64,000 nucleotides of DNA from Chiloscyllium plagiosum (taxonomy: Eukaryota): contig NC_057755.1 in the NCBI RefSeq assembly GCF_004010195.1, positions 10,785,497-10,849,496 of the forward strand. Direction: 5' to 3'. A model generated the notes under the pieces. It was not told the DNA's origin, searched no databases, and saw only the letters and a list, made by a program, of their open reading frames with translations. This document shows, piece by piece, positions 1 through 64,000 of this stretch (positions are counted from its first letter, which is position 1; every line of letters starts with the position of its first letter). The position numbers and the translations under genes are program-made.

Positions 1-330
1 TCTCTAACCACCATCCCCCCTCTAACCCCCATTATCCACCGCCTTCCCTCCCCCCACCACCACCTTAACCATCGCAATTATTCAGTTATGAGAGCTGCAA
101 TAAATATAATCTAATTGATAGCCAGGTCATACGTAAAACATGCGGGTCATGTCATTTCCACTGGAGATGTGATGAATTAAGCAGCTAAATGAAGACGGCG
201 GTTTTAGAATGTGATGACAGTAAACCATGCATAGAATATTATGATTATTTTCAAATTTGATCAATGAATAGAGCATCACGAGGCTCTGAAAAACCAAATA
301 CAGGCTCATTGGATTGATCTGTCATCACCT

Positions 331-535
331 GGAATGCAGATGCTGGAGAACAGAGACAAAAAGTGTGGTACTGGAAAAGCGCAGCCTGTCAGGCAGCATC
401 CGAGGAGCAGGAGAGTCAAAGGTTTCGAGCACAAGCTCTTCATTGGGAATGTGAAGAGGTTATGCTCGAAAGATTGACTTTCCTGTTCCTCGGATGCTGC
501 GTGACCCGCTGTGCTTTTCCAGCACCACACTTTTT
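331..535. mobile_element. Palindromic Penelope-derived non-autonomous element with degenerate hammerhead remnants
   Basis: Arms ~361-450 and ~451-533 are reverse complements; mirrored ORFs 306-530(-) and 363-701(+). Confidence 0.7.
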
Positions 536-595
536 GAATCTATCGTCACTTGGTCCATGTTTCCCTGCGGAATATTCTACAGCATGCAGAGGTTC

Positions 596-700
596 TTGTG
601 GCACAGTGATAATGTCCCTACCTCTGAGCCAGGAGCCAGTGTTCAAGTCCCAACTGCCCCACTGGAGTGTAATGACATCTCTGAATGGGTTGATTAAATA
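596..700 (+). mobile_element. Short tRNA-derived SINE (related copies ~14695-14800 -, ~40067-40172 +)
   Basis: A-box-like TGGCACAGTG, B-box GTTCAAGTCC, shared 3' end gttgattaaa. Confidence 0.65.
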
Positions 701-1006
701 AATTTTGTCTTCACCATGGGATTAAGGTTGGTTCTATCATGCATGGGTGTTCCCAGTGTTGAGGCTTTCCTGAAGGCAGCCTAACTTGTGGAGATCACTC
801 GAATTGTCAGGGTTTCATGGAGCAGTTGTTCACACCTGTTATGGAGGATGGAGAGCGGCACAGGAACAGGCCCTTCTGCACCAAAGGTTAATTATAAATG
901 TCGGCAATGTTTAATCCAAGACTTAAATTGCTGTGTTACAGATTTCAAATTTAACCAGGCAAAATTTCTACTTCTCACTTCATTATTTTCGTTTAACCCT
1001 CTTCAG

Positions 1007-1103
1007 GACCTGGAAACACCCGTCGATGTCGTACCCAAAGTACAAGAAGGTTCGAACAGCGAAGAGGATCCATCACCACCAAAAAAAATGAAAATGGATC
1101 CCG
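1007..1103 (+). CDS. NLR first visible exon ([32 protein letters not shown]); in-frame ATGs at 1088 and 1094
   Basis: Polypyrimidine tract + cttcAG acceptor, G|GTGAG donor; phase 1 joins the next exon to give GAT (Asp). Confidence 0.7.
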
Positions 1104-4100
1104 GTGAGGTCATAAAGTAGAACAGAATATGACTCCCTTTGTGATGAAATGTTCAATCTCAAACTGGAACCTGTCTGAACAGGAAGTAGGGGAAGGATGA
1201 GGACAAGAAACCATTGACCAAGTTGAGGGGTCTTGCAGTCACAAGTTAAAATAAGGCGCTTAGTGCTAGACCTGCTGAAGAGGTGCTCATATTGTGTATA
1301 GGGAGATGGACAGCTGGTCGTGGCGTTTAGTGGTTAGTTGGTGTTTGTGGATACAGATTGCTAGCTATCTGTCTGATTGTCCTATATAGTGTATTGTGCA
1401 GTCTTTGCATGAAATCTTGTAAATTACGCTAATTTTGCGTATGTTGGGTATAGAGTCTTTTATCCTGGTGAGTTGTTGTCTTAGGTGGCTGTCATGAATC
1501 CAAAGGTCGGGGAAGTCTGGCTGCCAGTTCCGAGATGTTTTTTGTAAGGTAGCGTGGTTAGTGGGTTGCGTCGTGACATGTTCTCGTCATGTTGCCTGTC
1601 TGTTAGGCGTCTGTCCCTAGCAGCCATACACACAGATTTAACTGGGACAACGCAACGATCATAGGACAAGCTAAACAGAGGCCAGGCACCCATCGACAGA
1701 CCCATAGACCAAGACCCAATATACCAGCCATTGCGATGAACAACCGTAAGCAGCAGGAACGGAACCAAATAAATTCCAAAAGACAGTACAGCATCACTTC
1801 ACAGGAAGTTCCAGAGCACTGAAGGTATCACCAAGACAGGGATGAAACGTCTGCGGTCCAGATTTCTATCACCCTGGCGGGGGTAAATTAATAAAGTTTT
1901 TCCTCCCATTCCCACTAAACCTCCCTTCTCCCCCCCCCCTTAGCTTAAATCAATGACCCCTAATCCTTGATCCTTCCATCAAGGGGAGAAGTTTCTTCCT
2001 GTCTACCCTGTTGATTCCCCTTGTAGTTTTATATGTTTCAGCCGTGTTCAACCTCCCAGCTCGACAAACATACCCACAACCACGGAAACCGGCACCTGAG
2101 CTACAAATCTTTACGCATCTCTTTCCTTGTCTTTCTGTAGAATATGATATTGCACATACATGGGATTTGGTAAGGTGACTTTGATACTAATCATTTTGAG
2201 GAGAGTGAAAAGTTCCTTGAAGATTCTTGGATTAATGAATTATGAGACAGCACTTGAACTGAAGGTTATTGCCTTGAGTTCGTATGGACTCGATCAGTGT
2301 AGTTCAGAAAAAGGACTGGATGTTTTTCAGGTTTTTTGGCAGTTTTGCAGATAATTGATCCGTAATTTGATGTTGAGTTAGTGAACTTTTACAGATTTAA
2401 AGGAAACAAACTAAAGGTATGATAAGTTTGACAAATTGGTGTACTTTGTTTTAAAGAATTGGCTATAGTCAGTTCTTCAATAATGTGAGGGTTGTGTTCT
2501 TGTGAAACCCCGCATTATAGAAAAATCGGACTTCAGAAACAGCGCTTAACGTGTTGGCCGTGTAATCGCATTCCAACCAGCACGCATTTTTAAAGTTCGC
2601 CCTTTAGAATTTGTCAATCGCGTTGACAAAACGCGCATTATAACAGAACAACCCGTGGATTCATAATGTAGTACGCAGCATGTCATTACAATAGACTCCA
2701 TTTCTGGGATTTTGATAGAATGTAATGTTCAGAGAACAGACCATCCTGGAGTGTGTTAGGTGGCAGCATCCAGTTCTGCGCTGTGATAGAGCTGGGGCTT
2801 ATTGTGTAGTCTCCAGTCAGTCAGTCAGCCAGATCAGTTCAGGGGTCACTGAGAAAACAGTGGGCTCGTGAGCTGCACATACGGGAAGGCAGCTGAAGTC
2901 ATAACGATCTGTCGCACAAAAAAAGTCCCTTCGGCCCATTGAGTCTGCTCTGGCTAAAAAAGCATCGCCAACTATTCTGATCCCATTTTCCAGCACTTGC
3001 CTTGAATGTTTAGGTGTCACAAGTTCGCTTCAAAATGCTTCTTAGGTGGCCTGCTTCTCCACCCTTTCAGGCAATGAGGTCCAGATTCTTTTCACCCTGC
3101 GGTGTTAAAAAAGTTTCTCATCACATCCCCACTAAACCTCCTCATCTCCGCCTTTCCCCCCCCAACGGCTTAAATCGATGAGCCCTGGGCCTTGATCCGT
3201 CTGCCAATGGGAGAAGTTTCTTCCTGACTACCCTGTCGATTCCCCCTCGTAGTTTTATATATTTCAGTCACTTCCTTCTCAATCTTCTCTGCTCGAAGGA
3301 AAACAATTCCAGTCTGTCCAATCTCTCTTCATAACTGAGACTCTCTCCAGCCCATGCAACATTCTGGTGCATCTCCTCTGCACCCTCTCCAACGCGATCA
3401 TATCTTCCTATTGTGTGGGGACCGCTTTGATATATTTTGGCTGATGCTATCAAGTCAAGTCGCCATGGTCTTACCGGACCAAACAGCTACTCTTTCGTTA
3501 CAGAGTGACAAATGGTGTTGGTTTAAATTGAGGGCCACCAAATCTCAGGCGAGGAGGGAGTTTGAGAAGAAGAGTCCTTCGTGGTAATCTCAGCCGGTGC
3601 AGGAATTGAACCCACACTGGCAGTATCACATTGCTTTGCAACCCATCTGTTCAGCCAGCTGAGCTAAGCTGAAGCCTTGTGAGGGGACCAGAACTGCACA
3701 CACTACATTCCTGTGGCCTAACCAACGTTTTATACAGTTCCAGTGGAACTCTGCCTCAGCTAACAAAGGCAAATATCCCATATGCTGCCTTAACCACTTT
3801 ATTTACCTGACCTTCTACTTGAAGGAACTGGTGTATGTGAATACCAAGGTCCCTATGATCCTCGGTGCTTCCCAGGGTCCTACAGTTCATCATGTATTCC
3901 CTTGCTTTATTTATTCTGCCCAAGTGCATTGCCTATACTCATTCCAGATTGAATTCCATTTGCACGTGATCAGCCCAGCTGACTAGCCTATCTGTAACTT
4001 CCTGTAATCTAAGGCTATCCCCCTTACTATTTACCACCCCACCAATTTTCATATCATTTGCAGACTTACTGTTGTCCCATTCCCCTCTCAGTCGAAGCAA

Positions 4101-7100
4101 GACACTGAGACGCAGTGTGGTTTTACCTCCTTCATCTTTATTCCGGGCCCTGGAGGGAGAGAAGGATTGCCCATGTGCACAGAGACATGAGTTCTCGGTC
4201 TTCTCTCTGGAACAGCAGTTTCTTGATGAATTGTATAATCATTTTACAGGGAGGAGCATCCAGATAAGGCAACATACATATTGATTGGATGACCGTTACA
4301 ATCAGTGAGCATCAACAGTAAAAATTAAGCCATCTTTTCCACCATGAACGTTCTTAACCTTAATTGGCTTCGCACAGTGAATACTTTTCACCTTGCTAAC
4401 TGACCTTACAAACTGAATGCTTCCAATATTGTTAAATGGCTGTACACAATGAATACTTTTCCACTTTGTTCACCCATTACCCTTGCCTCCAGCACCCCAT
4501 TGTTAACTGCAAGTTCTTTTCTGATCTGAGTCATGCTCAGCTGAACCTCATGTTTCACAAATCTCAGAACTTAACTTTTTTCCTATCTGCTTATACCCTG
4601 CATACATCCTCATTAGGATATTCAAGTCTAAATTGTTTATATCTACCTGAAACAGCAGAGCAGTTAGAACAAGAACAAAGAGCAGTACAGCATAGAAACA
4701 AGATTAGTGTGGTGCTGGAGAAGCACAGCAGGTCAGGCAGCATCCGAATAGCAAGAAAAATCGACATTTTGGTTTTGCCCTTCTTCAGGAATGATATTGG
4801 CCATGTAATTGCTCCTTTTCTAGCACCATGCTAATATTGATTCTAATCTCTAGCATCTGCAGTACCCAGTTCTGCCCAGCTATTCAGCCCATCAAACCTG
4901 CACTGACACATGCCTTTCTAAACTAAACTCCTTTTGCCTCTATGCAGTCAGTATCCCTCTATTCCCTGCCTGTTCATGTGTCTGTCAAGATGCCTCTTAA
5001 ATGTGGCTATTGTGTCAGCTTTCACCACACCTCTGGCAGCACATCCGGGCACTTTTAACCCTCTGTGAATGAAAGACTTGCCTCTCAAAGATCCTTTTTA
5101 AACTTTCTCCCATTGACCTGAAACCTACATCCCCTAGTAATTGACCTTCTTATCCTTGGGGGGGGAGGGGGGGGGAAATACTCCCAACTATCTAGTCTGT
5201 CCATGACTCTCGTAATTTTGTAGGTCTCTACCAGGTCGCCCCTCAGCCTCCAACATTCAAGTGAAACAAACTCAAAATTTTCCACTCTCTCCTCGTAGCT
5301 AATATGTTCCAAACCAGACAACGTTCAGTTAGACCTTATCTGCACTCTCTCCAAAGCCTGCACATTCTTCTGTTAGTGTGGCGACTAGACTGTACACAAT
5401 ATTCCAAACGCGACCTAACAAGTTCTATGCAGCATTGGCATGACTTGTTAATTTTTACATTGTATGCCCTGACTGATAAAGGCAAGCAAGCCTTATTCGC
5501 TTGCATTGCCACTGTATGGGCCTGGTGTTGTTAGAATGATCTCTGGGAGCGGCCGAGATGGGATCAAGACTCTGACGAAATCCTGGGGGGTTGTGAAAGT
5601 GGGAGGGCCACACTGTGTGTGTGTGTGTCTTGGACAAAGCACTGCCATCATTAATACTTCAGCACAGCTGAGTTAGTGGAGGCTGGAAAAACCCAACGGC
5701 AGTTTGTAGCTTGGTGAAGAGCTGCAGTTTCGTTAGCGACTAAACACTAGAGTGCAGTTGGAGTCCACTGATGTGTGAACTCACGACAGGAGAGCGATAA
5801 ACTAGAAATAGGAGCATTTGTTAAGGCAGTGCAGTGGCTCTTCAGAGGGTAATTCAACACTAGATCAGTGGAAGAATTGTAACCCCTAGTGCAGCTTAAG
5901 GAAATATGATTGTTATTAACATCTGAGGGTTGTTGCTGAGAAACGTTTGGAGCCTTTGTGGGCCACATTTGCTATTCGATGAATGAAAGTTCGATTGCAG
6001 TATATTTCCCATGTTTACCACGTGTTAATCCTGAGTGTTAGAAATGGATTTTAAACATTATAATGATGTTCTAACTGGTAAGTTTGTTCAAATCTGTGCA
6101 AACGTACAGCTTTATTGTCTTTGTAAGTTCACTGGATCTCAGAAGGTTGTTAGGTCTGTGTCACTGAGTATATACCAGAAAGTAATTGATAAACGTTTAG
6201 ATATTAAAGGCATCAAGGTTTTGGAGGGAGAGCGTGAATATATCATCGAGATAGAGGATCAATCTTGATTGTTTCATTTATTTTAGAAACAAAAGTTACT
6301 CGTCCCTTACCAAGTCGTAATACATTTGGTGATATCGCCTGCGATCAAAAATATACAGAGGAACCTCGACTATCCGAATGAGGTGGGCAGGCGCTATTTC
6401 ATTTGGATGATTGATTATTTGGATAATCAATTTTATCTTAAATGATGGAAGACTTTAAACAACGTCCCAAACAGCTTCTACGATTCAAGAGCATTTGTCA
6501 GTTTCCGGGAACTCAGTGTCGCGATAGGCTGTTTTCCCTGGAGTGACCTTTATAGAGGTTTACAAAATTGAGGGGCACATGGATAGGATAAATAGGAAAA
6601 GTCTTTTCCCTGGCGTGGGGAAGTCCAGAACTAGAGGGCATAGGTTTAGGGTGAGGGGAAAGATATAAAAGAGACCCAAGGGGCCACGTTTTCACTCAGA
6701 GGGTGGTACGTGTATGGAATGAGCTGCCAGAGGAAGTGGTGGAGGCTGGTACAATTGCAACATTTAAGAGGCATTTGGATGAGTATATGAATAGGAAGGG
6801 TTTGGAGGGATATGGGCCGGGTGCTGGCAGGTGTGACTAGATTGGGTGGAGATATCTGGTCGGCATGGACGGGTTGGACCGAATGGTCTGTTTCCATACT
6901 GTACATCTCTATGACTCTAAAGACAGAAGCACCGCCTCGTGCGTGTGATTACATTTTTGACCCTTTTTTTCATGAATGGCCCGGTGAAGTGACAGGAGTA
7001 CTGTAAAGCACTTACTTTTGCAAAGGGCTTACCTAAAAAACATCCAGTCGCTGATGCTTGAGGTGCTTGTGTTTCTTTGTTTTTGCCAGCGTTTTCACAT

Positions 7101-10100
7101 GTTCTTCAGTGCAGGTAATTCAAATACATTTACCTCTTTGATATAACGCTCTTGCGGGATCTTGAAATTTTCTTTGGATAATCCGATATTCAGACAATTG
7201 ATATTCGGATAATCGAGGTTCCTCATGTAATTTGAAATCTGTTTTCTGGCCAAGCAAATTTGCCATTCAGATCTAAAATAGTCAACGTAAGTGGGTTGTT
7301 GGATAGTATTTGATAATGTAGCTAATGGTTTTCACAGATTCTGGTTCTGCTATCACTGAGCGATTGAAAATGTGCGACAACTACCAGCTGTTCCAGTTGT
7401 TAAAATTCTACCGGGACAGACTAGAACGGGCGATTGAAGAAGGGACGGACAGACTCAGCCTCATGCTCAAAGAAGAGGGATATTTCACTGACCAAGAACA
7501 TTGTGTAAGTCTAAAATTAGCACAGCTGTGCCAGATCCATCAATGCACCAATGAATTTGGTAATCTCACTTTTCATAATTCCTTTTCCAAATCCACTCTA
7601 AATGTTATTTTAATAAGTTAAAAATCACACAACACCAGCTTATAGTCCAACAGGTTTAATTGGAAGCACTAGCTTTCGGAACCCTGCTCCTTCATCAGAT
7701 GATTGTCAACCACCTGATGAAGGAGCGTCGCTCCGAAAGCTAGTGCTTCCAATTAAACCTGTTGGACTATAACCTGGTGTTGTGTGATTTTTAACTTTGT
7801 ACACCCCAGTCCAACACTACCATTTATAGCGGCACGGTGGCACAGTGGTTAGCACTGCTGCCTCACAGCACCAGAGACCCGGGTTCAATTCCCGCCAGGT
7901 GACTGACTGTGTGGAGTTTGCACGTTCTCCCTGTATCTGCGTGGGTTTCCTCCGGGTGCTCCGGTTTCCTCCCACAGTCCAAAGATGTGCAGGTTAGGTG
8001 AATTGGTCATGCTAAATTGCCCGTAGTGTTAGGTAAGGGGTAAATGTAGGGGTATGGATGAGTTGCGCTTCGGCGGGTCGGTGTGGACTTGTTGGGCCAA
8101 ATGGCCTGTTTCCACACTGTAATCTAATCTAATCTAAAAAAAAATCGAAAATCTCCAAATCATATTATTTTACTGCCATTATTATGCTCAGTTCAAAGCC
8201 CTCCACTCAAGTTTTGACTTGCAGCAGTTTTATTTCTGAGGAAATTGCCGAGTGTGACGGCAGCAAAAATAAAGCACAAGAGACACATAGATTGTATTAT
8301 CAGTCAATAATCTCATTTAATGTCAGACACTGAAGGACAAAGGACAAATCTGAATTTGGTTTGTTCACATTTATTTGCTATTGCAAAAAAAGCTGTGAAC
8401 ACAGGATTCATTCTCAATTTTGAATGAGCTCCTGCTGAAAAATGCTGGGAAATTCCGTAACCGAGCCGTTCTTTCCCCTCTAAATTTGTTTATATTTTTC
8501 TCTCTGCTCCTAAATGTTTTCTTTATCATTCCACACAGAAAGTCACTGAGCTCATGGAGAAGGGAAACCGGGCAGACAGTTCCAAACTTCTCCTAAACCT
8601 GGTGATGGAGAAGGGCTCTCGGGCAAGAAGGATGATGTGGGAGTTCTTTGCAAAACAATGCGATGGGCATCCAAAGTTAGATAAAATATTGAAAGAAATA
8701 GAAGAACTGGGTACAGTGAAATCTCACAAGTAATTTAATTTCAGATTCAGATGCTGCTGACTGTGAACCAGTCTGACTTCATGAAATGTAATTGCTTTCA
8801 ACAGGATCTGATTCGTTCGACTGTATGTACATTGGGCAGGATTTATCTGAAATTCCCAATCAACTGAAAGGTAATGGATGAAATAGAGACTGCACATTGT
8901 TGGTTTCACTTGTGACAATTAGAATGTCTATTGACATTCCCATTTGCCTCGAAAAATTGTCCGATTTTGTGAATCACGTGTAGAGGCTGATGGAACAGGA
9001 ACAAAAGAGGATTGGTTTCAGATTCAAGCTTTTTAGTGCGCAATCAACTTCAAGTTAATGTGATTTCTGATGTTCTGTAACCATCTAGAGGGGGTGTTAT
9101 TTCAGCATGTTCAGTAGCTCATTGCTTTCACTAGTTAAGCATCATACAAGAACTAGGAGGATCCAGATACAATACAAAAGCCCGTACATACCTGACAGGA
9201 TGTGCTGAAGGAAAAGTAAATGAAGTGCATGATCTCCTTTGCTGAGTGGATGAGCACAGGTGAACCCAGCGACTTATTCCCCACTGTCTGTCAAATAATC
9301 TATTTGATAACTGGAATGAAACTGTGTGTCAAGTGGTTGCCTTCAGTCATTCCTCTCTAACAAGGGTTGTGTGACATTTGGTGGCTCAGTGGGATACTGA
9401 GTAGACGGTCTATAAGACCAGGAGGAGGCCATTCGCGCCCTCAAGTCTTCTCCATTTTTCAAAAGGATCATGGTTGATATGGTATCCCTCACGTCTACTT
9501 TCCTACCTTTGACTTCCCCACTGTTCATGGGCGGCGTGGTGGCTCAGTTGTTAGCACTGCTGCCTGACAGCACCAGGGTCCCAGGTTCACTTACAGCCTT
9601 GGTCGACTGCCTGTGTGGAGTTTGCACATTCTCCCGGTGTCTGCGTGGGTTTCCTCTGGGTGCTCCGGTTTCCTCCCACAGTCCAAAGATGTGCAGGTCA
9701 GGTGAATTGGCCATGCTAAATTGCCCGTAGTGTTAGGTAAGGGGTAAATGTAGGGGTATGGGTGGGTGGCGGGTCGGTGTGGACTTGTTGGGCCGAAGGG
9801 CCTGTTTCCACACTGTAATGTAATGTAATCTAATCTACTCCACCTCACTGGGTAGTGCCTTAGTTTCTATACATGTGCGAATCGATTTTTTTAAAATTTT
9901 AAACTGTTTCTTTTTCAAATGAAGTTTCCAATGACAGAAATTTTTAACTGCCGCACAAATCTCCATTTGCAGCTGGAATTTGAACCTTGGCTCAGGGGGT
10001 GGCTTGGTGGCTCAGTGGTTAGCACTGCTGCCTCACAGCACCATTGACCTGTTTCCAGCCTTGAGCGACTGTATGTGTGGAGTTTGCACAGTCTCCCAGT

Positions 10101-13100
10101 GTCCATGTGGGTTTTCTCCAGGTGGTCCACAATCCAAAGATGTGCAGGTTAGGTGAATTAGCCATGCTAAGTTGCCCATATGGTTCAGGGATGCATAAGT
10201 TAGATGCATTATTTAGCGGTATTTATAGAGTAATAGGATAAGGGAATGGATTTGGGTGGACTTGTTGGGCCAAAGGGCCTGTTTCCACACGGTATAGATT
10301 TTATGGTAATATAATTAAGAGATTTTTTTAATGACCACTTTTCTTTCATTGAGACTCACTTTCCTGTCCTTATTGAAGATGCTCAAATGAAGCACAGAGA
10401 AACGCTGCGGGAGCAGACTGAGTCGCTGCGAGTGAATTCCATCTTAAAGAAGGAGGTGGTTAAGATTTTCGAGCTGGTTGATCATTACGCTGAGCTATCG
10501 ATCATTTGTACTCCTCGGGACGCTCAGCTCGTGGAACATGAGCTGCTGGCAAGGAGCCGAGAACATGACGTGTGGAGAGAGAAGCATCTCCGCAGAGAAA
10601 TGACCAAAATTCAACCTGATCAACTGTTCCAGGCCTGTCCTTCGGAATCGGAAAACAAATCCGGGATCTCGTCAGCACTCAGTGGAGTCCATGGCATTGG
10701 AAAGACAACAATGGTCCAAAAAATTGTTTATGACTGGGCCACAGAGAAAATGTACCAGCAATTTCAATTTATTTTCAGTTTTAAATTCTGGGACTTGAAT
10801 TCTGTTAATTGTAAGATAAACTTGAGGAATCTTATTCTTGCTTTCTATCCTTATTTTGGGAATGTTCTGGCAGAGCTGTGGAAGAGTCCAGAAGAATTGC
10901 TGTTTATATTTGATGGTCTAGACGAGTTTAACGGGAGACTCAACTTTGACAATCCAAAACTTATTGAATCACAATCCACGTGCACAGATCCAGAGTTCCA
11001 GTGTGAGGTGTCGGACATCGTGTGTAGTTTAATTCAACACAGGCTGCTCCCGGGATGTTCAGTGCTGGTGACTAGCCGTCCCACAGCTTTGCATTTGTTG
11101 GAAAAGGCAGCGATCGGTGTCTGGGCTGAAATCCTGGGAATGGTTTGTGATGAGCGGAAGGAATACTTCAACAAGATTTTCAAAGATCAGGCGGTGGCAG
11201 CAGCTGTTTTCAAACACTTAGAGGAGAATGAGATCCTGTATCCCATGAGCTATAACCCTTCCTACTGCTGGATCCTAGGTCTGTCACTGGGTCCCTTCTT
11301 TACGCCAGGAGATGGGAAGCAGCAGGAAGCTCCCCAGACCATCACCCAGTTGTATTCTCACTATATTTGCAACTTGCTGAAAAGCCATAGCCAGGAGATC
11401 GAAGATCTCCGTGATGTGTTTCTGAAGCTCGGTGAGATGGCCTTCGCAGGAATCTCCGAGAAGAAAGTTGTCTTCACAAACGAGGATTTGATCAAGTACA
11501 ATCTACAACCTTCCCGGTTCCTGTCTGGGTTCCTGATGGATCTTTTGGGAAGAGACGATTCTGCACAGAGTGCGATGCATGCATTCCCACATCTCACCAT
11601 CCAGGAGTTTGTGGCTGCACTCGCACAGTTCCTGACGCCCGAACCAAAGGACATCGGGAAGCTCCTGAACGAAGCCCAAAGCAAGGAAGGTGGGCGATTC
11701 GAGATCTTTCTCCGTTTCGTTGCTGGTCTCTCCTCCCCGCAGTCGGCTCAGCCCCTGGAGGAGTTTCTGGGTCCGTTTCTGAAGCAGACAACCTCTCGAG
11801 TGACTGACTGGGTGATGGAGAAAGTGAATGGGCAGCTTGTAAACACAAAGAACAAAATTGGGAAAAGGAACCACATGAACACGTTGCACTATTTGGCAGA
11901 GTCTCAGAATAAAACACTGGCGCAGTCCACAGTCGGGTCTGTAGAGACATTTAAGTTTTGTGGGTTGCGACTGACCCCGGTTGACTGTGTGGTTCTGTTT
12001 CACGTTATTGGACTCTGCAATACAATAAAACACCTCAATCTAGAGAACTGCTTCATTCAGTACGAAGGACTACAGCGACTGGGCCCTGTACTACACAAAT
12101 GCCGGGAGTTGAGGTAACTGTTTTTTTCTTGATTTAGAGATGCCGGTGTTGGGCTGGGGTGTACAAGGTTAAAAATCACACAACACCAGGTTAGACTCCC
12201 AACACCTTTAATTGGAAGCACTAACTTTTGAAGCACTGCTCCTTCAGGTGGTTGTGGAGTACACAATTGTAAAACACAGGATTTATAGCAGAAGTTTACA
12301 ATGTGATGTAACTGAAATTATACAGTTGATTGTTTGTTAAGTCTCTCATCTGTTAGAATGACCATGTTAGGCAGCACGGTGGCTCAGTGGTTAGCACTGC
12401 TGCCTCACAGCACCAAGGGCCCAGATTCGATTCCCGCCTCGGGTGACTGTCTGTGTGGAGTTTGCACATTCTCCCTGTGTCTGCGTGGGTTTCCTCCGGG
12501 TGCTCCAGTTTCCTCCCACAGTCCAAAGATGTGCAGGTTAGTTGAATTGGCCATACTAAATTGCCCATAGTGTCAAGTGCATTAGTCAGAGGTAACCGTG
12601 GGGTATGGGAATGGGTCTGTGTCTGGGTGGATCCCTCTTTGGAGGGTTGGTGTGGACTTGTTGGGCTGAAGGGCCTGTTTCCATACTGTAGGGAATCTAA
12701 TCTAAAAGTTTCACTTCTTTCATATGTGAATCGCAGAGCGTTTTTTCAAAGTTACATTCTCAAATGAATGTGATTTTTAAAAGTTTTGTGATGTACATAT
12801 GAAAGAAGTGAAACTGACATGGTTATTCTAACAGTTGAGAGACTTAATAAACAATCAAGGCATTTTTTAATGTATAATTTCAGTTACATCACACTGTAAA
12901 CTTTTGCTATAAATTCTGTGTCTTAAAATTGTGTCCTTCACAACCACCTAATGAAGGAGCAGCACCCTGAGAGTTAGTGCTTCCAAGTAAACCTGTTGGG
13001 ACTATAACCTGGTGTTGTGTGATTTTTAACTTTGTATTTTTGTCTTATCAGTGATGATCATACATGTTCTCCATAATGAAGGGAAACAAACAAGATGTAG

Positions 13101-16100
13101 CAGAGAAGTTATCAATGATTAGGGGATCAGTTCATAGCGTCCTTAAGATTGGGGAATCTAAATTGCATTCTTCTGACACATTAGGGCTTTGCCGTGTCTG
13201 TTAGATCAGTAAGTACAGGGTCTGACGAATTGTAGTGAGGCTGGTCAGGAAATTAACACTAAATATTTTTTCCTTTCCTGTCTACCATTTTAACTTGTCA
13301 CTGGACAGAAACCCCAAGTTTTGAAAAAAAAATCCATGATTAGTTTAAATTAAATGCATTTTGTCAGGTGCTTAGTTTTCCTGGGCATAACCTGTAAGGA
13401 AAATGATATTTTTTTCCCTGCTGTAATTATTTGGAAGCGTTTGCAATCTGATCATTAAGTAAGTTGCAATATCTAGCAGCTGAAACATGCCAATTGAAAA
13501 GGCTCCCGTTCAATGACTTGTGGGGCTGAGTTCCCAGAGTGCACAATGGTTAATAATGAGGCTGTACACACAGCAGATAATGAACTCAGGAATTTCCCGT
13601 TATGTATGGGCGCCTGTCAGGAATAGGATTGTTTTTACAGTATTGCCAAAAACCCCTGGGCCAGGTACACCTGCAAGAAATGGTGAGCTAATGTTTAAGG
13701 CAGTACAGTGGGATTGTCCTGTCAGGCTACATAGACTCCCTACTGTGTGGAAGCAGGCCATTCAGCCTATCAAATCCACACCGACCCTCTGAAAAGCGTC
13801 CCACCCAGATCTAACCCTCTCTCTGTGACACTGCATTTCCCATGACCCATCTATGTAGCCAGTGCATCCCTACACACGATGGGCAGTTTATCAGGACCAA
13901 TCCACCTGACCTGCACATCTTTGGACTGTGGGAGGAAACCCATACAGACACTGGGAGAATGCGCAAACTACACACAGACAGTCCCCCGAGGCTGGAATCA
14001 AGCCTGGGTCCCTGGCACTGTGAGGCAAGAGTGCTGACCACTGAGCTGCCCCATGGGCATGGACACTTCACTCAATGATATTACTGTCTCGGTCTTATTA
14101 TAGAAATTTCTATAATATTGAGTATAATCTAGTGCTTACAATATATAAAGTAAAAGAGAATCGACGCTTTATCATTTCGTTCTCAGAATATCAGCCCATT
14201 CTCAAAGAATGAGGTGGTGACCAGAATTATACAATGCACTCCACGTGTGGTCTAAAGCAAACCTCAACATCAGGCTGGTATGGCGCAGTGGTAGTGTACC
14301 TAGCTCTCGGCCAGAGGTCAGGGCTACATTCCTGTTTGCCTTTATTTGTTGACAGACTGAATTGAAAATAAAGCCTGCACAGGGTTTGCTTGTTTTACGG
14401 ACTGATTCACCAGTGTCACTGTGTTTTCCCCATCTCCCGTAAGCCTCTACGCTAATACACATGTATTTTCTGAGTGATGTGCAGACTCCTTTTAAGGTCT
14501 AATAGTTTGTTGCACTCACTACAGAAGTGAGGATTCCCCTCCTCCCACCTTCTTCCGTTTGCAAGTTGACGTTTGTTTGGAATCAAAAACAATTATCTGA
14601 ATTATGAATGCTAATTGTGAACAACAATGCTGTCAACAATTTTGCTTGTGGAGCATCACTCTGTAACTTAGTGACTCTAACCAACCTCTCTTTAGGTATT
14701 TTTAATCAATCTGTTCAGACATGTTATGACACATGACTTAACATGTTGTGACTTGAACCCAGACCAACTGGCCTAGAGCAAGGACACTACCACTGCGCCA
14801 TAACTGCCCTATAACTACCCTTTATCCTCATTCTCCACTTACTGTCTTGAAGGCATCAAGCTGATTATTCTGCTTTCTGACTCCACTTTCTCTGACCTTC
14901 GTTAGTTTGTGTTGTATTAAGTGGTGGATGTGGCTACAATTGCAATGTCTGAAATGTATTTGGACAGATACATGTATAGGAAAGGTTTGGAGGGATGTGA
15001 GCCAGGAGCAGGCAGGTGGGACTAGTTTATTTTGGGATTATGTTCGGCATGGACTGGTTGGACTGAAGGATCAGTTTCCATGCTGTGTGACTCTTTGACT
15101 TTTCTTAAAAGCAAGTAATTTAATCATTGCATTACTGTCATGTACTATTTCTATGAGGAAACTGGTGGTATGTGGTAATGTCAATGTAAGAATAATCTTC
15201 AGCTCCAGGCTAACATTCAGGTGACAAGGGATTTTATTCCCACCTCAGCAAGTAGTTGTCCGTAACTGCCCTCAGAAAGCCGAGTAATGACTCGATTGTA
15301 TCAAACTTCTAAAATGCCTAAACAAGCAAATGAATGGACCACCCAACACCCATCTAAACTACACCATATGAGCATGGCAGACCCAGCCCCCTCAATTGTG
15401 CAAACCCCTTCTGATTAGCATCTGGGGGCTTGTGCCAAAGTTATGGAAACTTGTTCACAAACTAGTCAAGCAACATAACCGCGCTCTCAGAATTACACCA
15501 CACAGATACTATCGCCCCCACCATTCCTGGTGTCCAAGCCGCAGCACAGACTGTCCACTGGAGTGGTGCCAGATGATTGGAGGTTAGCAAATGTTATGTC
15601 CTTGTTCAAGAAAGGGAATAGGGATAATCCGGGGAATTACAGACTAGTCACTCTTACGTCTGTCGTGAGCAAGTTATTGAAGAGAATTCTTAAAGACAGA
15701 ATTTATGATTACTTGGAAAATCATAGTTTGATGTCATGTCAGCATGGCTTTGTGAGAGACAGGTCATGCCTCACAAATCTTATTGAATCCTTTGAGGATG
15801 TGACAAAACACATTGATTCAGGTAGAGCAGTGAATATGGTGCACATGTATTTTAGCAAGGTGTTTGACAAGGTTCCCCATACTAGGCTCATTCAGAATGT
15901 AAGGAGGCATAGGATACAGAGACATTTGGCAGTCTGGATACAGAATTGGCTGGCCCATAGAAGACGCAGGGTGGTAGTAGATGGAAAGTATTCAGCCTGG
16001 AGCTCGGTGACCAATGGTGTTCCACAGGGATCGGTTCTGAGACCTATGCTGTTTGTGATTTTTATAAATAACTTGGATAAGGAAGTGGAAGGGTGGGTTT

Positions 16101-18718
16101 GTAAGTTTGCTGATGACTCAAAGGTTGATGTAGTGGTGGATAGCATGGAGGGCTGTTGCAACTTCCCTATTAATCGTCTGCACTGGCACATGGGATCCCG
16201 TCCCATTTTAAGTGAAATCAATTCCTTTAGTACAATTTCTTTCATGTCTCATAAAACTGACCATATCTGCACCTGATCATCTCATGAGCTACATTTTAAT
16301 TCTTCAGATCTGACAGCCTGTTTGTCAGATTTCACTGGCCACAGCGATAACTGAGAAATTATTACTCCCTGCGTCCAGCTTTTAACTTTGATCTACATGT
16401 GTTATGTTTGCCTAGCAGAATTTCCATCCTGTTCCTACCCGTGCCCTCAGTTCTAACATGAACCACCAGATCCCTCTCCCTTTCCAGATGAGAGATCCCT
16501 CAGCCTGGCACCTAGTAGTTAATACGTCTTACAGGGTTCTTATGTGTCACCACAGTGGACACTATCTGTTTCCTTTTTGATAGAATCCTGTATTACTGCT
16601 TTATTACAACAGCTGTTCCCTTCCTGAGCAACCTTCAAAGTGAAGTGCCTTCACAGTCTCTGTACCCAGAGCATTGTACCTGTTGGATGGACAAGTGCCC
16701 GGGGAACTGTTGCCTGAACATATCCCAGGTGCCCACCATGTTGTACCCAGCACACTCATGCTCTGCATCTCATTGCTGTGATCTCCTCTCAAGTGTAATT
16801 GTGTTTCAAATAAAACAGTTCAGAAGTTTCTCTCCATACCCCCAATTCTGTTTTAGAATGTTTCTACCTTTGAGACACAAGGCAGATCTTTCCTAATGTT
16901 GGAGTCTGAAATAGTCTGCCATCCACAATTTCCCTTCTATGACAGTCGGACCATTTCTAGTTTTAAAGAAGACCAACTAATTATCTCTGATTTTCTGTTA
17001 CCCCATTGTGTAATGTTTAATGACACTCCTGTGAATGTTGTGAGGGCAGCACAAACTGCTGCCTCACGTCGCCAAGCACCTGGGTTTGAATCCAGCCTCA
17101 GGCGACTGTCTGTGTGGAGTTTGCACATTCTCCCCACCTCTCTGTGCGTTTCCTCCGGGTGCTCTGATTTCCTCCCACAGTACAACAATGTGCAGGTTAG
17201 GTGGAAAATGCAGGGCTACAGGGTAGGGTAGGGGGCGGGAGGTGGGTTTGGGTGGGATGCTGTTCAGAGGATCAGTGTGGACTCAGTGGGCCGAATTACC
17301 CACTTCCACGCTGTGATTCTCTGAGTTGTGCAGAGTGAGAATCGTTGCCAGTGATTTTCTTCTGTTCATTCTTTCACTCGTTTGTTCATTGTTTAGTTCT
17401 CTGTCTCTCTTCTCCCCCCACCCCCCCCACTGATATCAGACAAAGAAATACTGTATCTGTTGATGGATTTGTTTGTTTCTCACTGTCTGTCTGTTTATGG
17501 TTAGACTGGGAAGAAATAAGCTGGGAGATCCTGGAGTTAAACTATTAGCTGCAGCTCTGATGAACCAAGACTGCAAAATACAGAAACTGGAGTAAGTATC
17601 ACACTGAGAGTTTTGTTTTTCTCACACATCGTGGTGTTAGTAAAAGAAATGATCCATACTGTGGGGTTTGCTCTGATTCCAGTTCCTTCTCTCTTCTTGA
17701 TCCTCCCAGACTGAAGAGTAACGCTCTCACAGATTGTTGTGCTGAGGACCTTGCCTCTGCTCTTGGAACAAATCAGACATTGGTGATTCTGTCCCTGAGT
17801 AATAACAAACTGGGCGATTCAGGAGTCAAACTGCTGTCCGTGGCTTTGAGGAACCCGGACTGTAAAATACAGACATTAGTGTAAGGTCAAATTGTGGTAC
17901 TGTGACTTAATTGGATGCTGGTTGGGAGTATTATGATAAATTATGGTGTTATTAGTAAATACTGAAATTCCTCCTCTTTCTCTCTCTGATTCTCAGGCTG
18001 AAGAATAACTCTCTCACAAATTCTTGCACTGAAGATCTAGCCTCCACTCTCAGCACAAACCGGTCGTTAACGGACCTGATTCTGGGTGGGAATAAACTGG
18101 GTGATTCAGGAGTGAAACTACTGTCCGCAGCTCTGAGGAGCCCCGACTGCAAAATCCAGAAACTGCTGTGAGTTCCAGGTTGTGAGAGATTGTGTGCTTG
18201 GAGCTGGACGTCTGAGAGTTTAACTTATCGTGAATAGTGTATTCGCAAACACTGGGAATTTACATTAACCTCTGTTGCTTCTCTTGTCTTGCCCCCAGAC
18301 TGTGGGATGTTGGAATCACTGATTCTTGTACCGAGGATCTAATTTCTGCTCTCAGTACAAACCGGATTCTGACGGATCTAAACCTGGGGTCAAACGCCTT
18401 CACGGATCGATCGGTCCCTGCTTTCTCCCACCTCATACAGACATGCAGGAGTCTAAAGTGGATTTGGTGAGTGCTCATGGTGATAATCTAGGGAATAAGT
18501 GAATGACAAGTTTGGTTTGTAATTTCTAGGTGTGGCATCCGTTTGAACTGTCTGAATACCAAGCCCCGTCGGCCTGTCGCAGCGTTGTTGAATCTGTTTA
18601 TTTTTCTGTGTCATCATTAATCTGTTTCAGGCTGGGACGAAATCGGTTCAGTCCAAGCAAAAAGAGACACCTCAAGTTGCTGCAGAACTCCAGACCAGGG
18701 CTGAGCGTCGAAGTATGA
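1007..18718 (+). CDS. NLR-family innate immune receptor (CARD-like death fold, FISNA-like linker, NACHT, RI-like LRRs; NLRP3/NLRC3-like type). join(1007-1103,7338-7504,8539-8710,10379-12113,17505-17591,17710-17880,17997-18167,18299-18466,18631-18718)
   Basis: All introns are GT..AG with matching phases (1,0,1,2,2,2,2,2). The joined 2856 nt is open to TGA at 18716-18718; 924 aa if started at ATG 1088. An upstream exon or a small extra exon in 8711-10378 cannot be excluded. Confidence 0.9.
1308..2117. mobile_element. Penelope-like retroelement remnant (GIY-YIG endonuclease region + 3' terminal repeat) with inverted 5' part; interrupted by a CR1 fragment ~1860-2045
   Basis: Minus 1308-1612 reads ...TTLPY...[39 protein letters not shown]; plus strand from 1611 continues LSLAAIHT...[15 protein letters not shown]...DPIYQPL. 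Confidence 0.85.
1816..1854 (+). ncRNA. Minimal type-I hammerhead ribozyme motif in Penelope terminal repeat (A9 mutated to G)
   Basis: GCA-CTGAAGG-stem II-GAAA-CG-TC-TGC; stem I GCA/TGC, palindromic ACGT stem III, GUC triplet. Confidence 0.6.
2465..2657. mobile_element. Degenerate MITE-like DNA transposon remnant
   Basis: Imperfect terminal inverted similarity (gttcttcaataa / ttataacagaac) and CpG-rich cgcattata motifs. Confidence 0.4.
2900..4069 (-). mobile_element. CR1 LINE ORF2 3' fragment with nested tRNA-derived SINE (~3450-3672, -)
   Basis: ORF 3268-3453 [25 protein letters not shown] head gcttagctcagctgg...gggttcaattcc. Confidence 0.8.
4070..4653 (-). mobile_element. Possible solo LTR
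   Basis: TG...CA ends, AATAAA on the minus strand at ~4137; no target-site duplication seen. Confidence 0.3.
4870..5510 (-). mobile_element. CR1 LINE 3' fragment
   Basis: ORF 5085-5321 ISYEERV...[13 protein letters not shown]. Confidence 0.85.
6356..7227. mobile_element. Tigger/pogo-like (Tc1/mariner) MITE with TA flanks and nested HER1/CR1 3' fragment (~6515-6920, +)
   Basis: TIRs TA-CAGAGGAACCTCGACTATCCGAAT ... ATTCGGATAATCGAGGTTCCTCATG-TA. Confidence 0.8.
7338..7504 (+). CDS. NLR exon, first half of CARD-like domain ([10 protein letters not shown]...YFTDQEHC)
   Basis: ttttcacAG acceptor, GTAAGT donor at 7505; ORF 7325-7621. Confidence 0.88.
7615..7821. mobile_element. Palindromic Penelope-derived element with a hammerhead motif on each strand
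   Basis: ~90-bp near-perfect inverted arms centred at ~7705. Confidence 0.8.
7711..7745 (+). ncRNA. Minimal type-I hammerhead ribozyme motif (core complete)
   Basis: CAC-CTGATGA-A-GGAGC(GTC)GCTCC-GAAA-GC-TA-GTG; stem I CAC/GTG, 5-bp stem II, palindromic AGCT stem III, CUA triplet. Confidence 0.7.
7829..8137 (+). mobile_element. HE1-type SINE
   Basis: GGCACGGTGGCACAGTGGTTAGCAC head, GGTTCAATTCC B-box, V-SINE-like core, (AATCT)n tail. Confidence 0.9.
8539..8710 (+). CDS. NLR exon, second half of CARD-like domain ([57 protein letters not shown])
   Basis: ccacacAG acceptor, G|GTACAG donor; [13 protein letters not shown] resembles the CARD helix 4-5 pattern. Confidence 0.88.
9530..9838 (+). mobile_element. 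HE1-type SINE
   Basis: Same family as 7829-8137. Confidence 0.88.
10000..10305 (+). mobile_element. HE1-type SINE (diverged)
   Basis: tRNA-like head and gtgtggagtttgcac core. Confidence 0.85.
10379..12113 (+). CDS. NLR large exon: FISNA-like region, NACHT NTPase, HD1/WHD/HD2, first LRR
   Basis: ORF 10387-12117; Walker [10 protein letters not shown], Walker [11 protein letters not shown], sensor-1 [25 protein letters not shown] donor. Confidence 0.96.
12135..13036. mobile_element. Long palindromic Penelope-derived element (arms ~230-240 bp) with nested HE1 SINE at 12370-12705
   Basis: 12162-12369 plus 12708-12730 is the reverse complement of ~12793-13036; same terminal sequence as 7615-7821. 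Confidence 0.8.
13735..14052 (-). mobile_element. HE1-type SINE
   Basis: Reverse complement of the family sequence. Confidence 0.85.
15545..16162 (+). mobile_element. CR1 LINE reverse transcriptase fragment
   Basis: ORF 15530-16276: [10 protein letters not shown]...QHGF...GVPQGSVL...KFADD. Confidence 0.92.
17045..17320 (+). mobile_element. HE1-type SINE (5'-damaged)
   Basis: Family core and CR1-derived tail. Confidence 0.8.
17505..17591 (+). CDS. NLR LRR exon (87 bp; [28 protein letters not shown])
   Basis: AG/GTAAGT, phase 2-2, RI-like LRR consensus. Confidence 0.92.
17710..17880 (+). CDS. NLR LRR exon (171 bp)
   Basis: [18 protein letters not shown]...[30 protein letters not shown]; 171-bp phase-2 exon typical of NLRP-type LRRs. 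Confidence 0.94.
17997..18167 (+). CDS. NLR LRR exon (171 bp)
   Basis: [18 protein letters not shown]...[36 protein letters not shown]. Confidence 0.94.
18299..18466 (+). CDS. NLR LRR exon (168 bp)
   Basis: [18 protein letters not shown]...[37 protein letters not shown]. Confidence 0.92.
18631..18718 (+). CDS. NLR terminal coding exon ([28 protein letters not shown])
   Basis: tgtttcAG acceptor, phase consistent, TGA stop. Confidence 0.9.
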
Positions 18719-19744
18719 ACGTTTCAATTTGTTGTTGTTACTGGTCTTGTTACGTGAACAGTTTGGGCCGATTTTCAATTCCTTCCCTTTAATCGGCCAC
18801 CCTCCGGGTTGAGATCCTCTTGGCTGTTTGCTCGTTCCAAGCTCGAGCCGAGCCCTAGTGCCACCCCTGCCACCCTGTTCGTGATGCCAGGGGCACAGGG
18901 TCATGAGACTCGGTTGCCTGGCCCCAGGGCTCTGCTTTTGCAGGGATATCTTGGCCTTGAATGTTTCCTGCTTCAAGCTCTGAGGAAATGCGTGCTCAGG
19001 AAGGGGCCGTCCTGGGGCTCAGTCTGGCCTGTAGTACGAACACTCAGTATTTCTGGGTTATTAGATACACTCACAGTGCCCACGCTCAGTGTCAGTTCCC
19101 GTCGATCCTCCCGGCAAACGAACGTGAGTGAATTCAGGATGGAAATACGGTATATTCAGCTGGGTTGATTCCATCATCCAAAGGCGGTGAGCATCTCGTG
19201 TCGGCTTACCCCCTGCTGGGTCAACAAGCCGAGAGGAGAAAGCAGCAAACTGCTACGTGGGAATCTGCCCTTGTGGGGTTGTTTTGTGGGCCTTTGCAGT
19301 TTTCAGGCCCCCGATCTTCCTGTAATTCTGGCATCATCATGGGAACCGGTGTTACCCAAGGAAATTTAGAATTACTGCAGACTGAATTTTAAAATGGATT
19401 TGTTGTGGATCATGAGATGTTTCAAAAGAGCTGATGATCCCATGGAACATACTGCAAAATGGAGGTACTAATGAACGGACTTGTATAAACCTGTATTTGC
19501 GTGGCTTTGTATAATGATGCACAACTTGGAAATGTTTCCTACTTTGTTAAACTTCACCTCTGCATCACGCGTCCTGGATTAAATAAGTAAAGAACTGAGA
19601 CCAGTTGTTGCTTGTTTTTGAATTAAATGATATGTTATCTTAACCAAGGGCAGGGTCAGGGATTTTAACAATTTAAAAATTGCCCGACCTACCCACTAAC
19701 CCCGAATACCCATCTCAAAAGCAGCAGTAGTGTTAGTAGCCCTT

Positions 19745-20080
19745 TAAAGGAACAGAGAAGCATTTCTGTGGCTGTCAGTGTGACTCTTAAGATGGTGTAT
19801 TGCATCTCTGCTGCTAGGGTCTTGGATGTCACAGAGTGGCTGCAGGATGTTCTGAGAGGGAGGGTGAGTAGCAGAGGTAGCGGTCTTCATTGGAGCCAAC
19901 AGCATAGGCGGCAGCAGAGGTGAGGTCTTGCAATTAGAATTTAGGAAGCTAGGTAGATAGTTGGCAAACAGGATCTCTAAGGTAACCTGAGGATTACTCC
20001 ACGCCAAAATGAGTTTAGAAAGAAGACGATGAGGCTTAGCTGAAAAGATGATGCAGGAAGGCGTGCTTCAGATTCCTGCG
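19745..20080 (+). mobile_element. CR1 ORF1 (esterase-like) fragment
   Basis: Similar to 40778-41182 (gtcacagagtggctgcaggatgttctgagagggagggtgag). Confidence 0.6.
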
Positions 20081-20199
20081 ACTTGTTCTGCCTGTGTGAG
20101 GGGTTATCAGTAGGGTTGTGGAAATCAGGAGAGAAAGTTGCAGTGTGATACCTGGCTGCACAAAATACCAGTAGAGGCAAAGATGATGAAAATATAGCA

Positions 20200-21975
20200 A
20201 GCTAATCAGTGAAGCAGCTGGTTCAGTTTCTACTGATTGATTGTAGTAAAAGGCTCACGCCCCAAGCCTGAGGAGGGTGGGGGTTTGAAATTGGCTGAGA
20301 AAGATTCACTTTGGTTGGCTCAGCATTTTTTGATAGAAAATGACTGTTCGGGTAATGTCCTAATGAAGTCTCAGGATTACCAAAGGAGCAAAGGCCACCT
20401 TGCATGTTGACCAGGAAGCAATTACCTGATTCTGCAAGGCCCGCCCAGTGCCATTTTCCTTACGGGGAAAAGCAGAGGCAGAAATTCAGGAGGCTGGAAA
20501 GGGAAGGAATCATCAACCCAGTACAGTTTGCAGAATGGACAGGACCAGGCGAACCAATTGTGGGGATTTTAAACAAACTGTGAAGCAATTCTCTCAATTA
20601 GATTTTAAAAAAAAACAATCCCTCATTATAGAGGATGGCATTTTATTATCGGGAGGCTGGGGGATTGTCCTGAGCAAAATCTCTCCCCACCTACTGGCTG
20701 AACGCCACCAGGGTCGTCCACGGGTTTCCAAAATAAAGGTGTTGGTGTGACATTATGTCTGCTGGCCAGGATTGGATGCCAACATAGCGACCTTAGTGGG
20801 GCAGTTCCCAGAGTACCAACAAGGATAAAAATTACCTCCAGCAGGTGCCCCCCATACTCGGGGAACCAGCTGGGTAAACCATGGACTCAGTTACATGTGA
20901 GCTCAATGCTCTTGGTTATTGTGGATGCCCATTCAACGTGGTTAGAGCTCATTCGGCAATCTCCGTGATAGTGATTGGCAAGTTGTGAGCAGCATTCTCG
21001 TTACATGGGCTTCCAGAAGTATTGGTCACTGACAATGAGATGGCATATTCCAGCGGGGATTTTGAATATTTCCAGATGTCGAATGGCATTCAGCATGTTC
21101 AGCTCTCTCGGTACCATCCATCGATCAATGGTTTGGCAGAAAGAGCAATCCAAACATTGAAGGCAGGCTTAGAGAAACATCATACAGCTTCACTTGATAC
21201 CAAACTGTCCCAGTTCCTGTTTCATTATTGGTCCACTACTCGCACAATCATATGGATAGCTCCGACAGAGTTGCTGATGGGAAGGGGATGATGCACCAGG
21301 TTAAACCTGATATTCCCGGACCTGGGAGGTGGGGAGGCTGAAACAGCATCAGAAACACCAATACCAGCCGTATGCTTCCTCTCAGCAAGACAGACAGTTT
21401 ACTTCAGGGGATGAAGTTTGATGTCAAAACCACAGAAATGGCCCTGAATGGGGGCGAGGCGAGGTCAGATCTCGTGACATGTAATTCTTGGGTGAGTGAG
21501 GCAGTCCTGAACAAACATGGAGGTCACATGAGAGCTGCTGCCTTGCAAACGGGGCAGGAGCAAAACTTACCTGCCCCCCCCCCCATAGCAGCGAGAAAGG
21601 CTGTCAGAAACAGTGTTCTCCCCCTCTGTGACATGTTGAAGAAACCTGAGTCTGAGATGGATGCAGCCTTGATGCTGTTACACCTGAAGAAGAGGAGGAA
21701 ACTTTCCCGAGATGCTCCAGGGGCAAGAGACTGATTATGGCCCAGTAAACATCACCTGTGTCCGAGTCAGAGTTGGAGGAACCAGACCTGTGGGAAGAAG
21801 CTGCAAGACAAAGAGCAGGCACATGTCCATGGATTTGGTGGTGGAGTAAGGTCGTCATTGGATGAGGGCAAGGTGGATCACATTGATTATGACATCCTTG
21901 ACTGGCGCTGTTAACCAGGGCCAATCAGGGTGCCCTGGCTGACAGTGTTCAACTGGAGATTGTCTCTGCCAAATG
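20200..21975 (+). mobile_element. Decayed Gypsy LTR retrotransposon (protease end, RT N-terminus fused to integrase, 3' LTR start ~21850)
   Basis: CKARPVPFSLR...CGDFKQTV; EDGILL...HQG...WPGLDANI; VDAHSTW; VTDN...YHPSINGLAERAIQTLK. Confidence 0.85.
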
Positions 21976-22659
21976 CCTGTCTCTCTTCTGTGGTGATGTT
22001 GGAGGCCAAGGGTTCTTGGAGAGGGGAGCATGCGGTGTCCACTAATGCCCTCGATGCTTTTAGGGAGAGGTTATCACTGCGGGTGATAGAGCTTTCATTT
22101 CATTTTCACCATTCCCGTTGTTTTCTCACGTAGGCCTTGCCCCTGTTGGGCTTTGCTTGTTCATGGTTCCCTGACCACAGTAGTGTTTTTTTTTCCTAGT
22201 GGTGGAATTACAGCATAAAGTTCTGACACAATGGTGCCTTTTTTACTGAGTCTGTTTATGCACACACAGCCGCAGGTACACGGGTGATGTGGGAGAAATG
22301 CAAGCGCTACTGCTGTCTTGTCAGGAGTAAATCAACAAAAAGCAAAGAGGAAAATAAAGAAAGAAAACAGGACGGTCTCCTCACTCTAGGCACTGACTTT
22401 AAGCTGGCTGGTTAGAGCCCACGTACTGTGAGCTTGTGAGTAAAGGCTGACTTGGGTGAATTGGTACCGACATCTGTGCAGTTATTTCAGTGTTAAATGA
22501 ATGCATTCCATTGGTACAAATGAGAAGTGATTGGAAATCTGAACTGGAATAAAAGAGAACAGACACTTGAGTGTTAGCAGAGTGTGGCTGCCGGGTGCCA
22601 CAAGGGAGGACGCTAAATGTTTTTAATTGTTTACTTGAGCACAAATTACCCAGTCAGCT

Positions 22660-23392
22660 TACTGCTCTCTGTTATAATGCAGTGATTGGGGCTGGGCCAG
22701 CATTGATAGCCTGTCCCTAGTTGCCCCTTGAGAATGTGGCTTCTTATCTGCGTGCTTGTAGGCTGACCCACAATACTCTGTGGGAGGAAATTCCAGGATT
22801 TTGATGCAACGACAGTGAAAGGGCAGTGATATATTTCCCAGGCTAGACAGTAAGTGACTTGGAGTGGAGTGTGGTGTTGCCATGTTTCTCCTTCCCCTCT
22901 CCTTCAAGATGGAAATTGGCCTGAGTTTGGATGTTGCTGTCTCAGGATCTTCGATGAATATCTGCTGTGTTTTTTGTAGCTGGTACGCACTGCTATTACT
23001 GAATGTTTGTGGTGGAGGGGCTGGATGTGGTTACAGTCATGTGATTTGCTTTGACCTGGATGGTGTCAATCTTCTTCAGTGTTGGTGGGTCTGTACTCCT
23101 GCAGATAAGTAGATTAAGGGGACTGAGATGAGGAGGAATTTGTGCCCTCAGAGGGTTGTGAGACTTGGGAGCTCCTTGACTCAGAGAGGTGTTGGGAAAG
23201 TGTCCTTGTCCATATTTAAAGCTGAGAGAGACAGTTTCCTGATCAGATGGGCAATGACTGGTTCTTGGGAAAATACAGGGAAGTGGACATGATGACTGTA
23301 GGATCAACCATGAGCCTATTGACTAATGGAGCAGGCTCAAGGGGCCGAACAGCCTCCTCCTGTCTTATTTATTATGGCATTGTGGTCTTATA
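22660..23392. mobile_element. Old L2/CR1-like LINE 3' fragments
   Basis: Minus-strand LINE tail (also at ~26405-26915, ~48100-48440, ~49270-49670) followed by a plus-strand CR1 3' end at 23110-23392. Confidence 0.55.
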
Positions 23393-24517
23393 GAACATCT
23401 ACCCAATGTCCCACTGAGCCACCAAATGTCACACACCCCATGTTAGAGAGGAATGACTGAAGACAATCACTTAACACCCAGTTCCATTCCAATCATCAAA
23501 CAGTTGATTTTATAGCCAGTGGGGAGTATGTCACTGAGTTTACCATGTTTTTATCTGCTCAGCAAAGGAGATCATGCACTTTGCTTACTTTTCCTTCAGC
23601 ACATCCTGGCTGCTTCAGGATTTCCTACACGATGAGTCTCAGTTGTTAAGAATTTTCTTCTTAATTAGTGTTAGTGCTCAGTATTTCTGTCACAGTAAAT
23701 CTTGGGTGCTAAGTCCCAATGTTCAGGGAGCTGCTTGGATATGGTGTGGTAAGTGACAATCCAGTCTACATTGTAAATAATGTGCCCGGACATAAAAGGG
23801 AGAAAGTAACAATAAAGAGTCGCAATTGTAGGGAAGAACTGAAACCTCAACTGGCATTTTATCGCAGATTATACAAAACAAAATGCAAGGCAGATGCAAA
23901 GGGGGTTCAGTAATGTTGACAATGGGGTAGTTTCAATGATGGAGGGTGGGAGATGACATACGACAATGGATACAACTGGACAAGTTTTTTTAGGTAATAG
24001 TGCCAAAGACTGAATGTGAATTGTGGAACACATTTAAATCTTGTATGTTATGGGTCCCAGCTGAGAATAATACTAGTCACATCCAGTCCCAGAAAGACCG
24101 TAGTTTGGAAGATTTTAAGTTTAATCTTTGCATTTGGTTGCCATGGTAGTCGGTCATTGAAAGTACTCAAATGAGGCTGTCACTATCCTCTCAGCACACG
24201 AACATAAATGTATTAATGAGAAAAATCCAAGCTGTAAATATATTAGAAATTGGAAAAGGTCTTAACATGAAACAGAAAAGAGACGACTTAATCTTTTGAC
24301 CAGCAATATCCTTTACGCATACTCAATCTCGTGATATATTATTCTAAATTAAATTAATTAATTTTTTGCACAACTGACTTAATTTAAATTTTTGTGGCTG
24401 AGAGGCACATTTCTAATTACAAGGACCTGGACATCTTTTCATTTAATGCAGCCAAGGAAATTCCAGAAGCTCTTTCAAGCTGAAAATCCTGTTGTATGAC
24501 TGGAAATACATCTTCAA

Positions 24518-27369
24518 CTAGCGGTCAGACCTATTACACAGTTTAACAGTTCGGGTAAATGGATATTTTACTCTGTTGATTAACTCCTTTCTGAATTTAG
24601 TTTGTGTCTGAACTCACAAGCCGGAGCATGAAACCAATTTCTTGAAAGGCAAATATTGGATCATTCAACGTCTTGTCCTTATAATTATGGTTTGCTTCTT
24701 GCTGGATTAAAACTCGTACAATAAATGATGACTACAACAATATAACATTAGCAGCTGGTGTGACAAGCAAGATGATGGATTCTCTCCAGTTAATCACTAT
24801 TATTATTATTCTGTCTATGTCCATGAATCTGGAGGCAACAATGGATGTGGTTGTCTCTGATAATAGTCCTGTCATTCAGAGCATTGAATACCAAAATCAG
24901 TACAATTGGAAGGAATGGCATCATTATAACGTTAATCCAGGCGTACACTTTCCAAAATAATGAGGTATGATACTCTGATTTTGTGATGCAAAACCATGGT
25001 ACATTGTCAATAACAGTTGGATGAATAAATACAAAATGCCAAATAATTTACCACAAACAGCTGACTGCACTCACAGTTACTATAACTACAAACACAGTTC
25101 TCGTATTACAATTTGCTCAGCTTCTGGCAACAAACTGTTACAAACCGATCAAATGTGAAAGCAAATGTGAACCAACTGATCAGGTCAGGACTGCAATGTA
25201 CAAAACAACTCTCAAGGCACACCCAGGAGTGATGGAGAGGAAAGTAACTGGAAATAAAGATTGTTGATTTGGACCAGTAAGACATTAAGGATGACGAGAA
25301 GTAGATCTGCTGTAGGAATTGCCAACAAATAGCAAGTGATGGATTTGGAGAGCCCACAATTGCGTCGATTCAGGATCACAATTCCCATTATGTTAACTGT
25401 AAGTAAAATAAAGAAAGGTACACTCCTTTATGATTAGAGTCACAGCAAAAACATCAGCTTAATATGTCTGCTAAATCACACCAATTGCCTCAGATTAATA
25501 TAGTAACACAATTACACCATCCATGGTGAAAATTTGGAATTAATGATTGAAGCAAACTAGAATGACATAAATGCATGCTTTGAGCAAACAGAATAAATGA
25601 ACAAATCAATGAGGAATAAAAATTCCAATTAATGAAATATTTTAATGTCAGTATGTCATGCTGACAGATTCACCGAAATGTTCAGTAGATTTTTCATGTT
25701 GATTAAACTGGCAAGGGGAAAAAGGACTTATGCCTGAAACGTTGATTCTCCTGTTCCTCGGATGTTGCCTGGCCTGCTGTGTTTTTCCAGCACCACATTT
25801 TTCAACTCTGGTCTCCAGCATCTGCAGTCCTCACCTAGGGGGAAAAAAAAACCACAAATTAGAGTGGTTATAAGGAAAAGGTATTTTACAGCAATGGACC
25901 CAATCAGGGATGTCATACACGAGCAACCAATTTTCTGAAGGGGAACTGAGCTAGTTAACTATGAGCTTTTGGTTGTTGAACTGACCGGTCACTAGGGACG
26001 TACGCCTTCTCACGTTTGTAGAGATCAGAGTGCTGCTGGAAAAGCGCAGCAGGACAAGTTTTGTTGGTACAAGTGGAGGCCAGAGACTAGGAGCTCTGCT
26101 GCAAAAGTGCCACCTCCTTACTCCCTAAAGACTGTCCACCATCTACAAGGCATAAGTCAGGAGAGTGAGAGCATACTCTCCACTTTCCTGGATGGGTGCA
26201 GCTCTAACTACACTGAAGAAGCTGAACACCATCAAGTACCATGGAAAATTCTGAAGAAGAGACATTCCTGAATTGAAAATGTAACTTCTGTTTCTTTCTC
26301 CACAGAAACTGACAGACCTATTGAGTTTATCCAATATTTTCCTTGTTTATTGCAGATATCCAGCATCTTCAATAGTTTGCCTTTATTACAGACTTATCAG
26401 CCCACTTGATTGTCACCACATCCACAAACCTTCAATCTGTTCCCCTCCCCCACTGCTGCTCAGTAACAGCATGGTGTACCACCTACAGGACACATTGCAG
26501 CAGCTCACCAAGGTCCCTCAGACAGCTCCCTCTCACCCTGACAGCCACTACTGTCCAGAAGCAGCAGATGGATGGGAATGACACTACTTGCAAGTTCCCT
26601 TCAGGACATTCACCTTTCTGGTTTGGAAACATATCACCATTCCTCCAGTGTTGCTGGATCAGTTAAAAGACATTTGGGCAGCTCCATGGATAGGAAAGGT
26701 TCAGGGGGATATGGGTCAAATACAGGGAAACAGAACTAGTTCTGTTTAGGAAGCCTGGTCAGCATGGATGAGTGGTCCAAAGGGTCTGTTTCCGTGCTCT
26801 ATGACTCGATGTGGGTGCTCTGACACCAAATGGTCTGCAGTGGTTTGAGAAGGCAGCTCACCATCACCTTCTGAAGTGGAACTCGGGATGGGAATAAATG
26901 CTGACTCAGCCTGCTCGGCATTGGAACTAAATTCTCTTTAAAACATTTATAAATAAATGTACTTCAGTAGACAGAGAGAAACAAAAATAAAACTGAACTA
27001 CTGGTGAAACCACTAGGAAAACATTGATTGGAAATAACCAAAGCCAGGGAAAGTATGTCAAATTTCGATACAGATTGAGGGAGTTGAGTTAATAGGTTTT
27101 ACACAAATATAAAAATTGAAAGAACTGTGGATGGTGTAAATCAGAATCAAAACAGAAGTTGCTGGAAACGTTCCGAGTCAAGGTCACTGGACTCGAAATG
27201 TTAACTCTGATTTCTCTTCCCAGATGCTATGGACCTGCTGAGCTTTTCCAGAAACTTCTGTTTTTGTTTACAGAAACATAACTGGCTTTAAGGACTTACC
27301 AATAATGCCAACAGCTGCAAGTATCGGGTCACAAATCCGTGTTATCTACAAGATTGCTGAGTATTTCAT
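24518..27369 (-). pseudogene. GPR139-like pseudogene, two exons (27369-27300; 25396-24518)
   Basis: Exon 1 MKYSAIL*ITRICDPILAAVGII G|GTAAGT has an in-frame stop. Exon 2 VNIMGIVILNRRNCGLSKSITCYLLAIPTADLL...WFTFAFTFDRFVTVCCQKL...QTKFRKELINRVKYPF has frameshifts and stops. Confidence 0.88.
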
Positions 27370-28173
27370 AATGTCCCAGTCAGGGCTGTCTGTTTCTGTG
27401 GAGTCAATGATTCTGTCCGCCAAAATACAATAATATTGTCACCACAGAGTCATTTTATTTGGATGCTAAATGTCCAGTGAGACAAGAAATCTAGTTGCAT
27501 CACGGATTACATTAGTTGCAACAATCTGACCAAGCAGCAAATTAACCCCTTTCTTCAAAGTATTATTATGCAATCGAACCGTTTTGAAAATAAAATGGCA
27601 TTAACTTCTTGAGAATTAGAAATAGATTTTATTGCCATGTGTACTAAAGTACAGAAGTACATGAGTACAGTGAAAAGTGTTCAATGTCCCCAATCCCAAT
27701 GCCATTTTAGATACAAAGGTACTTTGGTACAAAATCTTACATACATCATTGATAAGTAAAGGTAAGACTTAAATCATTAGTTGTGAAATAGTTTTGAAAG
27801 ACAGAGGAATGCACTACAGTGAGCGGTAAAGCTATTTTGCACCAGATGTAGCTTTTATTTCATTATCCCTTCTAAATTAACAAAATACTGGAACGGGTTT
27901 TCCACTGATTGGAAATCTCACACAGATTGTTGATTGGGCCCTTTTGTTTCTGAGAGGAGATTCAGGAATGTGCAACCATACTTCTGTCCTGACAGATCTT
28001 TCCTGGCTAGAACTGTCTTATGATGCATAAAGTATGTGCGGTTTGACAGTGCAGTAAGAGTAAGGTCCCAGGTGGTTAATGATGTAGGGCAACAGGTGAA
28101 TAGGGTGCAAGGTGGTGAGGGTGCCAAGGTGCCAAGTCTTTAGGTGTTTTAATGCCAACTAGGATGTAGATAG

Positions 28174-28702
28174 TGTAGTGATTGAGATCCCTGACTGGTG
28201 CTGTTAACCTGTTCCAATAAGGGAGCCTTTGCTGACAGAGAGAATAGGAGGGTCAGGGGTTCTGTTCACTCTGAGAGCTTACTCTGAGGAAAACAGACCA
28301 GTGTCAAGTACTTAACTTGTTTAAATAAAGGGTAACTTGGAGACAGAATACCAACCTCTGAGGAGGTATTTCATTGTCAACGGTAATGTGATCAATGGTG
28401 TTTCCATGCAAAGTAATCTACCGGCTGAATGCCAACTGGATTTCAACTAGGCGTTTTGAATGATTTTCTCATTTGAAAACACATTAAGCAGAGCATGGCA
28501 GTTACAGGGTATGCCAATGGAAGTGGGCACTTTCACCAGGCCAACTGGGCTTGGAAGACAGCACTTGAGAGAATGCAATCGCATCGCCTCAAGACATATT
28601 CACTCCCGACTCTCACTCTTATGTTTTTGGAAGACCTTGACTGAACAGAGACCCTATCCTGAGGAACCTTTACAGATTAAAGGAACAACATCAGTTCCAG
28701 TC
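28174..28702 (+). mobile_element. Gypsy LTR (28174-28373) plus decayed gag/protease remnant, truncated by the Gmr1-like LTR
   Basis: TG...CA, AATAAA, similarity to ~21850-21975; EEPLQIKGTTSVPV protease-region peptide. Confidence 0.6.
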
Positions 28703-31700
28703 TGTTTTGGACCAGGCCAGACCCCCTCAAAATTTCAAGGAAGTAGCCTTGACCTGACTTTTGCTAGTTGCTTTAAGCAGTTGTACAGTGGATATGCCAG
28801 GATTGATGCAACTGGTCAAACCGCTTGGTTTTAATCAAAACAGAATTTGTTTACAAGATTACCGAGTGAAACACAAACAAAAGAGAACAGAGTACCGAAT
28901 ACCATGAACTATCTGAAAGGCCAAAAGATTATCCCAACATTATGATGCTGTTCCTGGCACTTGCGTCAATCCCCATAAACATCCCTTGGCAGAAAAGGTA
29001 AAATCAAATCCAGAGTCTAACAAGAGAGGAGCCAGAGAGAGAGGAGAATCAGCCTGGACCTGCTTTTTTTTTGGGTCCAGCAGTTTTAAAACACTACTGC
29101 TAATAATAGGAACAAACCAAACCGGAGTTAAGCTGAGCTGGGAGAACTGGCCACTCCCCTTTCATTGCACAAGTCATTTGCCTGAGGGAGTATCTGTTAG
29201 CTATAATCAAATTGCCCATAAAACCCTTCAACTCCAGACTTTTTGGAGTCTGTGTCTTTTATGACCTCTTTGCCAAAAAATAGGCCAGCACACCATAACC
29301 TTGTTAAAGGAGCAGCATTGTCACACTTTGCCTCTTAAAAAAACAAAGCATCAATATCCAAAGATGACTTCATTTTAAAACTGCTTAATCCTAAAATTTT
29401 AGCACACAATACCCTACGTACACATTAAATTGACTATAATCATGCAAACATGCACTACTACATTTTATTCCAGCCTGTTTTACTCCTGCCACCGAATGCC
29501 TGTTTCTCATTCTAGTCTCAACAATACGTTGAAAGTCATGTTTTCCCTTCCTGCCACATACACATTTTTCAAAGTGAATCACTGTAATAACAAGCACCAT
29601 CGAAACAGTCTGGCATTTTTGTTCTTAATTTTTTTTTTTCCACAAACATCAATGGGTTTTGGTCAGTGTATGTGCTTGCCTCCGATAACTGGTAACATAA
29701 TGAAATGTTGCAACGCCAACACCAAGCACAAAGACTCCTTCTAAACTGTCGAATATTTCTGCTGATGAATGTTCAGTTTCCTGGAGAAATGCCCGTAGGT
29801 CTTTCTATCTACTCATCATCTTCCTGTAAGTCCGCAGCAATGACACCTTAGAAAAATGAGCCATCAATACTAAAAGATGGCTTCATTTTTAAAACCTTTC
29901 AAAAACAAACTGGTTCATCATCTAAAACACACATATACATGATACTAACTACACACATACAAACATGCACAAGCAATTGTGAATTTGTGCCATGGCTCAC
30001 CCTGCACCGAATGCCTCTGTATCTCCATATTCTAGTCTCAATAATGCATTGGCAATCATGTTTTCACGACCAGCCACATGCACAACTGTCAAATTGAATG
30101 GCAGCTCCATCGAAACAGTCTGGTATTTTTGTCCTTAAATTTTTCCACAAATGTCAATGGGTTATAATCAGTGCATCTGTTTGTCTGAGATGCATTGCTG
30201 GTGATATAAACACTGAAATGTTGTAATGCCAACACCAGGCTCAAAGTCTCTTTCTCCACCATTGAATACTCCTGCTGATGAACTTTCAACTTGATGAAAA
30301 ATACCCGATGGGTCTTTCTATTCCTTCATCATCTTCCTGCAGAAGCACCGCACTGACGCCCACATCACTGGCATCGATAGTAACCTTGAAAGGCGGGGCC
30401 AATACTAGGGCAGTAGTTAACACAGTTTTTAGGCAGTCAAATGCCTTTTGACAGACCACTGTCCACTGAAACGTCTTGCCCTTTTTTAACAATCCAGTGA
30501 GTGGAGTAACCACTTCAGCACAAACATTTGGTCAAGTTCACTCAACCTCAAGAACCGTACTACTGCTGTTTTCGTCGATGGTGTGAGAAATTCCCCAATT
30601 ACTTTCATTTTCACATCCCGTGGGGCCACTTAACCGTGTCCAGTAACATGGCCTGGGAAGGTGACTTGGGCTTTGGCAAATTCACTTTTAGCTAGGTTTA
30701 CCAACAAGCCTGCCTTCCGAAGTCAATCAAACAAGTCCGATAAATGCTGTAAATGTTCCTTCCATGAGTGACTAACAATCACCAGGTCATCAGTATACAC
30801 CACACAGTTGAGTAATTCGGCAATGACCTTATTAATCAGTCTCTGAAATTGGGCCGGAGCGTTTATCATATCAAATGGCATGTCTTTGAACTGATATCGT
30901 CCCTTTTGCATTATAAAAACTGAAATCGCCTTACTCTTTCTGACAGCGGTACTTGCTATGAGCTTCTGAGCAAGTGCAACTTGGAAAACTAAGTTGCTTT
31001 TCCCACCTTTTTGACACAGTCCTCCAACTGTGAAATTGGATATGCAACAGTCTTTGTAATGGGGTTGACTTTGCAATAGTCTACACGTAACCTCTAATGA
31101 TGTTGCTTAATCAGAACAGCATCTCCTATAGCTATATCATGCACAATTAGGTTCGTACTTCCCAGTTTGTTTTGGCATATCACCGCGCTTGATAATAGTA
31201 ACTCTTTCAGGTCATTTCAATTTTCTTGTGGAAGGTAACTGAATAATTTATCCCAATTTTGACAACTTCCTCACTGTTCAATTTGACTGGAGGAATGTGC
31301 AATTCAGAATCCTCTGAACTTGGGTCTTCCTTCTGTGCTGTCATCATTAACACCTTCTCCTCTTGCTTTCCTTCCCTTTCAGAATAAAACTTCTGAGCAT
31401 ATTCACATGGCAAACTCTGTGAGATTTCTTCCTCTCTGGAGTTCTTATCAAGTAGTTCACCTCACTCAATTTTCTCTCAATTTGATATGGTCCACTAAAC
31501 CTTGTTTTAAAGGCTCACTTGTTACTGGAAGCAAAACCAATATCTTATCCCCAATTGCAAAACTGAATTTGTGATTTCTTGTCTACTTCCTGTTTCATTG
31601 TATGCTGTGATACTTTTAAATGCCTCTGGAAATCTAGTCGATACATTCCCACTTTTTGCTTGAGGTCGGGGACTAATGCAATCACTGATCCAGAATCTGG

Positions 31701-34700
31701 TTTCCAGCATCTGCAGTTATTGTTTTTACCTCCTGACTAATGCAATCAATCAAGATTCCTGTGAAAGGTTCCTCAAATGCTGGAATAGGTATTAAAGGTT
31801 CAGGTTTTACGACTGTTTTACAATTAGCTGAAATGTATGACACATCTGGCAAAATTCAACTACATCTTTGTGTAGTCCCGCTCAGTAAAGCTGTCTTTGT
31901 ATTTTAGCCTGTGTTTTCCTCACCCCTAAATGACCCTCCAAATGGTAGCTCATGTACCATTCGCCGCATTTCCTTTCTATACCCTACTCACAAAATAATC
32001 TGATAAACTTCTGCGCATTTCTAATCTGCTTGAATGTGTGATGGTCTCCCTTTCGTCATTAAGACATCATTTGTTTAGTAATAACACACAGTGATGCATT
32101 CACTCTCCTCTGAATATGCTTTTTGATACAACTGTTTTAACTCCTCATCTTTCTGCTGTAAATCAACAAGCTTAGCAGAGCTTAGGAAACTTGCATGTTT
32201 ACCTCATTGCTCCTGTTCAGTCCCACTTATCTAGTCAAAGAAAGTCTCTGATAAAGCTATGTCAGCTTCTTTATCTGTGCCTTTTGATCTCTCCTGCTTC
32301 AACTTGTGCCTCTGTGTTCTTGTGACCACACAATCAGGGAAGATCTCTGGATAAATACTTGGCATTTCTTCAGTCTTCAGTCTTCACTGGCCTTTCAACC
32401 AGAGTAGGCAGCACACCTACCAGTGAATCAGCTGCAAGGATAAATTGTATTCCTGGAGCCAAGAGTTTGTCCAGTACTCCAACCACAAATTCTCCACTTT
32501 TGTTTCTGGACTCTCTAGCCTCACTTTACATAATTGAGCACTTTTTTGTCTCACCATGAATCACAGTTACTGGCACCTTTTCTGGCAATAGTCCCTCAGG
32601 AGTAAACATCTCCTCATCCTTCAGTGTTATAGACTGAGAGGATCCCATATCCCTTAATATTGTAACCTCCTTATCCTTACCTATTAAACCTGGCTTATGT
32701 GAATAAACACCTTGCATGTATATATTTTAAGCAGATCTGGCACTTCCTCCTTAATCAACCTCCAATCATCTTGTACACTCGGAGGGAGTTGTCTAACTTC
32801 CCTTGTGCTTTCTATTACTGTCTAACAAAACCTCCAGGCTTGTCGGGTTTTTCTACATCTGACTTTCTCCTAGCCCATCAATACTGTGCTTTTGTATGGC
32901 CCACTTTATTACAATAAAAAAGACCAGAGCCCCCTCAAGGGCTTTTTTTTTACGCTGTGGTAAGTTATCTTTATGATCTTCATTGAGATCTACCTTTCCC
33001 TTTCCACGTGAGGATTTCTCTTTGCCCCAATGTCTATCCCTCCTGGACTGAAATTGATTTTGGAAGCCAAACTGAGTTTTATGGACCAGCTCATAATCAT
33101 CAGTCACTTCCGCTGCTAACCTTGCTGTTTTAAATCTATGCTCTTCCATATGAGATTGCATTCATTTCTTCAATTTTTTTCTTCAGCCTTTTCAGCTGAC
33201 TTCCCTTTTGTAAGTGTCAATTTCTGAAGTTCAAGCACTTTTTTTCTCTCACTTCTGCTTTTAATTGTAACTCAAACTGTTTCATTTCTGCTGCCCTTTC
33301 CTTATCTCTTGCCTCTAACTCAAGCAGCTTTATTTGTAATTGAATTCTTGCCATCGCTATAGATTCTGATTGTTACTCCAGCAAGTTTAAATGCTGAGCT
33401 ACTGCTGTAATTATCTCTCGTTTCCTCAAATATAGTCACAGTTCCAATCCCAGCTTGTCTGCTAATTCAAGCTGCTTGGTATTATACACCTGTTGCAAAA
33501 ATTCCAAAGTCACCTCATCCACTTCAAGAAAACTTTTGGCGACTGAAAGAGCCATGACAATCTCAAGCTTTTATCTACCCAATCAAACCAACATCCGAAA
33601 TAATGACACTAGCACCAACTTCTCTTTGTTTAAAATCCCGCAAAGAGCCCCCAATCTATTACGGACTAGACCAGACCACTTAAAGTATTCTTCAGCAGGC
33701 AACTCAGAGCATAACTTTGCAATTTGTTTCGGTAAGTGTACAGTGAAATTTGCCAGGAGTAAGTTAGTTAGGTTGACCACCAGGTTTTAAAACAGACAAA
33801 AATTTATTCACAAAATGACACAATGAAACACAATGCTTAATGAAGCCCATTATCTATACTCTCTGGAAATCTCCACGGGGACATGAGGATTGCAACATTT
33901 ATCAAAGAGTTCTATTTTACAATATGGGAAAAATAAATCTGTATCAAAACACGGTTGTGATAGAATATGTTTTAATGGTGATACTGAGTTGTTAAGTAAT
34001 AAAATTGGATAATTTACATGAATTAATGATTTTTTTGTTGCAAAAGTACACAGTACATTGGATCTCATGGAATACAGGGAGAACTAGCTATTTGGATACA
34101 GAACTGGCTCAAAGGTAGAAGACACAAAGGTAGAAGACAGAGGGTGGTGGTGAAAGGTTGTTTTTTAGACTGAAGGCCTGTGACCAGTAGAGTGCCACAA
34201 GGACCGGTGCTGGGCCCTCTACTTTTTGTCATTTACATAAATGATTTCGATGCGAGTATAAGAGTTATAGTTAGTAAGTTTGCAGATGACACCAAACTTG
34301 GAGGTTTAGTGGTCAGCAAAGAGGGTTACCTCAGATTGCAACAGGATCTGGACCAGGCGGGCCAGTGGGCTGAGAAGTTACAGATGGAGTTTAATTCAGA
34401 TAAATGTGAGGTGCTGCATTTTGGGAAAGCAAATCTTAGCAAGACTTATACACTTAATGGTAAGGTCTGAGGGAGTGTTGCTGAACAAAGAGACCTTGGA
34501 GTGCAGGTTCATAGCTCCTTGAAAGTGGAGTCGCAGGTAGATAGGATAGTGAAGAAGGCGTTTGGTATGCTTTCCTTTATTGGTCAGAGTACTGAGTACA
34601 GGGGTTGAGAGGCCATGTTGCGGCTGTACAGGACATTGGTTAGGCCGCTGTTGGAATATTGTGTGCATTTCTGTTCTCCTTCCTATCGGAAAGATGTTGT

Positions 34701-35632
34701 GAAACTTGAAAGCGTTCAGAAAAAATTACAAGGATGTTGCCAGGGTTGGAGGATTTAAATAGGCTAGGGTTGTTTTCCCTGTAGCGTTGGAGGCTGAGGG
34801 GTGACCTTATAGAGATTTATAAATCATGAAAGACATGGGTAGGATAAATAGACAAAGTCTTTTCCCTGGGGTGGGCGAGTCCAGAACTAGAGGGCATAGG
34901 TTTAGGGTGAGAGAGGAAAGATATAAAAGAGACCTAAGGGGCAACTCGTTCACGCAGAGGGTGGTATGAGCTGCCAGAGGATGTGGTGGAGGCTGGTACA
35001 ATTGCAACATTTAAAAGGCACTTGGATGGGTATATGAATGGGAAGGGTTTGGAGGGATAGGGGCCGGGTGCTGGCAGATGGGACTAGATTGGATTGGGAT
35101 ATCTGGTCAGCATGGATGGGTTGGACTGAAGAGTCTGTTTCCATGCTGTACGTCTCTCTGACTCTATCACTCTTAACAAAATAAAGAACCCATACAGAAC
35201 TCAGTCTATCTAAACTAGACGTAATTATGCTGATCTGAATATGCACAACAGTCCCAATAAGCAAACCCCTTAAACACAGTAAAAATGCAACAAAGGCTTA
35301 CAGGTCATAGTTAGAAGAGCAGAAGGAGAGAGGGTCTAGCAGCCTGTTTCCACGCAGCCGATAGCTGAACTCCCTAACTAGTTCTGGACTGAATCGGTCA
35401 GTTTGAGAGCTGGCCACGCCCCTTGAACAGAAACAGGTTACTTAGAAAAACATAAAAGGTTTGGCCGAAAGACGCATTTGTTTACGTATAAATAAAAAGG
35501 CCTATTGTCTTTGAAGCAAATCCAGCCGTTTCAGAGCCTAGCCCATTCACGACCACGCTGAAAAAAACACAAGGACACAGCATCCTTGAGAAACGGAACA
35601 GCTTTTAGAACAAAAGGATCAGCTTTGTGACG
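28703..35632 (-). mobile_element. Gmr1-like Gypsy LTR retrotransposon, decayed and chimeric: 5' LTR (35632-35177 + 33833-33657), PBS, gag, protease, integrase, RT, RNase H, PPT, 3' LTR (29325-28703)
   Basis: PBS TGGGGGCTC..GGGAT at 33635-33653 (tRNA-Pro-like); zinc-knuckle remnant YCNKVGHTKAQ; ILRDMG protease; HLGVRKT...FCQMCHT and RFSGPY integrase; MPFDMINAPAQFQR/YTDD RT; DASD...EKE RNase H. Confidence 0.9.
34064..35168 (+). mobile_element. HER1/CR1 LINE, 5'-truncated
   Basis: ORF 34180-34470 VPQGPVLGPLLF...KFADDTK; ctctatga-type tail. Confidence 0.92.
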
Positions 35633-37625
35633 CAATCCTAGTTATGATGAGCCTTCAGTTTCCCCCATCACCACCAGCTGTTTCGGTTTTGGCAGGATGT
35701 GATATTTCGGTGTCCCACATTGGGTATTGTCATTGGTGACCAGAATGGTGTCCAGAAAGTTTAAAACCAGAACGGACTCTTTCAGGCAAGGATCCACTAA
35801 AGGTATATCTGTCAGTAGGAGGTGGCTCTTGACCTATTGGTTAGTCTTCCAATTTGTAATTGTCAGCACTGAGAATAAAGGCTCACCACTGAATTCGACC
35901 AGAAGCTATGGGAGGCATAGCTCTAACCTTGCTTCTCTGGCTGTGCGTATTTGGATTTGGCATCAGCCAAAATCTGGGAAACAGGTGCTGTTGGACGCTT
36001 CTCTCCGCTGGGCCACCGGTGAGCAAAGACTATCCTGATGGCCTACAAAGTGCCCCCTTAGCATGACAGCACTAGCTTTTGCTTGCGATCGCAGTGTGCC
36101 AACAGCTTAGACAAGAATAGCTGCTTCTTCACCTCCCTAAAGGTTCTGTCTTGGTGAGAAGACCATTTCCAAGACTGACACCTTTTAAATAGCAGACGTA
36201 AAGGTTCCAGGATGGAGATCAGAAGTTTATATATAAATCACCAATCCAATGAAAGACCTCAGCTCCGGTACAGACGTGGGAGGCAGGGCACCGGTGATCA
36301 CTCTCACATGATCTTCTAGCTTGTGGGACCTGGTATTGTTGACTCTGCGGCCTGAGTAGGTCACTGGGACGCATGGAACACACAGTTTCCCCATGTAAGG
36401 TGTAATCCCGCCTGGAAGACATGTTTAAGTATGATGTCAAAATTTTCTAAGTGCTCCTTTATAGAAAAGAGCAGAATCCCTAGAGTTTGGAAACCTTCAG
36501 CCCAACAAGCCCCCACCGACCCTCCAAAGAGTATTCCATGCCAACCCATTCCTCATTACTCTACATTACCTAGGATGAATGCGCCTAACCTGCACATCAC
36601 TGAACACTATAGGCAATTTAGCACGGGGGCAATTCACTAAACAGCACATCTTTGAACTGTGGGAAAAAAAAGCCAGAGCACCTGGAGGAAACCCATGCTG
36701 ACACAGGGAGAACATGCAAGCTCAACAGATACAGTCTCTTGAGGCTGGAATCAAACCCTGGTCCCTGGTGCTGTGAGACAGCAGTGATAACCACTGAGCC
36801 ACCGTACACCTGTAATTGATCTTCTATGTCATTGACATTGCCCTACTAATGTAGCTATGTTGGCATCCAATCTTTGCCACCAGATATAACTTCTTGCCAA
36901 TATATTCATTTTAGAAACCCCTGGATGACCCTGCTTGTGTTCAGCCAGTAGCTGCGGGAGATATTTGCTTGGGACAATCCCTCTTGCTCCCCATAATAAA
37001 ATTCCATCCTGTTTGATGAGGGATTGAATATTTGTCCAGCTGTGAGAATTGGTTTACAATTTGTTTAAAATCCCCACAATGGCAAAGCAATCAATCAGGT
37101 TTCACAATCGATAGGCCCGGTGCTGCCCATTCTGTAAACTGTTCTGGGTTGATGATTCCTTCCTTTTCCAGTCTCCTGCTTTCTGTCTCTGCTTTTCGCC
37201 GTAAGGAAAATGGCACTGGGCGGGCCTTGCAGATTCAGGGAATTGCTTCCTGGTCAACATGCCATGTAGCCTTGGATGCTTTGGGAATCCCTAGACCTTC
37301 CTGAAAAACAACCGGGTAATTAATTCCTACTGCACTCAGGCAACCATTTTCTGATTGAATAGTGTTGAGTCAATCAAGTTTAGTCTTTTTCTCCCAATAC
37401 TCCGCCCCCCCCCCCACCATCAGCCTTCGGACCAATTGGTGGTAAATGAAACAGCTATTTCTCATCAGGAACCAGAACCGAAGATGTCCCTGTATTTTGT
37501 TGGGGTTCACTGGGATAGGTTCTCAGCCTGGCTGAAGTCCAAAGCCAATTAAGGTTTGGAGTCCCGAGCATATATTTGAAAGTCTGGCTCCACAATCACT
37601 CAAACAGCTGCCCCTGTTTTGACCT
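35633..37625 (-). mobile_element. Decayed Gypsy pol remnant (same family as 20200-21975) with nested HE1 SINE ~36478-36806
   Basis: EVKTGAAV protease, CGDFKQIV RT, HKQGHPGVSKM...WQRLDANI integrase zinc finger, EHLENFD RT, KYAQPEK RNase H. Confidence 0.8.
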
Positions 37626-38600
37626 CAATCAGTATAAACATAGTGCAAACACATGAATCTCTCCCTCAATGTCTTGCTGAAGTCTGTAAAGATCACGTTC
37701 ACCACTCTGCCCTCATCAATCCTCTTCGTTACTTCTTGAAAATACTGAATCAATACTGAGATATGATTTCCCAAGCACAAAGCCATGTTGACTATCCTGA
37801 GTCAGTCTGTGCCTTTCTATGTACAAGTAGTTCCTGTCCCTCAGGATTCCCTCCAACAACTTGTCCACCATTGATGTCAGGTTCACCGGTCTATAGTTCC
37901 CTGGCTTTTACTTACCTTTCTTAAATAGTGGCACCACAATAACCAAACTCCAGTTTTCCAGCACCTCGCCTATTGCGATCGATGATACAAATATCTCAGC
38001 AAGGGACCCAGCAATCACTTCCCTAGCTTCCCACAGAGTTCTAGAGTATATCTGACCTCATCCCGGGATTTATTTCCCTTTACATATTGTGAGACATCGT
38101 ACCCCTCCTCCTCTGTGATGTGGGCACTTCTCAAGATATCATTATTTATTTCTCCGAGTTCTCAAGCTTCCATATCTTTCTCCACAGTAAAAGTGAATGC
38201 AAAATGTTGTTTTATGTCTCACCAGCTCTTGACTTTCCACACAAAGGCAGACCTAATTGGTGCTCAATTCTCTCCCTACTTATTCCTTTGTCCTCACAGA
38301 ACCTCCTTGGATTCTCCTTAACATTGTTTTCCCAAACTATCTCACATCCCATTTTCGTCCGCCTGATTTCCATTTGATTATCTCCTGCTCTCCTTACACC
38401 CTTCTTGGGATTCACTTGATTGCTGTTGTCTATACCTGCCATATGCCTCCTCCTTCTTTTCTGAACAGAGCCTCAGCTTCTCCAGTCATCCAGCATCCCT
38501 TAAATCTAGCCGCCTTGCCCTTCGCACTAACAGGAACCTATTGTCTCTGGTCTATCATTATTTCGTTTTTGAAGGCTTCCCATTTTCCAGCCATCATTTA
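37626..38600 (-). mobile_element. CR1 ORF2 fragment
   Basis: Reverse strand gives NVVVPLFKK...PGNYRPVNLTS...SQHGF and KENPRRF motifs. Confidence 0.8.
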
Positions 38601-38614
38601 AAGTTTTGATTATA

Positions 38615-38922
38615 TTCCCTACAGTGTGGAAACAGGCCCTTCGGCCCAACAAGTCCACACCGACCCTCCGAAGAGCAACCCACCCAGACCCATTCCCCTG
38701 CATTTACACCTTCACCTAACACTATGGACAATTTAGCATGGCCAATTCACCTAACCTGCACATCTTTGGACTGTGGGAGGAAACCGGAGCACCCGGAGGA
38801 AACCCATGCAGACACAGGGTGAATGTGCAAACTCCACACAGACAGTCACCCGAGGCTGGAATCGAATCTGGGACCCTGGTGCTGTGTGGCTGCAGTGCTA
38901 ACTACTGAGCAACCGTGCCGCC
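38615..38922 (-). mobile_element. HE1-type SINE
   Basis: Well-preserved reverse-complement copy. Confidence 0.9.
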
Positions 38923-40499
38923 TTGTTAACCATTAATTCTCTCTAACACTTCCTTTAAATGAATGGTATGTTTTTCAACCCTTATCTAGTTCATCTTTTG
39001 AGTTGTTTTTTTTTCTCTCTCTCTTTCTTCCTCACTCCTTCTCTCCTACTGTTGCTGTGTCTGGTGTTAGATTTCCTCATGTGCTTCTGGTCATCGATGC
39101 TAATCTTCATTGCCCTTGGCAATGGTTTCCCTCCCTCTCCTTTCTCTCTGTGGTAATCCCCATGAATCAATCACTTTATTCCTGGTGTTGCGTTCTCCTT
39201 CAATAACTATCACCCTCAGGGATATCTTCTCTCCAGCTTGTGTGACCATTGACACCGTCAACATTTCTGTCTCCATTCTTGTTTTTTTTTTCCAAATCTC
39301 CTCCCTTTTCTCCTTCATAGCTGCCTTCCCTGAAACTTTCATACTTGCTATCGTCTCCTTTGCTTTGATCTTGGTATTCAGGTTAATCCTGCTTCATTGC
39401 TCTTTGCTATTATCCTCAGTCGTACTGCCTTTCTCTGGAGTTACATCCTGCACCTTTGGATCCTATCCGGGTCTTTCCCGTTTACATTGTCGCATGTGTT
39501 TCTGTTCACCTTTTCCAGGATGTTGCCTGGGCGGGAGACCCTCAGTTTTGAAGAGAGGTTGGACAGACTGGAATTGTTTTCCTTGGAGCTGAGGAGATTG
39601 AGAGGGGATGTGACTGAGATGTGAAAATTTCAAAGATGCACCAAAAGAGAGCGAGGCAAGAATCCCGTGAGGTGTGTCAATCTCCACACCAAGAAAGTTA
39701 CCAATAAATAATGAAGAACAGGTATTCAGAAGCAACTTGGAACCAGATCATGACAATGTGGTCAATGAATCAGAGGAAATGGGAGTGTTACTGAAACTAA
39801 CAGGGGTCAGCGCAAGAGAGAAACAGTCAGCCTGACAGATACCTCAGAAAGGAAAAGAAGATTTCATCACATCAAAGGCCGCACATAAATATTATAATCA
39901 AGGCAACAACAATGAACCAATTCTTGACATTATTTTGTGACAGGTCCCCAGGGATTGCCTGGTAGACATGCTATTGTCTTAAACAAAGTAGCAGGGAACA
40001 ATGTCGATATGTGAATGAACTTTCCAAGGTCATTTTAATGAGAAATTCATCGTCACACTGGGGGCTCCTGTGGCACAGCAGTAGTGTCCCTATCTCTGAG
40101 CTAGGCGATCTCTGTGTGAGTTCTACCAGGTCCAGAGAATATGCCATAATGTTCCTGATCAGTTGATTGAAAATTCCAAGGGAAAAGATTCAATGTTTTC
40201 TCTGATTTAAGGAAATCAGACATAGGTAAGAGCCAGAAATGATATGCAGCTTAGAGTAAGAGATCTCAAAGTAAAGGAGCCATTAGGAGGTAGTCACCAT
40301 AATATAAGTTTTAATCAGCACTTTGAGAGGGAGAAAGGAGAATCGGAAGTGTCAATATTGCAGTTGAACAAAGGGAACTAAGGGGCTATGAGGGAGGAGC
40401 TGGCCAAAGTTCAATGGTTCAATACCTTAGAAGGATGGCAGTGGAATAACAATGAGAGCTGTTTCTAGAATATGTGCAGAGTCAGTGCATAAGAAATAA

Positions 40500-43400
40500 A
40501 CTCACCAGCACCTTTAAATGTTTCTGTTAACAGAGAAATTCATTGTGTACTTGCAAAAGTTGCATTTTTTTTTTCGTTATTTTTGCAGTGTTCTGAGGTT
40601 AAAATGTGACCTGGACACAGCGATATATTTCTCAGTCAGGACTTTCACATTTATTTCAGTTGCAGAACCCACAGATAAAGGTTCAGCTGTTTCTTACTTT
40701 GATTGCAACCCTCCACACCTCTGTGACCTGATACCTCAGCAAAGCAGAATGAGGGGGGAATAGGCTGAAATGGTGCCATGATCCAGGAGGTCACTGACAG
40801 AGTGCAGGGAATCCTCAAGGGTGAAGGTGAAGAACCAGAGGTGCTGGTGCATGTCAGCACAAATGATATCTGGATGAAGAGGAGGGACATTCTACAGCGG
40901 GACTTCAGAGATCTCAGAAGGAGGCTAAAAGCCAGGACTTCCAGTGTGGTTATCTCCGGTTTGCTTCCAGTTCCTCAGGCTGGAGAGGGCAAGAACTGGG
41001 AAATAATAGACTTGAATGTGTGGCTGAGGAACTGGTGCAGGAAGCAAGGATTTAAATTCTTGGATCACTGGGGTATGTTTTGCGGTAATGATAAATTATA
41101 CAAGAGGGACGGGTTGTGCCTTAATAGGTGGGGGACCAGCATTCGGGCAGGTAGGTTTGCACTGCAATACAGATGCATTTAAACTAAGGTAAGAGAAGTT
41201 AAGAAAGACAACAAAATCATTGGAGCAGAAAACTCAAGAAGGGATCTTACAGTATGGTCAAGTGAAATAGGGATTGATAGGAAGGGTGAGGGGAGTAACA
41301 AATTAAGAATATTATGCATGAATGCACGAAGCATACAAAATAAGGTGGATGAGCTTGAGGTTCAGTTGGAAACTGGCAGGTACGATGTTGTGGGGATAAC
41401 TGAGATGTGGCTTCAAGTTGACAGGGCCTGGGAAATGAATATTCAAGGCTATACCTGCTATCACAAGGACAGACTGACGGGCAGAGGGGGTGGGGTGGCC
41501 CTGTTGGTGAGGAATGATATGTGCGGGGGGACCTAGAATCTGGGGATGTAGAGTCAGTATGGATAAAGCTGAGGAATTCTAAGGGTAGAAAAACCCTAAT
41601 GGGAGTTATCTACAGGCCCCCAAACAGTATGTTGAGTGTAAGATGAATAAGGAGTTGAAATTGGCCTGTCTCAAAGGTATTACTACAATTGTTATGGGGG
41701 ATTTCGACGTGCAGGTAGACTGGGAGAATCAGGATGGTACTGGACCGTAAGAAAGAGAGTTTGTGGAGCACCTCTGAAATGGATTCTTAGAACAACTTTT
41801 ACAGGAGCCTGCCATGGAGAAGGCAGTCCTGGATTTGGTGTTGGGCAATTAACCAGATTTGATCAGGCACCTCGAAGTAAAGCAACCATTAAGAGGTAGT
41901 GACCATAATATTATAAGTTTTAATCTGCAATTTGAGAGGGAGGAGGGAGAATCTGAAGTGTCAGTATTGCAGTTGAACAAAGGGAACTATGGAGCTATGA
42001 GGGAAAAGCTGGCCAAATTTCAGTGGTTCAATGCCCAAGCAGGGATGGCAGTGAAACAACAATAGATATAATGCAAAAGGTGCAGGATCAGTTCATTCCA
42101 AAAGGAAGAAAGAGCCTAACGGGAGGCAGGGACAGCCTGACGAAGGAAGTTAAAGACTGCATAAAGATAAAAGAAAAGAAGTATAGCATAGCAAAGATGA
42201 GTGGGAAGCCAGAGGACTGGGAAACTTTTAAACAGCAACAGAGAATAATGAAAAAGGCAATACACAGAGAAAGAAAATGAGATACAAAGGCAAACTGGCC
42301 AAAAATATGAAGGAAAATGATAAAAGCTTTTTTAGTTACGTGAAAAGAAAAAAACAAACTGGTTAAAAGTAAAATTGGGCCCTTGAAGACAGAAATGGGT
42401 GATTTTTTTATTATGGGGAACGAGGAAATGGCAGAAGAGTTGAATAGGTACTTTGGATCTTCACTGGGGAAGACACAAGCAATCTCCCAGCTGTAATAGG
42501 AGATTACAGCAAGGACTGAGGGTAATGGATGAACTGAAGGGAATTTATATTAGGCAGGAAATGGTGTTGGATAGACTGTTAGGTCTGAAGGCTGATAAGT
42601 CCCTGGGACCTGATGGTCTGCATCCCAGGGTACTTAACGAAGTGGCTCGAGAAATTGTGGACACATTGGTAATCATTTTCCAATATTCTATAGATTCATG
42701 ATCAGTTCTAGCGGATTGGAGGGTGACTAATGTTGTCCCACTTTTCAAGAAAGGAGGGAGAAAGAAAACAGGGAACTATAGACTGGTTAGCCTGACGTTA
42801 GTGGTGAGAAAGACACTTGAGTCAGTTATAAAAGATGAAATTATGCCTCAATTGGAAGGCGATAACATGATAGGTCAGAGTCAGCATGGATTTAGAAAGG
42901 GGAAATCATATTTGACTAATCTTCTGGAAGTTTTTGAGGATGTAACTATGAAGATGGACAAGTGTGAGCCAGTGGATTTAATGTATCTGGACTTTCAGAA
43001 AGCCTTTGATCAAGTCTCACATAGGAGATTAGGGCACATAGTACTGGGGGAAAATACTGACTTGGATTGAAAATTGGCTGGCTGATAGGAAGCAAAAAGT
43101 AGTGATAAACAGGTCCCTTTTGGAATGGCAGGTGGTGACCAGTGGGGTACCACAAGGTTTGGTACTGGGGCAGCAGCTGTTTACAATATACATTAATGAT
43201 ATAGATGAAGGCATTAAAAGTAATATTAGCAAATTTGCTGGTGACACGAAGTTGGATGGCAGGGTGAAATGTGAGGAGAATGTTATGAGAATACAGGGTG
43301 ACTTGGACAGGCTAGGTGAGTGGATGGATGCATGGCAGATGCAGTTTAATGTGGATAAATGTGTGGTTATCCACTTTGGTGGCAAGAACAGGAAGTCAGA

Positions 43401-44165
43401 TCATTATCTAAATGGAGTCAAGTTAGGTAAAGAGGAAGTACAACGAGATCTGGGTGTTCTTGTACATCAGTCAATGAAAGCAAGCATGCAGGTACAGCAG
43501 GCAGTGAAGAAAGCTAATAGCATGCTGGCCTTCATAACAAGAGGAATTGAGTATAGAAGCAAAGAGGTCCTTCTGCAGCTGTACAGGGTCCTGGTGAGAC
43601 AGTACCTGGAGTGTCGTGTGCAGTTTTGGTCTCCACATTTGAGGAAAGACATTCTGGCTATTGAGGGAGTGAAGTGTAGGTTCACGAGGTCAATTCCTGG
43701 AATGGCAGGACTAGCATATGTTGAAAGATTGGAGCGACGGGCTTTATACACTTGAGTTTAGAAGGATGAGCGGGGATCTGATTGAGAGGTAGAAGATTAT
43801 TAAAGGATCGGACACTCTGGAGGCAGGAAGCATGTTTCCACTGATGGGTGAGTCCTGAACCAGAGGACACGGTTTAAAAATAAGTGGTAGATCATTTAGT
43901 ACAGAGTTGAGGGGAAACTTCTTCATCCAGAGAGTAATGGATATATGGAATGCTCTGTCCCATGAGGCAATAGAGACCAAGTCTCTGGATACTTTCAGGA
44001 AAGAGATGGATAGAACTCTTAAAGATAGTGGAATCAAATGTTATGGGGATAAGGCAGGAACAGTATACTGACTATGGACGATCAGCCATGATCATAATGA
44101 ATGGTGGTGCTAGCTCGACGGGCCGAATGGCGTACTACTGCACCTACTGTCGATTGTCTATTGAA
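40500..44165 (+). mobile_element. Near full-length CR1 LINE (ORF1 SGNH-esterase-like; ORF2 AP endonuclease + RT), disrupted; preceded by a related ORF2 fragment at ~40255-40470
   Basis: VHVSTNDI...KRDGLCLN; MNARSIQNK...GITEMW...RGGGVA; GSDHN; GVPQG...FAGDTK; (ATTGTCT) tail. Confidence 0.95.
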
Positions 44166-44552
44166 ATATTAGGTAGAGATCAGTCAAACTGGTGGCGATA
44201 ATGTGAGTGAACAAATAATCCCGAATCCCAGGGGAATGTTCTGGGGACAGGGCTTCAAATCCCACCATGGCACGTGGTGAAAGTTAAATTCAATGAGAAG
44301 CTAGTTTAACAGGGACAATACATCCATCACCAAAGGCTAAAAAACTCATCTGGTTTGCTAATGGGAAGGATATTAATTGTCTTTACTTCGCTTAGCCGAC
44401 ACATGGTGCAGAAGAATCTTACTGCAGCTGTACAAAATGATATTAGCAGCACATCTGTGGCACGATGAGCAATTGTCTTCCCATTATCTTCACTGGAGGC
44501 AGTTTAGAGAAGCTTTGTTCAGTATGATCCCCAGTATGGGAGGGATTGAATA

Positions 44553-44715
44553 GTGTGGTGCTCGAAAAGCACAGCTGGTCAGGCAGCATCTGCCGGGCAG
44601 GAGAGTCAATGTTTCGAACATGAGCTTTTTATCAGGAAGCTCTTCATCAGGTTGTGCCTTTCCAGCATCATACTTTTCGACCATGATCTCCAGCATCTGC
44701 AGTCCTCACTTTCTC
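44553..44715. mobile_element. Palindromic Penelope-derived element (others at ~4700-4865, 25728-25835, 27120-27270, 56530-56655, 58165-58378, 62115-62330, 62460-62625)
   Basis: Shared ccagcatctgcag / cagcaggtcaggcagcatc motifs and GAAACGT-type hammerhead remnants. Confidence 0.65.
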
Positions 44716-45257
44716 CTGGTATGGGATGTGCGTGTATTGAGCGAAGGCTAAACAGATAGGGACTCTATTCACTGGAGTTTAGAAGCATGAGAAGTGATCT
44801 CATTGAACTATCAAGGATTCATCAGAGACTTGGCAGGATAAATGCTGAGGGGACGCTTTGCCTTATGGGAGAGTCGAAAATTGGACGATATTATCTCAGA
44901 ATAAAGGAGGGGCAATTTAAGACAGAAGTGGAGGGAAATTACTTCTCTCAGTGTTGTGAGTCTTCAGAACTCCTTGCTAAAGAGATATGTTGGGACAGGG
45001 TCCTTGTGTATATGTAAGGGTGGGATAGACTTTTGACCAGTTGGGAAATTAAGGCTTATCGGGAAGGATCAGAAAAGTGGGCATGAGGAGTGGTGGTTCA
45101 GCCAAGATCCCATTGAATGGTGGAGCAAGATCAAGGAATCAAACAATCTACTTCTGTTCCTATTTGTATGGTTGTTTGGTCTCATACATGTGTCTCTAGA
45201 CCCACAGCAATGTGGTTGAAACTTAGCCTGCTGGGGGCAATAAGAGATGGGCAAGGG

Positions 45258-45585
45258 AGGCATGGTGGCTCATTGGTTAGCCCTGCTGCCTCACAGTGCC
45301 AGGGACCATGGCTTGATTCCACCCTCACACGACTGTCTATGTGAAGTTTGTGTATCTCGTCCATGGTTTACTCTGGGTGTTCCAGCTTCCTCCCACAGAC
45401 CAAAAATATGCAAGTTCGAAGCATTAACCAAATAAAATTGCCCACAGTGTCCAGTGATGTGCAGGATAGGCATGGAAAATAGCCATGGAAAATACAGGGA
45501 TAGCCTCAGGGGTGTGATACCCTTCAGAGGGTCAGGGTGGACCCGAAGGGCCAAATGACCTGTTTACACACTGTAGGGATTCTGT
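45258..45585 (+). mobile_element. HE1-type SINE (diverged)
   Basis: tRNA head and family core. Confidence 0.75.
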
Positions 45586-45683
45586 AATAAGTACTGGCCT
45601 CCCCAGTGACTCCTGCATCCCATGTATTAATTAAAAAGACAAATCGTGATTCTGATTGTTTGGCTGTTTTTCCTTCCTCACAG

Positions 45684-46588
45684 TGTACCGACTGACAATT
45701 GGTGTCTAGTCTTGGGAAAGGTGCAGTCTCTCTAAAGGTATAAATCCCTATCTGGTGCCAATGACTACAGCAGATCTCATGGTGATTATCTGCAACGCAA
45801 TATTTTATTGTGTGTCTGCATTTTATTGGCGGGCCATCTTCCTGCACACTTCAGTGTGCAAATTTGTTTTCCATTTCTCCCATAAGTGTTGACTGCTCTG
45901 TCTGGTTTACTGTCGTTTTCAACTAATCGCTTTTGTAGTTATTTGCTGCCGGTATCTGAAAACAAACTGTTGCACTGGGAAGACAGCTGGTGTTGTTGGC
46001 ATGACCTTGACTATGTTTTCTGCACCCCATGGCCCTTTGTGTACAGATCTATCCTGTCACTCACAATACACAATGCGGGTGTCATGTACCATCAAACCTT
46101 AATGTCGCAGGTGCATGGTAAACATTTTCTTTGCTTGTGCAACTGATGTCTCCAGTGATTCAATTTCTCCTGGTTTTATTTCTGAATATTTTCACTGGTA
46201 GATGTATTTCAGTTAATAGCCAGGCTCGGAGGAGAACTCTGGGATCAGAATTACAGCAAGAAAGACAAACATCCTGAGCTCCAAAACCATGGAAAGTCGA
46301 TAGTTTTAATTTTTACAATATCCTGCAGTTTCATTCTACCTTGGATGGCCTCAGTTATCTATTTCATGTATTATAGATTTTCCGGCGCATTTAAGTGCAA
46401 ATCAATATTTAACCCCTTTCCAGTAATTCAGAAAGCTGGAGGTATGCTTCAGTTCCTGAGCTCCTGCACCAACATGGTCATTTATACAGCAAACCCAGAG
46501 AATGTTCAGGCAGCAGTTGCTTGATTTCATCAAATCTCCTTTTAATCTGATCGAAAATTGTACTGACCAAGTAAAACGGCAGAACTGA
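45684..46588 (+). pseudogene. GPR139-like pseudogene exon 2 (exon 1 not located)
   Basis: ctcacAG acceptor then ...CSLSKGINPYLVPMTTADLMVII...DCSVWFTV...ICCRYLKTNCCTGKTA...KSIVLIFTISCSFILPW...GGMLQFLSSCTNMVIY...FRQQL, with stops and frameshifts. Confidence 0.85.
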
Positions 46589-47517
46589 AGGCAATTACTG
46601 CCCAGCTCAGTGCCACAGTTCAGAGGGAAACCAAACTTTGAGGGAGATTGTGGCACATGGGTATGTCCCGACCTCTAATCCAGAAGGCCCAGGATCATGT
46701 CACAGTGACTTCTGGGAAGGGTGATGGCATCTTTCAACAGAATGTCTCTCCAAACTAAACTAAGCAAAGATGTTCTGCGAAATACCAAATTATATCGTTC
46801 CTTCCAATTGCTTTGCCATTAAAACTTAGACCGAAATCATTCTGTGAAAGAAAATTCATCAAAATGAACAGACGTAAGTGCTTCATCATATTTTGGAAAT
46901 ATGTTGCTTCGCAAATAGTTTTTTTTTCTTCACAATGGAAGCATAAGTGTAATTGTGCGGAGGAAATAGCAACAAATGTCCCACAGATAGACCGATTTCA
47001 CAACACTGGACTGGTAAACATTCTCTGTAGCTTCATTAGGAATGGGAAGTGTTTTTGTTTTGTCCAATGTAACAAATATTACACATTCTCGCATTTTGAT
47101 TGAGTCACCTAACAGTGCAAATGCTCAAATGAGGATGGTCAGTTAATTTACAATAATCTCTGAAATGTCCCGAATGAATTGCCTACATAATGTACTTAAG
47201 GATACTTTGTGGAAACTGCATGTTTTGTGGAAATATTAAAAATGCCTCCGTATCTCTGTCTCTGTATGTGACAGAGCATGAGGCAAGTGTTTGTTTCTCA
47301 ATCGCTGTCCTGATCCTTTAGCTCCAGTGATCAAAGCAGTCATCCCGTGACCCTTGGGGAAGGGGCTGGAATATTGAGAGTGAAGGAGTGTGAGAGATCA
47401 TTGGGAAAGCTGGGACCATCTGGAATAGTGAAGATAAACTCGGAAACACTGGTCTCTCCATGTTTTTCCCTGTGACGCCTGGCTCTATGTCTACATTTCC
47501 ACTGATATCTATCTGCT

Positions 47518-47885
47518 TGTGTGTGCATGCGTGTGTGTGCGCGCGCGTGTGTGCATGTGCATGCGTGTATGTGTGTGTGTATGTGCTTGTGTGTATGTGT
47601 GTGTGTATTGAGTGTGTGTATGTGTGTGCATGTATGTGTGTATTGAATGTGTAAGTGTGCATATGTGTGTGTGCATGTGTGTGCGGGTGTGCGTGTATGT
47701 GTGTGCGTGTATGTATGTGTATGAGTGTGGGCGCGCATGTGTGTGTCATGTGCATGCGTGTATGTGTGTGTGTATGTGCTTGTGTGTATGTGTGTGTGTA
47801 TTGAGTGTGTGTATGTGTGTGCATGTATGTGTGTATATGTGTGTCTGTTTGTGCGTGTGTATGCGTGTGCTTGTGTGTTTGTGTG
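47518..47885. repeat. Compound (TG)n/(TGCA)/(TGTA) microsatellite with an internal ~85-bp duplicated block
   Basis: Alternating purine-pyrimidine tract; 47555-47643 recurs at ~47749-47836. Confidence 0.95.
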
Positions 47886-47889
47886 CATC

Positions 47890-48030
47890 TCCACATTACA
47901 GAGCAATGGTTGTTGCGTTGTTTATTTACAGTGCAATGGTTGATACATTGTCCATATTACAGAGCATTGATGCGTTGTCATTACAGAGCGGTGGTTGATA
48001 CATCCTCCATGTTACACAGCAGTGTTATTG
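47890..48030. repeat. Degenerate ~30-bp minisatellite (ccatattacagagcaatggttgatacattgt)
   Basis: About five diverged tandem units. Confidence 0.7.
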
Positions 48031-50231
48031 CTTCCAACATCACATTAGAAGTGGGCTATTCACAGATTAGTGCATCGTGTTCAGCTCCATTTGCAAACCC
48101 TCAAATACTGCTGCAGTTCCTGCCTGTGGGCACCATTACCGGGCCAACAATCAGGCTTGGGCTGATAACTGGCAAATAACATTGAGGTCAGAGAAGTGGC
48201 AGGTAGTGACCATCTCCAACAGCCATTGCCTCTTGATATTCACTACATTACCATCACTGAATCCCCCATAATCAACATTCTATGGATTACAATAGACCAG
48301 AAACCGAACTATGTGAGCCAAACAAATACCGTGGCTACAAGAGCACATGGCAGCTTACCACCACCCCCTCAAGGTGGGCAACTAGGAGCAGGCAATAGAT
48401 ATTAGTTCAGCAAGCAATGGCCACACGTGAATAAAATAAATCATTGGAGAGCGTCTGGAATATGTCTGTGAGAATGATAAATACATTAGACAGAGCCTGG
48501 GCATACTCCTCCAAGTGAGAGATTTATTTCAACCAACCAGAAACATACAACATTTGACTGGCTCTTCTTAATTTTAACTAGTCCATAATATTTGTTTGCT
48601 GGGTTTAGCTCCTAGTTATTTGGCATCCTATCAACAAATTTATATACTGATTCATCTACTTTAATAACCAAAAAAATTCAACAGTATATGCAAGTTTATA
48701 CAAAAATATAATTTATTGTGTACTTCATCATTCTACAATCTTTAACAAATTCAGTTTATTCCATCAATATTTCTCTGTTCTCACAGTTTACTATAGTGCA
48801 AAGCCATCCCTGTTTGAGAATTTCCAACAACTCATTCAAGCAATTACTTCTTTTTCGTAAATCAATCCAATAGCTGAACACTTGTGTCAAACAATTTTAA
48901 TTTTGAAGTGTCTACTTTATATGCAAGAGATCAACCCTCAAACTCTTAACCACACCTCTCTTTGTCAAGCTGAGATTGACCAGAGTAAAAGGTAATGAAT
49001 ATAACGTTCTTTCTCTTTTTTTCCAGATCGCCACCTTATATAGAAGTTCCTTTGAAAACTGAGGACCTTAATCTCCCCAGGCCCTGAGAAGTTGTACTAG
49101 CCATAATAATGGATGTTCAGGATGTCAGTAGAATGGGGTAGGAGGGGCAGGTGGACACTGTGAAATATACAGGGCCCTCTGCATTGTCCCCATCAAATGC
49201 TCCCAACACAGGAACATCATGGGATTTTCTTAATCATTGATGGGAGGTTTGCTTTGCTGGCTAGGACAACAGTTATTGCCTATCCATGATTGTCCTTAAG
49301 CCACCACCTTGAACCATTTTGTGATGGCAGACCCACAAGGTCATTGAAGATGTAGTTCAAGGGATTTGACCCAGTGACACTAAAGTAACAGCAATATATT
49401 TCTAACTCAGGATGGTGAGTGACTTGGAGATGAACTTGCAAGTGATGGTTTTCCCATTGTCCTTCCAGATGGAAGTGGTCTTGGATTTGAAAGTCATTGT
49501 GTAAGAATTCTTGGTGATTTTCTGAAGTACATCGTGAGTATGTTGCCACTGACAGTCAGTGGGAGAGGGACTGCACGTTTGTGGATCTGGTGCCAATTAA
49601 ATGGACTGTTTTATCCTGGATGGTGTTAAACTTCCTCAGTGTCGATGAGGTTGCACGCATCCAGACAACAAGTTACCTTGAGATCATTACTGCTTATTGT
49701 TGACACTTGTACTTTGAAGATACTTCTCATACCTCATGATAACTCGTCCTGTGAATTCTGAGGAACTATGTTTACTTCAGCTGTTGTCCCTTCACTATCC
49801 ATAGCCAGTTAAGTCTTATGTTCTTAATCCCCTGTGTTATATCAAATTGTTGGTTTCCCTTTAATGTTTTCTAAAGCCGATATGTTTATCAACATGATTA
49901 ATTGCATCTTTGACTGTAATGCTATCCTCAACTTCATTCACTGATTATTCTTTCTTGAAAGTTTATTTTTAAATGGAATATAGTTTTGGGCATTTTGAAT
50001 CACTGATTCAAATATTTAGCACTTGTCCATTAGTTGCTTGAACTTTTCATTCATTTATTCAATCAACCTTAGCCAATTTTCCTGTCATGCTAATGCATTT
50101 ACTTTTGATTCAGTTACAAGTTTGTACTGGTAACTGGAGTGTGCCACTCCTCAGACAGTTGTAATATATTACGTGGTTCGTTTTCAATGACATACTAATT
50201 AACCCAGCCTATGAGCACAAAGCATTCCACA

Positions 50232-50510
50232 AGGTGGCACTGTGGCTCAGTTATCAGCACTGCTGCCTCACGCGACCCGGGTTCAATTCCTACCTCGGCG
50301 ACCATCTGTGTCGAGTTTGCACATTCTCCCCGTGTCTGCGTGGGTTTCCCCTGGTGCTCTGGTTTCCTCCCACAGTCTAAAAGATGCGCAGGTTAGGTGA
50401 ATTGGCCATGCTAAATTGTCCGTAGTGTTAAGTGCATTAGTCAGGGGTGAATGTAGGGGAATGGGTTTGGGTGGGTTATTCTTTGCAGGGTCGGTGTGGA
50501 CTTGTTGGGC
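50232..50510 (+). mobile_element. HE1-type SINE
   Basis: Family head and core. Confidence 0.85.
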
Positions 50511-51039
50511 AAATTGTTGGGCAACAATTCTGGAGAGAATACCGTGAGGGTTTCCATTTCTCTATCGCTACTTATTATAACATGTCAGGGGGAAACTCAT
50601 TGGGTACAGGAGGTGTTCAGACTTTAATCCCATTAATTGTTCCTCTACTTTCTCTTCCTTTAATGATAGTTGTTTTACTGGTCCTCCTCCTCAATTTTTT
50701 TTCAATGTTGCACAGTGAAGACTGAAGCAGAAGTAATGAATTGTTAAGTAGATTCATTGCAATGCAGTCATTAATTTTCAATAAATATATACGCAATTGC
50801 AGGAATATAAATAGTCTTCAATTCAATTTCTTTAAGATTTTTCGTTACAAATAGAGAATGAATTCAGGAAAAGAAAAACATTTGAACGAGAGTCAATTTC
50901 ACATGTTTATACTACATAAGCACTTTTCCAAGGTTCCATATTTTACAAACAGGACACACAGTCTGGTGGGGACAACATGAAATACACTTGCCGCTGCCAC
51001 AATGCAGCCCAATGCTCCCTGACTCTGTTGCGTGTTGGC

Positions 51040-52897
51040 ACATAGCTACAGCAAAGATGGCCTTTCATAGAGTCAGGTGCTCTTCCTTTGGGATGTGGGA
51101 GTTCAGGAAGAGTTTCCATGTTACTGATGATTATGTCTGGAAGAAGTGTCTTTGGTTGCAAATTCTAATAGATCAGATGGATTGGTTGGAGCGGCAGTTA
51201 GAAGCGATGATGAATTTACAGAAGCTAGGGGCTATGGTGGAGGGCAGTTATAGGAAGGGAGAAAAAACACAGATGCAGTCAGGTGAGTGGGTTACCTCCA
51301 GGAAAGGTAGGAGAGGGTGGCAGGTACTATGGGAGTTTCCTGTGGCTATCCCCATCTCAAACAAATATGCTGGTTTGGAAAATTTGGGGGTTGCATGAAC
51401 AACCAACATTTTGGTACTGAGAATGTCTCTAATGTATCAAGGGGCACGTCAGGTTCCAAACAATTGACTGTGATAAGGGACTCCCTACTCAGAGGCACAG
51501 ACAGACATTTCTGCAGCCAGCTGTGAGAAATCAGAATGGTGTGTTTCCGCATCATTCCAGGATCAATGGAGAGGGTGCAGAATGTTCTCAGAGGGGAGAG
51601 AGACAAGCAGGAGGTCAATGTACACATTGGAACTAAATATGTAGGAAGGGAAAAGGATGAGATTCTGAAGAGGGAATATAGAAAGTTAAGCAGGAATTTA
51701 AAAAGGAAGTCCTTGAGGGTAGGAATATCTGGATTACTCCCAGCGCAACAAGTTAGTGAGGTAGGAATAGAAGATTGGAGCAGATGAATGCATGGCTGAT
51801 GAGCTGGTATATGGAAGAAGAGTTAACATTTTTGGATCATTGGAATCTCTTCTGGGGTATAACTGACCTGCACAAGAAGGACAGATTGCGCCTAAATTGG
51901 AAGGGGACGAATATACTGGCAGGAAATTTGCAAGAGCTGCTCGGGAGGATTTAAACTAGTAAGGTGGAGGGGTGGGACCCAGGGAGATAGTGAGGAAAGA
52001 GATCAATCTGAGACTGGTACAGTTGGGAATAGGAGCAAGTCACACAGTCAGGAATGATATGAACAAAGCAGGGAAGAAGGTAGGACTGATAAATTAAACT
52101 GCACTTGCTTCAATACAAGAGGCCGAATAGGGAAGGCAGAGGAACTCAGTGCATGGTTAAGAGCATAGGACCCAGATATCGTAGCAATTACATAGATGTG
52201 GTTCAAGGATAGACAGGACTGTCAGCTTAATGTTCCAGGATACAAATGCTTTAGGAAGGATCGAAACGAGGGCAAAAGAGAAGGGGGAGTGGCGTTTGCG
52301 ATAAGGGATAGCATTATGGCTGTACTGACAGAGGGTATTCCCGGAAATGAATCCAGAGAAGTTATTTGGGTGCAACTAAGAAATAAGAAAGGGATGATCA
52401 CATTATTGGGATAGTACTATAGAACCCCGAATAGGCAGTAGGAAATTGAGATACAAATTTGTAAGGAGACTCAGTTATCTGTAAGAATAATAGGGTTGTT
52501 ATGGTAGGAGATATTAACTTTCCAAACATAAATTGGGATATAGTGCTAAGCGTTTAGATGGAGAGGAACGAAAAAAATCTGAGTAAATATGTGAATGTAT
52601 CTATGAGAGAAGGTGCAAAACTTGACCTACTCTTGGCAGATAAGGCAGCGCAGGTGACTGAGATATCAGTGGGGGAGCACTTTGGGGCCAGAGACCATAA
52701 TTTTATTAAGTTTAAAATAGTGATAGAAAAGGATAGACCAGATCTAAAAGTTGAAGTTCTAAATTGGAGGAAGACCAATTTTTATGGAAGTAGAAAAGAA
52801 CTTTCAAAAGCCGATTGGGGGTAGATTTTCGCAGGAAAAGGGACGGCTGGAAAATGGGAAGCCTTCAGAAATGAGATAACGAGAATCCAGAGAAAGT
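51040..52897 (+). mobile_element. CR1 LINE 5' half (ORF1 zinc finger/leucine zipper/esterase and ORF2 endonuclease), running into the gap
   Basis: VRCSSFGMWE...KKCLWLQIL...IPISNKY; GYKCFRKDR...GGVA; GARDHN. Confidence 0.9.
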
Positions 52898-53814
52898 NNN
52901 NNNNNNNNNNNNNNNNNNNNNNNNNNNNNNNNNNNNNNNNNNNNNNNNNNNNNNNNNNNNNNNNNNNNNNNNNNNNNNNNNNNNNNNNNNNNNNNNNNNN
53001 NNNNNNNNNNNNNNNNNNNNNNNNNNNNNNNNNNNNNNNNNNNNNNNNNNNNNNNNNNNNNNNNNNNNNNNNNNNNNNNNNNNNNNNNNNNNNNNNNNNN
53101 NNNNNNNNNNNNNNNNNNNNNNNNNNNNNNNNNNNNNNNNNNNNNNNNNNNNNNNNNNNNNNNNNNNNNNNNNNNNNNNNNNNNNNNNNNNNNNNNNNNN
53201 NNNNNNNNNNNNNNNNNNNNNNNNNNNNNNNNNNNNNNNNNNNNNNNNNNNNNNNNNNNNNNNNNNNNNNNNNNNNNNNNNNNNNNNNNNNNNNNNNNNN
53301 NNNNNNNNNNNNNNNNNNNNNNNNNNNNNNNNNNNNNNNNNNNNNNNNNNNNNNNNNNNNNNNNNNNNNNNNNNNNNNNNNNNNNNNNNNNNNNNNNNNN
53401 NNNNNNNNNNNNNNNNNNNNNNNNNNNNNNNNNNNNNNNNNNNNNNNNNNNNNNNNNNNNNNNNNNNNNNNNNNNNNNNNNNNNNNNNNNNNNNNNNNNN
53501 NNNNNNNNNNNNNNNNNNNNNNNNNNNNNNNNNNNNNNNNNNNNNNNNNNNNNNNNNNNNNNNNNNNNNNNNNNNNNNNNNNNNNNNNNNNNNNNNNNNN
53601 NNNNNNNNNNNNNNNNNNNNNNNNNNNNNNNNNNNNNNNNNNNNNNNNNNNNNNNNNNNNNNNNNNNNNNNNNNNNNNNNNNNNNNNNNNNNNNNNNNNN
53701 NNNNNNNNNNNNNNNNNNNNNNNNNNNNNNNNNNNNNNNNNNNNNNNNNNNNNNNNNNNNNNNNNNNNNNNNNNNNNNNNNNNNNNNNNNNNNNNNNNNN
53801 NNNNNNNNNNNNNN
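52898..53814. other. Assembly gap (917 N)
   Basis: Run of n. Confidence 1.
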
Positions 53815-55380
53815 AATAATAACACATTCCCGGAGACCTGACCCTCTGACAGAGCTGCAATACCTCAGGACTCACCTTCTGATCATATAGTTCTCCCTCA
53901 GTTCTGACCGCATTACATTGAGGTACTGTCTTAGAACGAACCCTCTATCAAAATGGCACTCACGTCGGAGTGAACTTCTGACAATAAGGCACTGCCACAA
54001 TCTTGACCCTCTGATAATGAGGACCTCCCTCAGAACTGACCTTCTGACAATGACGATTTGGAGGTGCAGGTGTTGGACTGGGATGGACAAAGTTAAAAAT
54101 CACAGAACACCAGTTATAGTCCAACAGGTTTATTTGGAAACATTAGATTTCGAAGGGCTGCTTCTTTATCAGTTGATTGTGAACACCCCCTGATGAAGGG
54201 GCAGCACTTTGAAAGCGAGTGCTTCCACATAAACCTGTTGGATTATGACTTGGAGTAGTGTGATTTTTAACTTCTGACAATGAGGCAACACTTCTGTATT
54301 GACCCTCTGATTAAGCAGCAATACCCCAGTTCTGATCATCTAATTAAGAGGCACACCCTCAACTCTGACCTGCTGAAATGAGGCACTCCGTAAGGACTGA
54401 CCCTGCAACAATGAGGGTTTCCATCAGGACTGACTCTGACAACAGGGCCCTGCCTCAGGACTGAGCCTCTGGCTATCAGCTACGGCTTCAGCATTGACTC
54501 TCTGACAGTGCTGCAATACCTCAGTACTGAGCCTTTAAATATGCAGCATTCCTTCATTTCTGACCCCATTACAGTAAGGCACTGCCTCAGAACAGATTGT
54601 CTGACAATGACAATGATGCACTTAGGAATGAGCCTTTGACAATAAGGTACTCCCTCCGTATTGATGGTGAGGGCTCCCACAGTAATAGCTCTCTCACTGT
54701 GCAACACTATCAGTACTGAACCTCTCAACACAGTTATGATCGCCATGCAATGAGGCAGCGGCTCGGTATTGACCCTCTGACAAAAGGACACTGCCTCAGA
54801 ATGTCCCTGTGACAAAGAGGCATTCCCTCAGAACTTACCCATGATAGAATAGCTCAGTACGTAACCAGCAATGACGTCTCACGTCCTCAATTCAGAATCC
54901 TGGATTATAAGGCACTGCCTCAGGATGGATGTTCTGATAATAACACATTCCCACAATTCTGTCCTCACAGAATTGTTAGTGGGGTCACACCCTCCGTGTT
55001 CAAGCTCTCACAGTTCGTCAGTCCCTCAGTACTGACCCTCTGATAGACCTACGATTTCTCAGTACTGACCCTCTAATCGTGTGGCAGTCTCTCAATTCTG
55101 GTGCTAATGCAATGAGGCACTGCCTCAGTATTGACCCATTTAGTGCTACATTGCACCAATTCTCCCATTATCTGAGATACTGAAGCACTGTCAGATGGTC
55201 AAAACTGTGGTATGCATCACAGTGAGCTAGTCAATACTGAGGCAGTACTTTATTATAAGAGGTTTAGAACTGCGGGAGTGTCAAATGATTTTGGGGTGAG
55301 TACTAGGGTATTGCAGCACTAAATGGCAGAATTGGTGCAGTGTAGTGCTGAGTAGGAGAATTGCGGCAGGACAATACTGA
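53815..55380. repeat. Degenerate ~33-bp satellite (ctcagtactgaccctctgacaatgaggcactgc) switching orientation near 55170; contains a palindromic element at 54054-54272
   Basis: Repeated ctgaccctctgaca / gcactgcctcag motifs; reverse-complement motifs after ~55180. Confidence 0.85.
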
Positions 55381-56101
55381 ATGAGAGAATTAGAGCGTAG
55401 CACCCCTAAATGGGAGATTCAGCAAATGGGGGAATTGGTGTTGGAAAGCAATAAACTGGACAGTTGGTGCAGGGCATCAATAAATGAGAGGGTTGGTGCC
55501 AGTAACTCTCAGAGCAAAGTCTCATCTCAAAGAAGCACTGCGACACCTCATGTACATGTAGCAGTACCGCTCCTTTCAGAATATCTTTATTCCATCATGT
55601 ATCAACACACAAACGTCACCAGAGAACCACATCTAGATATCTGTAGCTGGGCATTAGTACCAGACCAGCATGTTTTCTCTGATGTATCCACAGGGCACCA
55701 GCATTAATGAGCTGATATTAGTACATCTCATGTTAATGAGATCCTCCTCCTCATATCCAAGTAGTAAGGTCACATCGACTGACAGCGTAGGATGTCGTGA
55801 GTACTAGAGCATGGCCACCTTCATTATTTGTGTAGCACCAGTAGTATGGGATTAACATGGTCAGACGTGATTTATACCAGCAATGGGACAAAAACAGCAG
55901 GGTTAGATACATCATAGGTTCAAGTGTCAATTGTACTGGAGATGACCCCTGTGACAAATGTAAGGTACTGAGAGATGGACACGGTCAGCTCAAGTTTAAG
56001 TGAAGCATATCATTAACCAGAGGACCTCAGTTATTGTGGGATCGAGTTCATCACACGTTTGGTAAATTTTACATCACTACCTGGTCTGAAACCGTCTCCT
56101 C

Positions 56102-56187
56102 ACTTGGAATGTGGCATCTCCAGGTTGTAAGGATGAGGCTTCGTACTTGGAATGTGGCATCTCCAGGTTGTAAGGATGAGGCTTCGT
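56102..56187. repeat. Exact 43-bp tandem duplication
   Basis: ACTTGGAATGTGGCATCTCCAGGTTGTAAGGATGAGGCTTCGT x2. Confidence 0.97.
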
Positions 56188-57076
56188 GTAGCTGCCGTTA
56201 GCAGTTCTTAAGGAACAGGTTTAGCAACTGCACAGGGTGATTTGATTTGTTCAGTAAACACTGTTGTAATATTGTTTTCTACAATCTGATAGTTCAAACA
56301 TAACAACCTACCGAAGTCCACGTGTTGTACAGTTGCATTTAGCACCAACTGCAATTTTAAATGATTGACTCTCTGGAAGATTGAAGGATCCATGATTACA
56401 GATTTCCCCATCATTCCAGTCATGTATCATCCAGTCCATACCGAACATAATCCCAATCTAAACTAGACCCACCTGTCTGCTCTTGGCCCATATCCCTCCA
56501 AACGTTTCCTATTCATGTTTCTAGAGAAAGTGAGGACTGCAGATGCTGAAGTACCAGAGTTGAAAGAAGGGTTTATGCCCAAAACGTCGATTCTCCTGCT
56601 CCTCGGATGCTGCCTGGCCTGCTGTGTTTTGCCAGCACCACATTTTTTCAACTCTATTCATGCTTCTATCCAAATTTCATTTTTTGCTCAGGCCTTGCTG
56701 TATCAGGTTCATGGACTGCTTCACAATCTGAGGAGTCTGAGGCAGTGGTATAAGTGTCAAGTTTTAAAAACCCTAGTCAAATCTAGTTAAAGTTGAGCAA
56801 CTTGTTTGGGTGAAACATGTATTGTTCAGACTCTTTGCAAACATTCCAGGGAGGGGCAAGTTTAAATTTTGAAATGAGATGTATGTTTTCACATGGACCA
56901 AGGTGCATGATAATTGAACAGTAAATGATTGAAGTCGTATACCTGGCAGTATGTGACAAAGCTAAGCTAACTGATGCAAAATTTAAACTGCTACCTCAAT
57001 TTGGATTGCTGTGTGGCCTAGGAAACTTGACATTTCAAAAAATTCAATCTGTGTTCATATTTTACATTGTTATTTG

Positions 57077-57370
57077 GGGCAGCACGGTGGCTCAGTGGTT
57101 ATCACTGCTACCACCAGGGTCTCAGGTTCGATTCCAGCCTCAGACGACTGTTTGTGTGGAGTTTGCACATTCTCCCCGTGTCTGCCTGGGTTTCCTCCAA
57201 GTGCTCTGGTTTCCTCCCACAGCCCAAAGATGAGCCGGTCAGGTGAATTGGCCCTGCTAAATTGCATAGGTGCATTAGTCAGAGCGAAATGGGCCTGGGT
57301 GGATTACTCTTCAGACGGTCTGTGTGAACTTGTGGGGTTGAAGGGCCTGCTTCCACACTGGAGGGAATCG
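57077..57370 (+). mobile_element. HE1-type SINE
   Basis: Family head and core. Confidence 0.85.
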
Positions 57371-57389
57371 GATCATTGCTGTCATTTCA

Positions 57390-57849
57390 CTATGTTCAGA
57401 GAGTCGTCAGATCCAGGAATTATGTTATAAATGAAATTTATGACATTTACAGACCACAAAATTACAAAGCTGCCAGAAATGGTAAAGAGTAAAATCATAG
57501 GCCACTTTCTGCTCGCCTGCACTCGGTCACTGTGATTCTTCCCCTTGCTCTGTCCCATCAGGCCCTTCTCGACTTGACTGGCGACTATAATGTGTCTGAC
57601 TGTCAGAACTTTGAGCAACAGAATTAGAACGAATGGCAGTAATGGAAAACATTCTGTAATGAAACATTTAAATCCCAGCTGGGCTCACTGTAACAACTCG
57701 GCTTTGGAACACAGAGCCATGGGAGGTTGTACAGTATTGTATAAGGTTTAAATCTGAAGTCGAAAGAAATACGCATTAAACAGATCAGAGTGCAGGTTGT
57801 TGGTAGAATTACAATGGCATTTCTCTTTGTACAATATTTAAGTTTCAGT
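57390..57849 (-). pseudogene. Truncated GPR139-like fragment (ICL2 to ECL3), close paralogue of ~59070-59519
   Basis: Direct nucleotide similarity to the intact gene; ORF 57382-57618 LTVRHIIVASQV...ILLFTISGSFVILWSVNVINFIYN; indels; no 5' half. Confidence 0.88.
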
Positions 57850-58900
57850 GTGCAACTATACTGTATAGAACTAAATTAATGTTAGAGTTGATAATCATGG
57901 TGAGTTTAACATACTCATCTTTAACTATAAATTTCCAGAAGTTCTTTTGTATGGATTTCTGTTTCTATTTCTTGAATTGATAGCAAGGATGTGGGAATAG
58001 AATGAGAAAAGTTCGAGATAAGATGTGGTGGGATTAGCGTTTCAAATCATCTTTCAGATCCTGAGTTGCAAAGTGGTGTGTTGTTGAAGTTGAGAAAGTT
58101 TCAAATGGAAGTCTCATTGAGTAGTGGTCACCTCTTTTACTAATAAAAAAAGGAAATTACTGCAGGTGTTGGAAGCTGAAACCAAAAGAGAAAATACTGG
58201 AAAATCCTAGCAGGTCTGGTAACATCTGCAAGGAGAGAAAAGAACTGACGTTTCGGGTCTAACTGATCTTTTCTCAAAGCTGTGACAAAGAGTCAGTTAG
58301 ACTCGAAACGTCAGTTCTTTTCTCTCCTTAGAGATGCTGGCAGACCTGCTGAGATTTTCCAGCATTTTCACTTTTGGTTATTATTTATAAGCTTTGTTCA
58401 ATCTGTTAATCTGGAAATAATTACGTCAACTCCACTTACAAAATTAGATCTAGGTCCTTTCACCCTTGTGTTACTTTGTACTTTGGCTGAGAGAGCTCTC
58501 CTGGTTACTTGCAAAGAAGTTTACCTCTTCTAAGCTATAAGACCACAAGAACATAGGAACAGAAATTAGGCCATTTGGCCCATCGCTGATAGGTTTTTCC
58601 CCCTTTCCCCTGTGACCCTTGATCCCTTCGGCAATCAAGAGCTTATCTATCTCCATCTTAAATACATTCAACGACCCGGTCTCCACAGCCCTCGACAGCA
58701 ACGAATTCCACATATTCACCACTCTCTGACTTAAGACGTTTGCTCTTATATCCAATCTAATGGGTCTTCCCTTTACTCTAAGGCTGCACACGTTCCAGTA
58801 GCATCTAATTCAGCCACCCCTCCAACCAGCCAATGGAGATATTTACAAATATCAAGTTAATATACTAAAGCACTATCCATAATTTGGGACAAACATTTGG

Positions 58901-59796
58901 TTAATTATGATGTCGATTTATGTAAAAAGCACATTTCAGTGCTTCCTTGATCTGCTGTCTAAATTTGGATTGTGTCACCCCGTAAATAAACGCATTTGTG
59001 CAGCAACTTAAATTCACCAACATGACTCCGACATGTTCAAATAGGAGTAAAGAATGATCACCATCTGTGGGACCAGTTCCAGGAATAAAGTTATAAATGA
59101 AATTTATCACGTATATGGACCACAGAATTACAAAGCTGCCAGAAATCGTAAAGAGTAAAATTATAGACCTCCTCCGACTCTCCATCTCTGGGTCACTGCG
59201 ATTCACTCCCTTGCTCTGCCCCCTCAGTCCCTTCCGGATTCGACTGGCCACTATAATGTGCCTGACTGTCAGAGCGTTGAGCAGCAGAATGAGAACAAAT
59301 GGTAGTAATGGATTAAATACTGTGAGGAACCATTTAAATCCCATCCAGCTGGGCTCAGTATAGTAGCTCAGCTTTGAAACACAGAGCCATGGTAGATTGT
59401 AAAGTATTGCATAAGGTTTAAATCTAAAGTAGATAGGAACATGCATTAAACAGATCAGGGTGCAGGTTGTTGATAGAATTACAACTGCATTTCTCTTTGT
59501 GCAATATTTAAGTTTCAGTCTCTGGCAGCAAATAATGACAAATCGATCAAAGCTGAAAGTGACCGTAAACCAAATGGAGCAGGTTGTGGCTGCTGTTGAC
59601 AAGACATAGATTATACTGCACATGGGAGTCAAATCCAAGAAAGATAATGGGAAATAATAGGTATTGATGTGCCTCAGTACAACCTCAGTGATGAGAACCA
59701 TCAGATCCGATGCTGCCATAGCCATCAGATAGCAGGTGGTGCAGGAGGACAGGCCACACCTTCCCTGAGACAGGATCATGAGCACCACTAAATTAG
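58901..59796 (-). CDS. GPR139-like exon 2 (TM1 end to C-terminus)
   Basis: ORF 58901-59788 extended to the acceptor at 59797-59798. Confidence 0.95.
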
Positions 59797-62700
59797 CTGC
59801 AGGGGAGAGAAGAGAACATGTTTGAACCTAACATACTATCTGGATTCACTTTGCTACCAAAAAAAGGCTTTAAATTGTTTAAGCATCACATTTAGGGATT
59901 TTTATTCATCTCGGACATGCCTATTCCCAGGTCTAATGAGCCAAGAGTTTATGGGTTAAGCCGTAGTTCACTTCCTGCTTAATAGGTTGGAATGATATTC
60001 CCAACCTCAAATGTAACTAGTCACACACCACCATCTTATAGTCCAACAGATTTCTTTGAAATCACAACCTTTCAGAACACTGCCCCTTTGTCACTTCACC
60101 CAATGAAGGAATAGCCCTTGACCACTTTAACACTAAGATGGGGAGGAATTTCTTCTCTCAGAAGGGTGTGAGTCTTTGGAAATCCTTACTGAAGAGAGCT
60201 TGTGGGGGCAGAGTCCTTGTGTGTATTTAAGGCGGAGACAGATAGATTCTCAATCAGCCAGTGTTTGGGATAAGAGCAGGAAAGTGAGGAATGTCGGATC
60301 ATCGATGATCCTATTGAAAGACACAGTAGGCTCGAGGGGCCGAATGACCTACTCATGTTCCTATTTCTTTTGATCTTAAGACATGAATTTTCAATCAGAG
60401 ATTCCACCTCCCCTGATGCCTCACACTCATTTTACACTAGCAATTGGCACTAGATTAATTTAGAATATTGGTTAGCAGGGACAAGATGGACTGAAGGGTC
60501 AGTTTCTGCGCTGTTCATCTCTATGACTCTATGACCTCGAGCTATTTATTTGTAAATCCTTTACAATGAAGGAAAATACTCAGAGAGCCAGGAATGTGAT
60601 TTTACCAAAAATAGTATGTACTTATAAATAAACGGAAACTCACAACTTGTCAGGGAGCATGAGTTGGGAAAGAAGCTGAGTGAAGCTGTCAGGTTGATAA
60701 CATTTGTGTTTGACTTGGTTCACATCATATTCTACTGAAAGATTAATGAGGTGGATAAGCGAAAAAACGGGTTAGTGGAAATGAAAGTGCCTTAATGAAG
60801 AACAGAGAGTTCTCTGGGTCACTGCCAGTTGGAGCAGGAAAGCCACAGGGACGCCAGGGCAATGGTGCAGCCCATTAGTCACATTACAAAGTGGCATCTT
60901 CAACTCCAGTGAGAAACCCCACCTCTTCATTCCCTGTCAAAGTCAGAGGGTAAAATGTGCCGATACTTTGCTGATCTTTGGTAAGGTGGTCAGTCCAACT
61001 GCATTGAAGGGCAAGAACAGATGGGGAGGGAGTCACAACAGCTCTCTCAGAGAGCGAGAGAGGGAGTGGGGGGCAAAGAGAGAGAGAGAGACGGGTCATT
61101 TCAGGTCACCTGAATTGATTGGATGAAGCTTTCATCAAAGTTGTGACCGAATCCAAATTGGGAGTGTGCAAGGAAACAGACCCTGAGCAGGCAGCTCCGA
61201 CAGTGAAGTGAACAGAGTACAGGTGGATCTCTGTTTAATCTGGATGTCCAATTTAGGTGAGGGGGGGAATGGGGCAGGAGAACATAATGTGGTGGGGCAA
61301 TGAAGCCGGTGAAAACACATCCAGTGTCGCAATACCTCTCCTGAATGCACCCCCCCCCCCCTCAAACAGCACCAAGTTATTTCAGGGTGCTTCTGGAGGA
61401 AGGATAACACACCAGAGCTGATAGGATGGGGAGGAAAGCGTTTGGTCTAAAGTCATAATGAGGATGTTAAATGAGAAGAGAGAGGACGGCAGGATCAAGG
61501 AGTTATACCAGTATCACTTTCCTGAATTTCACTAAAAGACAGGGCAGTAGGAGTATGGAAATAACGAGAATGTTTGAGAACATGAACTTGTGCAGGCGAG
61601 TTTCCTGATTGAAACTCATCTCAGCTTTAAAGAGTCATCCCTCCTCTCTGAGGCTGTACCCTCGGATCCTAGTCTCTGCTACTGGTGAAAACATCTTCTC
61701 CACTTCCACTCTATCCAGGCCTCTCAGTATTCTGTAAATTTCAATCAGATTCCCCACCCCCTCCTCCAATCCTTCTAAACTCCATTGGTGTCCTCATATC
61801 CCCAGAATGGGATACACTTCTCGCTCAGCCTTCTCTGCTCCAAACGAAACAACCTGAGATTATTCAGCCTCTCTCCATCTCTGAATCCATCCCGTGGGGA
61901 GTGGGGGGGGGGGGGCAACATTCTAATGAATCGCTTCTGCACCCAACCCCCACAACCCCCCCTAAAATCCCATGCTTCCTATAGTGTGGGGACCAGAACT
62001 GCACACTGTATTCCAAATGTGGCTTCACCAAGGTCCTGTACAGTTCCAACATCACCTCTCATATCTTATAATCTCAGGTAATGACAACTCTAAACAGATC
62101 GATTCGAAAATATAACAAAGAAATGAGGATGCTGAAGATCTGAAGCAAAAGCAGAAATTGGTAAAGAAACACAGGAGATCTGGCAGTCCTCGTGGATAGA
62201 GAAAGCAGAGTTCATGTTTCACAGATTGTACAGATTGACTTCTGTAGAAGGTACACGAGATGTTGACTCTGCTTTCTCTCCACATTTGCTGCCAGACCTA
62301 CAGAGTTTCTCCAGTAATTTATGTTTCTGATAACCAGGAGAGCTATCAGTGCTGTAAATACATTGACTCAGGCTGATGAGGTATCGGTGCACCGAGATGA
62401 GGCGTGATTGTACTAAACACAATCATGCAAACTACAATCAGAGTGGATAAAATGGGGAGCTTGCCAAAAGCACAGCAGGTCAAGCAGCATCAGAGGAGCA
62501 CGAGAGTTGAAATGTGGTCCTGACTGAAACATTGACCCTCCAGTTCCTCTGATGCTTCCTCACCTCTTGTGTTATATCCACTTTACTGAAAATGACTTTC
62601 TAGCATCTGGAGTGCTCACTATCTCCAAACGACAATCCGACACCCTCTTGCACATGATACAATAAATCAAACACCGGAGTTAACTCAGGTCAATTGACGT

Positions 62701-62885
62701 TCAGAAAATTAAATGATACGAGTGATGCGGTATCTGCATAAAGGTTTGTACGCAGTGTCAGTCCCACAGTAAAAACAGGGGCAGCATACTTACACAGTTT
62801 CTGTGTAAACCCACGTACCTGGAACACCAATAACAGCCAGGATCACATAACATATTCTGTTGGCAACCCGAATTATTCCATGCAT
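58901..62885 (-). CDS. GPR139-like orphan class A GPCR, apparently intact, 320 aa; join(62885-62819, 59796-58901)
   Basis: Exon 1 MHGIIRVANRICYVILAVIGVP ends G|GTACGT; exon 2 follows cccctgcAG and gives ANLVVLMIL... Seven hydrophobic segments; TM1 GVPAN, TM2 AMAASD, TM3 DRF, TM5 PLLP, TM7 NAFIY; 963 nt in frame. Confidence 0.92.
61570..62055 (-). mobile_element. CR1 ORF2 3' fragment in the GPCR intron (another at ~60130-60372 +; one more downstream of the gene at ~58540-58790 -)
   Basis: ORF 61864-62055 LYRTLVKPHLEYSVQFWSPHYRK. Confidence 0.8.
62819..62885 (-). CDS. GPR139-like exon 1 (67 bp, N-terminus and first half of TM1)
   Basis: aaaATG start, phase-1 donor matching exon 2. Confidence 0.85.
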
Positions 62886-63169
62886 TTTCCGAATGCACTA
62901 CTCTACTTCGATGAACAATCTAACTAAATTCAGCTCCAGAGTTAATGAAGCCCATTATCTATACTCTCTGGGAATGTCCACAGGGATATGAGGATTGCAA
63001 CATTTTCAAAGAGTTCTATTTTACAATTTGGGAAAAACAAGTCTGTGTCAAAATACGGTTGCGATAGAATATGTTGTAATGGTGATACTGAGCTGTTAAA
63101 TAATAAAACTGGATAATTTACATGAATTAATGTTTTGTTGATGTTGTAGAAGTATACAATACGTTAGAA

Positions 63170-63985
63170 CTCATGGAATACTGGGAGAACTAGCCATTTG
63201 GATACAGAACTGGCTCAAAGGTAGAAGACAGAGGGTGGTGGTGGAGGGTTGTTTTTCAGACTGGAGGCCTGTGACCAGTAGAGTGCCACAAGGATCGGTG
63301 CTGGGCCCTCTATCATAATTCCATGAAAGTAGAGTCGCATGGTAATAGGATAGTGAAGAAGGCATTTGGTATGTTTTCCTTTCTCAGTCAGGGTATTGAG
63401 TACAAGAGTTGGGAGGGCATTGGCTAGGCCACTGTTGGAATATTGCATGCAATTCTGGTCTCCTTCCTATTGGAAAAATGCTGTGAAACTTGAAAGGTTT
63501 CAGAAAAGATTTACAAGGATGTTGCCAGGGTTGGTGGATATGAGCTACAGGGAGAGGCTGAACAGGCTGGGGCTGTTTTCACTGGAGTATCGAAGGCTGA
63601 GGGGTGACCTTATAGAGGTTTACAAAATTATGAGGGGCATAGATAGGATTAATAGGCAACGTCTTTTCCCTGGGGTGTCGGGAAGTCCAGAACTAGAGGG
63701 CATAGATTTAGGGTGAGAGGAGAAAGATATAAAAGAGACCTAAGGGGCAAATCTTTCACATAGAGGGTGGTACGTCTATGGAATGAGCTGCCAGAGAAAG
63801 TGGTTGACGCTGCTACAATTGCAACATTTAACAGGCATTTGGATGGGTATATGAATAGGAAGGGTTTGGAGAAATATGGGCTGGGTGCTGGCAGGTGTGA
63901 CTAGATTGGGTTGGGATATCCGATCGGCATGGACGGGTTGTACTGAAGGGTCTGTTTCCATGCTGTACATCTCTACGACTCTAAT
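63170..63985 (+). mobile_element. HER1/CR1 LINE, 5'-truncated with internal deletion
   Basis: ORF 63366-63716 RPLLEYCMQFWSP...RRLRGDLIEVYKIM; same truncation point as 34064. Confidence 0.92.
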
Positions 63986-64000
63986 TTAGAGTCACTTCAA

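What the first reader, a model, noticed from the sequence alone, without database searches (positions are those of the whole stretch)
7615..7821. Back-to-back hammerhead ribozyme motifs in a palindromic element inside the NLR CARD intron
Seen: a ~180-bp palindrome. The + strand has CAC-CUGAUGA-A-GGAGC/GCUCC-GAAA-GC-UA-GUG (7711-7745) and the - strand a mirror motif CAU-CUGAUGA-A-GGAG/UUCC-GAAA-GC-UA-GUG (~7666-7701). Established: Penelope-like retroelement terminal repeats carry minimal type-I hammerheads with a short palindromic stem III that cleave best as dimers. Inference: this is a non-autonomous Penelope derivative that would give a hammerhead-bearing RNA whichever strand is transcribed. 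In the NLR pre-mRNA the ribozyme fold would compete with a ~90-bp hairpin, which could protect the host transcript from cleavage.
Basis: partly seen in the sequence, partly recalled or inferred. Interest (0 to 1): 0.75.

Follow-up and report, generated by a model that had tools for sequence, protein, structure and literature searches.

The report
Shark Penelope palindrome, LTR-like ribozyme leader
This mirror-image sequence in an intron of a shark immune-receptor gene is one of many short insertions of a Penelope-type jumping gene, a known layout whose ribozyme is predicted to be locked shut here, but the copies' ends and a poly(A) site seen in RNA suggest the element likely copies the front end of its RNA from both sides of the DNA cut, much as retroviruses begin their copying.

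Summary
The palindrome (91-nt arms, 92% complementary) and both minimal type-I hammerhead cores are real, in a confirmed intron of a shark NLR gene. It is not a host device: it is one insertion of a very abundant Penelope-like element (34,326 exact 28-mer hits; long copies carry RT and a GIY-YIG-like endonuclease). The insertion runs 7615-8163, has a 13-bp TSD and was later split by a SINE. Each strand holds only one sense hammerhead, and the hairpin outcompetes it by ~45 kcal/mol (predicted), so cleavage here is unlikely. The layout (inverted pLTR, tail, TSD) is published, and this scan has noted shark examples and the twin-priming idea before (155 notes). The family adds mechanism: 36 of 41 palindromes pair a tailed with a tailless arm; 77 of 146 arms stop at the hammerhead's 5' edge, ~30 nt below a TATA box; raw RNA reads show non-templated poly(A) 27-30 nt past the hammerhead cut site; the tail ends at the ORF's ATG. 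The pseudo-LTR therefore looks like U3-R-U5, and the palindromes are likely two strong-stop cDNAs primed from both cut strands. The transcription start is inferred, not shown.

The parts
7602..7614 (.). Left target-site duplication (13 bp, 11 of 13 identical to 8162-8174)
7615..7706 (-). Inverted arm with the tailless ('short') 3' end; its 5' end is at position -7 relative to hammerhead C3, the predicted transcription start
7667..7701 (-). Minimal type-I hammerhead on the - strand (core from 7698; predicted cut 7670/7669); private changes make U-G in stem I and G-U in stem II
7707..7823 (+). Sense arm: R-like part (-6 to about +57), U5-like part and first part of the tail
7711..7745 (+). Minimal type-I hammerhead on the + strand, matching the family majority at all core and stem positions; predicted cut 7742/7743
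7753..7758 (+). Polyadenylation signal (ATTAAA here, AATAAA in many copies); family RNA reads carry non-templated poly(A) after the positions equivalent to 7769-7772
7798..7823 (+). First part of the ~37-nt PLE 'tail' present on one arm only
7829..8144 (+). Later SINE insertion inside the tail (multi-copy in the window; HE1-type shark SINE by recall, not tested)
8151..8163 (+). Remainder of the tail, ending at the position that in a full-length copy is the ORF start codon
8162..8174 (.). Right target-site duplication
7337..7504 (+). Upstream NLR exon (first half of the CARD-like domain)
8539..8715 (+). Downstream NLR exon (second half of the CARD-like domain)

Best explanation
The palindrome is a single short insertion of an endonuclease-bearing Penelope-like retroelement, made of two head-to-head copies of the element's hammerhead-containing leader, likely formed when both strands of the cut target primed reverse transcription at the element's two internal start sites and each copy likely ran off the RNA's 5' end. 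Shown: two arms with the family's two fixed 3' ends (tail on one only), TSD, family membership, link to an RT/GIY-YIG-like ORF, tail ending at the ATG, a used poly(A) site just past the hammerhead. Inferred: transcription starts at A(-7), about 30 nt below a TATA box, so the pseudo-LTR is organised as U3 (promoter) - R (-7 to +57, holding the hammerhead) - U5 (the two RT starts at about +85 and +123); short arms are strong-stop cDNAs; arms longer than R need a jump to the 3' R copy (or a tandem or circular template). In the host pre-mRNA the insertion is predicted to fold as a 91-bp hairpin with the ribozyme locked out; it is most likely a neutral passenger.
For: Family size 34,326 exact 28-mers, control 0. 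In the 78 loci holding the first 100 such hits on contig C1: 146 arms, 41 head-to-head pairs, 36 of 41 tail+short (36 of 38 classifiable, p=2.7e-9), TSD in 29 of 41 vs 0 of 205 shuffled-flank controls, 41 of 41 distinct junctions. 77 of 146 arm 5' ends lie at -14..+5, mode -7 (12 arms); of arms reaching -2, 53% end by -11, against 0-15% per 10 nt upstream; only 4 end at the hammerhead cut (+28..+32). Genome-wide, 35,432 exact core 16-mers vs 17,721 TATA-region 16-mers; calibrated by 35/83 and 13/25 exact rates this is about 84,000 vs 34,000 arms. TATAAA in 20 of 23 long arms, 19 at -37/-39. Long copies run into RVT_1 (E 3.3e-9) whose relatives carry RVT_1+PF26215, many with GIY-YIG PF01541; in L119 the tail ends at an ATG aligned to residue 1 of P0121. 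Raw RNA reads: 1,718 of 4,164 laid reads end in poly(A) at +56..+59; no such A-run in the genome (0 pattern hits; 0 of 127 copies). The tailless arm reaches >=5 nt further 5' than the tailed arm in 16 of 39 pairs, the reverse in 13, which one cDNA folding back cannot give. In vitro, an anole PLE protein nicks and extends both strands and starts RT at two internal sites bounding the tail (PMC11167929, main text read).
Against: The transcription start was not observed: no pile of read ends and no template-switch adapter among the top loose ends. The 5' cluster could equally be an RT stall at the hammerhead. Only 4 of 27 unpaired arms ending at -16..+8 showed a TSD directly at that end, so many 'single' ends are parts of complex or decayed insertions. 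Arms of one palindrome share family alleles more than random arms do (28 of 33, 18 of 23, 9 of 10), which fits one RNA or one source but also fold-back; arm-arm identity (0.928) is no higher than random (0.927). The RNA reads come from one single-cell sample, about 2% of it read, and from many copies, possibly inside host transcripts; they show the poly(A) signal works, not that the element's own mRNA ends there. The sample is one 8.7-Mb stretch of one contig, anchored on an exact 28-mer (favours young copies, cannot see 5' ends beyond +48). Pfam gave no GIY-YIG hit for two shark endonuclease fragments.
Confidence: 0.62

Rival explanations
1. Same twin-primed insertion, but the arms stop at the hammerhead's 5' edge because RT stalls on the folded or protein-bound ribozyme within a longer (tandem, read-through) RNA, not because the RNA starts there.
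For: 5' ends spread over about 20 nt (-14..+5) and many lie inside stem I/core; D. virilis Penelope has a TATA-less internal promoter (PMC2377424, passages and discussion read); no start site seen in reads.
Against: RT moving 3'->5' would meet the stable stem II (+9..+21) first, yet stop rates there are only 6-9% per 10 nt vs 53% at -11..-2; mode -7 coincides with an initiator-like A 30-32 nt below TATAAA (spacing rule is established knowledge).
Confidence: 0.2
2. Fold-back/self-priming: one cDNA (or an antisense template) snaps back and copies itself to make the second arm, as proposed for rotifer Penelope palindromes.
For: Proposed in PMC3846280 (passages read); arms share alleles more often than chance.
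Against: In 16 of 39 pairs the tailless arm extends further 5' than the tailed arm while only the tailed arm has the tail, so neither arm is a subset of the other; arms differ in a 2-nt family indel in 5 of 23 pairs and in the poly(A)-signal allele in 5 of 33.
Confidence: 0.1
3. One reading: a non-autonomous palindromic derivative whose hairpin is kept because it shields or regulates the NLR transcript against ribozyme cleavage.
For: The + arm hammerhead is intact and sense to the gene; the hairpin is predicted to dominate; the gene is transcribed and spliced across it.
Against: Junctions differ in all 41 palindromes; the layout is genome-wide; one arm has four private changes and a SINE landed in the tail, as expected for neutral decay; minimal PLE hammerheads showed no monomer cleavage (PMC4209133) and needed the PLE protein (PMC11167929).
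Confidence: 0.05

Closest known systems
EN+ Penelope-like element insertions with inverted pLTR, optional 30-40 bp tail and TSD (Pen2a_Av of Adineta vaga, PMC3846280; general scheme in 10.1101/2021.04.23.441226 / PMC8557442 Fig. 2)
   Same: Head-to-head inverted terminal copy, tail on one end only, TSD of about 9-14 bp, putative TATA/Inr in the pLTR, RT + GIY-YIG-type ORF in long copies.
   Different: Here most insertions have no ORF sequence and both arms stop at the hammerhead's 5' edge; a used poly(A) site inside the pLTR and the U3-R-U5 reading were not found in the passages read or in 10 literature searches.
[quoted passage not shown]
   Same: CUGANGA / GAAA core, extra base before stem II, G-C first pair of stem II, palindromic bases instead of stem III; that paper also notes dual min-HHRs 100-700 bp apart on opposite strands.
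   Different: Shorter stem I (3 bp) and stem II (5 bp); shark family not named in the parts read; the two motifs here are only ~15 nt apart.
Poseidon element of Anolis (PAc), in vitro TPRT (Frangieh et al. 2024, PMC11167929)
   Same: Two internal RT start sites bounding the tail; both strands nicked and extended; protein-assisted hammerhead; no RNA reads ending at the cut site.
   Different: In PAc the ORF starts inside the hammerhead and the RT starts lie in the ORF; here the ORF starts at the tail end, so both RT starts lie in the 5' leader.
Retroviral/LTR-retrotransposon U3-R-U5 LTR with minus-strand strong-stop DNA and first strand transfer (recalled, textbook)
   Same: Promoter upstream of a terminally repeated R, poly(A) signal in R, RT starting downstream of R and running off the 5' end (inferred).
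   Different: Priming would be by nicked target DNA, not tRNA; no integrase or RNase H; strong-stop products are integrated directly.
Animal non-LTR retrozymes (10.64898/2026.07.22.740005; abstract, introduction, methods and passages read)
   Same: Short, non-coding, type-I hammerhead-bearing, PLE-derived.
   Different: Retrozymes are head-to-tail tandem arrays; this is head-to-head with per-insertion junctions.

Membership tests
EN+ Penelope-like element | Single ORF with telomerase-like/PLE RT | tested here: met
   Long family copies: RVT_1 E 3.3e-9; tblastn covers residues 1-880 of P0121 in L119. Absent from this insertion itself.
EN+ Penelope-like element | C-terminal GIY-YIG endonuclease | tested here: inconclusive
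   Shark fragments align at 52-61% to the C-terminus of P0121 and many relatives carry PF01541, but Pfam did not hit the two shark fragments or P0121 itself; the VYLI...WYIGET motif is read as GIY-YIG from recall.
EN+ Penelope-like element | pLTR in direct or inverted orientation, with a 30-40 bp tail on one end | tested here: met
   3' ends cluster at +80..+95 and +118..+124; 36 of 41 palindromes have one of each.
EN+ Penelope-like element | Hammerhead motif in the pLTR | tested here: met
   Full core is the majority base at every position in 68 arms; 39 of 68 keep the whole core.
Neptune clade of PLEs | Extra Zn-finger in the RT-EN linker; RT phylogeny | tested here: inconclusive
   A Cys-rich C-x4-C-x2-C stretch precedes the endonuclease in L118; no tree with named clades was built.
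Minimal type-I hammerhead (min-HHR) | Conserved core, stems I and II, palindromic 15/16 positions, NUH cut triplet | tested here: met
   (AGCU palindrome, CUA triplet).
Minimal type-I hammerhead (min-HHR) | Compensatory covariation in stems | tested here: inconclusive
   Stem II nearly invariant, loop variable; two-sided changes only 3 of 340 cells, each a single copy.
Minimal type-I hammerhead (min-HHR) | Self-cleavage (as dimer or protein-assisted) | not testable with these tools
   No read-end pile at the cut site in one poly(A) library, but short cleaved fragments would be lost.
Non-LTR retrozyme | Head-to-tail tandem repeats each with a hammerhead | tested here: not met
   Arms are head-to-head on opposite strands.
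MITE-like self-propagating palindromic element | Copies share one fixed internal junction and symmetric termini | tested here: not met
   41 of 41 distinct junctions; asymmetric ends.

The most novel reading that the evidence does not exclude
The Penelope 'pseudo'-LTR is a functional LTR: transcription starts just 5' of the hammerhead and ends at a poly(A) site just 3' of it, so the ribozyme lies in a terminally repeated R region. A dimeric RT-endonuclease primes from both nicked DNA strands in U5, makes strong-stop cDNAs, and either joins them (the palindromes) or jumps to the 3' R copy, which regenerates the pLTR. The two R copies of one mRNA would supply the hammerhead dimer, pairing through AGCU and bringing the RNA ends together for the jump or for circularisation.
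Probability: 0.35. Interest if true: 0.75.

Novelty: new member of a known kind. Interest (0 to 1): 0.45.

Why it matters
The locus itself is ordinary transposon debris. [quoted passage not shown] Tens of thousands of shark copies with fixed ends, a TATA box, a used poly(A) site and an ORF start at the tail give exact coordinates for testing a strong-stop/strand-transfer model and a role for the hammerhead dimer. As a side effect, such insertions scatter ~90-bp RNA hairpins and working poly(A) signals through shark introns.

Tried and rejected
Rfam at E<=10 found no hammerhead model: expected for a motif without stem III, not evidence against. A first Pfam call failed on stop codons and was redone on open frames. 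A genome-wide count of palindromes by spacer length was not possible with the pattern tool, so palindrome frequencies rest on the 78-locus sample. ARAGORN found no tRNA in the SINE. No RNA holder was listed as RNA among indexed runs (no evidence either way); run X20 laid 0 reads (no test). The second read-lay did not reveal a transcription start. Cleavage as the cause of truncation was rejected: 4 of 146 arms start at +28..+32. An unconstrained two-strand fold of the leader gave a stem-II-swapped duplex rather than the catalytic dimer, uninformative. PMC5785218 (dimer cleavage of small PLE hammerheads) is not held; seen only as a reference title. Supplements of PMC4209133 and PMC11167929 and of the bioRxiv preprints were not read and may contain shark examples or promoter/poly(A) annotations. 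The first earlier-findings look-up by sequence returned two unrelated bacterial notes; a words look-up for poly(A)/strong-stop returned none.

Full report
Observation. The inverted repeat is real: arms 7615-7705 and 7707-7797, 91 nt, 92% complementary, folding at -136.4 kcal/mol with z = -23.1. Each strand carries one minimal type-I hammerhead: on +, stem I CAC/GUG, core 7714-7720, a 5-bp stem II, GAAA, the palindrome AGCU and A17 at 7742; on -, the mirror motif with core from 7698 and two wobble pairs. Rfam lists no hammerhead family among its 10 matches, as expected for a motif lacking stem III.

Host. The window encodes an NLR (NACHT E 1.8e-32, HD2, WH) 96% identical to a Chiloscyllium punctatum protein, so the genome is likely a bamboo shark's. 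Exons at 7334/7337-7504 and 8539-8715 flank the element, with GT/AG ends, and a contig from an RNA-type run joins them directly. The N-terminal domain has no Pfam CARD hit in three relatives but its top Atlas neighbours are CARD clusters (0.90), so 'CARD-like' is fair.

Extent. Family copies continue for a further ~15 nt of tail; here a multi-copy SINE (~7829-8144) interrupts the tail, whose remainder lies at 8151-8163, followed by an 11-of-13 match to 7602-7614, the TSD.

Family. A 28-mer of the arm has 34,326 exact matches in the genome, control 0; four more copies lie in the window. Long copies run upstream into a reading frame with RVT_1 (E 3.3e-9), whose relatives are ~800-1000-aa RVT_1+PF26215 proteins, many with GIY-YIG; Pfam did not call GIY-YIG on the shark fragments themselves. 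In L119 the tail ends on an ATG that aligns with residue 1 of P0121, so the arm is the element's 5' leader as well as its 3' terminal repeat. This is an EN+ Penelope-like element; the clade (Neptune-like by a Cys-rich linker) was not tested by a tree.

Anatomy across copies. I fetched all 78 loci holding the first 100 exact hits on contig C1 and numbered positions from hammerhead C3 = +1. They hold 146 arms; 82 form 41 head-to-head pairs. 3' ends fall in two groups, about +80..+95 and +118..+124; 36 of 41 pairs have one of each, 1 tail/tail, 1 short/short, 3 unclassified (p = 2.7e-9; 39 of 41 with a wider window). TSDs score in 29 of 41 pairs vs 0 of 205 controls. All 41 junctions differ, so the palindrome is rebuilt at each insertion. 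5' ends pile up at the hammerhead's front edge: 77 of 146 at -14..+5, mode -7; 53% of arms reaching -2 stop by -11, against 0-15% per 10 nt further up and 4-9% per 10 nt across +9..+48; only 4 start at the cut site. Genome-wide exact counts agree in direction: 35,432 core vs 17,721 TATA-region 16-mers, about 84,000 vs 34,000 arms after calibration. Against this, only 4 of 27 unpaired arms ending at -16..+8 show an adjacent TSD, and the sample favours young copies. Of 23 arms extending past -50, 20 carry TATAAA, 19 at -37/-39; an initiator-like A at -7 lies 30-32 nt downstream. In the window the left arm ends exactly at -7 and the right at -6.

RNA. In raw single-cell poly(A) reads (run X19, about 2% read, one sample), 373 and 423 reads leave the window sequence for poly(A) after 7769 and 7772; laid on a natural copy with its upstream region, 1,718 of 4,164 reads do so at +56..+59, 12-15 nt after the end of the ATTAAA/AATAAA signal. 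The A-run is not genomic (0 pattern hits; 0 of 127 copies). These reads come from many copies, not provably this one, and may lie in host transcripts. No pile of ends marks the hammerhead cut or a transcription start; depth rises only from 2,342 to 2,466 across the cut, though short cleaved pieces would be lost.

Mechanism. Published work shows a PLE protein nicking and extending both target strands and starting RT at two internal sites that bound the tail, with a predicted protein dimer and a protein-assisted hammerhead (PMC11167929; first two of four parts read). Putting this with the coordinates above, the terminal repeat reads as U3 (TATA) - R (-7 to +57, with the hammerhead) - U5 (RT starts at ~+85 and ~+123, then ATG). 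Because the mRNA would end at +57, the RT starts exist only near its 5' end; RT would copy 90-130 nt and run off, giving the mass of short arms. Two such cDNAs, one from each nicked strand, joined at their ends give the tail/short palindrome inside a TSD. Neither arm is a subset of the other in 16 of 39 pairs, against single-cDNA fold-back, which PMC3846280 proposed (passages read). Arms share family alleles more than chance (28/33, 18/23, 9/10) but not always: usually one source, sometimes two templates or slippage. The start site, the run-off and the jump are inferred; an RT stall at the ribozyme is the main rival.

Ribozyme in the host RNA. Forcing stems I and II costs 2.0 kcal/mol in the isolated + motif but 44.6 (+) and 52.6 (-) kcal/mol in the palindrome. 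Each strand has one sense copy, so no cis dimer is possible, and a minimal PLE hammerhead showed no monomer cleavage (PMC4209133; first two of four parts read). The hairpin does silence the motif in prediction, but nothing suggests this was selected.

Comparison and novelty. Inverted pLTR, one-sided tail, TSD and pLTR hammerheads are published (PMC3846280; 10.1101/2021.04.23.441226 passages; PMC4209133, which also mentions opposite-strand pairs). Earlier notes of this scan describe the same shark palindromes and a twin-priming reading (155 notes); I had noted that idea before seeing them, and they are not independent support. A used poly(A) site inside the pLTR and the strong-stop reading were not found in ten paper searches or in a words look-up of earlier notes; unread supplements and subscription papers may hold them. 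Verdict: a new member of a known kind, ordinary at this locus, with a testable mechanistic lead for a stated open problem (PMC2377424 discussion). Interest 0.45.

Noticed in passing
window 12132-13036: A second, larger head-to-head insertion of the same family in the next-but-one intron of the same NLR gene, just after the NACHT exon: tailed left arm, SINE at 12371-12707, junction palindrome 12707-12815, tailless right arm.
   Followed up: partly
window 54070-54273: Older palindrome of the same family (about 81-83% to the query) with the junction again at the hammerhead's 5' edge and decayed cores.
   Followed up: partly
window 357-536 and 58180-58379: Two further ~180-200 bp palindromes of other repeat families, each with GAAAC-type and stem-loop remnants near the centre; likely other Penelope families with the same head-to-head layout.
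   Followed up: no
window 7753-7772: The sense arm places a family poly(A) signal, used in other copies, in the sense strand of the NLR intron; intronic polyadenylation would truncate the receptor inside its CARD-like domain. No locus-specific read shows this.
   Followed up: partly
window 7710 and 7702 (position -3 of each arm): The two arms carry family alleles in crossed combination (C with loop GTC, T with loop AG-), whereas the common haplotypes are C/AGC and T/GTC; could reflect inversion of the palindrome centre or two templates. Single case.
   Followed up: partly
window 7790-7809: The short 3' end and start of the tail resemble a branch point plus 3' splice site; introns are known in some PLE leaders. 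Not tested.
   Followed up: no
window 58901-59827 (- strand): Single-exon rhodopsin-family GPCR ORF (7tm_1, E 1.1e-22).
   Followed up: no
window 52898-53814: 917-base run of N (assembly gap or withheld stretch), producing spurious long ORFs.
   Followed up: no
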